A stretch of DNA of 64,000 nt from a candidate division WOR-3 bacterium (GCA_965649265.1 CBFGKC010000010.1:50545-114544), one strand, 5' to 3'; counted from the first letter of the stretch, positions 1 to 64,000 are shown. Notes: generated from the sequence alone by a model not told the origin. A program made the numbers and translations.

Positions 1-1138
1 GTCTACCTATACTGGCGACGGGGTATACAATGAGGATGGATCAGACCAGACTAGCATCCAGACCGTTAGCGCGGGCGATACAGCCGTCTACCACATAAGG
101 ATAGAAAACGACGGAGGTTTGGTAGATACGATAACGGTTACAGGCGACACCGGCGCAGACGGCTGGGAGGTCAAATACTACGATGCCTTGACCGCCGGGG
201 CTGAAATCACGTCGGACATCACAGGTGCAGGCTGGTCCACCGGCGAACTAAACCCCGGGGAGTACATGGAGATAAGAGTAGAAGTTATTACGGACGACAG
301 CCTACCGGGCGATTCAACATACGATGTGCTGATTACTTCAAAATCGGACCGCGATACAACAAAGCTCGATGCGGTTCTGACCCGGACAGTCATCCAGTCG
401 GGCTTTCAACCGGACAACCAGATAAAAAACATGGAGGAAACAACTTACATCGGCGACGGCGTATATAATCTGGACGGTACAGACCAGACGAAGTCACAAA
501 CTGCCGGGGCCGGCGATACCGTGGTCTACCACATAAAGATAGAAAACGACGGCAACCTCCCGGATACATTCATCCTAGTGGGAACTGCCGGTAACGCAGG
601 CTGGACGATTCGCTACTTCAATACCCTGACTGCCGGGACCGAGATAACGTCCGACATCACAGGCTCGGGCTGGAACAGCGGCGAACTCGATCCTGAGGAC
701 ACGACCGATATAAGGGTAGAGGTTACCTCCCCCTCCTCTGCGACAACAGGCACTTCCTATGACGTACTGCTAACGACGACATCCGCTTCCGACAATACAC
801 GCAAGGACGCGGTCAAGGCTACGTCAACAGTAGGAACCAGTAATGTGGAAGAAAAGATTGAGCCGTTCATCAATTCGTTAAACGTGCATCCCCTTTCGGA
901 TGTCAAGATAACAGTCTCCTGCACCCTTGCCGAAATGGGAACTATTGAGCTTTCCGTATACGATGCATCCGGACGACTGGTCAAGACCCTCGCAACGGGC
1001 AATGAGAACCAGGGCAGGCACGAGTATATATGGAACGGACTTGATGATTCAGGAAAGAAGGTCGCGAATGGTGTCTACTTTATACACCTGTCAGCTGAGA
1101 AAGAAGTGTTAAAAGGGCGAATCACGATAGTTAAATAA
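1..1138 (+). CDS. Secreted repeat protein (tandem ~135-aa Ig-like units) with C-terminal T9SS/FlgD-like sorting domain; 5' end lies outside the window
   Basis: Frame is open from base 2 (STYTGDGVYNEDGSDQT...YHIRIENDG), and this unit recurs as TTYIGDGVYNLDGTDQT...YHIKIENDG; C-terminus LSVYDASGRLVKTL...WNGLDDSGKKVANGVYFIHL. Confidence 0.8.
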   Translation, partial: STYTGDGVYNEDGSDQTSIQTVSAGDTAVYHIRIENDGGLVDTITVTGDTGADGWEVKYYDALTAGAEITSDITGAGWSTGELNPGEYMEIRVEVITDDSLPGDSTYDVLITSKSDRDTTKLDAVLTRTVIQSGFQPDNQIKNMEETTYIGDGVYNLDGTDQTKSQTAGAGDTVVYHIKIENDGNLPDTFILVGTAGNAGWTIRYFNTLTAGTEITSDITGSGWNSGELDPEDTTDIRVEVTSPSSATTGTSYDVLLTTTSASDNTRKDAVKATSTVGTSNVEEKIEPFINSLNVHPLSDVKITVSCTLAEMGTIELSVYDASGRLVKTLATGNENQGRHEYIWNGLDDSGKKVANGVYFIHLSAEKEVLKGRITIVK

Positions 1139-1252
1139 ATAAAAAAACGGAGAAGAGACAAAACTGTTCCTTAAATGCATCGATGTGACCGGCCGATGGA
1201 CGTTCTCTTTTGACTTGACAATACGCGGAATTCGTGTTATTCTTATATCTTC

Positions 1253-1825
1253 TTGGAGGAAGCGATCGCAAGTACACGTGGAAATTCTTTTAAAACTATC
1301 AACAACTGGGTACAAAAACAGATATCGGAAGAGGAATACGAGGTTTTCCTTGCCAGGATGCAGCCCGATGTGGCGCATTCGTTATCACGGGCCGAATCAC
1401 GATTGTGGTACCCCCTGGAACATCTTACGGCGATATACGAACACATCGTCAGTAATATAGGCAAGGGCGATTCGTCGGTGTTGTCAGGTTTGGGTAGCTA
1501 TCTTGCTGATATTGACCTGGGCGGGGTTTTGAGGCCTCTTGTTGCTTTTGTTTCCGTCCCGAGCGCAATCCGCCGCACCCCCCACCTTTGGCCAAGGTAC
1601 GATGATTCAGGCGATTTCCGGGTCATATCGCTTGACGAGCATAACAAGCAAGCTCTGCTTGAACTAGCCGATTACGAAGGCGGTGACTTGCACTGCGTGA
1701 TAATAAACGCCTGGCTCAAACGCGGATGCGAGATACTCGGCGGCAAGAACGTATCAGTCAAGGAAACACAATGCCGCTGGGAGGACGGCGGCAAAGTCTG
1801 CCGCTGGGAATTAAAGTGGCACTAA
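1253..1825 (+). CDS. Hypothetical protein, DUF2378/V4R-like ligand-binding fold
   Basis: WYPL motif and C-terminal ETQCRWEDGGKVCRWELKW resembling V4R-type ends; TTGACA(1215)-17-TATTCT promoter. Confidence 0.55.
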   Translation: MEEAIASTRGNSFKTINNWVQKQISEEEYEVFLARMQPDVAHSLSRAESRLWYPLEHLTAIYEHIVSNIGKGDSSVLSGLGSYLADIDLGGVLRPLVAFVSVPSAIRRTPHLWPRYDDSGDFRVISLDEHNKQALLELADYEGGDLHCVIINAWLKRGCEILGGKNVSVKETQCRWEDGGKVCRWELKWH

Positions 1826-1866
1826 GACCCTGTCGGTAGGATTCTTAAGAACTGATCTCTGTGATG

Positions 1867-2211
1867 TCAATCCTTCTTGTGCGGAATTAAACACAAGAAC
1901 CGCAACAAATCTTTACCCGTGTTTCGGAACTGGTGTAGTTCATCTGGAGGAATAAAAACGACCGTTCCCGGGCGAAGGATTCTTTCCTCATCTCCACCCC
2001 TGACCTTGCCTTCTCCACTAATCACATAGACCTCGTGTTCCCAAGGATGCCGGTGAAGAGGTGTACATCCTTCAATATCCAGTTGGAGTTCACGCATAGC
2101 GAAGGTCGACGCACCTTCCTCCTTTGTAACAAGCCACCTGATACTGGCACCCTGAGCACCACTTTCTTCAACTTTACTTTGTGAGACCTCTTCGATTTTT
2201 TTTGCAATCAT
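1867..2211 (-). CDS. Cupin domain protein
   Basis: TPLHRHPWEHEVYVISGEG and VVFIPPDELHQFRNTG cupin motifs; AGGAG SD. Confidence 0.9.
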   Translation of the reverse strand: MIAKKIEEVSQSKVEESGAQGASIRWLVTKEEGASTFAMRELQLDIEGCTPLHRHPWEHEVYVISGEGKVRGGDEERILRPGTVVFIPPDELHQFRNTGKDLLRFLCLIPHKKD

Positions 2212-2253
2212 ATCTTCTCCTTTAGGAAGAGAATAGTTGTCGCCAGTTTTTTG

Positions 2254-3039
2254 TCAAACGCAATTGCCCAGAAGAATATCCAGTTCATCGGAAAGAACCA
2301 ATCGGTACGATGGTTTTATCCTCTCCCTGTATGATGACGAGTGCCTGGGCGGATTGACAGGAACCGTATCTGGCTCAAAACCAGCGGATAGAGCCTGAGG
2401 TAGTATCCTTTCAATGCGTCTGGGCAGATCGAGCGAGACATTGGCTGCAGAACGCAAGGCTGCATCGAAAAGAACTTCAGGCCTGATGCCCAGATATTTG
2501 GCCGCACGAAGATTAATCCTGTAAAGATCACCCTCTGGGGATATCCGTTCAGCAAGGGGCTCATCCGTCAAAGATTCGATGGAATTCCACTCTGCAAGAA
2601 GATAGTCCCACGCCGCAGCGGTGTCCTCGAGCATATGTGCTCCACCGTACACAGCTTGAGCAATCAATTTGAGTTTATCCTTCTCCGGTAGTCCGCCGTA
2701 AAGAAGTTCCTGGTCTTTAATGATCTCATTGAACGAAGTAAGATTTACGATATCGTCCGGATAGGAGGGAGGGGGAGGGTAAATGTCCCCAGGGAAAGCG
2801 GAGGTGCAAATCTTGAGGGAAATGCCTGTGTGTTTTACTGAAACCTCTTCAGCCGCAACGGTTTCGATTCTTTTGAAAAGCGCTTTTACAATACGTTCAT
2901 ATGCCGACCCTCGCCGCAAGGTGTCCAATGTTCCCAAAACGTATGTCGAGGGAACAAAACCGTCACTGGAAAGGAAAAGGCTCGATAAGGGCAGGACACC
3001 CTTGCGTGTCGGCTCAAGCCATAAGATCAAGCCAGACAT
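2254..3039 (-). CDS. Hypothetical protein
   Basis: 261-aa ORF packed between co-oriented genes; C-terminal HSSSYRERIKPSYRLV. Confidence 0.6.
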   Translation of the reverse strand: MSGLILWLEPTRKGVLPLSSLFLSSDGFVPSTYVLGTLDTLRRGSAYERIVKALFKRIETVAAEEVSVKHTGISLKICTSAFPGDIYPPPPSYPDDIVNLTSFNEIIKDQELLYGGLPEKDKLKLIAQAVYGGAHMLEDTAAAWDYLLAEWNSIESLTDEPLAERISPEGDLYRINLRAAKYLGIRPEVLFDAALRSAANVSLDLPRRIERILPQALSAGFEPDTVPVNPPRHSSSYRERIKPSYRLVLSDELDILLGNCV

Positions 3040-3061
3040 ATTGATTAGAGACTCTGGCGAG

Positions 3062-6000
3062 TCAATGGACTATTATGAATTTCTCGTTAACCGACGTCAT
3101 CGTCTCGGTCATGGTCGCATCAAGACTCTTGGCGGTCAAACGGTAGATGTAAACACCGTTTGGAAGGGGCGTTCCGTCTGCGTCAAGACCGTTCCACGAA
3201 TATGAGGAAAAACCAGCGGCGAACGACTGAGCGGGCAGTTTTCTTACAAGACGACCGCTTACGGTGAATATCTGTATCGAGACCTCGGCCGCCGTATTCA
3301 ATTCAAAAGTGAAATCTGCGGAACTCGAAACCGGGTTAGGATATACGAGAGGGGTAATAATTTCCGGCCTCGAAACGAATGAGGTATGAAGTGTCAATTC
3401 ATATTTTGTCGTATTTCGAAGGTTATCCACGGCATACAGAGTGAGGGCGTTATCCTCTTTCGAGAACTTGATTGGCAAACTCGCCATTCCTGTCGAGGCA
3501 ATTGAACTGTCGGTAACATCATAACTGAAATAAGATGAAAGACTTATTGCGTCCTCATCGTTAATGACGAGACTCAAGGGATGCCCGCCGCCAAGGCCCA
3601 CTCCGGGAAGCCCCGTAAGATTGATTCCGGAAGGATCTTCAAGCTCTATCTCAAGATCGAACGATGGAGTCGGAATGGTATCTCCATCGAATATTTCTTC
3701 TCCTGCGACGTAAAACCTCGCGGAAGGACCCTTGTGATCACTTGATGAGGTTGACCCGGCGACAACGCCTAAAGAGTCAAACCGGAAGGTGTACAACGAA
3801 TCTTCATCACGGCAAGAAATATACCAGTAAGCCGAATCTCCTTCTGCGATGCCGGTCGGAACTATGAACTTCAAGATAGTTTGACCTGCGTCAAGCTCAC
3901 CTGAGGCCTCGTAAAGTGGTTCGCCCTTGGCGTAATAAATTCTGTAATCATAAACTTGAGGTATTTTTTTAACCCAGCTTCCATATGCGGATGCAAACCA
4001 TTTACCCTGGGAAAGGCCGGCGTCAAAGGTTATCTGAGCCGTGTCACCCGTAACGAAATCTGGAGGTATCGAAGTCACATTCTTCGCCGTGGGAAACAGG
4101 AGTTCAACCCCAGGGTCGCCGAAAAGTGTATACAGGGGATCTAAAGGCAATACGGCAAAAAGAAGGTCGCCGGTATTTGCATTTTTAAGATATCTGAAGG
4201 TATTCGCCAGCGTGTTAGCCACGTTTTGGTTGTTGGATGCGCTCGTTCCTTTGGTCGCTGCGATTGTCGCTATGGCACCTCCAGAGCCGCGCACGAGTTC
4301 TTCCGCAATGCATTCCCACCGCGTGTCCTCGAATCGGCCTACGCCGCATGAACAGAAGAGACCGAACGGAAGCCTGTTTTCATTATTAACGTACGTGACG
4401 TCGGTATTTCTGAAAACAGCTTCATGAGTCAGCTGGCTGCCATTCCCATGCCCGAAGAAAAGCCACAAATAGGCTCCCTGATCGAGAGCGGAAATCAAGG
4501 CGTCGTGCGCGCCCGGCTTAGTGCTTCCAACGAAGGAGTAATCGCTCAAATAGACCTTTACCGGATCGTACTCAGGATATAAAAGCGTAGCGAAACTCTC
4601 ACATGCCGAGATGTGATTATCTATACCGTCCTCTTTAGCCGGCGAGCCCTCGTAATAATCGTCGGACAGCAGAAGAAGCCTTGAGGCCCAGGCTTCCTTG
4701 GGGGTCGATTCATATTTTTTTATCTTGTCAAGAATATCAGATGCCTCATGAGCGTCCCTCGCCGTAATCCGGGCGATTGACATTTCAGGATGGTATGTGA
4801 CAGGGTTATCGAAGTCAACAAACCACGAATCCAGCGCGGGTCCACGCACTTCGGTAACATTAGGGTCAAGCAGGTAATCCTGGGTGTGAACTAGGAAATA
4901 CTCCGGAACAGTAAGTTTCAAATTGTTTTTGTAATCGTAAGTGCCGTCACCCAGAATGAGCGCATACCGCGGTCTCGAGTCACCTTTTTTGTACGCATAA
5001 GATAGAAAATGTCTTACGGCCTGGGGCTCGGCAAGACCGAATCCGAAATCTCGAATTATGTCCTTAAGGTTCACTGTCTTGATCGCGGTAGCGGAAACGC
5101 CGGATATCTTGAGGTTTTGACTTCTGTAACTCTCGTATGCCTTTGCGGCACTCATATTTTCGTCGGTGGAAAGAATGATGTAGTCCACGGACCAGTCTTC
5201 GGTCCATAATTCGCCGGGCTGCTCTTTTTCCAGGGCGGGGGTCTTGAGACGACGCTCATCCGCGACCCACAAAGGAAGATCCTTCGTAATTCTCGGATTA
5301 AGGAAAAGATTCCCGTTCTTTGTTTCCCAATTCGTCAACAGAATTGGATTTGCCGGATCACTCACGTCAAAGAGGTAAGGAGTAGTTTTGAGGCCGCTAA
5401 AGCGGTACGAAAGATTTCCCTTTAATTCTACCCAGTAGGGATTCTGATCAAAGGAAAGCTCTCTTTCAACAACAAGCCGCATCCAGTCCGGGTAAAAATC
5501 CTGCTGCCCCTCCCCCGTCACTTCGATGACCAAAGGCAATTCATCCTGCAACACAACATCCGGATCGATAGTGGTATATCTCGGATTCGCGATCACGCCG
5601 GAAGGCACCAAGGGTACGTAAAGAAGTGTATCTGTATTCGCCAGCGCGCGAAATCCCGCACCTGTATTAATGGAGTAGGCTTGCAGGGTAAAGGTATCTA
5701 TCTTTGTTACACCCTCAAGGTCTAAAATAAATGTATCGGAGGCGATCGTCGAACTCTTTTGGATATCTTCCCAAAGCCACAAAAGACCCGAGCGCGAAGG
5801 GCACTCGTGATCTTCTTCAAAATGAAGAACGCTCATCCCTTCGGTCAAAGGAGTATCCTGAGAAGGATATGCAGGTCTTGTTTGAAGCCTTTTTCCTTTT
5901 CCCGCGCCCCAAGTAAGCCAGTAAACATTTTCCTTTACATAAGGATTCACCTCAAAGGTCCGTTCGGAGAAATTCCAGTGGTTTGCACCCTGCGCGAAAA

Positions 6001-6874
6001 GAATTATGTAGTCAACCCCGGATAACCTGCCGTCATCCTCGCCCTGGACGAAACAAGGCAGCTCGGAAAGAGTATCGGGAAAAGTATCCTCCGGGGTCAA
6101 CCTTGAAGGGTAAAGGATCCTTATTGTTGAAGGATCAATCTGGGTAGGATCTACACCGATTTTCTTGAGATCACCCACACCTATCCTGTATACCCCGTCC
6201 TCTGGTATGGAAATCTTTACCCAATTCGAAGACTGGGCAAAAGGATTTGCCCCTGCGGCAAAAGTCGATGAGGAGAGTTTCCACCCCATACACTGATCAT
6301 AATTGATGATACTGTTTTTGTAAATTTCGCTGAATTGATCATTTGAGATGTCATGGTAACCTTCATATGGCTCGAACGAGATGTTGAGCGTAACCCCATC
6401 ATAGAGAACGAGGGTCTGGTTACCGGAGGAGTATTTAAGCGGCGTAACCTCTATCACCGCTACCCTGAAATCGCGCCATGTCGTTACATGGTAATAAACC
6501 GGCTTCAGAGTGTCAGCCCACTGAGGAAATGAATTTGCGCCCGTCCCAATACCAGGAATCTCGTAATTCTCAGGAATCACACCTTTTAACTCCCTTGAAG
6601 TTCCCAGGGTGTAACTGATTTTGACATCGCCCTCGGGCGGTAGCCCCACAACCATCCTGTAGCGCGGCAGTGCAGGTCCACCCGGTTCGCCTATCATATA
6701 GGCGTCGCTGAAAAGCTCGGCAAGATTCGCTTTTGCATAAGATTGCAGAAGATTTGTACCTTGAGGAGCACTTAACTTTATCTGAACCCCTCGGTTACTC
6801 TGACTTGTAATACTGGGTCCTGCAAAAGCTGCAGTTGCAGCAAGTAAGATAAGGGTTTGAAACCTTCTCATCAT
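3062..6874 (-). CDS. C25 family (gingipain/PorU-like) cysteine peptidase with propeptide and C-terminal FlgD/T9SS domain
   Basis: Signal peptide; propeptide GEPGGPALP; YALILGDGTYDYKN; catalytic FFGHG and CSCGVG; LFGDP; YPNP...IFTVSGRLVR...NGVYIYRL. Confidence 0.85.
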   Translation of the reverse strand: MMRRFQTLILLAATAAFAGPSITSQSNRGVQIKLSAPQGTNLLQSYAKANLAELFSDAYMIGEPGGPALPRYRMVVGLPPEGDVKISYTLGTSRELKGVIPENYEIPGIGTGANSFPQWADTLKPVYYHVTTWRDFRVAVIEVTPLKYSSGNQTLVLYDGVTLNISFEPYEGYHDISNDQFSEIYKNSIINYDQCMGWKLSSSTFAAGANPFAQSSNWVKISIPEDGVYRIGVGDLKKIGVDPTQIDPSTIRILYPSRLTPEDTFPDTLSELPCFVQGEDDGRLSGVDYIILFAQGANHWNFSERTFEVNPYVKENVYWLTWGAGKGKRLQTRPAYPSQDTPLTEGMSVLHFEEDHECPSRSGLLWLWEDIQKSSTIASDTFILDLEGVTKIDTFTLQAYSINTGAGFRALANTDTLLYVPLVPSGVIANPRYTTIDPDVVLQDELPLVIEVTGEGQQDFYPDWMRLVVERELSFDQNPYWVELKGNLSYRFSGLKTTPYLFDVSDPANPILLTNWETKNGNLFLNPRITKDLPLWVADERRLKTPALEKEQPGELWTEDWSVDYIILSTDENMSAAKAYESYRSQNLKISGVSATAIKTVNLKDIIRDFGFGLAEPQAVRHFLSYAYKKGDSRPRYALILGDGTYDYKNNLKLTVPEYFLVHTQDYLLDPNVTEVRGPALDSWFVDFDNPVTYHPEMSIARITARDAHEASDILDKIKKYESTPKEAWASRLLLLSDDYYEGSPAKEDGIDNHISACESFATLLYPEYDPVKVYLSDYSFVGSTKPGAHDALISALDQGAYLWLFFGHGNGSQLTHEAVFRNTDVTYVNNENRLPFGLFCSCGVGRFEDTRWECIAEELVRGSGGAIATIAATKGTSASNNQNVANTLANTFRYLKNANTGDLLFAVLPLDPLYTLFGDPGVELLFPTAKNVTSIPPDFVTGDTAQITFDAGLSQGKWFASAYGSWVKKIPQVYDYRIYYAKGEPLYEASGELDAGQTILKFIVPTGIAEGDSAYWYISCRDEDSLYTFRFDSLGVVAGSTSSSDHKGPSARFYVAGEEIFDGDTIPTPSFDLEIELEDPSGINLTGLPGVGLGGGHPLSLVINDEDAISLSSYFSYDVTDSSIASTGMASLPIKFSKEDNALTLYAVDNLRNTTKYELTLHTSFVSRPEIITPLVYPNPVSSSADFTFELNTAAEVSIQIFTVSGRLVRKLPAQSFAAGFSSYSWNGLDADGTPLPNGVYIYRLTAKSLDATMTETMTSVNEKFIIVH

Positions 6875-7039
6875 ACTCCCTTCGACTTACCTGATTGTGC
6901 TGACTGGTCCCTTAGATTCAAAGCACAGGCAAGTCATTACGTATTTCATAAATATTGAGACGGATTCTGCAGGAATCCGTCAACTTTTATTGAAAAAGAC
7001 AATTTGTCGTAAATCCCTGATAGTCTTTCGATTATTTGG

Positions 7040-8539
7040 TCAGGTGATTTTAGCTTTATCATACACAGGTTCCCCAACACCCACCTCATCCTTTTTGAGT
7101 GCCGCAGCAATGGATGAAAAACTGAAGGACAGGAATCCCACGGAGTAAAGTATAATGAAAGGCAGAATTGCATACTGCATGGTTATGAGCGAATATACGG
7201 CAGTGGCGGCAAGATAAAGACCGAGCGCCAACTCAATGAAAGTAGAAACCTTCAACTTGGCCTTGTACACTTTAGAGTCTTTTGCATCCTTGCGGCCCTT
7301 GACGTTGTATTTCGGAGTGCGAACGAACTCGGACGCCTTCCCCATAAAACCTTCCAATACTGCAAGGCTGTTGTTAACCGAAAGTGCCATAACCGATGAA
7401 ATTACGAAAGGTATTGCAAGTATCCTCGTTTTCCAGTTAGGGTAGGAATCCATCTGCGCAAGGATGTAAAGCCCGAAGTATGCTATTCCGCCGATAGAGA
7501 TGACGCTCATGAACGCAAAGTAGGGACGATAGTCAATCCCTGAGTTGCGGACAAGGAGGAGGGGGGCGATAAGAATGGCAAGAAGGAACATCATGGGATA
7601 CACGAGATGGGCAGTAAGGTGCATAATGGCTTCAAACTTGCCGATAAGGCTGAGCTTCGAGGTGAGTATATCAGGCAGGAGTTTGCGTCCGGCCTGGATG
7701 GTCCCTTTTGCCCAGCGGAACTGCTGCGACTTGAATCCCGCAACGTCTATTGGCAGCTCCGACGGACTTCTTAAGTCGTTTATGTATATAAACTTCCAAC
7801 CCTTGAGTTGGGCGCGAAAACTCAAATCGACGTCCTCGGCAAGGCAGTCGCCGTCCCAACCGCCGGCATCTTCTATAGCTTTCTTACGCCACACACCCGC
7901 GGTCCCGTTGAACGTCATAAAATGGTTAAAACGGCAGCGCATATCTTGCTCGACCGCGAAATGCTGGTCTAAAAGAATCGCCTGAGCTCTTGTAAGAATC
8001 GAGTAATCGTAATTTATATGTTCCCAGCGCGACTGAACAACCGCGATCTTCGGGTTCGAAAAGAAGGGGATAGTGCGCTTTAGAAAGTCTTCGGGAGGAA
8101 GGAAGTCGGCGTCAAAAACGGCAACGTACTCGGCCTTGGTTTTCGCAAGTCCAGCTGTAAGTGCACCACCCTTGTATCCCTTGCGGTCAACTCTGTGAAA
8201 AAGCCTGATTCGGAAGCCTTCAGCTTTGTACTTTGCGACGAGACGTTCGCAAAGCTCTGTGGTCTCGTCGGTGGAATCATCAAGTACCTGGATTTCGAAT
8301 TTCTGGCGCGGCCAATCCATCTTCACAACCTGCTCCAGCAAACGCTCCACGACGAACTTTTCGTTAAACATGGGCAGCTGAACACAGACAAGCGGGTATT
8401 CGGAAAGCGGATCCGCCTTGGGTCTTGGTTTTTTGCGCGCTCTCAAATAGTAAATGCACATAATCCATGCATGCAGTGCGTAGATTGTAAGCACTATCAT
8501 TACGAATGCATACAGCGCCAGAACGAAATCAAACTTCAT
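7040..8539 (-). CDS. GT2 cellulose-synthase-like (CslA-type) glycosyltransferase
   Basis: QLPMFNE, QVLDDSTD, GYKGG, DADF, AEDVDL and QQFRW motifs; multiple TM helices. Confidence 0.9.
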   Translation of the reverse strand: MKFDFVLALYAFVMIVLTIYALHAWIMCIYYLRARKKPRPKADPLSEYPLVCVQLPMFNEKFVVERLLEQVVKMDWPRQKFEIQVLDDSTDETTELCERLVAKYKAEGFRIRLFHRVDRKGYKGGALTAGLAKTKAEYVAVFDADFLPPEDFLKRTIPFFSNPKIAVVQSRWEHINYDYSILTRAQAILLDQHFAVEQDMRCRFNHFMTFNGTAGVWRKKAIEDAGGWDGDCLAEDVDLSFRAQLKGWKFIYINDLRSPSELPIDVAGFKSQQFRWAKGTIQAGRKLLPDILTSKLSLIGKFEAIMHLTAHLVYPMMFLLAILIAPLLLVRNSGIDYRPYFAFMSVISIGGIAYFGLYILAQMDSYPNWKTRILAIPFVISSVMALSVNNSLAVLEGFMGKASEFVRTPKYNVKGRKDAKDSKVYKAKLKVSTFIELALGLYLAATAVYSLITMQYAILPFIILYSVGFLSFSFSSIAAALKKDEVGVGEPVYDKAKIT

Positions 8540-9765
8540 TTAAGTTTCTCCTCGCTCTCAAAAACTAGTTTTCCTTTTAAAGGCTTTCGTAATTTTACAG
8601 CCAGGGCCAATGCCTCCTGATATGTAGGCACATTCGCAATTTTAACTAATTCCGTCTTGCTGTCAATCGGAAGTACTTCGTACAAAATGCCGTCCACCAC
8701 TACACCAACGTAGTCGGCAAAAAGTTGGGAAGATGATATCTCCGAATTCTTAAGCGAGATTTCGACCCACGGCCTTGAGAGCGAATCGAACCTCAGTTCG
8801 GCTGAACGAACCTTCGGTCTTGCGAGGGTATCGGTTATGTAAAAGATGTCTGTGGCTTGCCCCCTGGTGTTGATGCGCTGCCCGCCTGCCTTGAGCGAGA
8901 GAGAGACAAGGTAAAGTCTGCCCTCACCCGCGATGTTTTTTGCCACAACCTCGTCCAGCGGAAGCGTAAGAGTGACCTTGAGCCTCTCCTGATCCGTGCG
9001 TATTCGCGCTTCCCGTCCGAGATCGGCAAAACGAGCCCGCATTGCCGATCTAGCTCTCATTACGCTTGTCGATCCTGACGAATACGAAATAAGAAAGTTG
9101 GGTGCAAAAGGCATGTCTATTCCGCGTTTCTGATTGAAAGCCTTTATCTTGAAGTTGAAAACTATGTCGGAATCGTCCGAAATCCCTTTTATCTCCTTGG
9201 CAAGCAGGGTTCTTCCGTCTACGATCAACTCACCCGAAAATTTCTTTTGGAAAGCAGGATCAAGAAAAGCTATATTAGGTTTGAAGGAGTATTTAAGAAC
9301 CCGGCCCTCATCGGCAAGAAGCTTAAAACCCTTGTTGTTGCGAATGAGAAGCGCATCCCGAACGATGCGGTCGACCTGTTCCATAACGCGTCCCTCCTCA
9401 CTGCGCTGCCTGGGAATCCACTCACCGTCCTCCTTGTCGAGTTCATAGTCACCGGCCGCAACAAGATCGAGCAACCGGACTTCTTCATCAAGTTTCCACG
9501 TTCCCCTGAAACGAAGCGCATCCGGCAGAACAACACTGCCCTTGCCTTGTACGGAGAATGCGAGAGATTTGCGGCTGATAAAATAATCGAACATGAAGGA
9601 GTGCTGGTTCTTGATTCCCTCCCACGAGTAGGAGGGAATCTGTTCGTAAGCCAATCCTTCCGGTGGTCTTGTAACCGGCATGCACGCGGCCGAGGCGAGT
9701 ACCGTGAGAAAAAAGGATAAGCCTATAAGCGAATGGAGATCATGTCTGGAGAAGCCATACCTCAT
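8536..9765 (-). CDS. Putative lipoprotein with C-terminal SecD P1-head-like region
   Basis: Lipobox-like LASAAC; RPWVEISL...VGVVVDG...TYQEALALAVKL; 4-bp overlap with downstream gene. Confidence 0.5.
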   Translation of the reverse strand: MRYGFSRHDLHSLIGLSFFLTVLASAACMPVTRPPEGLAYEQIPSYSWEGIKNQHSFMFDYFISRKSLAFSVQGKGSVVLPDALRFRGTWKLDEEVRLLDLVAAGDYELDKEDGEWIPRQRSEEGRVMEQVDRIVRDALLIRNNKGFKLLADEGRVLKYSFKPNIAFLDPAFQKKFSGELIVDGRTLLAKEIKGISDDSDIVFNFKIKAFNQKRGIDMPFAPNFLISYSSGSTSVMRARSAMRARFADLGREARIRTDQERLKVTLTLPLDEVVAKNIAGEGRLYLVSLSLKAGGQRINTRGQATDIFYITDTLARPKVRSAELRFDSLSRPWVEISLKNSEISSSQLFADYVGVVVDGILYEVLPIDSKTELVKIANVPTYQEALALAVKLRKPLKGKLVFESEEKLK

Positions 9766-9863
9766 TTAAGCATCCTCTCTTTTTGAGTTTAAGAGGTACC
9801 TCAGACTTCCTGAAAAAGTCGGTGTCTGAGGGAAAGTGTCTGACAAGGGACGAGGAGGGCTCA

Positions 9864-12719
9864 TCAGAAATCGGCTCCAATCCTGAAGTGCGCGCGCCAC
9901 ACGTCCCAGCCGTAAAGGCTGGGGTCGGATTTTATGTAGGGCCGGGCAAAATCGAGTTTCAGCATCCAGTAGCCGAAGAGATATCGCAGACCGAACCCGA
10001 AACCGGCCTTGAGGTCCACGAGCTGCCCTGTGGAATCCCAGAACACAGGCGGGGTCGAGTCCCATGTGAACCCGGCGTCCGTGAAAACCACACCCCTTAA
10101 ATCGCTCAATCTCAGGGGGAGGGGGAAAGCCAGGTTCAAGAGATCGACGAACGGAACCCTTAGCTCGAGGTTAGAGAAAACTATCTTTGAACCGATGGAG
10201 GGCGTGTAGGGACTGTACCCCCTGACGTCGTAAGGTCCTCCCAGTGTAAACCACTCGTGATCTGCTCCAAAGCTCGCCGCGCCGAGAAGCCTGAGTGCGA
10301 GCGCCGAACGCTTGGTTAAAGAGACATAGCCCCTCATGTCGGCAATGACGGACTGGTAGGAAAGCCTTGAGATTGCCGGAATGGACGAGTAACCCTCAAG
10401 ACGCAGCCTCAGCCCACGCATCGGTGTAGAGTACTTCCACAGGGCGTTGTCGAATACGAGCGCTCCGGAACCCTGGAAAAGTGGATACGTCGAAGTGCTG
10501 CTGTCTTGATAGACAATATACCCGTTTTCATCGTACTTGCAGTTAAGTAAAGCCTTGTCGGTTACGGCCATGCCGTCTACGCCCGTTTCAAAACGGAAGA
10601 ATTTCGTAAAGGGGAAAGCGAGAAGCGCACTCGCTCCCCTTCTGGCTTCTTTGATGTAGTCGAAGGTCGAATCCGTAAGCCAGTAGCGGTAAAAATCGGC
10701 CAGCTGATAGGCTCCTACCGCCCAGTCAACGCGGCGCTTGAAATTCCAGTAAGTGAAAACGATATCGGAGTAAAGTATATCTCCATAGAGTTCGGCATCC
10801 ACGTAGAAACGGTGGTCGCCGAGCATGTCGCTTATGCCCAGGCTGAAACTTCCCTGCGCTCCGTAAAGAGAAGAATACGCACCGGTGCCGTAGATGTAAT
10901 CGGCGGAAAAGGTCGGCTTGTAGGGTTTCATCTCCTCGGGCGTAAGTTCAACGTTCTTGTACGAATAGGGAGCGGCCTCAACGGCGAGAACGGTGTCCTT
11001 GTTTTCGGGAACGGGTTCGAGACTGCCGAGCGTCCCGTTGAGCATGCATACGTCCCAGCCTGAGTTATTGTAAAGAAGGAATGAGGTCTTCCCCGAAGAA
11101 GCAGGTGAAAACTCTTCTATTTTGTCGAACCAGTCCGTCATTCGCAGCGGTACGGAATCGGAAGGCGTCATGCGGTAGAGTTGGTAGCCTGCACCGACGA
11201 AGTAAAGATTTTCGTTGACCACATGCGGGGAAGACAGGAATCCATATCTTCCGGTGACCCTCTTCACGCGACCCGACGGCAGAAGTGACCATACGGCATA
11301 GCTTCCGACGTTCCACGTCGAGTCCTGATCGGGTCTGTCGGAGGCGAAATAGATGGTATCACCACTGAAAGAAGGGTCCTTTTCTTCATAAAGGTCGAAC
11401 GTGAGACGGTTAGTCTTGCCGGTCTTGAGATCGAGCGAATAAAGATCGCTTTCCCCTTCATTCACTCCGACATAGATGACCTGGCTTCCGTCGGACGAGA
11501 CCGCAGGTGAATACGCATCATCCACCTTAAGCTGGTATCGCCTGGTCACTTTTGCGCTTGCGTAATCGACCCATAGGAGCACCGGCCTTTCCTTGGAAAA
11601 CCCTATAACGGCAAGTGCAGACTCGTCGCCTGACCAGCACATGGTATTGCGAAGAAGAGGCAGACGTTCGAAGGTAGCCGACTGACCCGCGCGAAGCAGT
11701 CTCTTTAAAGGCTTGCCGTCGAATCCGCTTATGACGTTTATGGCAATGTAGTCGTCCTTGCTCGTTGCGTAGGCAATCTTCGCGCCTGTAGGCGAGAGCG
11801 CGACGCTGCCGTTGTAATATGAAAAATCCTTCTCGTGATCGGTCAGGAGCCGTGCCTGGATGGAACGGTTGTTGAGCCTTGCGACCCCGGGCCAGTACCG
11901 CATCCTGAGCCAGTTGAGCCACTCCTTTCCTAAATCCTTGACGTTCATGCCGAAAACCTTGTCGAATGCCGCGTTCATGTCCCGCCTGACCTGAAGTTCG
12001 TTAAGAAGTTCAAAAACCTTCTTGCGTCCGTAGCGCTCTTCGATAAAGAGAAAAACCGACTCTCCCTGCCTGTAAACGAGATAACCGCTCCAGTATCCAA
12101 GTTCCTCGAGAGGGATGACGTTATTGTTGAGAAGCAAGTCTTGCATGAATGGGTCCTCCTCTCCTGAGCCGTGGGAGGAGCAAAACTCCGCCGCTCCCTC
12201 CATTATCCAGTCAGGAGGCGTAAAACCCGGGATTAGAGAAAACAAGTTGGAGAGGGTTAGAGAGTAGTAGAGCTCGAACTCGAATATGTGCGTGAGTTCG
12301 TGCTCAAGAACGTGCTTCAGGTCCGAATAAGAACCCGTGAATGGAACTACCACGCGATTCTTGAAAAGCTCGGAAAACCCGCCGACGGATTCCTCAATAG
12401 GTTCCAATATTATGTTGGTTGCGGCAAAATCGGGCTGTGATTTGTATATGATGACAGGGATCTTTACACCAAGCGTGACCCCGAAATCCGCCGTCCTTTG
12501 TTTATAGGATTCTTCGAGAATCCCTCCTGCAAAACGCGCAAGGGGCTCCCCCCCCTCTTCTATATAGATAGAAAAATGTTCGGTTTCATACGTATATGTG
12601 GGAGTCACCTCCCGCTGAATCTTGTTCTTTTCGTAATAATACTGGCCGAACAGAGGAAGAGATACTCCCAGGACAAAAACAACAACCCGGATCGTTTTAG
12701 ACCACACAAGTTCCTCCAA
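9864..12719 (-). CDS. Omp85/BamA-family outer membrane protein with N-terminal zinc metallopeptidase (MA-like) and PD40/TolB-like repeats
   Basis: HELTH and WIMEGAAE; SPAVSSDG/KDPSFS repeats; VRGY, NLELRVP, FTDAG, GFGLR; terminal Phe. Confidence 0.85.
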   Translation of the reverse strand: MEELVWSKTIRVVVFVLGVSLPLFGQYYYEKNKIQREVTPTYTYETEHFSIYIEEGGEPLARFAGGILEESYKQRTADFGVTLGVKIPVIIYKSQPDFAATNIILEPIEESVGGFSELFKNRVVVPFTGSYSDLKHVLEHELTHIFEFELYYSLTLSNLFSLIPGFTPPDWIMEGAAEFCSSHGSGEEDPFMQDLLLNNNVIPLEELGYWSGYLVYRQGESVFLFIEERYGRKKVFELLNELQVRRDMNAAFDKVFGMNVKDLGKEWLNWLRMRYWPGVARLNNRSIQARLLTDHEKDFSYYNGSVALSPTGAKIAYATSKDDYIAINVISGFDGKPLKRLLRAGQSATFERLPLLRNTMCWSGDESALAVIGFSKERPVLLWVDYASAKVTRRYQLKVDDAYSPAVSSDGSQVIYVGVNEGESDLYSLDLKTGKTNRLTFDLYEEKDPSFSGDTIYFASDRPDQDSTWNVGSYAVWSLLPSGRVKRVTGRYGFLSSPHVVNENLYFVGAGYQLYRMTPSDSVPLRMTDWFDKIEEFSPASSGKTSFLLYNNSGWDVCMLNGTLGSLEPVPENKDTVLAVEAAPYSYKNVELTPEEMKPYKPTFSADYIYGTGAYSSLYGAQGSFSLGISDMLGDHRFYVDAELYGDILYSDIVFTYWNFKRRVDWAVGAYQLADFYRYWLTDSTFDYIKEARRGASALLAFPFTKFFRFETGVDGMAVTDKALLNCKYDENGYIVYQDSSTSTYPLFQGSGALVFDNALWKYSTPMRGLRLRLEGYSSIPAISRLSYQSVIADMRGYVSLTKRSALALRLLGAASFGADHEWFTLGGPYDVRGYSPYTPSIGSKIVFSNLELRVPFVDLLNLAFPLPLRLSDLRGVVFTDAGFTWDSTPPVFWDSTGQLVDLKAGFGFGLRYLFGYWMLKLDFARPYIKSDPSLYGWDVWRAHFRIGADF

Positions 12720-12819
12720 TCTTCAATTCAGATATGAATATAAATCCGACACTTTTCGAAAGAAAAGGTTTAAGCAAGTTCCCTTTTTTGTGAGTCGAAT
12801 CTATTTCGGACATACACTT

Positions 12820-14628
12820 TTAATCGACGGTAATAGTCTTTGATATGTTTCGCGGCCTGTCCGGATTGCAGCCCTTGCCGACGGCGGTCCGGTACGCAAT
12901 CATGTACAAGGGAACGGTGGCAAGAATCGGCATAAGTGCCGGGCTTGCATCCGGCATGGTGTAATAGAGATCGCTGTCCGCCTCAAGCTCCGCATCATGG
13001 GGACCAATGGTCAAAACCCTCCCCTTGCGGGTGCGAACCTCGTTTACGTGAGAAAGGATGTAGTACTTTTCGGGCGCGGAAACGACGAAGAGCACCGGAT
13101 ACCCCTCCTCCAGACGAGAAATTGGCCCATGCTTGAATTCACCCGAATACATGCCCTCGACATGAAGGTAGGTTATTTCTTTCATCTTGAGCGCCCCTTC
13201 CATCACAACAGGGTAACTCATCCCATAACCCAGGTAGTACGCATCAGGCGACTTGGAGAGCTCGTCCGCAAACGCCCGCACCTTGCTCTCGTCCTGCAGA
13301 ACCCTTTGCAGGAGACCGGGCAGCGAAAGGAACTCCCTTGCCGATAGCCCGTTACTTCCTCTGTCGTGTCCTATTCTCAGGGCAAGATAAAGGAGAGCGA
13401 TAACCTGATTCACGTAGGTCTTGGTCGCAGGAACGGCAATCTCGAGGTCGGAAGCGATAGGCAGCACGTAGCGGGAACGCATGGCAAGTGTAGAACCTAT
13501 GTTGTTTACGAGCGAGATGACCTGTGTGCGGTTCTCTATAACGTCGAGAACGTTCTTTATGTCCTTGGTCTCGCCGCTCTGGGAGATGAGGAGGACCACG
13601 TCGCGCTCGTCAACGCAATCAGGGTATTTTTCAAGAAACTCGGACCCGAAGGACGCCGTTACCGGGATCCGGGCAAGCCTTCCGAAGTAGAAAGACCCGA
13701 GAAGTCCGGCGAAATGCGAGGAGCCGGCGCCCACAAAAAAGACACGACGAGCAATTGCCAGCTTCTCGACAACCGTGGAGGTATGCTCGGCCTTAGGTAA
13801 ATAACGTATAACCTCCTGCGCTTTCGAGGGAATCTCGTGAATCTCCTTGAGCATGAAATGCGGGAAATCACCCTTGGAAACCTCCTCCGGGGTCAGTGTG
13901 AGTTCTTCTATCTCTCTTTCGACCGGCACTGACAAGTCGGAGAGAGAGTAAACGTCGTGATTAGATGAGGTGAAGTGAACCATCTCGCCGTCTTGCAGCT
14001 GTACAACGTTGCGCGTGAGATCAAGAATGGCCACGAGGTCGCTCGAGACGCAGCGAAAACCCTCTCCTACACCAAAGAAAAGTGATGAGCCGTTTTTGAC
14101 CGACACGAACCCGTCGCCGTCAAGTGTCGTGGCTACGTAGGCATAGGAACCCTTCATCCGCGAAGATGCCTCGCGAGCGGCATGGCGCAGGTTCTTGGTT
14201 TCGTAGAAAGGCGCTTCGAGCAGATGCAGTATCACCTCACCGTCGTTCTCACCTATAAGCGCATGACCGCCCGCTGAAAGCTCTTCGCGCAGGTTACGGG
14301 TGTTGATTATGTTGCCGTTGTGCGCGCCTACAAGAAAGCGCTTGCAGTCATGGTGGGGCTGGGAATTTTCCTTGTTCGGGAAACCGAAGGTCGCCCATCG
14401 AAGCTGTATTATGCCGCGCTGACCGGTCATATCCGAAAAACCTAAAATCTCGTTAAGCTCCTCCACCTCGCCCGCGTCCTTGCGGAGATCGAGTTTTCCC
14501 GAGGCCGAGATTGTCGCAACACCCGCGGTGTCGTAGCCGCGGTAAGCAAGACGCGTGCCCGCCCGGTAGAGAATCTCGCCGAGATCGGAACGCTCCTTGT
14601 CAAAGGAAATCGCAAAGAATCCACACAT
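12820..14628 (-). CDS. glmS: Glutamine--fructose-6-phosphate aminotransferase (GlmS-like)
   Basis: True start at MCG (ATG 14628); YRGYD, RWAT, HNG, SQSGETKD, EGALKMKEI, GEFKHGP, PRNISKTITVD. Confidence 0.88.
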   Translation of the reverse strand: MCGFFAISFDKERSDLGEILYRAGTRLAYRGYDTAGVATISASGKLDLRKDAGEVEELNEILGFSDMTGQRGIIQLRWATFGFPNKENSQPHHDCKRFLVGAHNGNIINTRNLREELSAGGHALIGENDGEVILHLLEAPFYETKNLRHAAREASSRMKGSYAYVATTLDGDGFVSVKNGSSLFFGVGEGFRCVSSDLVAILDLTRNVVQLQDGEMVHFTSSNHDVYSLSDLSVPVEREIEELTLTPEEVSKGDFPHFMLKEIHEIPSKAQEVIRYLPKAEHTSTVVEKLAIARRVFFVGAGSSHFAGLLGSFYFGRLARIPVTASFGSEFLEKYPDCVDERDVVLLISQSGETKDIKNVLDVIENRTQVISLVNNIGSTLAMRSRYVLPIASDLEIAVPATKTYVNQVIALLYLALRIGHDRGSNGLSAREFLSLPGLLQRVLQDESKVRAFADELSKSPDAYYLGYGMSYPVVMEGALKMKEITYLHVEGMYSGEFKHGPISRLEEGYPVLFVVSAPEKYYILSHVNEVRTRKGRVLTIGPHDAELEADSDLYYTMPDASPALMPILATVPLYMIAYRTAVGKGCNPDRPRNISKTITVD

Positions 14629-14726
14629 TGAACTTAATGATAGCCACCAAGGTTTGAATGTCAAGACAAGATCAATCATGACCGAAGTCAGGTTTAATTT
14701 TATGAGGTCACGTTTTATGAAAAAAA

Positions 14727-14758
14727 GTGGACAAAAGATGGACAGAAGATGGACAAAA
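14727..14758 (+). repeat. ~11-bp tandem repeat TGGACA(A/G)AAGA, related to the block at 26160
   Basis: tggacaaaaga tggacagaaga tggacaaaa. Confidence 0.75.
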
Positions 14759-14873
14759 CAGGGATTTTCAGGTTAAAAATGGAGGTATTTTCGACCTTTT
14801 TGGGGATAAAAATGGGTGATTTCTGAGGTAATTTAACCGACTCAAAACCGAGCAGGATGATCTTTGGGTAAAA

Positions 14874-15119
14874 TTCACTTCGTCAAAGACGTTTCAAACG
14901 AATTAAGGATATTCTCTAAGAGTTTCTGAGGAGGGCTAGCGCCGGAGGCGCTGGGCGCAAGCTGCGCTTCCGCCAGTTCACTTCTTCATTTCATGGTGGA
15001 GCGCCGGAGGCGCATGAGAAGTTTTGCATGAATACTATCGCTTAGATACAAAACTTCACTTCGCCAGAGACGTTTCAAACAAATAAAGGATATTATCTAA
15101 AATGTTATTGGGAGGGGCT
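14874..15119 (+). repeat. Imperfect ~64-bp direct repeat, two copies 181 bp apart (14874-14937 and 15055-15119)
   Basis: TTCACTTCGTCAAAGACGTTTCAAACGAATTAAGGATATTCTCTAA versus TTCACTTCGCCAGAGACGTTTCAAACAAATAAAGGATATTATCTAA. Confidence 0.8.
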
Positions 15120-15206
15120 CTGAGGAGGACTGAGGAGGGCTGAGGGAGGCTCTGAGGGGGCGGGCTGATTGTTGACAATCCTTCGATCAACCATATCATT
15201 TGCGGC

Positions 15207-15987
15207 ATGAAGAGACCTTTTTCCAAAGCGATTTTGACGCTCGCCGCCCTGCTTTCGGGCATCTCGGCGATACAAGCTGAAACCGTCGTCGGATTCGATC
15301 TCGACTCCATCCCGCGGGAAATCGGATATCCCAAGATACACAAATACGGCATAATAGCAAGGCACAAGGCATACAGTATCCATTACTTACAGAAATACCA
15401 ACTCGTTTTCTGGCTCGCTTACCCGCTCACGAAGGAAACACTCGCCGGTACGTACGAAAACGTTTACGAGATCGGCGCGGACCCCATGACGTATGCGGGC
15501 TTCGCCGAACCCGGGGACTACAAGGGATCGGGCTACGTGGCCGGTTTCCTGATGCCCGTGGACTTTGCCTCGTGGGACTCCACGGCCAGGCGCGAGGCCT
15601 TTTACATGACCAACACGGCGCCGCAGAAACGCGGGTTCAACAAGGGTGTATGGAAAAAAATGGAAGCGCTGGAGCGGACCTGGGTGGAACAAGGCGCGCG
15701 GCTGTGGGCGGTCCGCCGGACCGATCGTCAGGGACAGCACCAGGACGATCGGCGCAAACAAGGTGCGCATTCCCACTTACTTCTTCAAGGTTTTCTTGAT
15801 CGAGAAGTCCGGCAAGTTCGAGGAGGCGGCGTTTCTGTTTTTGAACGAAGCGACCGGCAAACCGCCTGAGAATTTCCTCGTTTCCGTTGACTGGCTCGAG
15901 AGCTTGACGGGCTACGACTTCTTCCCCATGCTGCCGGACTCGCTCGAGAACGCGCTGGAATCAAGAGCGGCTAAGATTACGTTTTAA
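15207..15987 (+). pseudogene. DNA/RNA non-specific endonuclease (NucA/EndoG family), frameshifted near 15713 and with a degenerate active site
   Basis: N-terminal frame has DYKGSGY...FYMTNTAPQ...FNKGVWKKME; the other frame continues AGPIV...IGANKVRIPTYFFKV...VSVDWLESLTGYDFF; removing one C joins them. Confidence 0.8.
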
Positions 15988-16043
15988 CGCCCCCCGCAAT
16001 AAGGAATAATTCAGCATTAGAGATGGCTTGAAGAAACTGTACC

Positions 16044-16994
16044 TTATTCCTCTACACGTTTAATGGAAAGAACTCTGATCACACCCCGTTTACGTAAACC
16101 CATTACTTCTGTTGGTTGTGGATGCTCTTTATCATAATCAAGAGCTTCTTTTACTTTTCTAGCAATATCAGACTCGAATTGGAATTTTCCCTTTACACCT
16201 TTTAACCAGAAATTGTTATTACTATAGTTGACTTTGAACAACCAACCCCGGAGAACAACTCTTTCTTCTTCTCTTTCTTTGACTTCCTCATCTAATTTCT
16301 TCAAAATGGAATTCGCCTTCTCTCTAAGCTCTGGAATAAGACTTGTCTTTAACCCTTTCTTCGCTTTACGTACAACCCCTCCGTAAATCTCGACAGATTC
16401 AACCTTTGACTGTATTGATGGCACGAGATTTTTAGCACTCTCCAAGAATATCTTTCTTTCCTTTGGATCAGGAAAGTTTCTTTCAAGTTCCAATTCTGGG
16501 TTCTCAGAAGAAAGCGAAATCGCGGCTAACGATAATTTTTCAAGGATTTCTTCGTAATAACCACGATCTTTAAAGAATTCAAGTTGCGTTTCCGGAAATT
16601 TGAAACCAATACCGAAGCTACCATCCGAAACAGCTGCAAATTGAAGATCGTAAGCTTCAGCAATACCGCTTTTCTTGAATAATGCAGTCTTGAAAGAAGA
16701 ATCGAGTTTGTTGATCCAGTTTGAGATAATTTGCACAGAAGTTTCACCAAAACGTATATGAGGGCCCTTTAATTTTAGCCATATATCTGCCCTCTGGTTC
16801 TGAGCCAGACTTACACCAATATAGTCGTCGATTTCACGTCTTAAACTATCAATATCTTTTAAATATGACGCCGCAAAAAGCTCAAACAAATTAATATCCT
16901 CATCCGCAAGCGTTTTCTTCAAGTCGGCCAAGGCAAGTTCGAGGTTTTCTAGGGTACCTTTGGCTTGCTTAAGTTCGGTATCATTGCTTATCAT
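16044..16994 (-). CDS. AT-rich hypothetical protein, overlapping the upstream nucleotidyltransferase-like gene
   Basis: 316-aa ORF; ATGA overlap at 16991-16994; low GC. Confidence 0.7.
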   Translation of the reverse strand: MISNDTELKQAKGTLENLELALADLKKTLADEDINLFELFAASYLKDIDSLRREIDDYIGVSLAQNQRADIWLKLKGPHIRFGETSVQIISNWINKLDSSFKTALFKKSGIAEAYDLQFAAVSDGSFGIGFKFPETQLEFFKDRGYYEEILEKLSLAAISLSSENPELELERNFPDPKERKIFLESAKNLVPSIQSKVESVEIYGGVVRKAKKGLKTSLIPELREKANSILKKLDEEVKEREEERVVLRGWLFKVNYSNNNFWLKGVKGKFQFESDIARKVKEALDYDKEHPQPTEVMGLRKRGVIRVLSIKRVEE

Positions 16995-17446
16995 AATATA
17001 ATCTCCAGAAACCCTTTTTCCTTATCTATATTTTCTCTAAGCCTACGGTATGTATTCGTAATATTTATATGGCGTAGTTCTCCATCCTTTCCGCCAAAAA
17101 AATGAATGTCAGGAAAACTGATTGGGAAAAACCGACCTCTCATGTTGTTTATACTACCTCTTAGTCGATCGAAAGCCGTTGGCTCATCTACAGAGTCCTT
17201 AAAAACCAAAAAAACGTCAATGTCACCAGGATAATTCTTTTTTGTTACAAATGAACCATTCACAATCAGCTTACTCCCGATGTTAAGAGGCAAGATTGAA
17301 TCTATAAAGCCTCTTAACTCTTCACACAGTTTATGTCGCCTCTCACTATCCGGTATATTACCAAAACGATCCTCAACCTCGTTAAGGGTACATTGATGTT
17401 CTCCGGGAGGTAAGTAACCTTCCTCTGTTAGTTCTGGTATGGACAT
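16991..17446 (-). CDS. Pol-beta superfamily nucleotidyltransferase-like protein (DUF6932-like)
   Basis: GYLPPGEH...NGSFVTKKNYPGDIDV (GS...DxD motif). Confidence 0.7.
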   Translation of the reverse strand: MSIPELTEEGYLPPGEHQCTLNEVEDRFGNIPDSERRHKLCEELRGFIDSILPLNIGSKLIVNGSFVTKKNYPGDIDVFLVFKDSVDEPTAFDRLRGSINNMRGRFFPISFPDIHFFGGKDGELRHINITNTYRRLRENIDKEKGFLEIIL

Positions 17447-17649
17447 GTCATTTACGCCTAATCTGACATATCATGTACCCAAGAATTCCAATATGATTAT
17501 TATGCATCTTGGAGTAATGCTTGTCAAGCTCTTGGGAGTTCACCTTCTTAATATCAACCAACCTCATAAAAAAACTATATCCTAAATATCTTTTTTGTCA
17601 ACCCTTGTGCATAAGTTCGCCGATATCTTCTTACCCTTCTGTCACTCGC

Positions 17650-17667
17650 AGCGACACTCGCAATGAC
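17650..17667. repeat. REP/RPE-like motif AGCGACACTCGCAATGAC
   Basis: Identical to 27597-27614 and reverse complement of 26448-26465. Confidence 0.8.
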
Positions 17668-17765
17668 GTTGGCGTGTTACGGGTCCCCTCCCCTTATCAC
17701 ATCCGCTTGATAATCTCCCAATAACGAGTAAACTTATATAAATCAATTTCGCGGAGGAAAGCAAC

Positions 17766-19337
17766 TTGAGCAACGATGCGTATGACAAGGAAAGCCTTAG
17801 AAACGAGCCTTTCTATATAACCACGCCCATTTACTACGTGAACGCGGAGCCGCACATAGGCCACACGTACACGACGGTGCTGGCTGACACGCTCGCGCGC
17901 TTCTGGCGCGCGTACGGCCGCGACGTTTACTTTCTGACGGGCACCGACGAGCACGGCGACAAGATCGTGCAGGCCGCCAGGAAGGAGGGCGTTGAGACCA
18001 AGGCGTACGTCGACCGCATCGCGGGGATTTTCAAGAGCACGTTCGAGGAGATTGGTTTCACCAACAACCGCTTCATCCGCACGACGGACGCCGATCACGA
18101 GAAGGTTGTCCAGGGGATTTTGAAGACGGTGTACGATAAGGGTGATATTTATTTCGGCGAGTACGGCGGCTACTACTGCGTGGGCTGCGAGCGGTTCTAC
18201 ACCGAGAAGGAGATGGTTGACGGCAAATGTCCCGATCATCAGAAGCCGCTCGAGTACATTTCGGAGCGCAACTACTTCTTCAAGATGAGCCGCTATCAGG
18301 ACTGGTTGATCAAGTATATCGAGGAGCACCCCGACTTCATTGAGCCGGAGAGCCACCGCAACAAGGTACTCTCGTTTTTGAAGGACCCGCTGGGTGACCT
18401 CTGCATCTCGAGGCCGAAGTCGCGGCTGCCCTGGGGCATCACGCTGCCGTTCGACCCCGAGTACGTGACCTACGTGTGGTTCGACGCGCTCATCAACTAT
18501 TTGACCGCCATAGGGTACCCGGACGGCGGGGATTTCAAAAAGTACTGGCCGCATGCGTACCACATCACGGCAAAGGATATATTGATTCCGCACGCGATAT
18601 ACTGGCCCACGATGCTCGCGTCGATGGGTGCGGGTCCGTACAAGGGGCTGCGCGTCCACGGCTACTGGCAGGTGGACGAGACAAAGATGTCGAAGTCCCT
18701 GGGCAACGTGGTAAGGCCGCTGGATATGAAGGAAAAGTACGGCTTCGAGCAGTTCAGGTACTTCTTGCTGAGGGAGATGAGCTTCGGACTTGACTCGACG
18801 TTCTCGGAGGAGCTGCTGGTCGAGAGGATAAATTCCGATCTGGCCAACGACCTCGGGAACCTCGTCGCGCGTGTGCTGGGGATGACGGAGAAGTATCAGG
18901 ATGGCATCGTGCGCAAGGTCGAGGGCGAGAGCGGCAAACTCGCGGAGATAGCGGAGGACATTGCTGACGAGCTGCCCGGCCTGATGCTCGGGTTCGACTT
19001 CCGCAAGGCGATTTTAAAGATCTGGGAACTCGTGACCGCAGCCAACGCATTCGTTGAGGAACGGGCGCCGTGGTCGCTGGCAAAACAGGGGAAGAAGAAC
19101 GAACTCGCGGGCGTGCTCTATGCGCTTTGTGAGAGCTTAAGGCTTCTGGCGGTGTTCTTTTCCGCATTCATGCCCGGGACTTCCGCGAGGCTTTTGGCGA
19201 AACTGGGGATACAGGGTGATAGCGGAACATACCATGAGAAGTCCAGGTGGGGGCTTCTTGCCGACGGGGTGAAGGTGGTAAAGGGCGAGGCGCTCTTTCC
19301 GAGGATTGAGACCCCGGACGGGCCTAAGGCGATGTAA
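17766..19337 (+). CDS. metG: Methionine--tRNA ligase (short form)
   Basis: FYITTPIYYVNAEPHIGH, TGTDEHG, YVWFDALINY, KMSKSLGN; GGAGG SD before TTG start. Confidence 0.97.
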   Translation: MSNDAYDKESLRNEPFYITTPIYYVNAEPHIGHTYTTVLADTLARFWRAYGRDVYFLTGTDEHGDKIVQAARKEGVETKAYVDRIAGIFKSTFEEIGFTNNRFIRTTDADHEKVVQGILKTVYDKGDIYFGEYGGYYCVGCERFYTEKEMVDGKCPDHQKPLEYISERNYFFKMSRYQDWLIKYIEEHPDFIEPESHRNKVLSFLKDPLGDLCISRPKSRLPWGITLPFDPEYVTYVWFDALINYLTAIGYPDGGDFKKYWPHAYHITAKDILIPHAIYWPTMLASMGAGPYKGLRVHGYWQVDETKMSKSLGNVVRPLDMKEKYGFEQFRYFLLREMSFGLDSTFSEELLVERINSDLANDLGNLVARVLGMTEKYQDGIVRKVEGESGKLAEIAEDIADELPGLMLGFDFRKAILKIWELVTAANAFVEERAPWSLAKQGKKNELAGVLYALCESLRLLAVFFSAFMPGTSARLLAKLGIQGDSGTYHEKSRWGLLADGVKVVKGEALFPRIETPDGPKAM

Positions 19338-19368
19338 TCTTTTCTCTCTAACAAGGACTTTCTAAAAA

Positions 19369-20976
19369 ATGCTGCACGTAAAGGATTTGCACGTAAGCTT
19401 CGGCTCGAATGAAGTGCTTAAGGGAATTTCCCTGGACGTCAACGCGGGCGAGGCCGTTGTACTGGCCGGAGCAAACGGCTCGGGCAAATCGACGCTCCTT
19501 GCATGCATCGCATCCAGACTCAAACCGGACTCGGGTTCCATAACGATAAGCGCGGATGCAGGAGTGGCCTTGCTCGAACAGGAGGTGTTGCTTGAGGACG
19601 TCACCGCTGCCGGCTTTCTCATGTCTTCGATACCCGCTCTCTCTGTCCTGTACAGGAGGCTTGCAGAGACGCCGTCCGGTTCCGGGGATTACTCGCAGGC
19701 GCTCGGTGCGTTCACGGACGCCGGCGGCTTTCGGACACTCGCCGATTTTACTCGAGCGGCCGGGGATTTGGGCTTCGTGGAGCGTGACCTGGAGCGTCCT
19801 CTCGCCACCTTCTCGCCCGGCGAGAGGCAGATGTTTTCCATCATCAGGCTGCACGCGAGTCCGGCAAGGCTCGTTCTCATGGACGAGCCCTTGAACCATC
19901 TCGATATCGCCATGCGGGTGCATGTAGAGGAGTTTGTGCTGCGAGAAAAGCGGAGGGGACGCGGATTCCTTATCGTCACTCATGACAGGGTCTTCGCAGA
20001 CAGGGTCGCGGACCGGACGATATATATAAGGAGGGGGGAAGGTATCACCGTGAAGGGAGGATACTCCGAGATGGTGTCCCATCTCGAGCTCGACTTCGAG
20101 TCCAGACAGAAGCGGGCACACGTCATTGCGCGAAAAATCAAGACGCTCGAGGACGAGGTCAGGCGGCGCAAGGCGTGGGCCGACAGCAAGGAGCGTACAA
20201 AAACCGGAAGCGGCCCATGTGACAGGGGATTCATCTCGGCCCAGGCCGCACGGATGGCGAAAAGGGCGAAATCCGCTCAAAAAAGGGAGGAGAGACACAT
20301 CGAGGAGTTGAAGGAAACGAAGCCTTTCGTCGAGAAGAGGATAACGCTTTCAATGGATTCATACCCCGTGGCGAACCGCATCGTGGCTAAAACATCCGGA
20401 ATATCCAAAAGCTTCGACTGCAACCTCGTGTTCAGTGGAGTGGATTTGATGCTTTCGACGAGGGACAGGGTCGCGCTCATAGGTCCCAACGGCTCGGGCA
20501 AGACCACGCTCATTCGCTCGCTCGTGGGTGAGGAGGTCCCCGACAGGGGAAGCGTGCAGTTAAGCGAGCATGTGAGGGTATTCTACCTGCCGCAGGACAT
20601 CGGAAAGTTCTTCAAACGCTCGATTCTGCTCGAGAACCTTCTGTGCGAAGGAGTAAGCGAGACAGCCGTTCGCGAACAGCTGGGCAGGGCGCTTTTGCGC
20701 GGCGATAAGCCCCTCGAGCAAGTGTCGGCACTGAGCCGCGGCGAACTCATGAGGGCGGCCGTGGTTCGGGCGGTCATTGAACGGGCTGAGTTTCTTTTTC
20801 TCGATGAACCGACCAATCATCTGGACATCGAGTCGTTATCCGTGCTCGACAGACTCGTGGAGGAGTTCCCGGGCGGCATGCTTTTTACGAGCCACGACCG
20901 CTACTTCATCGCCAGGCATTCCACTCAGGTTCTTTCCATACAGAATAAAACCCTCGTACCCATCACACTCGCATGA
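19369..20976 (+). CDS. ABC-F family ATPase, Lsa-like ribosomal protection type
   Basis: Two NBDs (GANGSGKST/DEPLNHLD and GPNGSGKTT/DEPTNHLD), no TM helices; linker DRGFISAQAARMAKRAK. Confidence 0.85.
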   Translation: MLHVKDLHVSFGSNEVLKGISLDVNAGEAVVLAGANGSGKSTLLACIASRLKPDSGSITISADAGVALLEQEVLLEDVTAAGFLMSSIPALSVLYRRLAETPSGSGDYSQALGAFTDAGGFRTLADFTRAAGDLGFVERDLERPLATFSPGERQMFSIIRLHASPARLVLMDEPLNHLDIAMRVHVEEFVLREKRRGRGFLIVTHDRVFADRVADRTIYIRRGEGITVKGGYSEMVSHLELDFESRQKRAHVIARKIKTLEDEVRRRKAWADSKERTKTGSGPCDRGFISAQAARMAKRAKSAQKREERHIEELKETKPFVEKRITLSMDSYPVANRIVAKTSGISKSFDCNLVFSGVDLMLSTRDRVALIGPNGSGKTTLIRSLVGEEVPDRGSVQLSEHVRVFYLPQDIGKFFKRSILLENLLCEGVSETAVREQLGRALLRGDKPLEQVSALSRGELMRAAVVRAVIERAEFLFLDEPTNHLDIESLSVLDRLVEEFPGGMLFTSHDRYFIARHSTQVLSIQNKTLVPITLA

Positions 20977-21025
20977 GCGAGCGCAGTTGACACAAAAAAC
21001 GTGAAATACTATAATTAAACTCGAT

Positions 21026-22393
21026 ATGCAGCTTTCTGATCAGGACGTCAAACGCGGTCTCCGGATATCGGTCGTTGAGGGCTCCCTCGCTAACCTTCAC
21101 GCCGTTCTGACGGGCGGCGTTTTTTTGACAGGGCTCGCCGTCTATCTCGGCGCAAGCGACATCGAGATAGGACTTCTTTCATCCATTCCCGCGTTCCTGA
21201 CACCTGCAGGATTCATCGCCGCCATACTCGTATCCTGGATAGGCCATCGAAAAGGCATAACCGTTTTTTCGTCAGGCCTGGGGCGTGCGCTCTTCCTTGT
21301 CCCCGGGATTGTGGTCCTTCTGGGATACAAGATGAGGGTGGAGTCGCTGATACTGCTCGTCTCCTTCTACAACGCCCTGCTAGTGATTGCCGGAAACACC
21401 TGGACCTCGTGGATGGCCGACCTCGTGCCAATAACGAGACGCGGCCGCTACTTCGGCACGCGCAACACGATTCTCGGACTCGTGGGAATGGTGGCCTCCA
21501 CTGCGGGGACTTATTTTCTGGACTTTATGAAGGCGAAGGGTCTCGAGGTGCAGGGCTTCGGCTGGGCGTTCCTTGCGGCAGGACTATTCTCCACCTGTGC
21601 GGCCGTTCTCCTGACCCAGCAGCCGCATATCAAGGTGATGCCCTATCCGATTCCTTTGGGACACATGTTTACCTCACCGTTCCGCAACGTCCGGTTCCGC
21701 CGCTTCATCCTTTTTGTCGCCTTCTGGTCTTTTGTAGCGCCGATTGCTGGGCCTTTCTATTTAGTCCACATGATCAAGAATCTTCACATGAGCTACTCGC
21801 TCATAAACGTCTATTCCATACTCGGTGGAATTTCAGGACTCCTCTTCCAGTGGCTGTGGGGAAAGGCCATAGACAGGCTTCACGCAAAGCCGGTGCTAGA
21901 GATAAACATCATAGGCGTCGGATTCATGCCCGCGCTCTGGCTCTTCGTGAGGCCGGATTTTCTATTGCCTATTTGGCTCGATTCGTTCTTTTCGGGAATT
22001 TTCTGGACGGGAGTGGGCGCGGCTTTCTTCAACCTGCTTCTGGGTCTCTCGTCCGAGACGCGGTCAAAGGAAAGCTACATCGCCGTTTACACGGCGACTA
22101 CCGGGCTCCTCAACGCCTTGTCGACGTTCGTCGGCGGACTCGTGGCAAACGCGCTCGGAAAGTTCGAGTTCCATTTCCTTGGCCAGACCTTCGTCAACTA
22201 CCATGTTCTTTTTCTCGGCGCGTCGGTGTTGAGGTTTTCTTCATTGATACTGTTCGCGTTCGTGGAACAGCCGGAGGCCGAGACGACACGCAACGCACTC
22301 GCGGCCATGGGAGACTACGCGCGAAGGAACGTGGAAAAAGGCAGTCAGTCGCTTCGAAAGGTCTTTGAATCTAAGAAGGATCAAAGCCGCTGA
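21026..22393 (+). CDS. MFS transporter
   Basis: ~12 hydrophobic segments; WMADLVP..RRGRYFG and WGKAIDR loops; TTGACA(20987)-17-TATAAT promoter. Confidence 0.88.
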   Translation: MQLSDQDVKRGLRISVVEGSLANLHAVLTGGVFLTGLAVYLGASDIEIGLLSSIPAFLTPAGFIAAILVSWIGHRKGITVFSSGLGRALFLVPGIVVLLGYKMRVESLILLVSFYNALLVIAGNTWTSWMADLVPITRRGRYFGTRNTILGLVGMVASTAGTYFLDFMKAKGLEVQGFGWAFLAAGLFSTCAAVLLTQQPHIKVMPYPIPLGHMFTSPFRNVRFRRFILFVAFWSFVAPIAGPFYLVHMIKNLHMSYSLINVYSILGGISGLLFQWLWGKAIDRLHAKPVLEINIIGVGFMPALWLFVRPDFLLPIWLDSFFSGIFWTGVGAAFFNLLLGLSSETRSKESYIAVYTATTGLLNALSTFVGGLVANALGKFEFHFLGQTFVNYHVLFLGASVLRFSSLILFAFVEQPEAETTRNALAAMGDYARRNVEKGSQSLRKVFESKKDQSR

Positions 22394-22481
22394 AATACCG
22401 GCGTCTTTCTTACACGAGATTTATTTCACCCCCCTCCCCCTGGAGAAGTGTTCTTGACGGCGCGGTCGGTTTCCGACCTTG

Positions 22482-23867
22482 TTACCGTCTGATCAGTACT
22501 GCTTTATGCGTTGAGCCGCCCGACGTTTCCTTGATGAAATATACGCCCGCTCTCTCTTTTGAGCCCCATGCGACGGTGCCCGAAGCCGCTGCTGTTTTGA
22601 TTTCGTCGATTTTACGACCCGAGGCGTCGAAGACCATCGCGTGGAAACCGTCGGGACAGTTGGCGTATTTCAGGATGATGCCTGCAGGGGATGAGCTGAG
22701 CACCTCCTGTTCCGGCAGAAATGATGAGCTCTCACCGACTTCCGATATGTTTATCCAGCCGTCCTCATTGGCGTCTATCATGGAGAACATACTGTCTATG
22801 TCGCCCACGGAAACGTACCTGCCTGCGTCCGTCTGCTTCACGCAGCAGCTTAACGCGCTTGAATAATGTCGCTCCCATTCGATTTCGCCTGCGCTGTCCA
22901 GCTTCAATAAATTGAACCCCATTCCGGTAGCGATAAAGCCGCCATCGGCGGTCTTTGCTACCCAGTACGGGGTCGGGTCGGCAAAGTATAGACAGGCATA
23001 GTGTTCCCTTGTCCATTCGGGATTACCGGACGCATCCGTCCTGATGACGACAAGATTCTTGTCTACCTCAACTCCATGTTCACCTGATCCACCGCCAATG
23101 ATAAACCCGCCGCTGTCGAGTTCCTGGATTGAGGTCCCCCAGTAATCGTAGTTAGTTGCCCCTAAGGAGTGTTCCCACAGCACATCTGCGTTCTGGTTGA
23201 GCTTGAGCCACCACAGCCGGCCGTTCTGCCCTGTAGCCGATGCGTCCCTGGTTCCGGTCACGACGTAGTTGCCGTCGGACGTGGAAGAGATAGAACAACC
23301 CTCGTCAAAATTCCCGGAACCATAGGTTTTGGTCCATACGGTGTCGCCTTCCTTATCATACCTGGCCAGAAGAAGATTGTGCTCTATATAGCTTTGTCCC
23401 ACAACAAGATAACCGCCGTCAGGCGCAGCGGCCACAGAAAGCCCCACACCCTGGCAGTCGCTGTTGCTCCAAACAATATTGCCGGTATCGTCCATCATGA
23501 GCATCAAGACGTGAGGGCCGCCGGAGTCTGTATACTCAGGTATAGTGCCTGCTATAACAAGGCCGTTTGGAACCACGATGATGGACCTGCCTTCCCCCGG
23601 GATGCTTTCGTACACCCTTGACCACAAGGTGTCATATGGTGATTGTGCAAATGCGGCAATATCGACGACGAGAAGATTGAGGAATGGGGACTGTGGATTA
23701 CGCACCGCCCCGGTACCGACGTAATGCGTGCCCCTGTCGCAAAAGGAAAACCCCGCCGAACGCGATGCACTTTCATAAAAAAACTCCCATCCTACAGGAC
23801 ATCCGTCCGTTGACATGGGGCTGACAAAAAAAGTAACGACACCAACCGAAAACACAAAGCGTTTCAT
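22482..23867 (-). CDS. Secreted beta-propeller-like repeat protein with T9SS-like C-terminal domain
   Basis: Repeats DGGYLVVG / GDTVWTKTYG / DGNYVVTG; C-terminus VFDASGRKI...AGVYFI. Confidence 0.75.
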   Translation of the reverse strand: MKRFVFSVGVVTFFVSPMSTDGCPVGWEFFYESASRSAGFSFCDRGTHYVGTGAVRNPQSPFLNLLVVDIAAFAQSPYDTLWSRVYESIPGEGRSIIVVPNGLVIAGTIPEYTDSGGPHVLMLMMDDTGNIVWSNSDCQGVGLSVAAAPDGGYLVVGQSYIEHNLLLARYDKEGDTVWTKTYGSGNFDEGCSISSTSDGNYVVTGTRDASATGQNGRLWWLKLNQNADVLWEHSLGATNYDYWGTSIQELDSGGFIIGGGSGEHGVEVDKNLVVIRTDASGNPEWTREHYACLYFADPTPYWVAKTADGGFIATGMGFNLLKLDSAGEIEWERHYSSALSCCVKQTDAGRYVSVGDIDSMFSMIDANEDGWINISEVGESSSFLPEQEVLSSSPAGIILKYANCPDGFHAMVFDASGRKIDEIKTAAASGTVAWGSKERAGVYFIKETSGGSTHKAVLIRR

Positions 23868-24066
23868 AATCCCTCCGGTTTTTCAATTATAAAATGATAT
23901 CCTCTTTAAGAAATTTGTCAATGCAAGTAGAGAACCTCTATTAAATACACCCTTACCTAACAACTTCTCCTGGCGCACTAACTTATTTGGCTTGACTTTC
24001 TATCAATTTTTCATTAGAATTAACGCTCCCCGCGACGGAAACGCCGGGAATAAAAGGAGATTTTAA

Positions 24067-24378
24067 ATGAAGGATAAGATCCATCCAAAGTACGTAGAAG
24101 TGTTAGTTCACTGTGCTTGTGGAAACGAATACAAAACCTATTCGACCAGGGAAAAGATAAGGGTAGATATTTGCTCGCAGTGCCACCCGTTCTTCACCGG
24201 CAAGACAAAAATACTTGACACCGCCGGCCGTGTCGAGCGTTTCCGCACGCGCTTCGGCGAAACCAAGGGAACTAAGATACTCACTGCAAAAGAAAAAGAA
24301 GCCATCGAAGCCCAGGAAGCTGCCGCGAAGGCAGAGGCAAAAAAAGCAGCCAAGTCCAAAAGAAGCTCCAAGAAGTAA
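24067..24378 (+). CDS. rpmE: 50S ribosomal protein L31 (Zn-binding type) with Ala/Lys-rich tail
   Basis: MKDKIHPKY...CACG...[12 protein letters not shown]...DTAGRVERF. Confidence 0.97.
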
Positions 24379-24381
24379 GGG

Positions 24382-25462
24382 ATGAAGGAACTCATCTCCG
24401 AGCTTGACGAAAAGCTCCGCAAAATAAAGGAGTTTCTTTGACCCTGCCTCGCTAGAGGCAAAAAGGGAGGACTTGAGGGCTAAGTCTGCAGTCCCCGATT
24501 TCTGGCAAAACCAGCGCAAGGCCCGCGAAGTCATGTCGGAACTCGCTCGCGTGGAACGCATCCTTGAAACTGTCGAACGACTCGAGCGCGAGATCGCTGA
24601 TTCGCGCGAGATTCTCGATATGTTCGAGGACGACCCCGGCACACGGAAGGAACTGGAAAATAATCTGGGCAAAGCTGAGAAGGAACTCGCAGAACTCGAG
24701 GTCTCGCTTGTCCTGTCCGATCCCAACGACACTAAAACGGCGATATTGACCATCCATCCCGGCGCAGGCGGCGTGGAGAGCTGCGACTGGGCCGAGATGC
24801 TCTATCGCATGTACATGCGATTCTTCGAACGCAAGGGCTTCAAGGCCAACGTGCTTGATCTCCAGGTAGGCGACGTTGCCGGCATCAAGGACGCAATCAT
24901 CGAAGTCTCCGGCGATTACGCCTACGGCATACTTAAGGGAGAATCGGGCATCCACCGTCTGGTCAGAGTCTCCCCGTTCGACTCCGCCAAACGCCGGCAC
25001 ACATCCTTCGTAAGCGTGTTTGTCATGCCGGAGGTTGAGGACGTAGAGGTAACGATCAATCCCGACGATTTAAGGATAGATACCTTCCGCGCAGGCGGTC
25101 ACGGCGGGCAAAACGTAAACAAACTCTCGACTGCGGTAAGGATAACCCACATACCTACAGGAATTGTGGTTCAGTGCCAGAACGAACGCTCCCAGCACCA
25201 GAACAAGGAAAATGCCATGAAGGTCCTGCGCTCAAGGCTTTACGCGCACGAGCAGGAAAAAATGGACAAGGAGCGCGAAAAGCTCGAAAACCAGAAAACC
25301 GACATCGCCTGGGGTCACCAGATTCGCTCGTACGTGCTTTTCCCCTATCAGATGATAAAGGATCACCGCACCGAACACGAACAGCACAACGTGGAAGCCG
25401 TGCTGGACGGTGACATAGAAGATTTCCTCAACGCCACCTTGCTCTGGCAAGCCCACCCGTAA
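24382..25462 (+). CDS. prfB: Peptide chain release factor 2 with programmed +1 frameshift
   Basis: ATG 24382 gives MKELISELDEKLRKIKEFL, then AGGAG-TTT-CTT-TGA-C (24436-24442); the +1 frame carries SPF and GGQ motifs. Confidence 0.96.
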
Positions 25463-25627
25463 CACACTCACCTTCTTCCCTACCCCTTCCGAATGTGGAG
25501 TTTGCGCAGCAAACTCCTAAAGCTCGCATACAGCGAGATTAGTCATTTGCGAGGTTGCTCCCAGTAACCGAAGCAATCGCCTTATTTTATGAAGGTTTTC
25601 CCCTGATGCCCGAATCTGATCAACCGT

Positions 25628-26080
25628 TTAAGATTTAATTTCCCGTAACTTATGAAGCATATCCTCGTGATGGGTACCCTTCCAGTAAACCTTGCCGCAG
25701 GAAAGACAGCGGAAAAAAAATTCTTGCGTTTGCGAGATATAAAAGGGCACCCTGCCCTTCGCCTCATCCTTGCCGATCTCGTAAAGCTCGCTGTTACAAA
25801 GGATACAACGCGAGAACGGCTCCGCGTCCGTGAGGATCTTATGGGATTCCTCAAGTTGTTTCAGCTGTTCTTCGAGAATCTCGGATTCAACGTAGATAAG
25901 CGACTTATCTGTGAAGCCCTGTCTCCGGGTCAATAAAATCAAGCCTTCTCTCCTTGCCTTCTCTGTAAGTTGTTGAAAATCCGTATCCTTGGCGTATTCC
26001 GCATCCCAGCCCAAAATCCGCAGCCAGCGGCATAGTTTTCCCAGCATCGCGTCGGCAATGAACCTGTATCTCGTACCCAT
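25628..26080 (-). CDS. Mut7-C RNase domain (PIN-like) protein
   Basis: FIADAMLGKLCRWLRILGWD, SRCILCN, CLSCGKVYWKGTH; start set at ATG 26080. Confidence 0.88.
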   Translation of the reverse strand: MGTRYRFIADAMLGKLCRWLRILGWDAEYAKDTDFQQLTEKARREGLILLTRRQGFTDKSLIYVESEILEEQLKQLEESHKILTDAEPFSRCILCNSELYEIGKDEAKGRVPFYISQTQEFFFRCLSCGKVYWKGTHHEDMLHKLREIKS

Positions 26081-26159
26081 CGTATTATTGTAGCTTACGG
26101 GAGAGCAAAAGCAAGCACCTCGGCTTCGTGTCAGGGTCATTTTGGGGGCAAAAAAAAGC

Positions 26160-26266
26160 TGGACAAAAGATGGTCAGAAGATGGTCAAAAGATGGACATT
26201 TCGGGTAAAATCGGGTGATTTTTGGCAAAAAAAAGATGGTCAAAAGTGGGTCAGAAGTTGGTCAAA
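26160..26266 (+). repeat. ~11-bp tandem repeats TGG(A/T)CA(A/G)AAG(A/T), two blocks
   Basis: tggacaaaaga tggtcagaaga tggtcaaaaga tggaca ... tggtcaaaagt gggtcagaagt tggtcaaa. Confidence 0.75.
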
Positions 26267-26446
26267 TTACCCCAAAAGAACGCCGGAGACGTTCCTTTGG
26301 GGACCCCCTCATAGGTTCGGAAAATGATGTTGGGGTCTTCGGGGAAAAAATTTGCCGACTGAAAAATCGTGGCAAACTTCTAAAGCGTCCTGAAGGGCGG
26401 TAGGTTTTCTGGGAGAGATTTTGGGGACTTTTTGAGGGGGGAAAAA

Positions 26447-27615
26447 AGTCATTGCGAGTGTCGCTTCAAGCGACCGAAGCAATCGCCCAAATCGAGGCTC
26501 TATCCCTAAAAGGAATGAGATCGCTCGCTCCGTTCGCCCTTTTGACCCAGCAACCACATTTAGTATTCACGCCAACGAGTACTTACTGGCTCGGCGAAGT
26601 ATCTGTTGGTTCTTGCTTCGCCTTCAAAGATGAATAACCATATTCTTTACTGATATACCACAGAATCCATTCTTCCAAAGTAAAAATAGCTCTCTTCCGT
26701 CTCAGCTTCATACCCTTCTCGAATTTTCTCAAGATTTTCCCTTCGGTTTTACTTTCCTCAAGCATTTTATAGACTACGCAATCTTTGATAGAACCGAATT
26801 GAGCTTCAGTTCTATACTTCATGATCATTCCAAAATACTCACCCATAGTAATAAGATTCATAGGTGTATTAACCAGAGAAACGAAAGGCCTGAGTAGTGC
26901 TATGGCATTATCTATCATGTTGTTTGTCCATACTATTAATTTTTGATCGAAATACTCTTTCACCCACAGTAACAAAGCAAGAATACTGACTACGGCACTT
27001 ATTGTTCCCACAATTCCGAAAAACCATTGACTTACAGTACCTGGTGGGTTGGCTAAAAAAAGAATCACACCTGGTGAACAAGAAGTTGTAACGACTGTGA
27101 CTAGAACTGCCCATTTGAGAGATGGTAATTTTCGCATTATTTCTCCTTAGTGGAAATCTTACTCCTCCCCCTCCTCATGTCAAGGTTATATCTTGACTTA
27201 AGGCGTAATAAATCCCCTTCGGGGTCCCCGCGAGCATGCGAAGCAGGCTTGTGGGGCTCAATCCCCCCTCCCCCCCTTGATAAGGGGGGGCCTCCTTTCA
27301 CCCCAGACGTCTGCTCCGCATTCGCCCGGGGACCCCAGAGCAATACTATAAGGTACATTAACTTCATGAATTTGCCGCCTGAGGCGGCTTGCGGAACTCA
27401 TGCCCCTCGGGGGAGCTACCTCACAATAACACCCCCACCCCACGCTCTTCCAGAGCGTAACCCTCACCCCGTCAAGGGGGAGGTATCAAAGGAGCATTTG
27501 CTCCTTTCGTTAGCCCTCCAGTGCTCCGCAAATAGATGGCTCTCTACGCTCGCCCTTCGGAGGCTTCGTACCGCCGGAGGCGGTTGAGGTCGCTGGAGCG
27601 ACACTCGCAATGACT
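26447..27615. repeat. Segment bounded by ~28-bp inverted repeats (26447-26475 and 27588-27615)
   Basis: AGTCATTGCGAGTGTCGCTTCAAGCGACC ... GGTCGCTGGAGCGACACTCGCAATGACT. Confidence 0.75.
26583..27137 (-). CDS. AT-rich hypothetical membrane protein
   Basis: Own TTGACA/TAAGAT promoter and AAGGAG SD; N-terminal hydrophobic segments. Confidence 0.65.
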   Translation of the reverse strand: MRKLPSLKWAVLVTVVTTSCSPGVILFLANPPGTVSQWFFGIVGTISAVVSILALLLWVKEYFDQKLIVWTNNMIDNAIALLRPFVSLVNTPMNLITMGEYFGMIMKYRTEAQFGSIKDCVVYKMLEESKTEGKILRKFEKGMKLRRKRAIFTLEEWILWYISKEYGYSSLKAKQEPTDTSPSQ

Positions 27616-27793
27616 AATCTCTCCCGGGGAGAGCTTTCGAAGTTTGCTCTGCAAACTTCACTTTTGGATTTCTTGCCCCCCGGGGTCCCCAAAGAAACGC
27701 TTCGTAGAGATTCATTCGGATTAGAAGGTGAGGAAGGGAGTTGGTGTGTTACGGGCGGGTTGACGGGTGGACATTTTGCGGTACAATCGGATA

Positions 27794-29533
27794 ATGGAAA
27801 GAATCTACTGCGGAAAACTGAACATGGACATGGTGGACGATGAGGTCCGCCTTTGCGGCTGGGTGCACCGGCTGCGCGACCTGGGCGGAATAACGTTCAT
27901 GCATCTAAGGGACCGGTCAGGTCTGGTGCAGGTCATCTGCGACCCAAAGGAGGTCAAGGAGGTCGTCGACCTTCACGCGGAGGACGTTGTCGAGATAAGG
28001 GGCAAGGTGCGCGCGAGACCGCCCGAGCAGGTGGATACGAGGCTGGGTTCCGGTCACGTTGAGGTGGTCGCGGACGGGATCGAGATTCTGAACCGGGCCC
28101 AGAACCTTGCGTTCAGCGTCGAGCGCGAGGAGCTTCTGCCGGCCGAGGAGATGCGTCTCAAGTACAGGTACCTGGACCTGAGAAGGCCGTCAATGACGGC
28201 AAACATCGGCCTAAGGCACAGAATGATGCAACTTGGAAGAAACTACCTCTCGGAAAAGGGCTTCTGGGAGATAGAGACGCCCATTCTGGCCAAGTCCACC
28301 CCCGAGGGCGCAAGGGACTTTCTGGTGCCGTCGAGGACGATGAAGGGAACGTTCTACGCACTGCCCCAGTCGCCGCAGCTTTACAAGCAGATTTTGATGG
28401 CATCGGGCATGGACCGCTACTTCCAGTTCGCCAGGTGCTTGAGGGATGAGGACTTACGTGCAGACCGCCAGCCCGAACATACCCAGGTGGATATCGAATG
28501 TTCGTTCGCAGACGAGGCAACCATACAGAACCTTGTCGAAGGGCTGTTCCATCTCTGGGTGAAGGAGATGAAGGGTGAGTATCTGGAGATTCCGTTTCCC
28601 AGGATGACGTTTGCGGAGGCAATGGAACGCTTCGGCTCCGACAAGCCCGATTTGAGGAATCCCCTCGAGATAGTGACGGTCACCCAGCGGTTCACGGGTT
28701 CGGAGTTCAGGATATTTGCGAGCATAGTGGAACAGGGCGGAACGGTAAGGGCGTTGAGATTGAAAGGGCACCCGGGGCTTGCGGAGTGGTCGAGGAAGGA
28801 CATAGACTCACTGGCCGATGAGGTTAAGCCCTTCGGCTTCCCGGGCGTTGCCTGGGCGCGCAGAACGGGCACCGAGCTTTCGGGAACTGTTTCCAAGTTC
28901 ATGAATATCAACGAGTTGGCCGACGGAGAGTTGTATCTGGCGCTCGCCGGGACAGACATCGGGACCCTTAATCAGGCGATGGGTCGCCTGAGGAACGTCT
29001 GCGGGCAGAGGCTTGGGCTGGTTGATGAGAAGCGGATGAGTTTCGTATGGATTACGGATTTCCCACTGTTCGAGCGGGACGAGGAAACGGGCAAGATAGT
29101 GCCCGCCCACCACGTTTTCACCTCGCCGCAGGAGCAGGATATGGAGTATTTAGAAAAGGACCCCCTCAAGGTCAAGGGCAGGCTATTCGACCTGGTTTTG
29201 AACGGCACCGAGATGGGTTCAGGTTCGGTTCGCTGCCACAAGCGCGAGCTTCAGGAAAAGCTTTTGAAAATTGCGGGCATGGAGCCGAAGTATTTTGATT
29301 TCTTCTTGAGTGCGCTGGACTCGGGAGCGCCGCCGCATGCGGGAATCGGGATGGGGTTCGACCGCATCGTGACGCTCTTTGCAGGTCTCGAGAGCATCAG
29401 AGAAGTGATAGCGTTTCCCAAAACCACGTCCGGTCAGGGACTTATGGAGGGGCAGCCCGCCGGGGTTGCAGGTTTCCAGCTGGAAGAACTGGGAATAAAG
29501 ATAGAAAAACAAAGGAAGAAAAAGGATGATTAA
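27794..29533 (+). CDS. aspS: Aspartate--tRNA ligase
   Basis: GWVHRLRDLGG, RLKYRYLDLR, STPEGARDF, ALPQSPQ, RFGSDKPD, GAPPHAG, IREVIAFPK; start ATG 27794. Confidence 0.97.
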   Translation: MERIYCGKLNMDMVDDEVRLCGWVHRLRDLGGITFMHLRDRSGLVQVICDPKEVKEVVDLHAEDVVEIRGKVRARPPEQVDTRLGSGHVEVVADGIEILNRAQNLAFSVEREELLPAEEMRLKYRYLDLRRPSMTANIGLRHRMMQLGRNYLSEKGFWEIETPILAKSTPEGARDFLVPSRTMKGTFYALPQSPQLYKQILMASGMDRYFQFARCLRDEDLRADRQPEHTQVDIECSFADEATIQNLVEGLFHLWVKEMKGEYLEIPFPRMTFAEAMERFGSDKPDLRNPLEIVTVTQRFTGSEFRIFASIVEQGGTVRALRLKGHPGLAEWSRKDIDSLADEVKPFGFPGVAWARRTGTELSGTVSKFMNINELADGELYLALAGTDIGTLNQAMGRLRNVCGQRLGLVDEKRMSFVWITDFPLFERDEETGKIVPAHHVFTSPQEQDMEYLEKDPLKVKGRLFDLVLNGTEMGSGSVRCHKRELQEKLLKIAGMEPKYFDFFLSALDSGAPPHAGIGMGFDRIVTLFAGLESIREVIAFPKTTSGQGLMEGQPAGVAGFQLEELGIKIEKQRKKKDD

Positions 29534-30542
29534 AAACGATCACACCTTTGTGATCATCCCGGACGGGACAAAAGAGCCCCGCCGCGTTTTCCTCTCCAAA
29601 AAGTTCTTGAACATAATCCTCTACGTCACACTAGTTCTTCTGGGCGCCGGATTCGTCCGCCTGTTCGTTTATGCAAAGGAACTCGTCGAGCTGCGCAGGG
29701 TAGCAGGTCCCATACTGGTCGAGAACCGCGACCTTCACCAGCGCAACAAGGCACTCATATCGCAGCGCAACGCCATCCAGTTTTCCAAAGACAGCATTTT
29801 GAACGAGATAGAGACCGAACGCGTGGCGCACGCCAAACGGTTGGCCGAGGTAACCGACGAACTTGAGAGACTTGAAAACTTCGTCACCGACCTCAAGATT
29901 CTTGCCGGCTACAAGCTGAGCAAGGAGGACGCCGAAAAGCTGAAAGGCCAAAACACCGGCCAGTCGGGCCAGGACGGACAGGGCGGCCCCGACATATCAC
30001 CCGACGCGTATCTCGAAGGACTGACCACAAAACCGACGAAAGACACTCTAAAGTCGAGCATAGACAGCCAGGCCGAGTCGCTCGCCGACAGGCTCAGGGA
30101 CAAGCGCGACGCTCTCAAGGATTTGAGGAACTTCCTCGAGCGCAAGGCGACGCTTCTGGAGGGACGACCAATAGGCTGGCCCATGGTCGGCGTTGTCACG
30201 TCGGAGTTCGGTCCCCGCAACGGCGAATTTCATCCCGGGTTCGACATAGCCAACGTCATCGGCACTCCCATCTTCGCGACAGGCGACGGAGTCGTTACCT
30301 TCCGGGGTTACGTCGGAACTTACGGCAACATGATCGAGGTCGATCACGGCAAGGGATTCACAACCCTTTACGCGCACCTTTCGCGCTATGCCATAGCACT
30401 CGGTGACAGGATCGAGCGCGGCGATTTGATCGGGTATTCGGGCAACACGGGCCGGACGACCGGGCCGCACCTTCACTACGAGGTGCACGTCAACGGCGTG
30501 CCCGTCAACCCCCGCCCCTACCTGGAAAAGACCGCCGAGTAG
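29526..30542 (+). CDS. M23 family metallopeptidase with N-terminal TM helix and coiled coil
   Basis: HPGFD, TLYAHL, SGNTGRTTGPHLHYEV. Confidence 0.92.
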   Translation: MIKNDHTFVIIPDGTKEPRRVFLSKKFLNIILYVTLVLLGAGFVRLFVYAKELVELRRVAGPILVENRDLHQRNKALISQRNAIQFSKDSILNEIETERVAHAKRLAEVTDELERLENFVTDLKILAGYKLSKEDAEKLKGQNTGQSGQDGQGGPDISPDAYLEGLTTKPTKDTLKSSIDSQAESLADRLRDKRDALKDLRNFLERKATLLEGRPIGWPMVGVVTSEFGPRNGEFHPGFDIANVIGTPIFATGDGVVTFRGYVGTYGNMIEVDHGKGFTTLYAHLSRYAIALGDRIERGDLIGYSGNTGRTTGPHLHYEVHVNGVPVNPRPYLEKTAE

Positions 30543-30669
30543 GGCGCTGCCCCCCCGGGGAAGTCTGCATGAAATCCGGCGAAGGATTCAAAAAAAGCAT
30601 GGAGGCTAAAGTCTTTAACCAGTGGAGAATTCTTTCAAAAACTCTGGCGAAAAGTTGAGGTCTTAGTCA

Positions 30670-31068
30670 ATGGTGATTGTTTCTGCATGTCTCCTGGGGG
30701 TTCGAACGAGATACGACGCAGGAAAACTGGCAATCCCGGAACGAGTACGCCGGCTCATTGAGGAGGGGGAGGGGGTGATCCCGGTCTGTCCCGAACAGCT
30801 GGGAGGTCTGCCTACCCCACGGGCTAAAAGCCAGGTGCGCTGGGCCGGGGATTCGCCCACCGTCGTGAACGATCGCGGCAAGGACGTTACTGTCGAGTTT
30901 TTGAAAGGCGCGGCCGAGGTTTTGAGGATAGCGGAGACCCTGGGGATAAGGAAGGCTATTTTCAAGTCGCGCTCGCCTTCGTGCGGTCTGGATGGGGTCA
31001 CGACGAAACTATTAAAGGCGCAGGGAATCGAGATCGAGATTGTGGATGCGGAGAAGGAACATTCATAG
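30670..31068 (+). CDS. DUF523 / 2-thiouracil desulfurase family protein
   Basis: VSACLLGVRTRYD, PVCPEQLGGLPTPR, KSRSPSCG. Confidence 0.9.
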   Translation: MVIVSACLLGVRTRYDAGKLAIPERVRRLIEEGEGVIPVCPEQLGGLPTPRAKSQVRWAGDSPTVVNDRGKDVTVEFLKGAAEVLRIAETLGIRKAIFKSRSPSCGLDGVTTKLLKAQGIEIEIVDAEKEHS

Positions 31069-31134
31069 GAGGTGTGAGATCTCTTCGAAAATCATACATT
31101 TAACATAGTATAGGCATTAATTGTCTTTGAATAA

Positions 31135-31572
31135 TTAATTGCTTGTTGTTGAACGGAACCTATGGTATTCCTTTAAGGCTTGAATCACTTTCTGGTCTTT
31201 TGAGCGTGTATCTAGTATGTGAACTACTTCACTTGCCACTTTAACCCAGCCTAAAGCCGTTTTAGATTGTTCAGGATTTGGATTGCGAAGGAAATAATCC
31301 GCTTGTTTTCGTATTTCGTGAAGATTCTCAAGGTCTCCTTTTGCTTTCTTCATTGCACTATCACCACTACGATTAAGATATTCTCTAACTATTGGATGCT
31401 TTTCAGGTCCACCCATAATACGAATCTCCATACCTGCAAGAATTTCAATAGCCACATTATACGCTGCATAATATGCACGGCTAATAGCAGTCCGGCATCT
31501 CGCCGGTGACGGTTTGTTTGTTGCTTCCTGGGAGAGAGTATAGGCAAGAGAACAGAAATCCCTTGGGTCCAT
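31135..31572 (-). CDS. HEPN domain protein
   Basis: RTAISRAYYAAYN...H...LHEIRKQADY. Confidence 0.8.
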   Translation of the reverse strand: MDPRDFCSLAYTLSQEATNKPSPARCRTAISRAYYAAYNVAIEILAGMEIRIMGGPEKHPIVREYLNRSGDSAMKKAKGDLENLHEIRKQADYFLRNPNPEQSKTALGWVKVASEVVHILDTRSKDQKVIQALKEYHRFRSTTSN

Positions 31573-31586
31573 TCAGTATACCGTGC

Positions 31587-32072
31587 TTAAGTAATATTGA
31601 AAATCAAGCGTAATTTATCGGAATCCGATTCCTGGATATTTTTTGCCCACTTCCTAGTGCATGCGTGGTATTGGTCAACAATCTCGTCAACTTCACCTTG
31701 AACAGTAACATCAAAAACCACAACGATTTCACCTGTTTCCGGATCCGGGCTCAAGTGAATGTCTAGTTCCTTAATATGCAAGAAGCTGTCTTGGATGATC
31801 CCATGCACCTTATGGAGGGAATCAAGGAGTTTTTCATTTTCACAGAACCCCTTAACTTCAGATGATAAGGCATACCATGATCGGGTATCGGTAAAAATCA
31901 ACGTTTCCTCATCGGAGTATTCTTGCTTTAAAGGATTGGGGAAGATATAGCTATCTTTATTGGTGGTTATAGTATTTTTTTCACCTACCCCCATCAGCAA
32001 TATCAATGTTGGGTCTTGACTCTGATATTGTTTCTCTCTTACAAATGGCGCAGTCTCTGGAGACATTCTCAC
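31587..32072 (-). CDS. AT-rich hypothetical protein
   Basis: 161-aa ORF in tight operon between the DUF6941-like and HEPN genes; LSPDPE motif. Confidence 0.6.
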   Translation of the reverse strand: MRMSPETAPFVREKQYQSQDPTLILLMGVGEKNTITTNKDSYIFPNPLKQEYSDEETLIFTDTRSWYALSSEVKGFCENEKLLDSLHKVHGIIQDSFLHIKELDIHLSPDPETGEIVVVFDVTVQGEVDEIVDQYHACTRKWAKNIQESDSDKLRLIFNIT

Positions 32073-32076
32073 CTTC

Positions 32077-32484
32077 CTAGGTTGTTGTCGGTATTTTTAC
32101 TACTGGAAGAACCCTTGAAGCAATTACTTCACCATCAATAATGGCCTCAACCGAGTAGTCTCCCGGTTGTTCGAACGGAATTCCTAACAAAACAAAATTT
32201 GCATTGATGTTAGGTGCCTTGCTTTGAGAGTCATAGGGGCCGCCGTTCTCAACAATTTGTCTTCCATTGGGATCCTTTATGGCTATTTTAATACTTGTGG
32301 GCGTCTTTTCAATGTCCGTTAACTCAAAGAACACATGCATGCGGCTGTGAATAATGGGAAAAACGTGGCTGACTATTTGCTGGAATAATCCAATCAAAGT
32401 CAATTTCTGAGTGTTCACGTCTTGAATAACCATTTCGCAGAAAAAAATTTCTCTGAACTTTATCTGAGGCTTCATACTTCCCAT
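32077..32484 (-). CDS. DUF6941-like beta-rich protein
   Basis: CEMVIQD...KLTLIGLF...FP...DPNG...IPFEQPGDYSVEAIIDG; TTGACA-16-TATAAT promoter. Confidence 0.65.
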   Translation of the reverse strand: MGSMKPQIKFREIFFCEMVIQDVNTQKLTLIGLFQQIVSHVFPIIHSRMHVFFELTDIEKTPTSIKIAIKDPNGRQIVENGGPYDSQSKAPNINANFVLLGIPFEQPGDYSVEAIIDGEVIASRVLPVVKIPTTT

Positions 32485-32583
32485 AAAGGATTATAAAATT
32501 ATTCATGACGTTGTCAACTCAGGACTGATGCATTTACTCTGTGTAACCTAAGAAGACGCTTTGCAAACGGTTTGTTTCCGTTC

Positions 32584-33243
32584 TTATCTCTCGTGCCTGA
32601 GGACGTGTATCTCGGTAGCGGCAGGAAGGGTCGAGGAGGTAATTTCGATGAAAGTGGAGTCGGACTTGTGCACGTTGGTCTTACCCGCAATGAACGGCTC
32701 CACGCCGGTCACGGGAAAGTCGAGTGCCTCTGTCTTGAAGTGCATGGGAAGGACTATTGAAGGTTTGATGAGGTCTGAAAGCGCCGTCGCTTCCTTTGCG
32801 TCGATGGTGTAGTAGCCGCCGACCGGGATCATGAGCACGTCAATCCGGCCCAGTTCCGCGAGCTGCGCATCGGAAAGAACGTGTCCGAGGTCACCGAGGT
32901 GGCAAATGCGCAGTCCTTCGACTTCTATGACGAACACGACGTTTTGCCCGCGTTTTGAGCCCCCGGCCTCGTCGTGACAGGTATCGATGCCCTTAAGTGT
33001 GAATCCCCGCACCTCTGCGGCACCGCTCTCACGAATAACCACCCCCCCGGGTTCGGGAAGTGCTGCAACCCCGTCGTGATCGGGATGACCGTGGCTGACG
33101 GTGATGACGTCGGCCTTTGCTTCTATGGGCTTGTAGCGCAAAGTGCCGGCATAAGACCCGGAGTTATAGGGATCGGTTAAAAGTTTACGGCCATCCGACG
33201 TCTCTATGAGAAACGCCGAATGACCAAGCCAGTGTATCTTCAT
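32584..33243 (-). CDS. MBL-fold metallo-hydrolase
   Basis: WLGHSAFLI, SHGHPDHD, HLGDLGH, IPVGG, LPMHF. Confidence 0.92.
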   Translation of the reverse strand: MKIHWLGHSAFLIETSDGRKLLTDPYNSGSYAGTLRYKPIEAKADVITVSHGHPDHDGVAALPEPGGVVIRESGAAEVRGFTLKGIDTCHDEAGGSKRGQNVVFVIEVEGLRICHLGDLGHVLSDAQLAELGRIDVLMIPVGGYYTIDAKEATALSDLIKPSIVLPMHFKTEALDFPVTGVEPFIAGKTNVHKSDSTFIEITSSTLPAATEIHVLRHER

Positions 33244-33260
33244 TTCGCCCCCCCTTGGAA

Positions 33261-33518
33261 TTATTCGGCCGGAACTACAAGAACGCGCTTCTTGGTCTTG
33301 GAGACGTACTCGAATTTGACCACACCGTCGGCAAGGGCAAAAAGCGTGTCATCGGAAGCGCGGCCTACGTTGCGGCCCGGCTGAATCTTCGTTCCACGCT
33401 GGCGAATGATGATCTCGCCGGTCTTTACGACCTGGGAGGCGTAGCGCTTTACGCCTAATCTTCTTCCGGCGCTGTCGCGGTTGTTCTTCGCAACACCGCC
33501 GCCTTTCTTGTGAGCCAT
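33261..33518 (-). CDS. rpmA: 50S ribosomal protein L27
   Basis: MAHKKGGG...[11 protein letters not shown]...IIIRQRGTK...DDTLFAL. Confidence 0.97.
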
Positions 33519-33594
33519 AAATTTCCTCCAAATTACATTATTTGCTTAGGACAGAAGAGAAGTTTACCTACGATTCAGGCAATGTCAAACCTGA

Positions 33595-33626
33595 AAAAAG
33601 TGGCGGCAAAGCATGCCGCCACTTTT
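33595..33626. terminator. Rho-independent terminator of the S8 peptidase gene (bidirectional shape)
   Basis: AAAAAGTGGCGGCA-AAGCA-TGCCGCCACTTTTT. Confidence 0.8.
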
Positions 33627-33644
33627 TAAAAATGTCTAGATTGA

Positions 33645-35858
33645 CTAATGTAAAACGACGAACTTGGTTCCGCAGGAGCATCCGGAGGAGCTGAGCCTGG
33701 CAAAGTAGCAACCTGCGGGAAGATGCTCCGGGCCCAAATCAATGTACCCTTTGGCATTAGTAAGTAGATTACTAACAACACGGCGCCCCGAAGCATCGAA
33801 AATATCGAGTTGCCCTTGAGATAAAGGTATAGCGTAGTTAACAAGAATGTCTTTATTGCTGACGACCCTGATCGACAGTGATGGGATATTGCTGGATGAG
33901 TTCTCGTCTATACCCGATCTCGAATACAACTCTCTTTTTTTGCCAAGTACCTTATATTCGATTGCAATATTGGAAGGAAGCCGCGGAACGTAGCAAAGAT
34001 AATTAGCGTAACTTGTGTCGTATTTGGGGGAAATGATTGTGTCTATGAGTACAACACCATAAACATAGGTTTCGTAGGTTGCGTATCCCGATGTAACCTC
34101 CGATACCCCGACCCATGGATACGCATCACAAGGATTTTCATTCTTTATGCCCGGTGATAGTTTCAAGATACGCCCCCAGGTCCACGGAGGATCCACGTAA
34201 GGATGCTGTGCATCAAAAGTTACTGTTCCTGTCAGATGAGAAACATAGCAACTGTAGAGACCTGCTTTTATACTATGTATCTGTCCGGTCGGATAAACCT
34301 GTCCAGTAACATTTCGAGTAAAGGTTATGTTACACCAACTTCCGCCTATCGAACTCATATTTGATACACTTCCGCCACTGAGTTCATAAGGCTCTTGTAG
34401 GTGACTGAGAGCCTTATATGCATCTACGCAACCGTAGCCCGTCATTGGGTCCCATCCTGAATTACACCACTCGGGATGTTCTGTGTCATATGTAATGTCC
34501 CTTGCTGATGCCTCCATAATCCGTTTACAGTCTACGTCTTCAAGTTGATAGCCTCTTTCCAAAGCTTGTGAATAGATCAACGCACCAACACCTGCTGCAC
34601 AAGGAGCAGCCATTGATGTTCCTGCTTTATATCCATAATAGTCTTCCGGTACCGTTGTGGACCAGATTTGGGTCGCGGGCAAACCTGAGCCTCCGGGTGC
34701 GACAAAAGATAGTTCAGGACCCCAAGAGGACCCACCGATACCGTCTACTCTTAAACCGGAAATGTCCATTGCTCCAACAGCACAGCAGATATCGTACTTT
34801 GCAAATATCGCCGGGATTGAAATATCCGAATAACCACAGTTACCATGGTTGCCTGCTGCGAAGAAAAGGGTTGCACCTGATGCAAACGCTTCAGCGCAAG
34901 CTTCAAAAAGATCTTCGAAATAGACTACGTCTGAAGGATCAGGCGGGTTAGTTTCATCCCAACCGAAACCGCCGGTAATAATATCTGCCCCGCTATACAT
35001 TGCCCATTCTATAGCTTGCATGGAGCTAAGAACATTTTCTCCATTTTCGTCACCGATTTTTGCCGATATCAAGCTTACGGCCTCGCCATTCCAGCCGCCC
35101 GCCACACCAGCCATACCGTGACCGTTCCAGGGGCTATTCCCGTTATTCGTTGCAGCTGCGGCGATGCCGGTCACATGGGATCCGTGCCCTGCATAATCGC
35201 CTGTTGTGATATCTTGAGTTCCATACGGACCGTCCCAAAGGTATTTGTTTGTGGGGTTGTCAAAAATCCGGCCATAGAACTCTGTTCCGATTGCATTGTA
35301 ATGCTGCGGCGCTAAACCTGCATCAACAACAGCCAGCGTTACGTTATGATTACCCGTTTGGATATCCCAAGCCTCCGGGGCATTTATATCACAAAGGGGA
35401 GATGTTGTGTTGTTTAAGCCCCATTGTAAGCTGAAATCGGGATCGTTTGGCGTACTTAAGAAAACGCCTATAAAGTTGGGGCCTGCATAGATAACACCAG
35501 GCAACTTCATAAATTCATCCGCAACCTTTCTCATATCAAGATCTTTGTCCATCTCTAAGGAATAAACACTGGACAGATGACTCGTAACATCGCAGTATTT
35601 ATAGACCCGTTCGACTGTCTGCGTTTTAAAATGCTGCAACGCTGAAGCAATGCCCGAATTGTTTATCGTTACTTGCGAGATAGGTACTTTATTAGTACCG
35701 GAAGTTTCAATCAGGCCAGGTTGAAACTTGATTATCAGTTGACCGGGTACATACTTGGCTTTTGTTGTTCCTGCAAGAAGTAAACTGGAAGTCAACATAA
35801 TTGCAGAAATTATTATAGCCATCATAGTTTGTTTGTTGGGTTTCACTGTTTCCTCCAT
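33645..35858 (-). CDS. S8 (subtilisin-like) serine peptidase with T9SS-like C-terminal domain
   Basis: AVVDAG, GHGSHVTGI, AAGN, GTSMAAP; IFDASGRRV...LPAGCYFARL. Confidence 0.92.
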   Translation of the reverse strand: MEETVKPNKQTMMAIIISAIMLTSSLLLAGTTKAKYVPGQLIIKFQPGLIETSGTNKVPISQVTINNSGIASALQHFKTQTVERVYKYCDVTSHLSSVYSLEMDKDLDMRKVADEFMKLPGVIYAGPNFIGVFLSTPNDPDFSLQWGLNNTTSPLCDINAPEAWDIQTGNHNVTLAVVDAGLAPQHYNAIGTEFYGRIFDNPTNKYLWDGPYGTQDITTGDYAGHGSHVTGIAAAATNNGNSPWNGHGMAGVAGGWNGEAVSLISAKIGDENGENVLSSMQAIEWAMYSGADIITGGFGWDETNPPDPSDVVYFEDLFEACAEAFASGATLFFAAGNHGNCGYSDISIPAIFAKYDICCAVGAMDISGLRVDGIGGSSWGPELSFVAPGGSGLPATQIWSTTVPEDYYGYKAGTSMAAPCAAGVGALIYSQALERGYQLEDVDCKRIMEASARDITYDTEHPEWCNSGWDPMTGYGCVDAYKALSHLQEPYELSGGSVSNMSSIGGSWCNITFTRNVTGQVYPTGQIHSIKAGLYSCYVSHLTGTVTFDAQHPYVDPPWTWGRILKLSPGIKNENPCDAYPWVGVSEVTSGYATYETYVYGVVLIDTIISPKYDTSYANYLCYVPRLPSNIAIEYKVLGKKRELYSRSGIDENSSSNIPSLSIRVVSNKDILVNYAIPLSQGQLDIFDASGRRVVSNLLTNAKGYIDLGPEHLPAGCYFARLSSSGCSCGTKFVVLH

Positions 35859-36035
35859 TCTTTCGTTTTCTACCCACTCAATACTACACCTCCTACGCTT
35901 TCTCTTTCAATGTATTATTCGCCATGACCTCCTTTTAATTTTCATAATATAATATATCTTTTTTGAACTCTGTGTCAAGCCCCACACCCTCTCTGTGTCA
36001 AAAAGAAAAATGTTCGATGCTACTGAAGACCCATA

Positions 36036-36671
36036 TTACCAGGCTTCCGAATCCCTGACCTTTGGAGCGGGGCCGACGACCTTTTCGAACTTTGCGACCC
36101 ATGCCTTCTCGCGCAGGGGGGCAAAATCCGGATCATCCCAGGCATGGGCGACGTCGAAGTCTATGCCCCTGGCGCCCTTTGCCTTGCGAAGGGATTCCAG
36201 AGCCTCCTCGTAGCGTCCGAGACGGGCGAGAGCGCAGGCCATGTTGTAATGACCGTCGGAGTCGGTGGAGAGTTCGATGACGCTTTCGGCGTCCTTTATT
36301 GCGGCCTCAAAAAGGCTTTTGGAGTACTGGGGACGCAGAGCGGCACCCATGTCTATGAGTGCTGCCGCCCGCTTGTCGCGGATGACGGGTATGTTGGGTT
36401 TTATATCCACCGCCTTGTCCAGTGCCTTTATTGCCTCTATGTAGCGACCCATTGCGCGGTAGGTTAGGCCGAGATCGTAATAGGCACGTGCAAAGTCGGG
36501 CTTCATCTTGATGGCTTTCTTGAACGCGCCGACCGCCTCCTCAAAGCGCCCGAGCTTTGCCAGAATCACTCCCCGGTTGTGATACGCGGTCGCATCGTCG
36601 GGGGTTTCGCGTATCACATCTTCAGCCGCCGCCAAGGCCTCCTCGTATCGTCTCTTGTGATCATCATCCAC
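36036..36671 (-). CDS. TPR repeat protein
   Basis: AYHNRGVILAKLGRFEEA, AYYDLG, YNMACALARLG...DPDFAPLR. Confidence 0.88.
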   Translation of the reverse strand: MDDDHKRRYEEALAAAEDVIRETPDDATAYHNRGVILAKLGRFEEAVGAFKKAIKMKPDFARAYYDLGLTYRAMGRYIEAIKALDKAVDIKPNIPVIRDKRAAALIDMGAALRPQYSKSLFEAAIKDAESVIELSTDSDGHYNMACALARLGRYEEALESLRKAKGARGIDFDVAHAWDDPDFAPLREKAWVAKFEKVVGPAPKVRDSEAW

Positions 36672-36938
36672 GATTGGTAACTCCTTTGTGAATTTTATTG
36701 GATTTTTCAGGACGTCTGAATGTAATTATAGCTGCCGGACGCGGCGCGTCAACCTTTTCTTTATTTCTACTTCTTCATTCGATAGAGAGGAGTCCCCAGG
36801 CGAAACAAGGTATTCGCCCGGGGCAAAAGGCCCGGGTACCCAAAAAGTTACCTTGCAGCTTTTTGGGGTGACACTCTTGACTAATTAACGATTCGGCATA
36901 TTATATTTATTAAGTAAACAACCAAAGGAGGACCCTAA

Positions 36939-37868
36939 ATGAAGAAAGTCCTGTTTTTAATGGCTCTTGCCATACCTGTAGCCTTCCTTGTGGCTGCAGA
37001 GCTCCCTGTAGACCACCTTTATACAACAACGACAACCGCGAACTCCACCCTGGCAATGCCCGACGAGTGGGATCTCGTTCTCGACGAAGCAGTGCCCACA
37101 GGTTTCGGTTTCAAGATGTCCGCTGGCGACCGCATGGGTGTCAAATTTACCCCGCCGAACTACCCGTTCACGATCAATGAAGCCGCCTATGCCCCAACGG
37201 GCTGGGGCGACGATCCCGACAACTGGAACGCCTCGTGCAAGCTTGTATTCTTCGCCGGTGGTGACACACCGGGCTCCACACTCGGATCAAAGGATGCCGC
37301 CGCAACCGAGCAGGGCAACTGGAACTGGTTCAGCGTTACGAGCCTCAATATGGTCATAAACTCGGGCAGCTTCTTCTTTGCCGTTGAGAACAAGGTAGAT
37401 GACAACCCCGGTCTGCTTCTGGACGGCGGAGCCCCGCTTCACCACGCATCGTGGATGTATACAATCTTCCAGGGCGAGACACAGCGCAAGTGGGCGGCCT
37501 ATGACAGCATAGACGCCGGTCTCACCAAGGCCCTCGGCGACACCGTTGACCTCATGCTCCGCATCAGGGGCGAGGCTGCCGGCATCGGCGAGGTAGAGCT
37601 AAAGCCCGACGTCGTGAGAATTGCACCCTCGGCGACCATACTCGCTTCGAACGGAACCGTCAATTACTACCTGCCTTCCGCCGGAATGGCCGACATAAGC
37701 CTGTGGGACGCATCCGGTCGTCTTGTAAGAACCCTTTATTCGGGTAACGCGGCCGCAGGCGAGCATTCCATTTCGTGGAACGCGCAAGGACTCGCAGGCG
37801 GAGCCTACTTTATACGCCTCAAGACGGCGACAGACGTCAAGGTAACAAAAATAGTTCTCGCCGACTGA
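36939..37868 (+). CDS. Secreted protein with T9SS/FlgD-like C-terminal domain
   Basis: AGGAGG SD; signal peptide; ISLWDASGRLVRTL...GAYFIRL. Confidence 0.8.
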   Translation: MKKVLFLMALAIPVAFLVAAELPVDHLYTTTTTANSTLAMPDEWDLVLDEAVPTGFGFKMSAGDRMGVKFTPPNYPFTINEAAYAPTGWGDDPDNWNASCKLVFFAGGDTPGSTLGSKDAAATEQGNWNWFSVTSLNMVINSGSFFFAVENKVDDNPGLLLDGGAPLHHASWMYTIFQGETQRKWAAYDSIDAGLTKALGDTVDLMLRIRGEAAGIGEVELKPDVVRIAPSATILASNGTVNYYLPSAGMADISLWDASGRLVRTLYSGNAAAGEHSISWNAQGLAGGAYFIRLKTATDVKVTKIVLAD

Positions 37869-37883
37869 AAAAGTTTTTAAGAG

Positions 37884-37913
37884 AAAAAAGCGGGCCCTGC
37901 GCCCGCTTTTTTT
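37884..37913 (+). terminator. Rho-independent terminator
   Basis: AAAAAAGCGGGC-CCTGC-GCCCGCTTTTTTT. Confidence 0.85.
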
Positions 37914-38047
37914 CTTGATTCCGGTAAGTGTTGACAAATAACGTTTGACGCATATCCTTAATCGGTTATGCAGGTTTTTCTGAGGAAAGCATTATTATTC
38001 AAACTGACTCCCTTTTTGGAGACGCGCTTAAGTACGGAGAACAACGC

Positions 38048-40054
38048 ATGAGCGAGATGGAAAAAAATGGTATTGTCGAGGCGGGCGATTCGGATTATCG
38101 CGAATATGTAAAAAGACTGCTGATGTCCATAGCCCCGGTGATAGAAAAGGTCTCTCTCGGCGAGTTCGACCGCACGATAAACATCCCGGAAGGCACGCAT
38201 GACGAGTTCACGGAATTGCTCGTCGCCCTTAACATGATGATCGAAGACCTCAAATTCATGTTCCAGGAGAACAAGGATAAAACCGAGGAGCTCGAGCGGC
38301 GCCTGACGGAGCTCTCGGCATTTAATGAGGTGGGCCGTGCACTAAGCTCTACCTTGAAACTCGAGGAGCAGCTGAGAATAATCTACGAACAGACACGGCG
38401 CGTCATGCCTGCAGATCATTTTTACGTGGCGCTTTACAGGCCCGCCGACGAGGAGGGGGAGGCCGAGCTCGACTTCGTTTTCTATATCCAGGACGGCATC
38501 AAGTCGCCTTCAAGAACACGTCCTTTTGGCAAAGGGATGACGGAGTACGTGATAAATACAAAAGGACCCCTGCTTATAAAGAAGAACCTGACGGAATTCA
38601 TCAGGGAAAAAGATATAGCGACGATCATCCGGGGGACCCCTGCCAAATCCTGGCTGGGCATCCCGTTGATTGTGAGGAACGAGCCCATAGGCGTTATGGC
38701 TGCGCAAAGTGTTGATAAGGAAGAGGCGTACGACGAGGGACACATGAATTTCATGATCTCGCTGGCCAGCCAGGCATCAGGTGCGATCGACAATGCACGA
38801 ACCTACCGCGAACTGGAGAACCGTCTTACCGAGCTTTCCGTTTTGAACGAAATAAGCCGCGCGATAGCCTCTACGCTGGACATAGAGGAGCTTTACGCCG
38901 TCATAAACGAACAAATCTCCAGGCTCATAACAGCGAAAAATTTTTACATCGCTCTGTACGATCATCAGCGCGACGAGGTAAACTTCCCATACGTAATAGA
39001 CGCAGGCAACCGAATCCCACCCGATTCCATAGAGTGGCAGACGCGCCGGGCAGGACATGGAATGACGGAGTACGTTATAAAGACTTCCAAACCTCAAATA
39101 GTGCAGGGCGACAGCCAGGTGCAATTGGCCAAGAAGGGCGTAAATCACATAGGCAGAACATCGCACTCCTGGATAGGCGCCCCCATGATTGCCCGCAACG
39201 AGGTTATCGGTGTCGTTGCGGTTCAGTCTTTTGATCCGGAGACAATATACAACTCAAACCACCTGCGGATACTGCAGCTAATTGCAAATCAGGCTGCCCC
39301 GGCCGTTGAGAACGCACGAGCCTACGGACTGCTCGAACGCAGGGTCCTGGAACGTACAGGGGAGCTAGCAAAATCCAACGAAGCGCTCGAGGATTTCGTA
39401 TATACCGTAAGTCACGATCTGAAAGCCCCCCTGAGGGCGATTCTGGGGTTCAGCCAGTTTCTGGAAGAGGATTACGGCCCGCAGCTTCCCGATGAGGGAA
39501 AGATGTATGTCACAAGAATGTCTCAGAGCGCAAAAAGGATGGAGAAGCTGATAAACGATTTACTCGAGTTGTCGCGTGTCGGAAGAATCAAGAATCCTTA
39601 CGAGGAAACGAACATAGACGAGTTGATAACCGAGATAGTCACCACGCTCGCGCCGGGGTCGAAGGTCGAAATGCGCATTGAAGGTCCAATGCCGCTGATA
39701 GTTTGCGACAGGGTAAGGATAGGCCAGGTGTTTGCTAATCTCATTACCAATGCGATCAAGTATAACGACAAAGAGAAAACGGAAATTGCCATAGGCTACG
39801 TGGATAACCCCGAAGAAGTGGAATTCTTTGTTGCGGACAACGGTCCGGGAATAGAGGAACGCCATTTTGAACGGATATTCAAGATATTCCAGCGCCTCTC
39901 GAACGACGATACCGGAACAGGAATAGGACTTGCCCTTGTCAAGAAAATCGTTGAGGATCACAAAGGCAAGGTATGGGTCGAATCCAAGGTTGGCCAGGGT
40001 ACGACTTTCCGTTTCACTCTTTCAAAAAGCCTTGTGGCGAACAAGGAGGCCTGA
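38048..40054 (+). CDS. Cytoplasmic sensor histidine kinase (HAMP-like, 2 GAF, HisKA, HATPase)
   Basis: VSHDLKAPLR, NLITNAIKY, DNGPGI, GTGIGL; two GAF repeats. Confidence 0.92.
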   Translation: MSEMEKNGIVEAGDSDYREYVKRLLMSIAPVIEKVSLGEFDRTINIPEGTHDEFTELLVALNMMIEDLKFMFQENKDKTEELERRLTELSAFNEVGRALSSTLKLEEQLRIIYEQTRRVMPADHFYVALYRPADEEGEAELDFVFYIQDGIKSPSRTRPFGKGMTEYVINTKGPLLIKKNLTEFIREKDIATIIRGTPAKSWLGIPLIVRNEPIGVMAAQSVDKEEAYDEGHMNFMISLASQASGAIDNARTYRELENRLTELSVLNEISRAIASTLDIEELYAVINEQISRLITAKNFYIALYDHQRDEVNFPYVIDAGNRIPPDSIEWQTRRAGHGMTEYVIKTSKPQIVQGDSQVQLAKKGVNHIGRTSHSWIGAPMIARNEVIGVVAVQSFDPETIYNSNHLRILQLIANQAAPAVENARAYGLLERRVLERTGELAKSNEALEDFVYTVSHDLKAPLRAILGFSQFLEEDYGPQLPDEGKMYVTRMSQSAKRMEKLINDLLELSRVGRIKNPYEETNIDELITEIVTTLAPGSKVEMRIEGPMPLIVCDRVRIGQVFANLITNAIKYNDKEKTEIAIGYVDNPEEVEFFVADNGPGIEERHFERIFKIFQRLSNDDTGTGIGLALVKKIVEDHKGKVWVESKVGQGTTFRFTLSKSLVANKEA

Positions 40055-40491
40055 TGCAATCCGGTGAAGGAATCCCAATCCTCCTGGTTGAAGACGACGA
40101 GAACGACATCCTCATAACCAAGAGGGCGTTCGAAAGATACAACTTCAAGAACGAGCTTTACGTCGTCCGCGACGGCGAGGAGGCCCTGGACTACATATAC
40201 CGCCGCGGCGACTACCAGGACGAACCGGTGCCTACCCCCGGTCTCATACTTCTGGATATCAACATGCCGAGGATGAACGGAATAGAGGTTCTCAGGCATC
40301 TCAAGAATGATCCCGAGAAAAAAAGGATCCCGGTAGTCATGCTCACCACGTCGCGCCGCGAACAGGACAAGATTGAAAGCTACAATCTTGGTGTCAACTC
40401 CTACATAGTAAAACCCGTCGATTTCAATAAATTCATTGACGCCGTGACGACAATAAACCTCTACTGGAGTCTAAACCAGCTTCCTGGTTAA
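40054..40491 (+). CDS. Single-domain response regulator (Rcp1-like)
   Basis: TGATG overlap; ILLVEDD, LLDINMP, MLTTS, NSYIVKP. Confidence 0.92.
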   Translation: MQSGEGIPILLVEDDENDILITKRAFERYNFKNELYVVRDGEEALDYIYRRGDYQDEPVPTPGLILLDINMPRMNGIEVLRHLKNDPEKKRIPVVMLTTSRREQDKIESYNLGVNSYIVKPVDFNKFIDAVTTINLYWSLNQLPG

Positions 40492-40501
40492 AGAAGTTCA
40501 A

Positions 40502-43500
40502 GTGGCTGCCCCATGGACGCAAAGAAAAGAGTCAAAACCTAAAGGGACGAATAAAAGGGTACTCGAGCACAAGGCAGCCCAAAAGCCGCACACGCCAAAG
40601 AACTCCACGAAAAGCAAATCCACAAAAACAGGGGGAAACCCGAGCAAGGCCGGATTAAAATTCGAGAGCCTGCTTGAAATCATAGCTTCGGGAGGCGATT
40701 ATCAGCGATTCGAATTGACCGCTCTTGCCGAAAACGAAAACTCGATAAAAAGAATATTGGAGGCCTTCCGCAGGCGCGAAACGAGGATCAAGGAAGAAGA
40801 AGAATCCAGAACAAGCAGGCTTGAAGACCTTAAAAGAAATTCCGAGCTTCTTTGCGAGCTTTGCGGGCACATCAACAACACTGTCTCATTAAAGATTCTC
40901 ATTGAGCGCTTTGCGAGAACTATATCCAGGAATCCTTATATTAACGCCGGGGTTTTATACCTTTTAAATTCTGACGGTGATTCCTTCAGCCCGGAGCAAA
41001 CGTTCGGCAAACAAAAAAAGGCCCTCAAGAACCAGATTCCGCTTTCTGCCACTGACAAAACCGCAAGGAAGATTTTATCTCAGGACGATTTTGTGAAAAC
41101 CAACCTCCTGGCCGGACCGGAAACCTGGGCGAAGAATTCATATAAGGAAATTGCCCTGCCCTTGAAAACGACGGAAGCAAAACTCGGGATTCTAGTGGCA
41201 ATAATCAATGAAGGTGACGAAAATACAATTGCCTTCCTCAAATCGGCCTCGAGCGAATTGGCTGTAGGGATAAAAAGAAAAAAGATCGACGAGGGGTTAA
41301 AGCTGAACCACGAGGAGCTTATAAAAAGGGAAGCCCTTTACAGCACGCTTGTGAACACGACAGAGGAAGCGATTATACTTTCTGACGCAAAGGAAAAAAT
41401 CCTGTACGCGAACCCTGCGGCATCAAGACTTTTAGGCTATTCCAAGGAAGAGTTGGAATCGCTTTATTCCTACGACCTCATTACCAAAGGCGAAAGGGAA
41501 GTGCTGAAAACAGAAAACACCCTGCGTGTTAAAGGTAAGGCGTCCCGTTACGAGTTGATATTAAGAAATAAGAATGGAAACCCGCGCAATATGCTCATCA
41601 CGGCGTCGCCGGTGTTCGATTCCAAAGGGGAATTCTACGCCTCGCTTGCGGCAATAACCGACATCACCGACATCAAACAAGCCCAGGCAAAACTCAAGGA
41701 GAGCGAAGAGAAACGGCGCATTCTCATGGACAGCATCCGTTCGCCGGTGCTGGCGCTTAAAGAAGACATGACAATCCTTTACTGTAACGAGTCTTTCCTG
41801 GAATTTTCAGCTAAAAGCCTCGAGGATCTTGAAGGAAAGAGTCTATTGAAAGTCTTCCCCCAGTTCAAGCGAACCGGATTTTACCCGGTCATCAAGGATG
41901 TTTTAAAAACAGGCAAAACACGTGAATCAGACGGTCAGTTAAACGATCGTTACCTTCATGCTCGCGTGTACAGAACTCCATGGGGAATCGTATCCATCGT
42001 AGAAGATATAACGGAAAAGAAATTGAAGGACGAAGCCTTGAGGGAAAGAGAAGAGCTTTACAGAACGCTGGTTGATACGGCTCGCGAAGGAATCATCCTC
42101 ACCGATCTCGAAGAAAAGATGCTCTATGTGAATCCGATGGCCGCCGAGATGATCGGGCACGCACCTTCGGATCTCATCGGCCGTTCAGTACTCGATTTTA
42201 TTACGCAGGATCAAAGGAAAACCATTGTCGAACAGACTAACAGGAGAACAAAGGGCGAGACCTCCCGCTACGAGACGACATTGATAAACAAGGGGGGCCC
42301 TCCCCGCAAGGTTCTCATCACCGGCGCCCCGATCATGGACTCTGATAAGAAAGTCTCTTCGACCATGGCCATAATCACCGATATCACTGAGATTTCGGCC
42401 ATTAATGAAATCACCCAGGCGATAATTTCAACCTTCGACGTAAAGCAAATCTACGGAGTAATTCACGATCAAATGAGGCGCCTCATTAACGCCAACAATT
42501 TCTACATCGCCCTTTACGACGAGGAAACCGACGAGATCAGCTTTCCTTATGCGTTTCAGGACGGGGCACTGCAGAACTGGGCACCTCGGCGGGGCGGCAA
42601 GGGAATGACCGAATACGTAATCCATACTGCCCAGCCTCAACTCTTTAAAGGCACGACCGAAAATGAAGCATCCAAGAGAGGGATCGAACATATAGGCAAA
42701 TCGTCACTCTCCTGGCTTGGAGTCCCGATGGTCGTTCACGGCCATGTTGTAGGAGTGATGACTGTTCAGTCGTTTGATCCGAAAGTAGTATACACGGAAA
42801 AACACACAAGCCTCATGCAGACCGTCGCCGCGCATGCCGCCCAGGCCGTGGAAAATGCACGCGCATACTCCGAACTCGAACGCAAACTGACGGAACTCTC
42901 CGTTTTCAACGAAATAGGCCGCGCACTCGCATCCACGCTTCAGTTAGACGAACTGATGGATGTACTTTTCAAGCAAGCATCAAGGATCATGGACACCGAA
43001 AGCTTCTATATGGCTCTTTACGACGAAAAGACGAATATAGTGGAATTCCCGATCTTTATCGTCGACAGGGGAAAGCACATAAAAGTGCAGCCAAAGAAGT
43101 TCGGCAACGGTTTGACGGAATACGTGATAACCACGAGACAACCCTTGTTCATAAAAGAAGACGTCGTCGAGAACTCGAAAAAGCTGGGAATTGACATGTA
43201 TGTCATTGAAAAGGACATGCCCCAGTGCTGGCTGGGTGTGCCCATGATCTCCCACAACAAGATCCTCGGCGTCATGGCCGTTCAAAGCACAAAAAGGGCA
43301 AACGCTTATGACGAAAACAACAAGCGCTTGCTTGAAGCAATAGCGAATCAGGCGGCAGGGGCCGTTGCCAACGCCCAGGCCTATTCGGAACTCGAGAACA
43401 AACTGACGGAGCTTTCCGTTTTCAAGGAAATCGGTCAGGCTCTCGGATCAACGCTGCGCCTTAACGAATTGCTTGAAGTCATCTATGCGCAGGTAACGCG

Positions 43501-46500
43501 CATCATGGAGAGCGACAGTTTTTATATATCCCTCTACGACGAGGGAGAAAACACCCTGAGGTTCCCCTTTTACATGGTTGAAGGAAAAAGAAAGGAAATA
43601 GCACCTCGTCCTTTCGGTAAAGGGCTGACCGAATACGTGATGGAGCTGCGTAAACCCGTCATATTCGGCGAAAACATGACCTCGAAAGAAGCCGAATTGG
43701 GAATCGCCGCAGTCAAGCACGGCAGGGACGACAACCCGCTATCCTGGTTCGGAGTGCCGATGATTTCTCACGATAAAGTCATCGGAGTTATCGGCATGCA
43801 GAGCAAAAAGCCGAACATCTACACCGAAGATCACAAGCGGATTTTGACGTCTATCGCAAACCAGGCCGCTCAAGCCGTCGAGAATGCCAGGGCTTATCTG
43901 GAGCTTGAAAATCGCCTCACGGAGCGTTCGGTGATGAATGAAATTTCAAGGGCCGTCGGCTCCACTCTCAAGTTCGATGAGCTTATAGAAGTTCTCTACA
44001 AACAGATTCGCCGGATTATGCAAACAGACAGCTTCTTCCTCGCTCTCCACAATTCCGGGAACCAGACTATAGAATTTCCATTCTTCATCGAAAAGGGGAT
44101 GCCCCTTGATGTTCCCTCAAGACCTTTTGGAAGTGGTTTGACCGAGTACGTTATAAAAACGGGGACCCCCCTTCTTCTCAGAAAGGAAAATTTCGACGCC
44201 GAATGCAAACGCCTTGGAATCAAGATGGTTCTTCACGGAAACCCGCCGCTTTCCTGGCTGGGTGTTCCCATGATCTCGCAAAACAAGGTCCTGGGGGTAT
44301 TGGCCGTCCAGAGCGTCGATAACGAATACTCGTATGACGAAAATCATAAACATTTGCTCTCTTCGATAGCCAATCAGGCCGCGGGTGCCGTGGACAACGC
44401 CAAAACTTATGAGGCTCTTGAGCACAGATTGACCGAGTTATCGGCTCTCAACGAAATCGGAAGGGCGCTGGGGTCCACCCTTAATATAGATAAGCTTATG
44501 AACGTGATCCACACTCAAACGAGCCGCATCATGGACAGTCAAAATCTATTCATCGCGCTTTATGATGAAACCTCGAAAGTTATCGAATTCCCGTTCTTCA
44601 TGGAAAACGGGCAAAAAATCAGAATGCCCTCAAGAAAACTCGGCGACGGGCTTACCGATTACGTGATCAAGACAAGCAATTCCCTGCTCATTAATGAAGA
44701 CGTGGTCGAAGAAACGAAGAATATGGGAATTGATATGATTGTTAAGGGAAAGTCACCAAAGTGCTGGCTGGGTGTTCCCATGATATCGCAAGACAGAGTA
44801 ACAGGCGTCATGTCGGTTCAGAATACGGACAAAGCGAGGATGTACGATGAAAACCACAAGCGCTTACTCGAATCCATAGCCAATCTGGCGGCAGGCGCGG
44901 TGGCAAATGCAAAGGCTTACGCGACTCTCGAAAGAAACCTGACGGAACTTTCCGTGTTCAACGAAATCGGGAGAACCCTGGCTTCGACCATACAACTCGA
45001 CGAGCTTCTTAAAGTCACTTATACACAGATAACGAGAATCATGGAAGGTGAAGCGTTTTACATTGCTCTCTACGACGAGAACACCGGCATGATTGAGTTT
45101 CCTATATGGATCGAGAACGGGGAATTCAGAAAAGTCCCCCCGCGTAAATTCGGCAAAGGGATGACCGAGTACGTCATAAGCAATCGCAGGTCTTTACTGT
45201 TCGGCGAAAACATGGAAGAGGAGGAGAAGAATCTGGGAATCGAAAGCTACAAATTCGGAGATCAATCTTACTCCTGGCTCGGCGCACCCATGATCTCGCA
45301 GGACAAGGTCCTCGGGATAATTGCAATTCAAAGCACCAAGAAATCTATTTACGACGAGGGGCATAAAAGACTGCTCGAGTCTATCGCCAACCAGGCAGCG
45401 GGCGCAGTTGCCAACGCAAGGGCATATGCCATGGTAGAACGCAGGGGTGATGAGCTCAGGGCACTTCTTAAGACGAGCACTGATCTCTCCTCAACACTCG
45501 ACGAAGTGGAGGTTGGACATATCATCGCCGAACGAGCGACCGATTTGATACCTTCCGACGGCTGTACTTTCTATCGCTTTGACAAGAACGCGAACAAGCT
45601 TATTCCGCTGGCTTCAAACGTAATCGAAGAATACGAACAAAGAATGTCTTTTTCAATACCGCTCGGCGAGGGTGTGACAGGAAGATCGGCTCAAGAACGC
45701 CAATCCATACTGGCCAACAACGTTCACAAGGACCCGAACGCCCCGCGCTTGCCCGGCACAAAGGAACTCCCTACATGCATACTCGCGGCGCCGCTCGTAG
45801 CCAGGGGAGAACTCTTAGGCGCAATGACCCTTTTGAGACTTTCCGAGAACGAATTCAGCGAACACGATCTGCAGCTATTTACCCTTTTTGCAAGACAAGC
45901 GGCTGATGCCTTCGCCAACAGCTTATTCATCGGCGAACTGAAGCTTCTCAATGACGATATGGAGCGCCGCAACGCCGAAAGACAGGTGCTTCTTGAAATA
46001 AGCGCCGCAGTCTCGGCCTCGCTGGATGAAAAGGAAGTCGCTCTCCTGATCTCGGAGAAGGCGTCGGACTTTCTGAAAGCCGACGGCTGCACTTATTACC
46101 AGTATGACGAGGAGGCTGGGGAGCTTGTTCCTCAAACGACGACCATGAATGAAGGCCAGCGACAAATACTCTCTCAACGGTTGAAACTCAACGAAGGAAT
46201 CACCGGGCGGGCAGCCGCGGAGAGAAAAGCACTTATGGCGAACAATGTGCATCTGGACCCTGAAGCGTGGAGAATTCCAAACACGAAAGAACTTCCCACA
46301 AACCTTCTTTCGATTCCCCTGACGACGCGTGGAGAACTTCTCGGTGTAATGACTCTCACTCGCTTCGGGAAGGAAACCTTCACGCAGCACGACCTGGAAC
46401 TTTTCAATCTCTTCGCAAGACAGGTCACCGATGCAATAGCCAACAGCCGCCTGTTCGGAAAACTCCGGCAGCTCAACAAAGATCTGCAGAACCGCTCGGA

Positions 46501-48577
46501 CGAACTGTCTGCACTCTTTAACACGAGCACCGAACTCTCCTCCGTTCTTGACGACGAGGAGGCGGGGAATCTAATTGCAGCAAGAGCGATGGACCTGGTT
46601 CCTGCCGATGGATGTACCTTTTATACATACGACCCGAAGGTTGAGCTTTTGGTGCCGGTTACAACTACGCTCGTCGAGGAATACGAGCAGAGGATGTCAT
46701 ACAAAGTACCGCTGGGCGAGGGAACAACCGGTAAAGCTGCCCTTGAACGCAGACCGATTATGGCGAACAATATACACCTGGACCCTGAAGCCTCGAGGGT
46801 TCCGGGTACCGAGGAGCTCCCGACTTGTCTCCTTGCAACACCGCTCGTAGCGAGAGGCGAGCTTGTCGGTGCAATGACCTTGATTCGCCTTTCGGATAAA
46901 GGTTTCGAGGAACACGATCTTCAGCTTTTCACGCTGTTCGGAAGGCAGGCCGCAGAAGTTTTCACAAACAGCAGGCTTTTCGGCCAGTTGAGGGAACTCA
47001 ACGAAAATCTCGAAAAAATCGTTACCGAACGCACCGGCGAACTGGAAAATGCCAGGCGTGACCTTGAAGCCGTTCACGAGGAGTACACAAAGAGGGTACG
47101 CACAAGACTCGCGACTATAGCACCTATAATGGAAAAGATTTCCATAGGTGATTTCAGCGAAAATATCCCCCTCCCGGAGATGGAAGACGAGTTTACGGAG
47201 CTTTTCGTCGGTCTCAATTTGATGATAGACGATTTAAGATTCATGTTTGAAGAAAACCGCAGGCGCAGCGAGGAGACTCGCAGGCGCAGCGAAGAGCTTT
47301 CTACTCTTCTGGATACCAGTACCGCCATCTCATCTTCTCTCTACGAAGACGAGGTTTCACAGCTTGTCGCCGAGAGGGCAATCTCGCTCATCAAGGCTGA
47401 CAGATGCAACGTTTACCGATTTGACCCTGAAACAAACGAACTGGTACCTCAAACCACAACCGAGATTGAGCAGCGCACGCAGATAATGGATTTCAGGGTT
47501 CCGCTCGGCTTCGGAGTGGTCGGTAAAGCCGCTTCCGAAAGAACACCCCAACTCGCCAACAACGTTCACAAGGACCCGGCGGCTCCGCGCATACCGGGTA
47601 CTAAAGAGAGACCTACGTGCATCATGGCTGCCCCCCTCATCGTACAAAGGGAACTTCTGGGTGTCATGGCTCTGTCGAGACTCAGCGAGGAATCGTTTTC
47701 CGAGCACGACATGGAACTATTCCTTTTGTTCTCCCGCCAAGTCGCAGAAACCACGGCAAACGCGAGATTGTTCGGCAAGCTCAAGGACCTTAACGAAAAT
47801 CTTGAAATAAAAGTGAATCTGCGCACGAAAGAGCTTGAGGAATCTAACAGAAAAACCGCAGCGTTCGCGAGGGAGCTTGAAGAAGTCATTTACGTGACGA
47901 GCCATGATCTCAAGACCCCTCTGCGTGCCATATCGGGATTCAGTCAATTCCTGTATGAAGACTATAAGGACAAGATAGGACCCGAAGGCAGGCTTTACCT
48001 CACAAGACTTATTGATGCCGCTAAAAGAATGGAAAGACTGCTGGATGATCTTTTGAACATATCCGCCATCACCCGTAAGGAGAGGGTGTTCGAGAACATT
48101 CCGGCAGGTGACCTAATTAAGGAAACGATAAAGATAATAAATCCGGATGAGGATTCTGAAATTATATACGATCCTGATTCGCTTCCTGAAGTATACTGCG
48201 ACAGAACCAAGCTAGTGGAGGTTTTTTACAATCTTATCTCCAACGGATTGAAATTCAACGACAAACCGCGAAAGAAAGTATCCATAAGTGCAAAGGACAC
48301 GGATGGTTTTTACGAATTTATAGTAGAAGATAACGGAATAGGTATCGAAAAGCGTCATTACGAGAGGATATTCAAAATATTTCAACGGTTGCACCTGCGC
48401 GAGGAGTACGAGGGAACAGGCGTTGGATTGTCAATGGTTAAAAGGGTATTGGAGGAACATAACGGCAGGATATGGGTTGAATCCCAGGTAGGAGTGGGTA
48501 CAATATTCCACTTCACTCTGCCTCATCACAAAGAAGATGATTTAGGCGAAACAGAAAATCTCGAAAGGAGCCCGTGA
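40502..48577 (+). CDS. Giant cytoplasmic sensor histidine kinase (3 PAS, ~11 GAF, HAMP-like, HisKA, HATPase)
   Basis: PAS motifs YANPAA/YCNESF/YVNPMA; six GxTEYV...WLGVPM GAFs; four DGCTFY/DRCNVY...GEL-type GAFs; SHDLKTPLR, DNGIGI, GTGVGL; exact start uncertain. Confidence 0.9.
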   Translation: MAAPWTQRKESKPKGTNKRVLEHKAAQKPHTPKNSTKSKSTKTGGNPSKAGLKFESLLEIIASGGDYQRFELTALAENENSIKRILEAFRRRETRIKEEEESRTSRLEDLKRNSELLCELCGHINNTVSLKILIERFARTISRNPYINAGVLYLLNSDGDSFSPEQTFGKQKKALKNQIPLSATDKTARKILSQDDFVKTNLLAGPETWAKNSYKEIALPLKTTEAKLGILVAIINEGDENTIAFLKSASSELAVGIKRKKIDEGLKLNHEELIKREALYSTLVNTTEEAIILSDAKEKILYANPAASRLLGYSKEELESLYSYDLITKGEREVLKTENTLRVKGKASRYELILRNKNGNPRNMLITASPVFDSKGEFYASLAAITDITDIKQAQAKLKESEEKRRILMDSIRSPVLALKEDMTILYCNESFLEFSAKSLEDLEGKSLLKVFPQFKRTGFYPVIKDVLKTGKTRESDGQLNDRYLHARVYRTPWGIVSIVEDITEKKLKDEALREREELYRTLVDTAREGIILTDLEEKMLYVNPMAAEMIGHAPSDLIGRSVLDFITQDQRKTIVEQTNRRTKGETSRYETTLINKGGPPRKVLITGAPIMDSDKKVSSTMAIITDITEISAINEITQAIISTFDVKQIYGVIHDQMRRLINANNFYIALYDEETDEISFPYAFQDGALQNWAPRRGGKGMTEYVIHTAQPQLFKGTTENEASKRGIEHIGKSSLSWLGVPMVVHGHVVGVMTVQSFDPKVVYTEKHTSLMQTVAAHAAQAVENARAYSELERKLTELSVFNEIGRALASTLQLDELMDVLFKQASRIMDTESFYMALYDEKTNIVEFPIFIVDRGKHIKVQPKKFGNGLTEYVITTRQPLFIKEDVVENSKKLGIDMYVIEKDMPQCWLGVPMISHNKILGVMAVQSTKRANAYDENNKRLLEAIANQAAGAVANAQAYSELENKLTELSVFKEIGQALGSTLRLNELLEVIYAQVTRIMESDSFYISLYDEGENTLRFPFYMVEGKRKEIAPRPFGKGLTEYVMELRKPVIFGENMTSKEAELGIAAVKHGRDDNPLSWFGVPMISHDKVIGVIGMQSKKPNIYTEDHKRILTSIANQAAQAVENARAYLELENRLTERSVMNEISRAVGSTLKFDELIEVLYKQIRRIMQTDSFFLALHNSGNQTIEFPFFIEKGMPLDVPSRPFGSGLTEYVIKTGTPLLLRKENFDAECKRLGIKMVLHGNPPLSWLGVPMISQNKVLGVLAVQSVDNEYSYDENHKHLLSSIANQAAGAVDNAKTYEALEHRLTELSALNEIGRALGSTLNIDKLMNVIHTQTSRIMDSQNLFIALYDETSKVIEFPFFMENGQKIRMPSRKLGDGLTDYVIKTSNSLLINEDVVEETKNMGIDMIVKGKSPKCWLGVPMISQDRVTGVMSVQNTDKARMYDENHKRLLESIANLAAGAVANAKAYATLERNLTELSVFNEIGRTLASTIQLDELLKVTYTQITRIMEGEAFYIALYDENTGMIEFPIWIENGEFRKVPPRKFGKGMTEYVISNRRSLLFGENMEEEEKNLGIESYKFGDQSYSWLGAPMISQDKVLGIIAIQSTKKSIYDEGHKRLLESIANQAAGAVANARAYAMVERRGDELRALLKTSTDLSSTLDEVEVGHIIAERATDLIPSDGCTFYRFDKNANKLIPLASNVIEEYEQRMSFSIPLGEGVTGRSAQERQSILANNVHKDPNAPRLPGTKELPTCILAAPLVARGELLGAMTLLRLSENEFSEHDLQLFTLFARQAADAFANSLFIGELKLLNDDMERRNAERQVLLEISAAVSASLDEKEVALLISEKASDFLKADGCTYYQYDEEAGELVPQTTTMNEGQRQILSQRLKLNEGITGRAAAERKALMANNVHLDPEAWRIPNTKELPTNLLSIPLTTRGELLGVMTLTRFGKETFTQHDLELFNLFARQVTDAIANSRLFGKLRQLNKDLQNRSDELSALFNTSTELSSVLDDEEAGNLIAARAMDLVPADGCTFYTYDPKVELLVPVTTTLVEEYEQRMSYKVPLGEGTTGKAALERRPIMANNIHLDPEASRVPGTEELPTCLLATPLVARGELVGAMTLIRLSDKGFEEHDLQLFTLFGRQAAEVFTNSRLFGQLRELNENLEKIVTERTGELENARRDLEAVHEEYTKRVRTRLATIAPIMEKISIGDFSENIPLPEMEDEFTELFVGLNLMIDDLRFMFEENRRRSEETRRRSEELSTLLDTSTAISSSLYEDEVSQLVAERAISLIKADRCNVYRFDPETNELVPQTTTEIEQRTQIMDFRVPLGFGVVGKAASERTPQLANNVHKDPAAPRIPGTKERPTCIMAAPLIVQRELLGVMALSRLSEESFSEHDMELFLLFSRQVAETTANARLFGKLKDLNENLEIKVNLRTKELEESNRKTAAFARELEEVIYVTSHDLKTPLRAISGFSQFLYEDYKDKIGPEGRLYLTRLIDAAKRMERLLDDLLNISAITRKERVFENIPAGDLIKETIKIINPDEDSEIIYDPDSLPEVYCDRTKLVEVFYNLISNGLKFNDKPRKKVSISAKDTDGFYEFIVEDNGIGIEKRHYERIFKIFQRLHLREEYEGTGVGLSMVKRVLEEHNGRIWVESQVGVGTIFHFTLPHHKEDDLGETENLERSP

Positions 48578-49014
48578 TGCCTGAAAGAAGACCAATAGAT
48601 ATACTGCTGGTGGAGGATGACGAAAATGACATCTTGATAACCAAACGAGCCTTCACCAAGCACAATCTCTCAAACCGTCTATTCGTGGTCAGAGACGGTG
48701 AAGAGGCTGTAGACTTCATATATCACAAGGGGCAGTTCTCGGACCAGGAAGCTGCACCCAGGCCCGGAGTAATACTCCTGGATATAAACATGCCGAAGAT
48801 GAACGGCATCGAAGTACTTCGCAAGCTTAAAAGCGATCCCGAATACAAAACCATTCCCATCGTTATGCTTACAACATCCAAGCGCGATCAGGACAAGATA
48901 GAAAGCTACAACCTCGGCGTGAATTCCTACATAATAAAGCCGGTGGACTTCAACAAGTTCGTAGATGCCATTGCCACTATAAATCTATACTGGGAACTTA
49001 ATGAACTCCCCTAA
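48574..49014 (+). CDS. Single-domain response regulator, paralog of 40054..40491
   Basis: Near-identical ILLVEDDENDILITKRAF...DKIESYNLGVNSYI. Confidence 0.92.
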   Translation: MMPERRPIDILLVEDDENDILITKRAFTKHNLSNRLFVVRDGEEAVDFIYHKGQFSDQEAAPRPGVILLDINMPKMNGIEVLRKLKSDPEYKTIPIVMLTTSKRDQDKIESYNLGVNSYIIKPVDFNKFVDAIATINLYWELNELP

Positions 49015-50125
49015 AGGTGTTGTCGGCGGCCCGGCAGCTCAAGTTAAGGTCCTTTTAGTCGAGGACAACGAATATGACGAAACCGCATTCAGACGGATGG
49101 TCAAGCAAAGGGACCTGAACTACACTATCGTATCGGCAGCAACCGGTTCGGAAGGCCTATCCGCACTGGAGCAGGACAAGTTCGATATAATTCTCCTGGA
49201 TTTCCTGCTCATCGATATGGACGGCCTCGAATTTCTCAAGGAGATAAGAAACAAAGGAATAGATACACCTGTTGTCTTCCTGACCGGGCAGGGTTCGGAG
49301 AAAGTGGCCGTTGCGGCGATGAAACTCGGGGCATACGACTATCTTACAAAGATGTCGGACATGAGCCATCTTGCTCAACTGCCAGCCACCGTCACTCAAG
49401 CCATTGATCAGTACAGGCTTCGCAAGGAACGCGAGCAAATTGAGCAGATGCGTTCCGACTTTATTGCCATGCTGACACACGATTTGAAGAATCCCCTTTC
49501 CACTATCATTTCCGCGGCCGAATTCCTCAGTCAATCCGAGGGTCTCATTGAACGCCAGATGCGTATGGTTACTTTGATCGAGGGAGCCTCAAAAGACATG
49601 CTCGGACTCGTAGAAAACTTTCTTTTGGTCTCGAAGATAGAGGCCGGCAAGCTTGAACAAACGTATGAACCCATTAACATAAACGAGGTTCTTCTGCGTG
49701 TGTTCAACATGAACAAGCTGCATACCGAAAACAAAGGCCTGCGTTTCGAAATCGATCTTGCCCCCAACATGCCGCTGCTCGACTGCAACGCCACCCAGAT
49801 GTTCAGGGTTTTCACTAACCTTGTCGGAAACGCTGTCAAGTTCACATCCAGCGGACACGAAATCAGAATTATGAGCGAAGCCGATGAGCGCGAAATTCGG
49901 GTAAAGGTTAAGGATGAAGGATCTGGAATTTCGGCAGATATTCTTCCCTTTGTGTTCGATAAATACAAGCGAAGCGTAACCGATGATAATCCGAAAGGGA
50001 TAGGCCTCGGGTTGTACATAGTAAAAATGATTGTTGAATCCCTTGACGGTACCGTCAGCGTACAGAGCGAGGTCGGTAAAGGAACAACCTTTACGGTGAC
50101 ACTGCCCTTGACACCTGTTCATTAA
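49001..50125 (+). CDS. Hybrid receiver-histidine kinase
   Basis: VLLVEDN / LLDFLL receiver; THDLKNPL, NLVGNAVKF, DEGSGI, GIGLGL. Confidence 0.9.
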   Translation: MNSPKGVVGGPAAQVKVLLVEDNEYDETAFRRMVKQRDLNYTIVSAATGSEGLSALEQDKFDIILLDFLLIDMDGLEFLKEIRNKGIDTPVVFLTGQGSEKVAVAAMKLGAYDYLTKMSDMSHLAQLPATVTQAIDQYRLRKEREQIEQMRSDFIAMLTHDLKNPLSTIISAAEFLSQSEGLIERQMRMVTLIEGASKDMLGLVENFLLVSKIEAGKLEQTYEPININEVLLRVFNMNKLHTENKGLRFEIDLAPNMPLLDCNATQMFRVFTNLVGNAVKFTSSGHEIRIMSEADEREIRVKVKDEGSGISADILPFVFDKYKRSVTDDNPKGIGLGLYIVKMIVESLDGTVSVQSEVGKGTTFTVTLPLTPVH

Positions 50126-50182
50126 CGTAAAGGATAGGGACTGTAAGCGAAAGTTAGTGGTTTTTTAAGGAAGGGTTCCGGA

Positions 50183-51070
50183 CTAATATTTCAACAGAAG
50201 AAGACCTACACCCAGAAGAGCTACAAGGGTGCCTGCGACGGCAACCAGGGTTATACGTTCCTTGTAGATGATTTTCGACACCGGTAAAAGAACTACGGGT
50301 GATATTGATATAAGTGTCGCTCCCACACCTACCCTTGTATTATTGACAGCATAAAGAGCAAGAAGGGTACCGACGATCAATCCAATCGTCGTTCCAAGGA
50401 AAACGTAGAGCATCGCGAAGCGATTTTTCACGGACTTTATGACTTTACCGGTTTCCTTAAGGACCGGCACGAGGGCGACGGTGACTAGCGATGCGGCAAG
50501 TACCCTGATCATGGTTGCATCAAGGATATTAGTCCCGTAACTCATGCCTACCTTTGCAAGTACAAAACCCGCCCCCTGCCCCAGAGCCGCGATCACTGAC
50601 ATCAGCACTCCCAGGACTACGGCGCGCCTTTCAAGATGGCCGGTGTCCTTGCGATTCAAAACAACAAGACAAATACCTGCTACCACAAGCGTTATCCCGA
50701 CAAGAGAGAAAATGTTTAGGGTCTCATGAAGCATTATCCACGCAAGAAGCGCCGAAATGACAGGGCTCAAAGTCATGACAAGCATGACTATCCTCGGCCC
50801 TATCTTCGCAAGCGCCGCAAAAAGAAACCAGTCGCCTATCGCGAGCGCGGCTATTCCTGATGCTGAAAGCCATAGAGCGGATCCTGGATTGAAATTGAAC
50901 CTCCCCCCCGAGATAAGATGAATAGCTACAAGGATTGCTGATGCAAGAAGGAGTCTTACGACGCTTGCAGGCAATGCTCCAATCCGCTTTGATGCTTCCG
51001 CGAAAAAGACCGCGTTGGCGCCCCACAGAAAGGCCGTTCCGAGCGCAGCTATCTCCCCCAAAAAAGGCAT
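50183..51070 (-). CDS. DMT/EamA family transporter
   Basis: ~10 TM helices in two repeats; LSPV...LHE and ISPV...YKER. Confidence 0.88.
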   Translation of the reverse strand: MPFLGEIAALGTAFLWGANAVFFAEASKRIGALPASVVRLLLASAILVAIHLISGGRFNFNPGSALWLSASGIAALAIGDWFLFAALAKIGPRIVMLVMTLSPVISALLAWIMLHETLNIFSLVGITLVVAGICLVVLNRKDTGHLERRAVVLGVLMSVIAALGQGAGFVLAKVGMSYGTNILDATMIRVLAASLVTVALVPVLKETGKVIKSVKNRFAMLYVFLGTTIGLIVGTLLALYAVNNTRVGVGATLISISPVVLLPVSKIIYKERITLVAVAGTLVALLGVGLLLLKY

Positions 51071-51089
51071 GGGATTTATATTTTCTACT

Positions 51090-52484
51090 TCAGGGTTTTC
51101 CCCTGAACAACACCGGTACTTCCTTGCGTTCCGGGGCTTCGGCTGAGTCGTAATATACGACCTTGACTACCGAACGAATCCTGTCGAGACCGTAGAAAAG
51201 CTCAAGCGGATCACCCGGAGCAAGGTCCTTTATGGATTCCCAGAAACCGTCGAATGACTTGATATCGTGGTAAATTCCTCGAACTGCAACCGCCCTTATG
51301 GGGCCGGTGTAAGCCGACCACGAAGCGGCCGAGCTTTGCTCCTCTACGTCGGCAATGTATACCGCCGCTGAATCCATGTCGTACCAGTATTGGAGAAACC
51401 GGCTCATTGGCTGGACTGTCATTCCCGCGATTTTAATGTATTCTCTGGGTCGGTCCGCTGCACGGTCTACCGCAAGGATTGTAAAGTCTATTTTCTTGCC
51501 GAAGCGCGATACCGTCAGCGTGCATACCTTGTCCGCGAGTGCTTTCATGGTGACCGCGTAATCGGCCTCATCGATAGGCGTTTTTCCATTTATCGCGAAA
51601 ACAATGTCACCGGGCATAACTCCGGCCCTATCCCCCACGTTGGATGGTGCGACTGCCCTAACAAGGAGAACCTTACGAACCTTAGTTGCAAAGTCGGTTT
51701 TGAAGCTTTCAGACGCGCGGGCAGTTGTAATCTCGTCGACGTCGAACCCAAGCCAGCCAACACGTCCACCGTAAGGAAGCCTTCCTTCGATGAAATCTTT
51801 GATGATCGGCTTAAGTTGATTGATTGAAAGACTCCATCCTATCCCTTGCCCCGAGGTCGCTGCGTTTATAGCGACTACCGACCCGTCTTTCATAAGTATT
51901 AGCGGACCTCCGGAGTTCCCGGGATTGATAGGTGCGTCCGTCTGCACGAACTTGCCTGTCCCGGCATCCGGAGTGTTCGTCGTAGAACTGACTATGCCTT
52001 CAGTACCTGAAAATTCAATACCTCCCGGGTTTCCAAAAGTGCCGACCCTGTCCCCAATATTGAGCCTTTCGGAATCACCAAGCCTCGCTACTTTTACGTT
52101 AGAAGGAACGCCAGGTTCGTTAAGGTTGAAACGTATCATCCCGAAATCGAATACAGGATCAACGTAAACGGGTTCGGCTTCTATACGCTCCCCGTCCTTG
52201 AAGCTTATCTGGACGTTGCAGATGCCTTCACCTATGACGTGCTCGCACGTCGCCGCGTAAGCGAATCCCGAATCGCGATCAATGTAAACGATGAACCCTG
52301 AGCCTTGAGAAGAGCCACGCTGCGCGCTTTCGAGCGCAACTGTTGTTGTTACGTATATTCGCACCGAATACGACTCCGCCTCGGAAAAGACCTCCGCGGA
52401 AGACAAACCAAAAAGAGGTGTTGTGGACAAAAATGCCGCAACAATAGCAACCAATTTTTTTTGGGAGGGAAAACAATTCGTCAT
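51090..52484 (-). CDS. HtrA/S1C serine protease with PDZ domain
   Basis: GSGF, CEHV, QTDAPINPGNSGGP, GDIVFAING; start ATG 52484 after AAGGAG. Confidence 0.9.
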   Translation of the reverse strand: MTNCFPSQKKLVAIVAAFLSTTPLFGLSSAEVFSEAESYSVRIYVTTTVALESAQRGSSQGSGFIVYIDRDSGFAYAATCEHVIGEGICNVQISFKDGERIEAEPVYVDPVFDFGMIRFNLNEPGVPSNVKVARLGDSERLNIGDRVGTFGNPGGIEFSGTEGIVSSTTNTPDAGTGKFVQTDAPINPGNSGGPLILMKDGSVVAINAATSGQGIGWSLSINQLKPIIKDFIEGRLPYGGRVGWLGFDVDEITTARASESFKTDFATKVRKVLLVRAVAPSNVGDRAGVMPGDIVFAINGKTPIDEADYAVTMKALADKVCTLTVSRFGKKIDFTILAVDRAADRPREYIKIAGMTVQPMSRFLQYWYDMDSAAVYIADVEEQSSAASWSAYTGPIRAVAVRGIYHDIKSFDGFWESIKDLAPGDPLELFYGLDRIRSVVKVVYYDSAEAPERKEVPVLFRGKP

Positions 52485-52516
52485 GTATCTCCTTTCATGG
52501 AGCGTATAACTAAAAA

Positions 52517-52589
52517 TGGGTCGTGCAGGATTCGAACCTGCGGCCACCGGATTAAAAATCAGGTGCTCTGCCAACTGAGCTAACGACCC
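52517..52589 (-). tRNA. tRNA-Lys(UUU) with one anticodon-stem mismatch; probable integration site
   Basis: GGGTCGT TA GCTC AGTTGGCA GAGC A CCTGA TTTTTAA TCCGG TGGCC GCAGG TTCGAAT CCTGC ACGACCC A; no encoded CCA. Confidence 0.85.
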
Positions 52590-52590
52590 G

Positions 52591-53781
52591 TCATGTAACT
52601 GCGTCACTTGTAAGATTGTCGAGAGAGTCTATTTCACTCTGCACCATTTTTGCACCAATTTTCTCAATAGCATCCTTGAGCGTCACGTCCGATATATGCG
52701 TGTACCTGTCGGCCATAGCGAGTGTCTTATGACCCATAAGGGCCTTTATCGTAAAGGCATTGAAGCCGCTTGAGCCAAGATAAGAGCCGAATGTATGCCT
52801 GAGGTCGTGAAAGTGGAAGTCCTTTATTCCTGCCCTGAAGCAGGCTCCTTCAAAGGCTCTTCGCCAGTTGCCGTATGCTGTACCATCGGGTTTTGAGAAT
52901 ACGTAATGCGAATGAGGTCTATCGTTATACAAGCCACTGAGTAGCCTTGCGAGTTCCCTTGCCATAGGGATAAATCTTGCCTCGTTATTCTTTGTCTCTC
53001 TTACCGCGATTATCGCTTTCTCAAAGTCCACGTTATCCCAGGTCAATTTTTGCAGCTCGCTTTTTCTCATTCCGGTATTCAGGGCAGTGAACACGACCGC
53101 GTAGAGCAAGGGATTATCGCTTAGTCTGCATTCGGCAAGCAGCCGTTCACGTTCGCTGTCGTTAAGCCACTTCATACGGCCAGAAGGCTCCTTGAATGAC
53201 TTCACCTTGCTTGCGGGGTTCGTCTCAATGAATCCCCATTCGAGAGCCTTGGAGAGCATATTCTTTAAGAGTGATAGTTCGCGGTTGACCGATGCGGGCT
53301 TTACCTGCTTAACACGGCCCTGCTTGTAACGCTCGACCACGAGGGGTGTGATCTCTCTTAGTTGAAGCTTTCCGAACGCTTTAGTGAGAATCCCCATTGT
53401 ATAGCGTTCTCTCTCAATCGTCGAAGCTGATTTATTATTCTTTGCGTATGGGGTGTATTCCTTCTCAAGCTCTGCGAACGTGTCTATCTGCTTTACTCCG
53501 GTCTTGTCTTGAGCGGTGCTTTTCTCAACAATCTTGCCAAGTTTTAAAAGAGCACGGGTTTTATCGATCTCTCCTGTGGAGACCATGTACCTTTTCCCGT
53601 TTAGCGTGAACCTTGCATACCAGCGTCCGTTTGAACGCTGAAATAACGTCACGTCAAGCGGTATTTTATCCCTATTGAGAGAGAAGTCAATTCTAAAGCG
53701 TCTGGGCCGTGCTCTTCTAACAGACTTGAGGACAGCTGAATCATCTGCCGTTTTGTTTAATCCGTCAGCTATCCTCACCAC
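52591..53781 (-). CDS. Tyrosine recombinase / phage-type integrase
   Basis: TGMRKSEL, TKN, FHDLRHTF, LMGHKT...RYTH; N-terminal arm-binding-like GRWYARF; stop abuts tRNA. Confidence 0.93.
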   Translation of the reverse strand: MVRIADGLNKTADDSAVLKSVRRARPRRFRIDFSLNRDKIPLDVTLFQRSNGRWYARFTLNGKRYMVSTGEIDKTRALLKLGKIVEKSTAQDKTGVKQIDTFAELEKEYTPYAKNNKSASTIERERYTMGILTKAFGKLQLREITPLVVERYKQGRVKQVKPASVNRELSLLKNMLSKALEWGFIETNPASKVKSFKEPSGRMKWLNDSERERLLAECRLSDNPLLYAVVFTALNTGMRKSELQKLTWDNVDFEKAIIAVRETKNNEARFIPMARELARLLSGLYNDRPHSHYVFSKPDGTAYGNWRRAFEGACFRAGIKDFHFHDLRHTFGSYLGSSGFNAFTIKALMGHKTLAMADRYTHISDVTLKDAIEKIGAKMVQSEIDSLDNLTSDAVT

Positions 53782-53786
53782 AAACC

Positions 53787-54284
53787 TCAGTCTCTTGCCT
53801 TGGGGCCGTATGGGGCGTACAACTCCGGCCCGTGTTCCCAGGTTGTTTTCTTCAGGACGTAATCCGTAACCTCACGAATCGAGTTTATAGGCTCGACGTT
53901 GACGCCTATCCTTGACGCCCTGGAACCCGCCAGCTTGCCCCACAATCGGCTTATTCGTGAAGAATCGACCTGTGGATGCCTTTCAATGAGGTAATGCAAA
54001 TGGTGGGCAGCCCTCCTCCCTCCCCTTCCCGTCCCTTCAACAGCGAAGATGCTTACAAGCCCCTTGTTTCGTCTCCGGTAATACCTTCCGTATACGCTCT
54101 CGTTCAGGAGCCGCCCAAATCTTTTCCCTTGTTTTAATGCTTGTGTTCTTGTGACCGGATTGGAGAACGTGAGCGTTGCGAAGCTGCCCATACGTTCCGC
54201 ATACTTCTCAACGAACCACTCTCCCCATTCCTTCGCGGGTGTCCTTTCACTTACCCGCAACGCGACCTCATACCGTAACTGCAT
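53787..54284 (-). CDS. Minimal HUH-superfamily rolling-circle replication initiator/relaxase
   Basis: Motif 1 FATLTF, motif 2 HHLHYLI, motif 3 YVLK; GGAGG SD. Confidence 0.72.
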   Translation of the reverse strand: MQLRYEVALRVSERTPAKEWGEWFVEKYAERMGSFATLTFSNPVTRTQALKQGKRFGRLLNESVYGRYYRRRNKGLVSIFAVEGTGRGGRRAAHHLHYLIERHPQVDSSRISRLWGKLAGSRASRIGVNVEPINSIREVTDYVLKKTTWEHGPELYAPYGPKARD

Positions 54285-54616
54285 AGATCAACCTCCAAGT
54301 TCAAGGATTAACAAGATCGCCAACAATCCCTACTCTTTTAGTAGTAAGCCTGAGTAGAGCTTATCGCCAAGGCTCTAAGCCCTGAATTTACCCTTCCTGG
54401 GGAATTGTCTCACCAGGAAGGTGATCTCGTTTCGCTCTTGGTGCGTGGGATTAATCCCTTTCAGTTCGGTACAATACCCCGATAAGAATATTATCCACCG
54501 AAATCAAATCTTGTCAAATTTTTTTTGGCTCAATTGAGCTTGTAACATCCTGACAAAAAGTTACATGCTCAAAACTAGCAAACCATTGTAAATATTAGGT
54601 GAATACCATTTTTCAG

Positions 54617-55119
54617 GCCATAACAAAATATCCGCAAGCCTCAAAAATGATGAAGCAATTTACATCAAAACTGCAATTTGACCGACTGTGATTACCACCT
54701 ACAACCTTTAGCAATGTCTATTTCAAGATGTAATAGAAAGTCCATACACAACCAAAAAGGTTACATGGCTAAGAGCTGAAAACCAGCATAAACATTAACT
54801 TAATATCCGGTTTTGTGTAAAACAAAACGTCAGCAAAGCCCCAAAAACACCGAAGCAAATTACATAATAATTGCAGTATGGCTTTACCTGTCTACTGCAA
54901 AAATCCTTGACGAGCTTATACGTGTATCTATCCCCAGACCATAACGAATTAGCCGTAAGCCCTAAAACCGATGAAGCGATTTACATCAAAAGTGCAGTAT
55001 AACCTTACAGGGGACGCCTGGTAGAAACGGCCACCTTCCTTCACGAATGCCCTCTTCGAGCCATAACAAAATAGCCGTATGCCCCAAAAAAGTTACATCA
55101 AATTACATAATAATTACAT
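54617..55119 (+). repeat. Four degenerate ~59-bp direct repeats (54617, 54817, 54938, 55060)
   Basis: Consensus gCCATAACAAAATAgCCGyAAGCCycAAAAA..aTGAAGCAAtTTACATcAaAAnTGCA; periods 200, 121, 122 bp. Confidence 0.8.
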
Positions 55120-55151
55120 ACCCCCTACCCTCTTGATGCGGCTCTCCTTGG

Positions 55152-55180
55152 TTGACAAGCACTTGGTGTGGGGATATAGT
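55152..55180 (+). promoter_or_regulatory. Sigma70-like promoter of the R-M gene
   Basis: TTGACA-N17-TATAGT, followed by GGAGG SD before ATG 55209. Confidence 0.65.
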
Positions 55181-55208
55181 TTGTCATGCTTTACGGAGGA
55201 GTTGAGTA

Positions 55209-58200
55209 ATGCCTGACCAAGAAACCCAGCGCGAAACCCAGATCAAGGAGTGGGCAAAAAGGCTCCAGGTAAAGATTGACGGGGTTTTGCCAAAGAAGCC
55301 AAACGAGGCCGAGTTCCGCAAGGTCGTTGACCGCGAACTCGACGACTTTTGCGCTGAGATAGGTTCCCCCGTTACACATGCCGAGTACACCCTTGCGACC
55401 GGCAAGGCCGATGCAACCTTTAACCGTTTGATTGTCGAATACGAGTCCCCTGGCAGGCTAAAAAGAAGCTGGGATAAGGCAACCGCACACGCAGTCCAGC
55501 AGGTCAAGGACTACATGGAAGGCGTGGCCCAGAAGGAGGGCAGGGAGCTTGAGCGTCTGGCAGGTGTGGCTTTTGACGGTTACTACATCATATTCGTAAG
55601 ACAGATAAACGGCAAGTGGGCAATGGAACCTCCTATGGAGTGTAACCAGCATACGCTTGAAAGGCTTTTCCTTTGGCTCTCCGGCTTGACTTCAGGTATA
55701 GCGCTTACCGCTGAAAACCTCAATAAAGATTTCTCGCTTGAGCAGGAACGAACAAAGACCATACTGGACGCCCTTTACACGGCTCTTCAGGACGCGCTCT
55801 CAAAGTCCGGCGCAGACGGCATGGTATCAAAGCTTTTCGCTCAGTGGAAGCTCTTCTTCTCGGAGTCAATCGAATACTCCGAGGCGTTCGGAGGCCGTAA
55901 GCTTGACCCATTGAAAAAGTGGGCAGCCAAGGCCGGAATCGAGATTACATCTGCCCAGGACGCTGAGCATTTCTTTTTCGCCCTTCACACCTACTTCGCG
56001 CTTCTCGTCAAATTCCTTGCCTGGCTTGCGCTTTCGAAGCACTTCGCAGTAAAACTTGGCAAGCCTTCATTTAGCATACTCTCAACCCTTGAAGGCGAGG
56101 CGCTTAAGGCCGAACTCAAGAAGATGGAGGAGGGAGGCATATTTCACGCATACGGCATAATGAACCTTCTTGAGGGCGACTTTTTCGAGTGGTATCTTTA
56201 CGCGTGGAATGACAAGATCGAGGACGCGGCGCGTGAACTCTTAAAGCGGCTTGACCAGTACGATCCCACAACGTTGAGCGAAATACCTGAGGAGACCCGC
56301 GACCTTTTCAAGAAGCTTTACCACTACTTGCTGCCCCGTGCCGTCCGTCACAACCTTGGTGAATACTACACGCCCGACTGGCTCGCTCAAAGGCTTCTCA
56401 ACCAGGTTGATAACACGTTCTTTAATGCTGAAGCCCAGGACACGAACGCCGAGCTTCGGCGCAAGCTTTTGGAGACTCGCTGGCTTGACCCTGCCTGCGG
56501 TTCAGGAACCTTCCTCGTTTTGATTATTTCAAGGATAGTTGCGGCAGGCAAACGTATGATGATAAACGAGACCGAACTGCTTGAGGGGATTCTTTCAAAC
56601 GTGCAGGGCATTGACCTTAATCCTCTTGCCGTCTTGACCGCAAGGGTCAACTACCTTTTAGCGCTTGGCGATATGGTCGAGAACCGGAAAGACGTTATAA
56701 ATCTCCCCGTTTATCTTGCCGATTCCGTGCGCGGCCCGGAGCTTGGCAAGGATTTGGAAACCGCCGCAACTTACAAGTTCCCTACTGCAATAGGCCCTTT
56801 ATACGTGCCGATCATCCTGTGCAATCCTGAGCATTTTGACCGCTTTTGCGATATCCTTGAGGAAAGCGTGGATGCTGAGGTAATGACTCCCAGCTTTATG
56901 AAACGGGTGGAGAAGGAGTTGGATATTACGCCCTCGGATTGGGACACAAGGGCAGTGTTAAAGCTCAGAGAGCTTTACGAGCAACTGCTTGTGTTCCATA
57001 AAGCGGGTATGAACGGCCTGTGGGCAAGGCTTCTCAAGAACAACTTTGCGCCAATGGCAATGGGGCAGTTTGACAACGTTGTGGGTAACCCTCCCTGGGT
57101 CAACTGGGAGAGCCTGCCCGATGAATACCGCAAGTCAATAAAGCCGATCTGGGAGCGCTACGGTCTTTTTCCGCATGGAGGCATGGATACGATTCTCGGT
57201 AAGGGCAAGAAGGACATCTCAATGCTTATGACTTATGTAGTAATTGACAAGCTTCTCAAGCAAGACGGCAAACTTGGGTTTGTCATAACGCAGTCCGTCC
57301 TAAAGACCTCAGGCGCTGCCCAGGGTTTCAGGAGGTTCAGCATCCCTGAGGGTAAAAACGAAATTCCGCTCAGGGTTGTTTACGTTGATGATATGGTCAA
57401 TCTCAATCCCTTTGAAGGAGCAACCAATAGAACCGCCGTGGTTGTGATCCAAAAAGGTAAGCGAACGAGTTACCCCGTATCCTACACCCTGTGGCGAAAG
57501 ATTCGCGGCCAACGCTTTAGCTATGACAATACACTTGAGGAAGTCCAGAAGGCTACAAAACGTCTTGAACTCTACGCCGAGCCGGTATCTGATGAGGACT
57601 GCACCTCGGCATGGCTCACTGCCCGCAAAACTGCACTCAAGGCTGTGAGGAAGATATTGGGGAAATCCGACTATAGGGGCTATGAGGGAGTTAACACAGG
57701 TGGAGCTAATGGGGTCTATTGGGTTGACGTAGTTGACACACGACCCGATGGATTGCTGGTTGTAAAGAACATTACCGAGGGTGTAAAAACAAAAGTCAAA
57801 GAAGTTACGGAAGCAGTCGAGCCTGATTTGCTTTACCCGCTTCTTAGGGGCAGGGATATTAAACGTTGGAAATCAGAACCCTCGGCACATATCCTTATGG
57901 TGCAAGACCCAGTAAAGAGGAGAGGTATCGATGAAGAGAAGATGCAGAATGATTTTCCCAAAACCCACGCTTACCTCAAAAAGTTTGAGAAGGTTCTAAA
58001 GGCGCGTAGTTCAAGGGGAATCTCCGATATGATTAAAAAAGGCGCCCCTTTTTATACGATGTTTGCTGTCGGCAATTATACCTTTGCGCCCTGGAAAGTT
58101 GTTTGGAGGGAGGTTTCACACACCTTGGATGCCGCAGTCGCAGAGGTGCATAATGACAAGTCTACCTTACCGGATCACACCTTAATTATGGTGGACTGCC

Positions 58201-58550
58201 AGACTAAACAAGAAACCCACTACCTTTGCGCTTGTCTCAATTCTTCACCCTCAAGAATGGCAGTGCAAGCTTACATTGTCCTTCACCCTGACCCGCACAT
58301 CCTTGAAAATATCCGCATACCAAAATTTGACCCGAAGGATAAAACCCACAGGCACTTAGCCGAGCTTAGTGAGGAAGCTCACAAGGCCGCGTCCAAGGAC
58401 GATCAAAAGGTCTTATCAAAGATTGAAGCCGATATTGACACCGAGGCCGCAACGCTCTGGGGTCTTGACGATAAGGAGCTTGCCGAAATAAAAAAAGCCC
58501 TTAAGGAACTGGGCAGCAGCCAGGAACCGGAAGAGGAAGAAGAGAATTAA
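55209..58550 (+). CDS. Fused restriction-modification enzyme (type IIG/Eco57I-like, N6-adenine methyltransferase)
   Basis: GEYYTPDWLA, LDPACGSG, GIDLNPLA, VVGNPPW; N-terminal nuclease-like AD...IVEYE...Q..DY; C-terminal TRD-like region. Confidence 0.88.
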   Translation: MPDQETQRETQIKEWAKRLQVKIDGVLPKKPNEAEFRKVVDRELDDFCAEIGSPVTHAEYTLATGKADATFNRLIVEYESPGRLKRSWDKATAHAVQQVKDYMEGVAQKEGRELERLAGVAFDGYYIIFVRQINGKWAMEPPMECNQHTLERLFLWLSGLTSGIALTAENLNKDFSLEQERTKTILDALYTALQDALSKSGADGMVSKLFAQWKLFFSESIEYSEAFGGRKLDPLKKWAAKAGIEITSAQDAEHFFFALHTYFALLVKFLAWLALSKHFAVKLGKPSFSILSTLEGEALKAELKKMEEGGIFHAYGIMNLLEGDFFEWYLYAWNDKIEDAARELLKRLDQYDPTTLSEIPEETRDLFKKLYHYLLPRAVRHNLGEYYTPDWLAQRLLNQVDNTFFNAEAQDTNAELRRKLLETRWLDPACGSGTFLVLIISRIVAAGKRMMINETELLEGILSNVQGIDLNPLAVLTARVNYLLALGDMVENRKDVINLPVYLADSVRGPELGKDLETAATYKFPTAIGPLYVPIILCNPEHFDRFCDILEESVDAEVMTPSFMKRVEKELDITPSDWDTRAVLKLRELYEQLLVFHKAGMNGLWARLLKNNFAPMAMGQFDNVVGNPPWVNWESLPDEYRKSIKPIWERYGLFPHGGMDTILGKGKKDISMLMTYVVIDKLLKQDGKLGFVITQSVLKTSGAAQGFRRFSIPEGKNEIPLRVVYVDDMVNLNPFEGATNRTAVVVIQKGKRTSYPVSYTLWRKIRGQRFSYDNTLEEVQKATKRLELYAEPVSDEDCTSAWLTARKTALKAVRKILGKSDYRGYEGVNTGGANGVYWVDVVDTRPDGLLVVKNITEGVKTKVKEVTEAVEPDLLYPLLRGRDIKRWKSEPSAHILMVQDPVKRRGIDEEKMQNDFPKTHAYLKKFEKVLKARSSRGISDMIKKGAPFYTMFAVGNYTFAPWKVVWREVSHTLDAAVAEVHNDKSTLPDHTLIMVDCQTKQETHYLCACLNSSPSRMAVQAYIVLHPDPHILENIRIPKFDPKDKTHRHLAELSEEAHKAASKDDQKVLSKIEADIDTEAATLWGLDDKELAEIKKALKELGSSQEPEEEEEN

Positions 58551-58642
58551 CCTGTCCTGATTTGCATCAATTCCTGGGCATTCACCACATCCCTTGGAAA
58601 TTGTCTTAAGTGCTAAGAGTAAACAGTTCGCGCTTAAAAGAT

Positions 58643-58666
58643 AAGGGCGGTTTGGGGCCGCCCTTT
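58643..58666. terminator. Hairpin terminator between convergent genes
   Basis: AAGGGCGG-TTTGGGG-CCGCCCTTT. Confidence 0.6.
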
Positions 58667-58688
58667 GATGGAATGGGAGGGAATTTTA

Positions 58689-59921
58689 CTATCTCAACAC
58701 AACAGCCTTGCGAGTGATGGTTGTTTGGGATGTCTCAAGCTTGATGAAGTAGACACCCGAAGATAGAGCCGAGTTCATTGTCAGTCTGCCTGAGCCTATA
58801 ACCGTATGGGATTCGATCCTGCGGCCGGAAGGATCGTAGAGACTAATCATCCCCTGCTCGCTATTAGGAATTGAGTAAGAAACAAGGAAGGAGGAGGGGG
58901 TGTTACGGGTGATATCAAGCTGGAGGACAGAGGTGGAGGGGGTCTCACCAATGCCGCTGTACTCCCTGGTCAAAATATCGTCCTCGTCGCACTCGTCCGG
59001 GGACATGCCTGCAAGCCCGCCCGTGACAACGGTCAGCGTGTATGTGCCGCCGCCCGAACCACCGGTATAATCCTTGAAGCTGACCTCGGTGGAGTCGTCC
59101 GATGCAAGACTCGGTACGATCACCGTGTCCGCATAGGGCGTTGAGCCCTCTATTGTGGCTATCACCTTGACGTCAGTCTGATCCTCGCGGCCGTTGTTCC
59201 AGACCACAGCACGGGGATGCGTAAGGTCGCCCGATATGCGCGTGAGACCGATGTCGTAATCGGCCCAGCCGGTCAGGCGTATTGCGTCAAAAAACGCCTT
59301 CTGACCTCGCCAGCCGTTATCATCGTAACCAGATGCAAAAAGCACTAAGGAATCTAATTCCAAATCTAAAGGTAAAAGCTTGGTCTCAGCAATATCCTTT
59401 TTGAGGTCTCTAATGCACATATACCATTCACCCTGTTTGTATGCCGTATCACTGAAATACTTTGTGTAGATATCATCGGTGGGTGGAATTGCGTTCGGGT
59501 TAAGCCAACCATAAAGAACTATTATTCTTCTTTGATTTGCTGGATTAATAAATCTAAGAGTCATGGCGTAGTTTCCCATCAAGTTCTTAAGAGTATCTCT
59601 CGAGACAAACATATGCCTAAATTCAATGGTATCCAAGTCTTCAAGCTTTTTGTGATTCGTTAGAACCTCGGATACTTCTCCTGTTACACTTAAACTTGAA
59701 GAGAATGGTTTTTTTCGCGTGTCGATCGATGCGCAGTAGGAACCTACTACCGCGCTGTCAGAATCATGACTGTTCAAGTACACCGAATCAACAGTGGCAG
59801 GAATGGTTCGATACCCCCACACGCTGCTTCCTTGCTCGAACCCCGCATCTTTGATAAGGTTCACCTTCTCAAGTGCCAGGAGCATTACCGGTATCAATGT
59901 GATGTAAAGTAATCTTCTCAC
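58689..59921 (-). CDS. Secreted protein with CARDB-like and T9SS-like C-terminal domains
   Basis: GGAGG SD; signal peptide; VWNNG...VSF...GTYTLTV; LYDPSGRRI...SSGVYFIKL. Confidence 0.75.
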   Translation of the reverse strand: MRRLLYITLIPVMLLALEKVNLIKDAGFEQGSSVWGYRTIPATVDSVYLNSHDSDSAVVGSYCASIDTRKKPFSSSLSVTGEVSEVLTNHKKLEDLDTIEFRHMFVSRDTLKNLMGNYAMTLRFINPANQRRIIVLYGWLNPNAIPPTDDIYTKYFSDTAYKQGEWYMCIRDLKKDIAETKLLPLDLELDSLVLFASGYDDNGWRGQKAFFDAIRLTGWADYDIGLTRISGDLTHPRAVVWNNGREDQTDVKVIATIEGSTPYADTVIVPSLASDDSTEVSFKDYTGGSGGGTYTLTVVTGGLAGMSPDECDEDDILTREYSGIGETPSTSVLQLDITRNTPSSFLVSYSIPNSEQGMISLYDPSGRRIESHTVIGSGRLTMNSALSSGVYFIKLETSQTTITRKAVVLR

Positions 59922-59987
59922 GACAAACCTCCATTTGCAATTTCAGCTATTTTAGTGTTTCTTTTAAACATGTCAATATCCGTTATT

Positions 59988-60011
59988 GGGGAGCCGGATT
60001 CCCGGCTCCCC
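59988..60011. terminator. Strong hairpin downstream of the 60053 gene
   Basis: GGGGAGCCGG-ATTC-CCGGCTCCCC; U-tract weak. Confidence 0.5.
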
Positions 60012-60052
60012 GTGCATCTTCCGTTTTAAGTATTACCTGTCATCTGCTGCGT

Positions 60053-63000
60053 TTACTTGATCAGCACCATCTTCTTGGCACTGGTGTATTTGCCTGCTGC
60101 AAAACGCACGAAGTAGATTCCCGATGGACACTTGCGATTTCCGGAATCTATGCCTTTCCAGTTGACCGTGTAGACACCGGGAGCTGCGTTGCCTTGCACG
60201 AGATTTTTCACAAGGCGTCCCGATACGTCGTACACATTTAGGTTCACACTGGTCGCATAAGGAAGCGAGTAGCGGATGGTAGCCTGGTCTGTGAAAGGAT
60301 TGGGGAAGGGCTGATAAAGACAGAATTGAGGTTTTATCTCGGGCGGTTCATTTATTCCAATGGTCGAGTAAAGACCTTCACTGCTGCGGCGTTGCACCCA
60401 GATACGGCTAATCGGAACAAAGGTGTATGTGGATGAGGATAGACGTTTGACTTTAACGTCAACAGTATCGGTTGAAGAAGGGATCTTCGCATACCATAGA
60501 ATAGTGGAATCCGCGGCAACATCAATCGTGTCCACAATGGTATCCGCAGTGCATTCGAGTGTAATCTGAAGATTGGCAGTGCTGTCTACCTCATGATAGA
60601 ACTCCATGCGAATGCTGTAATCGAGGTCATTATCAAGGCATGCAATTTTGTATTTCAAGCTGTCTCGCCCGGAGTCGATTGTTACTTCACGGTATTCCAC
60701 GCAGGTGTCGCGGTAAACCGTGAACGGTGAACGCTTGGTATCTGATTCGAGATAAGCCGAAACGATAGGAACATAAAGTGGACGACGGATGGTGTGCAGG
60801 AAGGTGTAGGCGGAATCATCTGCGTAGTCCGCGTAGTTGGATATCCATGCAAACTCTTCAGCTTTATCGTCAATGTAAGGGTGATCGTAATATCCGGTGT
60901 AGTAACCCTGCAGCAAGAAGCTCTCGGATAGTGGATCGCGACCATAAACATGTGCCTTACGACCACTGCCCGCATATTGCACTCCGAAGAGTGAACCTTT
61001 CTCCTCGCCGCAGAGGAAGTTCGCAACCGTATCCAGGTAGAATGTATCGCGTTCTATCCATGTTGTATCGTCCTGATAACGCCAGAGCCTGATTAAGGTC
61101 GTATCACCATAACCCAGATAGGTACAGGCAATATTGCCATCGGATTTGCTCAAGTGCGGATAATGGCCCTTGCCGAGCGCCGAAGTGGTTTTGGTGGAGG
61201 AAGTTCTTTTGAAAAGCACGCATGTATCCAGGGCGCTGATCGCTCCGTACAAGGTTGAGTCGCACTTGATGATCGAGGGCGCTATCTTCAAGGTATCGAA
61301 CAACTCAGACGCTGAGGTCGAGAATCTGTAAAATAGAGTATCGGTTGGTGTTGAAGTGGGAGAACCTTCAGGGAAGCGATAGTACATAATTGCATAATAG
61401 TAATAAGTTGTTTGGAGATTGATTTTCTTCTTCCAACTCAATCTTGCGATGATGTGAGTGGTGTCGTTTTCGCTGAGAATACCTGCAGGGGCGACACGTG
61501 TGGTATCGGCTACGGTGACAGGTTTAACTATTGCGTAAGGTGTTGAGAAGGTGTCGTTAAGCTGGTAGGAGTACATAAGCGAATCGCAGTTAGTGGTTGC
61601 CCAGCAGCCTGCGCCATTCGAGAATGCTCCGTATTGACCTGTCGAGATGGTATCCGTAACCGAGAAATTGGTGCCGTCGCTCGACTCAAGGTACATTATG
61701 CGTTTCTGGGACATGGAGTTTTGCCCCGTATAGACAAGTCCTATCTTGTCTGCATCGTCGTTCATGCTTGCGATTGTCTGGTTGCAGTAGGTTGAGAACT
61801 GGTAGCCGTCAGGGGCAGTGATGTAATATGGACCCTCGGCATCGGAGTAACAGGTATCGTAGGCTGTATCTATGACCATCATTCTCAGGTAAGCGCTATT
61901 GTTAGGTGTGGCCGGCGAAACCCAGGTTAAGGTATCCGTGAAGTTCCAAACAAAGAAAGTATCATCGTCAGAGAAGCTCGTGTCAATAATTGAAGAATCA
62001 GAAGGAATGCAGCCTTTGACGTTGGTATAAGTCTCGCCGCCGTCAGCAGAGAATTGAAGGATTGCCGTATCAGCGCTGTAAAGACTCCAGAACTCGAAGG
62101 GTAGATCAAAGGTATCCTGCGGATAAATATAACCAAGAATACCTTCGGAGTTACCAAGATCCCACGGATTACCATTGGAGCCGGAAGACATTGCACGAGT
62201 CTTTTGGTCAACGAACCAGTCTGCCGTTTCAACCCACCAGTACGGAATCTTGAATACGCCGGAGTACCCTGTGTCCCTCGGGTTGGTTGTGCCATTTATG
62301 TATTCAAAGATTACGCGAACCATGCACTTGCTCGAAGAGGCACCCTGCCACATCTTACCGTTTATATCCTTGCCAACGGCCCAGGCATACTGCAGCGCCG
62401 AGTTGTTAGGTGTTGTCGCGGAAGTAAGCTGTTTGATTTGGGTCCAGGATATCGGGCTTGCCGAGCAGTCCGTTGTGTAGGCTATGTAGATATTGGTCGG
62501 GCTGTTGGTTGTTCCACGATCCCAGGTGATGTTTTTGGTTGTTCCCCTGGCCCACACTGCACCATTAGTCGGGTCTGTAACATAAACGGTGTCCATCCCA
62601 AGAGAAGCAAAAGAAACAAAATCCAATTGAATGGTCGTATCGCCTGTTCCATCTGCTCTCTCCTGAGTCCACATAACCCAGGCCTTTTTGTTGACTACAT
62701 CCCACGCTGTCTGTGGGAATCTTTCAAAAGTGTCAGTAGAGTTGCAGGTGCTTACTCTCCCTGAAAGAGCCCAAGCCGTGGATGTTGAAAATGCCTGCGA
62801 GGCTTTCTTGAAGGCGTAGTATATCTTGCAGTCGGTAAAGCTGGCATCACTCTTTTCCCAGGCAACGAAATGATCCGACAAAGGCAAGTAGCTTTCAGCA
62901 ATTTGAACGGGACCTCTATCGGGTGAATGTGCACTGCCTGCATCTGCACCGTTGATCAAGTATGCTGTATACTGATCAGGATCATTAAGGTCATAACTTG

Positions 63001-63898
63001 AGTTTGAACCCTTTCGTGCTAACCTGCAACGAATTGCAGAATAGTTAGTTGCATCAGTGAAAACGTACATGGCGTCAGAACCATGGCTGCCAACGCTAAC
63101 ATATCCACCTTGACTGGATATTCCGTCTACATTTGACCAGTAGTATTGATTGAATTCGGGGGTCGGAGTTCCCCATGGTGTACGATCGAGTCTTCTTTGG
63201 AAGACCGTTCCGCTTCCTTGCTCGGGTACTCCTAGCGCTGCCACATAATTACCGGAAAGAGCCATTTCCCAAGTGCTTCCAATCTTGCAGGCCGAGGGTG
63301 CAGCGAGCCCGTTCCCATCTAAATAGAGACCAACAGGAATGTTCTGCCAGTTGGATGGAACCGTCAAATCACTCAGGTTAAACAGCTGAGTGTTTGTGTT
63401 CGCGGAGTTGTTATAGTAGACTAAACCTTTGCTCCCCGTATTGTTAATGATTATCGATGGCGCTTTCAAGATCATACCGCTGGGAGCCGAGGTTATAGTA
63501 GCTGGACCTGTGGCCGAACCTCCGACAGGTTTCTTCCATACACGCAACCTGTTGTCGTCCCCGAAATATGCGACACAAGCGTTATATGGAGCACTATTGG
63601 CTGTTACCGCAAGAGCAGGCCATGAGGGTGAAGTCAAATTGCTGACAATGGATGTGAAGGTCCAGTTAGTTCCCTGATCGCTCGAGTAACCGTATTTGAT
63701 TACGTAGTTGGAGCCGGACTTGTCGAGAAAGCATACGTGGAGTCCACCTCCTTTATCTACAACAAGCTTGTGGCCATTCGCAAAACGGGTCGCATCAGCG
63801 CGATAGACTTCAGCAACTTGTGTTGCCGAAAGAATAATGGGTACGACCAGCACAGCAGTGCTTATGAGGGCGAGACCTATATTTAAGGTTCTTCGCAT
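60053..63898 (-). CDS. Large secreted multidomain protein with FlgD/T9SS C-terminal domain
   Basis: AAGGAGG SD before MRRTL (63898); signal peptide; BNR-like SSDQGTNW, SADGGETY, SSDGTNF; PNPF...VYDVSGRLVKNL...SGIYFVRF. Confidence 0.82.
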   Translation of the reverse strand: MRRTLNIGLALISTAVLVVPIILSATQVAEVYRADATRFANGHKLVVDKGGGLHVCFLDKSGSNYVIKYGYSSDQGTNWTFTSIVSNLTSPSWPALAVTANSAPYNACVAYFGDDNRLRVWKKPVGGSATGPATITSAPSGMILKAPSIIINNTGSKGLVYYNNSANTNTQLFNLSDLTVPSNWQNIPVGLYLDGNGLAAPSACKIGSTWEMALSGNYVAALGVPEQGSGTVFQRRLDRTPWGTPTPEFNQYYWSNVDGISSQGGYVSVGSHGSDAMYVFTDATNYSAIRCRLARKGSNSSYDLNDPDQYTAYLINGADAGSAHSPDRGPVQIAESYLPLSDHFVAWEKSDASFTDCKIYYAFKKASQAFSTSTAWALSGRVSTCNSTDTFERFPQTAWDVVNKKAWVMWTQERADGTGDTTIQLDFVSFASLGMDTVYVTDPTNGAVWARGTTKNITWDRGTTNSPTNIYIAYTTDCSASPISWTQIKQLTSATTPNNSALQYAWAVGKDINGKMWQGASSSKCMVRVIFEYINGTTNPRDTGYSGVFKIPYWWVETADWFVDQKTRAMSSGSNGNPWDLGNSEGILGYIYPQDTFDLPFEFWSLYSADTAILQFSADGGETYTNVKGCIPSDSSIIDTSFSDDDTFFVWNFTDTLTWVSPATPNNSAYLRMMVIDTAYDTCYSDAEGPYYITAPDGYQFSTYCNQTIASMNDDADKIGLVYTGQNSMSQKRIMYLESSDGTNFSVTDTISTGQYGAFSNGAGCWATTNCDSLMYSYQLNDTFSTPYAIVKPVTVADTTRVAPAGILSENDTTHIIARLSWKKKINLQTTYYYYAIMYYRFPEGSPTSTPTDTLFYRFSTSASELFDTLKIAPSIIKCDSTLYGAISALDTCVLFKRTSSTKTTSALGKGHYPHLSKSDGNIACTYLGYGDTTLIRLWRYQDDTTWIERDTFYLDTVANFLCGEEKGSLFGVQYAGSGRKAHVYGRDPLSESFLLQGYYTGYYDHPYIDDKAEEFAWISNYADYADDSAYTFLHTIRRPLYVPIVSAYLESDTKRSPFTVYRDTCVEYREVTIDSGRDSLKYKIACLDNDLDYSIRMEFYHEVDSTANLQITLECTADTIVDTIDVAADSTILWYAKIPSSTDTVDVKVKRLSSSTYTFVPISRIWVQRRSSEGLYSTIGINEPPEIKPQFCLYQPFPNPFTDQATIRYSLPYATSVNLNVYDVSGRLVKNLVQGNAAPGVYTVNWKGIDSGNRKCPSGIYFVRFAAGKYTSAKKMVLIK

Positions 63899-64000
63899 AA
63901 AAACCTCCTTCATTGTTTTTATTTCCCCTCTATATAGAAACACCTTCTTTAATTTTAATATATTTTACCTTTAAATCAGTCAAATAATACTTTTTTTTAG

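Follow-up and report, generated by a model that had tools for sequence, protein, structure and literature searches.

The analysis of a 64,000-nt stretch of DNA from a candidate division WOR-3 bacterium (hereafter the window) reveals a 925-nt non-coding stretch (54285-55208), flanked by a Rep-like gene on one side and a Type IIG restriction-modification (R-M) gene on the other, that carries an array of units related to the ends of a Mu-like prophage in the same genome. Judged from sequence comparison, the best-supported reading is that the array consists of a module that lies subterminally in transposable-phage ends and is retained on an integrase/Rep/R-M island. We further give roughly an even chance to the array being a phage-end mimic, that is, a set of putative binding sites for transposable-phage proteins kept on this tRNA-Lys/Type IIG R-M island.

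The four direct repeats proposed in a first-pass annotation of this DNA were recovered as units of ~60 nt by a repeat search of the window, with start-to-start spacings of 200, 121, and 122 nt. The repeats appeared as a 52-nt family, with copies 65-75% identical to the reference copy, and a 70-nt family of three copies (67-80%). Placement with R1, a sequence-only covariance model built from alignment A2, located the units on the + strand at 54618-54679 (w1, 62.6 bits), 54817-54879 (w2), 54939-55000 (w3), and 55061-55123 (w4), and pairwise identity over the 59 columns of the unit core ranged from 64 to 83% inside the array. Units w1 and w3 are closest to each other (83%), w2 is closest to the left-end unit of the resident prophage on contig C3 (93%, against 64-72% to its array neighbours), and w4 is closest to the solitary units of a congener, G001 (81-83%). 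Because w1 to w4 have different nearest relatives, the array is not a simple local tandem duplication. Two partial units on the + strand consist of the second half alone: partial unit a (54545-54598, repeat family D7) contains AAAAAGTTACATG and aligns by position with the unit of locus L039 (alignment A3), and partial unit b (54745-54800) contains the 15-mer AAAAAGGTTACATGG, which the right end of the C3 prophage also has in inverted form.

The stretches between the units are mostly unrelated. One of ten pairwise comparisons gave a relationship, between the pre-w1 and w1-w2 stretches (local score 33 versus 16.2 +/- 2.3, reached by 0/200 shuffles); both resemble partial units and each holds AAAAAG(G)TTACATG. 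The two ~60-nt spacers that had been called unrelated are so by this measure as well, since their score of 15 versus 11.6 +/- 2.0 was equalled by 17/200 shuffles. The second motif reported earlier, AAAAAG(G)TTACAT, is present at 54555 and 54754, and a third copy lies at 55087. Over the 586 nt of the array, TTACAT occurs eight times on the + strand (54561, 54660, 54761, 54860, 54981, 55093, 55103, and 55114, at successive distances of 99, 101, 99, 121, 112, 10, and 11 nt) and once on the - strand, a strong enrichment over the genome mean of 0.34 per kb and over 2000 shuffles (mean 0.5, maximum 4). The three copies described as helically phased, at 55093, 55103, and 55114, do lie at 10-11-nt steps inside w4. 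The inverse ATGTAAC noted at 52593 beside the tRNA gene is indeed present; as it coincides with the final codons and stop of the integrase, it is probably a chance match. The array thus looks like neither a product of chance nor a simple decayed tandem duplication. Contigs of related strains (about 84-94% identical) in metagenome runs X1 and X2 carry the array in short pieces, none spanning all of it, and two such variants have replaced inter-unit stretches.

This repeat-spacer appearance, with unrelated spacers and inter-unit stretches that are replaced in related strains, would suit a small non-coding RNA array or a CRISPR-like repeat-spacer array, an explanation that we nevertheless consider very unlikely indeed. 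RNAalifold predicts 0 consensus pairs in 10 copies, and Rfam gave no match beyond the tRNA at the gathering threshold and only one chance-level match at E <= 1, so that the processed non-coding RNA array suggested at first finds no support in consensus pairing or in family matches of the units. The repeats are only 64-83% identical and their periods of 200, 121, and 122 nt irregular, which argues against a CRISPR-like array, as does the lack of cas domains in the 10 neighbouring ORFs scanned, where the earlier statement that no cas genes are present therefore holds. A phage origin of the spacers, raised as a check in the first-pass annotation, was not borne out: blastn of the array, spacers included, gave no match among 50,697 phage records. 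Two further candidates were set aside. Small ORFs of 29-43 aa cross the units, and their sequences are not conserved as coding repeats would be; an integron attC array was rejected on the absence of consensus pairing in 10 copies and on the position of the integrase, which abuts a tRNA gene as in genomic islands.

The 48,410-bp element at C3:73408-121817 (loci L009, L049, and L050) is a Mu-like transposable prophage that encodes a DDE-type transposase (PHROG 310, 1e-20; weak rve match) 23-29% identical to the transposases of Stenotrophomonas and Pseudomonas transposable phages, together with Mu Gam (Pfam, 5e-16), a DnaC/IstB-like ATPase, a LexA-like repressor, and portal, MuF, TerL, endolysin, major head, sheath, tape-measure, and baseplate proteins. 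The transposase gene lies at L049:2452-4074, and a 193-aa candidate small terminase is encoded at L009:12875-13456. The termini of the element are inverted, read TG...CA, agree at 16/18 positions, and carry ATGTAA at positions 12 and 45 from each terminus; at <=2 mismatches, the terminal 18-mer is found in the genome only at these two ends. In G001 the two flanks of the element adjoin each other (C64:18612/18695), and in G006 only 287 nt separate them, so the element is a discrete insertion in the window genome (G000). These flanks share CAA only (ACAA counting the terminal A) rather than a clean 5-bp duplication, and comparison with the G001 empty site gave no exact target duplication, as the intergenic DNA is too diverged to align. 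The left arm ends in accessory genes for a Dam methylase and an NB-ARC STAND protein, and the right arm in genes for a nuclease, an LRR protein, Vsr, Dcm, and an HATPase. The layout is unusual in that the early genes, those for Gam, the transposase, and the ATPase, share one arm with portal, MuF, and TerL, while head and tail genes diverge from the LexA-like repressor on the other arm and defence-type accessory genes stand at both ends.

A profile of the four array copies has one other match in the 2.74-Mb genome, at C3:73433-73498 (E 6e-10), which is preceded by a half copy and sits directly inside the left terminus of this prophage; identity between w2 and C3:73442-73499 is 92-93%. Each prophage terminus has two sites, and the inner one, 33 nt from the terminal site, corresponds to the second half of the unit (..TTACAT..TGCA). 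As this TTACAT half keeps the same register and offset at both termini, it is a probable end-binding site of the transposase. The A-rich first half is found at the left terminus only and is a candidate accessory or packaging (pac-type) site, on the assumption, by analogy with Mu, that the pac site lies in this end of the C3 prophage. The second motif likewise belongs to the phage. In the form AAAAG(G)TTACAT it occurs eight times in the genome, against about 1.35 copies expected by chance: three times in the array, twice inverted no more than 130 nt from the right terminus of the prophage, and three times elsewhere. The combination of unit, run of C, and terminal site was found again in G001 C59 (on the orthologous TerL/Dam arm), G001 C79, G003, and G006; the region upstream of the G003 and G006 ends gave only two weak protein matches to the C3 prophage. 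In the window, a run of C follows w4 on its 3' side, as in prophage ends, but no terminal site comes after it. Neither terminal 18-mer lies within 3 mismatches in or beside the array, the sole such match on its contig being about 14 kb off with 3 mismatches. Lacking a terminal site, the array is not itself a usable transposon end. With the C3 transposase as query, no transposase homologue was found in G001, G006, G008, or G009, all of which have units, so unit and transposase do not always go together, or in these four genomes the gene has diverged too far or is missing from the assembly.

The array occupies the central non-coding region of a small island beside a tRNA gene. The tRNA-Lys(UUU) gene (52517-52589, - strand; ARAGORN, Rfam 70.4 bits) abuts with its 5' end the stop codon of a tyrosine integrase gene (P0002, 52591-53781, - strand; Pfam Phage_integrase 5e-32, PHROG 1 integrase 6e-74), which ends one base away and probably begins further downstream than the GTG listed for it. 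Next comes P0001 (53787-54284, - strand), a 165-aa HUH Rep-like protein with the motifs FATLTF, HHLHYLI, and YVLKK read in its translation and a weak match to Pfam REP_ORF2-G2P (E 0.0024, under the curated cut-off). The earlier placement of the array between the Rep-facing and R-M-facing promoters was upheld: a sigma-70-like promoter (TTGACA-16-GATAAT, 54490-54517, - strand; a consensus match only) faces the Rep-integrase genes, and another with a leader (TTGACA-17-TATAGT, 55152-55180, + strand; promoter scan) faces the R-M gene (55209-58550, + strand), the island's cargo, which encodes a Type IIG enzyme (PADLOC REase_MTase_IIG, E reported as 0; Pfam Eco57I, N6_Mtase, and MmeI_Mtase). The island thus joins an integrase to a replication initiator of its own, as satellites do, the initiator being assigned from HUH motifs and a weak Pfam match. 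No phage genes flank the array by Pfam search of the neighbouring ORFs, and no attL/attR pair was found; the sole repeat of tRNA sequence, an 18-nt match at 58809 (E 0.03), lies inside a coding region and was rejected as an att site and regarded as chance. An inverted phage terminus bounding the island on the tRNA side was also rejected, the match there being limited to the hexamer ATGTAA.

Some observations on this island type stand apart from the array. Integration into tRNA genes usually occurs at the 3' end, and the integrases here are on the opposite side: in 6/9 loci scanned, a tRNA gene follows the integrase gene of this family at once, and the integrase stop codon touches or overlaps its 5' end; the tRNAs concerned are Lys, Thr, Arg, and Ala (window 52517-52593; L038, L042, L043, L104, L105, and L103). 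Homologues of P0001 stand beside integrases in five other genomes of the family and at a second place in G000 (C1:62639-64405, L038), where the Rep is 32% identical, the neighbouring tRNA is tRNA-Thr, and a 1-kb non-coding region upstream has no units. Four protein relatives of P0001 were found in metagenomes (58-90% identical), and a search of metagenome contigs for P0001-related loci matched 106 pattern stretches and confirmed none. Elsewhere in the window, 40502-48577 on the + strand holds a 2691-aa ORF followed by response-regulator and histidine-kinase genes.

Direct repeats beside a replication initiator gene are typical of iterons, and the array, which lies 270-840 nt upstream of the Rep gene and has a counterpart unit at the same place on the closest homologous island, could accordingly be taken for iterons, an origin, or arm-type sites that belong to the HUH Rep or the tyrosine integrase encoded on the island. 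We regard this as improbable. Rep iterons are unlikely because G001 has five units but no P0001 homologue at E <= 0.001; units also make up an end of the C3 prophage, which lacks homologues of both Rep and Int, and 5/6 Rep-homologue loci have neither a unit nor a comparable array. Arm-type sites are disfavoured by the G001 integrase homologues on C125 and C47, beside which R1 gave no clear unit (best E 0.011, filters off). A separate hairpin is a better candidate for the site of Rep: a 12-bp stem at 54392-54421 (inverted pair I7, unstranded), about 108 nt upstream of the Rep start, has a counterpart of related sequence in L039 (1995-2026), about 114 nt upstream of the Rep homologue. Lying about 110 nt upstream of both Rep genes, it may be a cis site of Rep itself, either a nick site/origin or an operator. 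The initial idea of a protein- or recombinase-binding array serving the Rep/integrase pair is therefore retained in its first part, as the array has the look of a binding array, and not in its second, in view of the prophage end without Rep or Int homologues.

The homologous island, G008:C29, belongs to another genus and encodes an integrase 52% and a Rep 50% identical to the window proteins. Integrase, Rep, and hairpin are followed there by one unit (R1 E 4.8e-5), a run of C, and a terminal site that recurs identically at the G003 and G006 ends. The orientation is that of the window, and the distance between unit and Rep start is about 268 nt, compared with 271-335 nt in the window. About 420 nt past the terminal site stands a promoter with a leader homologous to those of the window's R-M gene (window 55148-55212 against L039:2663-2727, about 70% identity counted by eye). 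The gene behind it differs from the R-M gene and is apparently frameshifted. A contig of run X1 departs from the window sequence at the R-M start codon (55211) and continues with sequence resembling the G008 gene. A conserved promoter and leader with different genes from the start codon on suggests, at the level of sequence, cargo exchange exactly at the coding start. The shared place and orientation of the unit on two islands mark the module as a conserved internal part of the island, with variable cargo behind the promoter. Upstream of the Rep homologues no array like that of the window was found, and R1 (filters off) placed a unit at one of the six loci, G008:C29, and at none of the other five.

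The island units also follow the phage ends of their own genus. Island units of genus g1 are of the TTACAT type, and those of genus g3 are of the TTGCAT/GTGCA type and are accompanied by the g3 terminal site. The second half of the unit is 60% identical between genera versus 71-78% within a genus, and the first half 76% between genera. In each of the two genera, the sequences of the island units therefore match the local phage-end variant.

The unit is also found elsewhere in the family. R1 located five single units in G001 and, among 132 genomes of the class, single copies in 4/6 genomes of the sister genus g3, while outside the family one weak match among the 132 was taken for chance. Units are 85-93% identical between G000 and G001, compared with about 71% for orthologous HtrA/EamA DNA. 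Some copies stand alone beside ordinary host genes that have no island or prophage near them, in front of porX-like, rpmA, and cysS-like genes and behind EamA, and several are at breaks of synteny. In G001 (C106:9543-9685, C100:8262-8402, C122:2532-2622, and C117:28939-28992), the solitary units share a 70-nt upstream part with a short palindrome and an outward TTGACA, which occurs once without the unit; these copies are at breaks of synteny with G000. Two of them (L012 and L015) form a 142-nt element with identical limits; a MITE was rejected, as no terminal inverted repeats or duplication were read by eye at these shared limits. The two-block unit pattern gave 48 matches in viral contigs that are ascribed to chance (0/48 at R1 E <= 0.1), and a stricter unit pattern gave 0 matches in the genome contig collection and 0 in the metagenome contig collection. 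The terminal two-site pattern likewise gave 0 in the genome contig collection, though it is present in G003 and G001. The bacterial family is evidently not visible there, and such blanks say little. A separate, G+C-rich dispersed repeat of ~36 nt (L011:1386-1421 on G001 C79) is 92-97% identical between the two species and occurs at at least four places in G000, including C4, C5, and C11.

The dispersed copies raise the possibility that the unit is an operator or promoter-upstream module through which a regulator of the host or of a mobile element acts on the two divergent promoters of the island, scattered before other genes as well. Consistent with this, same-orientation units stand 32-50 nt upstream of a -35 box at four places (porX-like, rpmA, cysS-like, and R-M; the sigma-70-like promoters other than the two of the window were identified by eye), the array separates two divergent promoters, and the TTACAT copies in w4 follow one another at steps of 10-11 nt. 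In G000, however, the promoters of the porX and rpmA orthologues have no unit, so there is no conserved regulon, and further copies are directed into the 3' ends of genes that converge. We accordingly hold this explanation to be unlikely, if slightly less so than iterons.

A more serious rival, which we rate as unlikely but worth weighing, is an inert relic: a Mu-like phage would have inserted between Rep and R-M of an ancestral island, and deletions would have left functionless subterminal DNA that was later duplicated or patched by recombination with resident prophages. Mu-like prophages are lost through deletion rather than precise excision, which counts for this explanation, as do the complete unit and terminal site of G008:C29, resembling a truncated prophage end, the divergence of the window copies (64-83% identical), and the replacements inside the array in related strains. 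Against it, the module is recognisable at the same place on islands whose proteins are only 50-52% identical, a distance at which non-coding DNA free of constraint would not be expected to align, and units are 85-93% identical between species in which orthologous coding DNA is about 71% identical. The unit has sharp common boundaries in many contexts, and the identical 142-nt limits of the two G001 solitary copies are not expected from independent deletions. A single internal deletion, moreover, would have retained the terminal site, which the array lacks.

Returning to the phage-end mimic, a mechanism can be outlined from the architecture of the sites. The four full and two partial ~58-nt modules, homologous to subterminal sequence in the ends of a Mu-like phage lineage resident in the family, would offer a genus-specific TTACAT half to the phage transposase and an A-rich half, conserved across genera, to an accessory or packaging protein. 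Such end-type sites would provide a cis-acting link between island and phage, hinting that the island exploits or resists the phage. The island might be replicated by its own Rep and then packaged by the phage, it might sense the phage through these sites, or transposase bound there could discourage phage insertion nearby, in the manner of Mu cis-immunity. Mu cis-immunity is described as acting via end-bound transposase and Mu packaging as beginning from one end (PMC2837660). Several observations weigh against the mimic: the array has no terminal site, the transposase query drew a blank in four unit-bearing genomes, the C3 flanks show no clean 5-bp duplication, the G003 and G006 ends are tied to the prophage by two weak protein matches, the solitary units by host genes are not explained by a satellite or mimic reading, and the module is present on only two islands, five more distant Rep/Int loci having none.

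A more specific form of this proposal, which we advance only tentatively and consider rather unlikely, is that the island is a minimal satellite or hitch-hiker of Mu-like phages, in which copies of the helper's end region, comprising a packaging or accessory site specific to one end and a transposase site, would be updated to the local phage, phage terminase or transposase would act on Rep-replicated DNA, and the sites would also shield the island from insertion. We know of no satellite of transposable phages, and such an island would be the first. A literature search at the level of titles and abstract openings found no transposable-phage satellite and no island with foreign phage-end sites.

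If the units work, a chromosomal island would carry a copy of transposable-phage ends for parasitism (packaging), protection (target immunity), or sensing, which would extend satellite-helper biology to transposable phages and show defence cargo being placed and exchanged next to phage-end sequences, with a Type IIG R-M system on the island and STAND, Dam, Dcm/Vsr, and HATPase genes at the prophage ends. If the array is a relic, it serves as a caution that a regular repeat-spacer pattern by a Rep gene can derive from prophage ends rather than from iterons or CRISPR-like systems.

Among known systems, those nearest to the array are Mu-type ends, satellites with helper cis sites, transposition target immunity, and intergenic mosaic arrays. 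The ends of Mu and other transposable phages hold several transposase-binding sites inside TG...CA termini; the C3 prophage likewise has inverted TG...CA termini, with two ATGTAA-containing sites per end at matching offsets. The window array differs in having 4-6 sites in one orientation, about 100-120 nt apart, on an integrase/Rep/R-M island and without a terminal site or surrounding phage genes, and its A-rich half is found at one prophage end only. With the iterons of rolling-circle and theta replicons, the likeness is that of direct repeats upstream of an initiator gene, but the units are 58 nt long and widely spaced rather than short and contiguous, and they are present without Rep (G001) and at prophage termini. 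Satellites that carry cis sites of their helper include P4, PICI, and minimal PICMI-type islands. The present island resembles them as a small tRNA-adjacent island with an integrase, a replication initiator, and a copy of the cis region of a co-resident phage; unlike them, it has a putative helper that is transposable, a Type IIG R-M cargo, and no capsid-remodelling genes. We know of no natural island that keeps foreign end sites for immunity. In target immunity, transposition into DNA near transposase-binding sites is disfavoured even when these sites are placed outside a transposon (PMC2837660). By analogy with Mu, Tn7, and Tn3, end-type sites arrayed on an island would be expected to behave alike, whereas the known cases involve ends that belong to the element itself or engineered mini-elements. 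The repeat arrays of Neisseria, with their Correia elements, consist of short intergenic units with unrelated stretches between them that also occur singly elsewhere and near promoters (PMC3898611). The window array is similar to such intergenic mosaic arrays, including BIMEs, in its conserved units, unrelated intervening stretches, and solitary copies near promoters; it differs in its very low copy number of 5-6 per genome, in having no terminal inverted repeats, target duplications, or palindromic structure, and in being traceable to a phage end.
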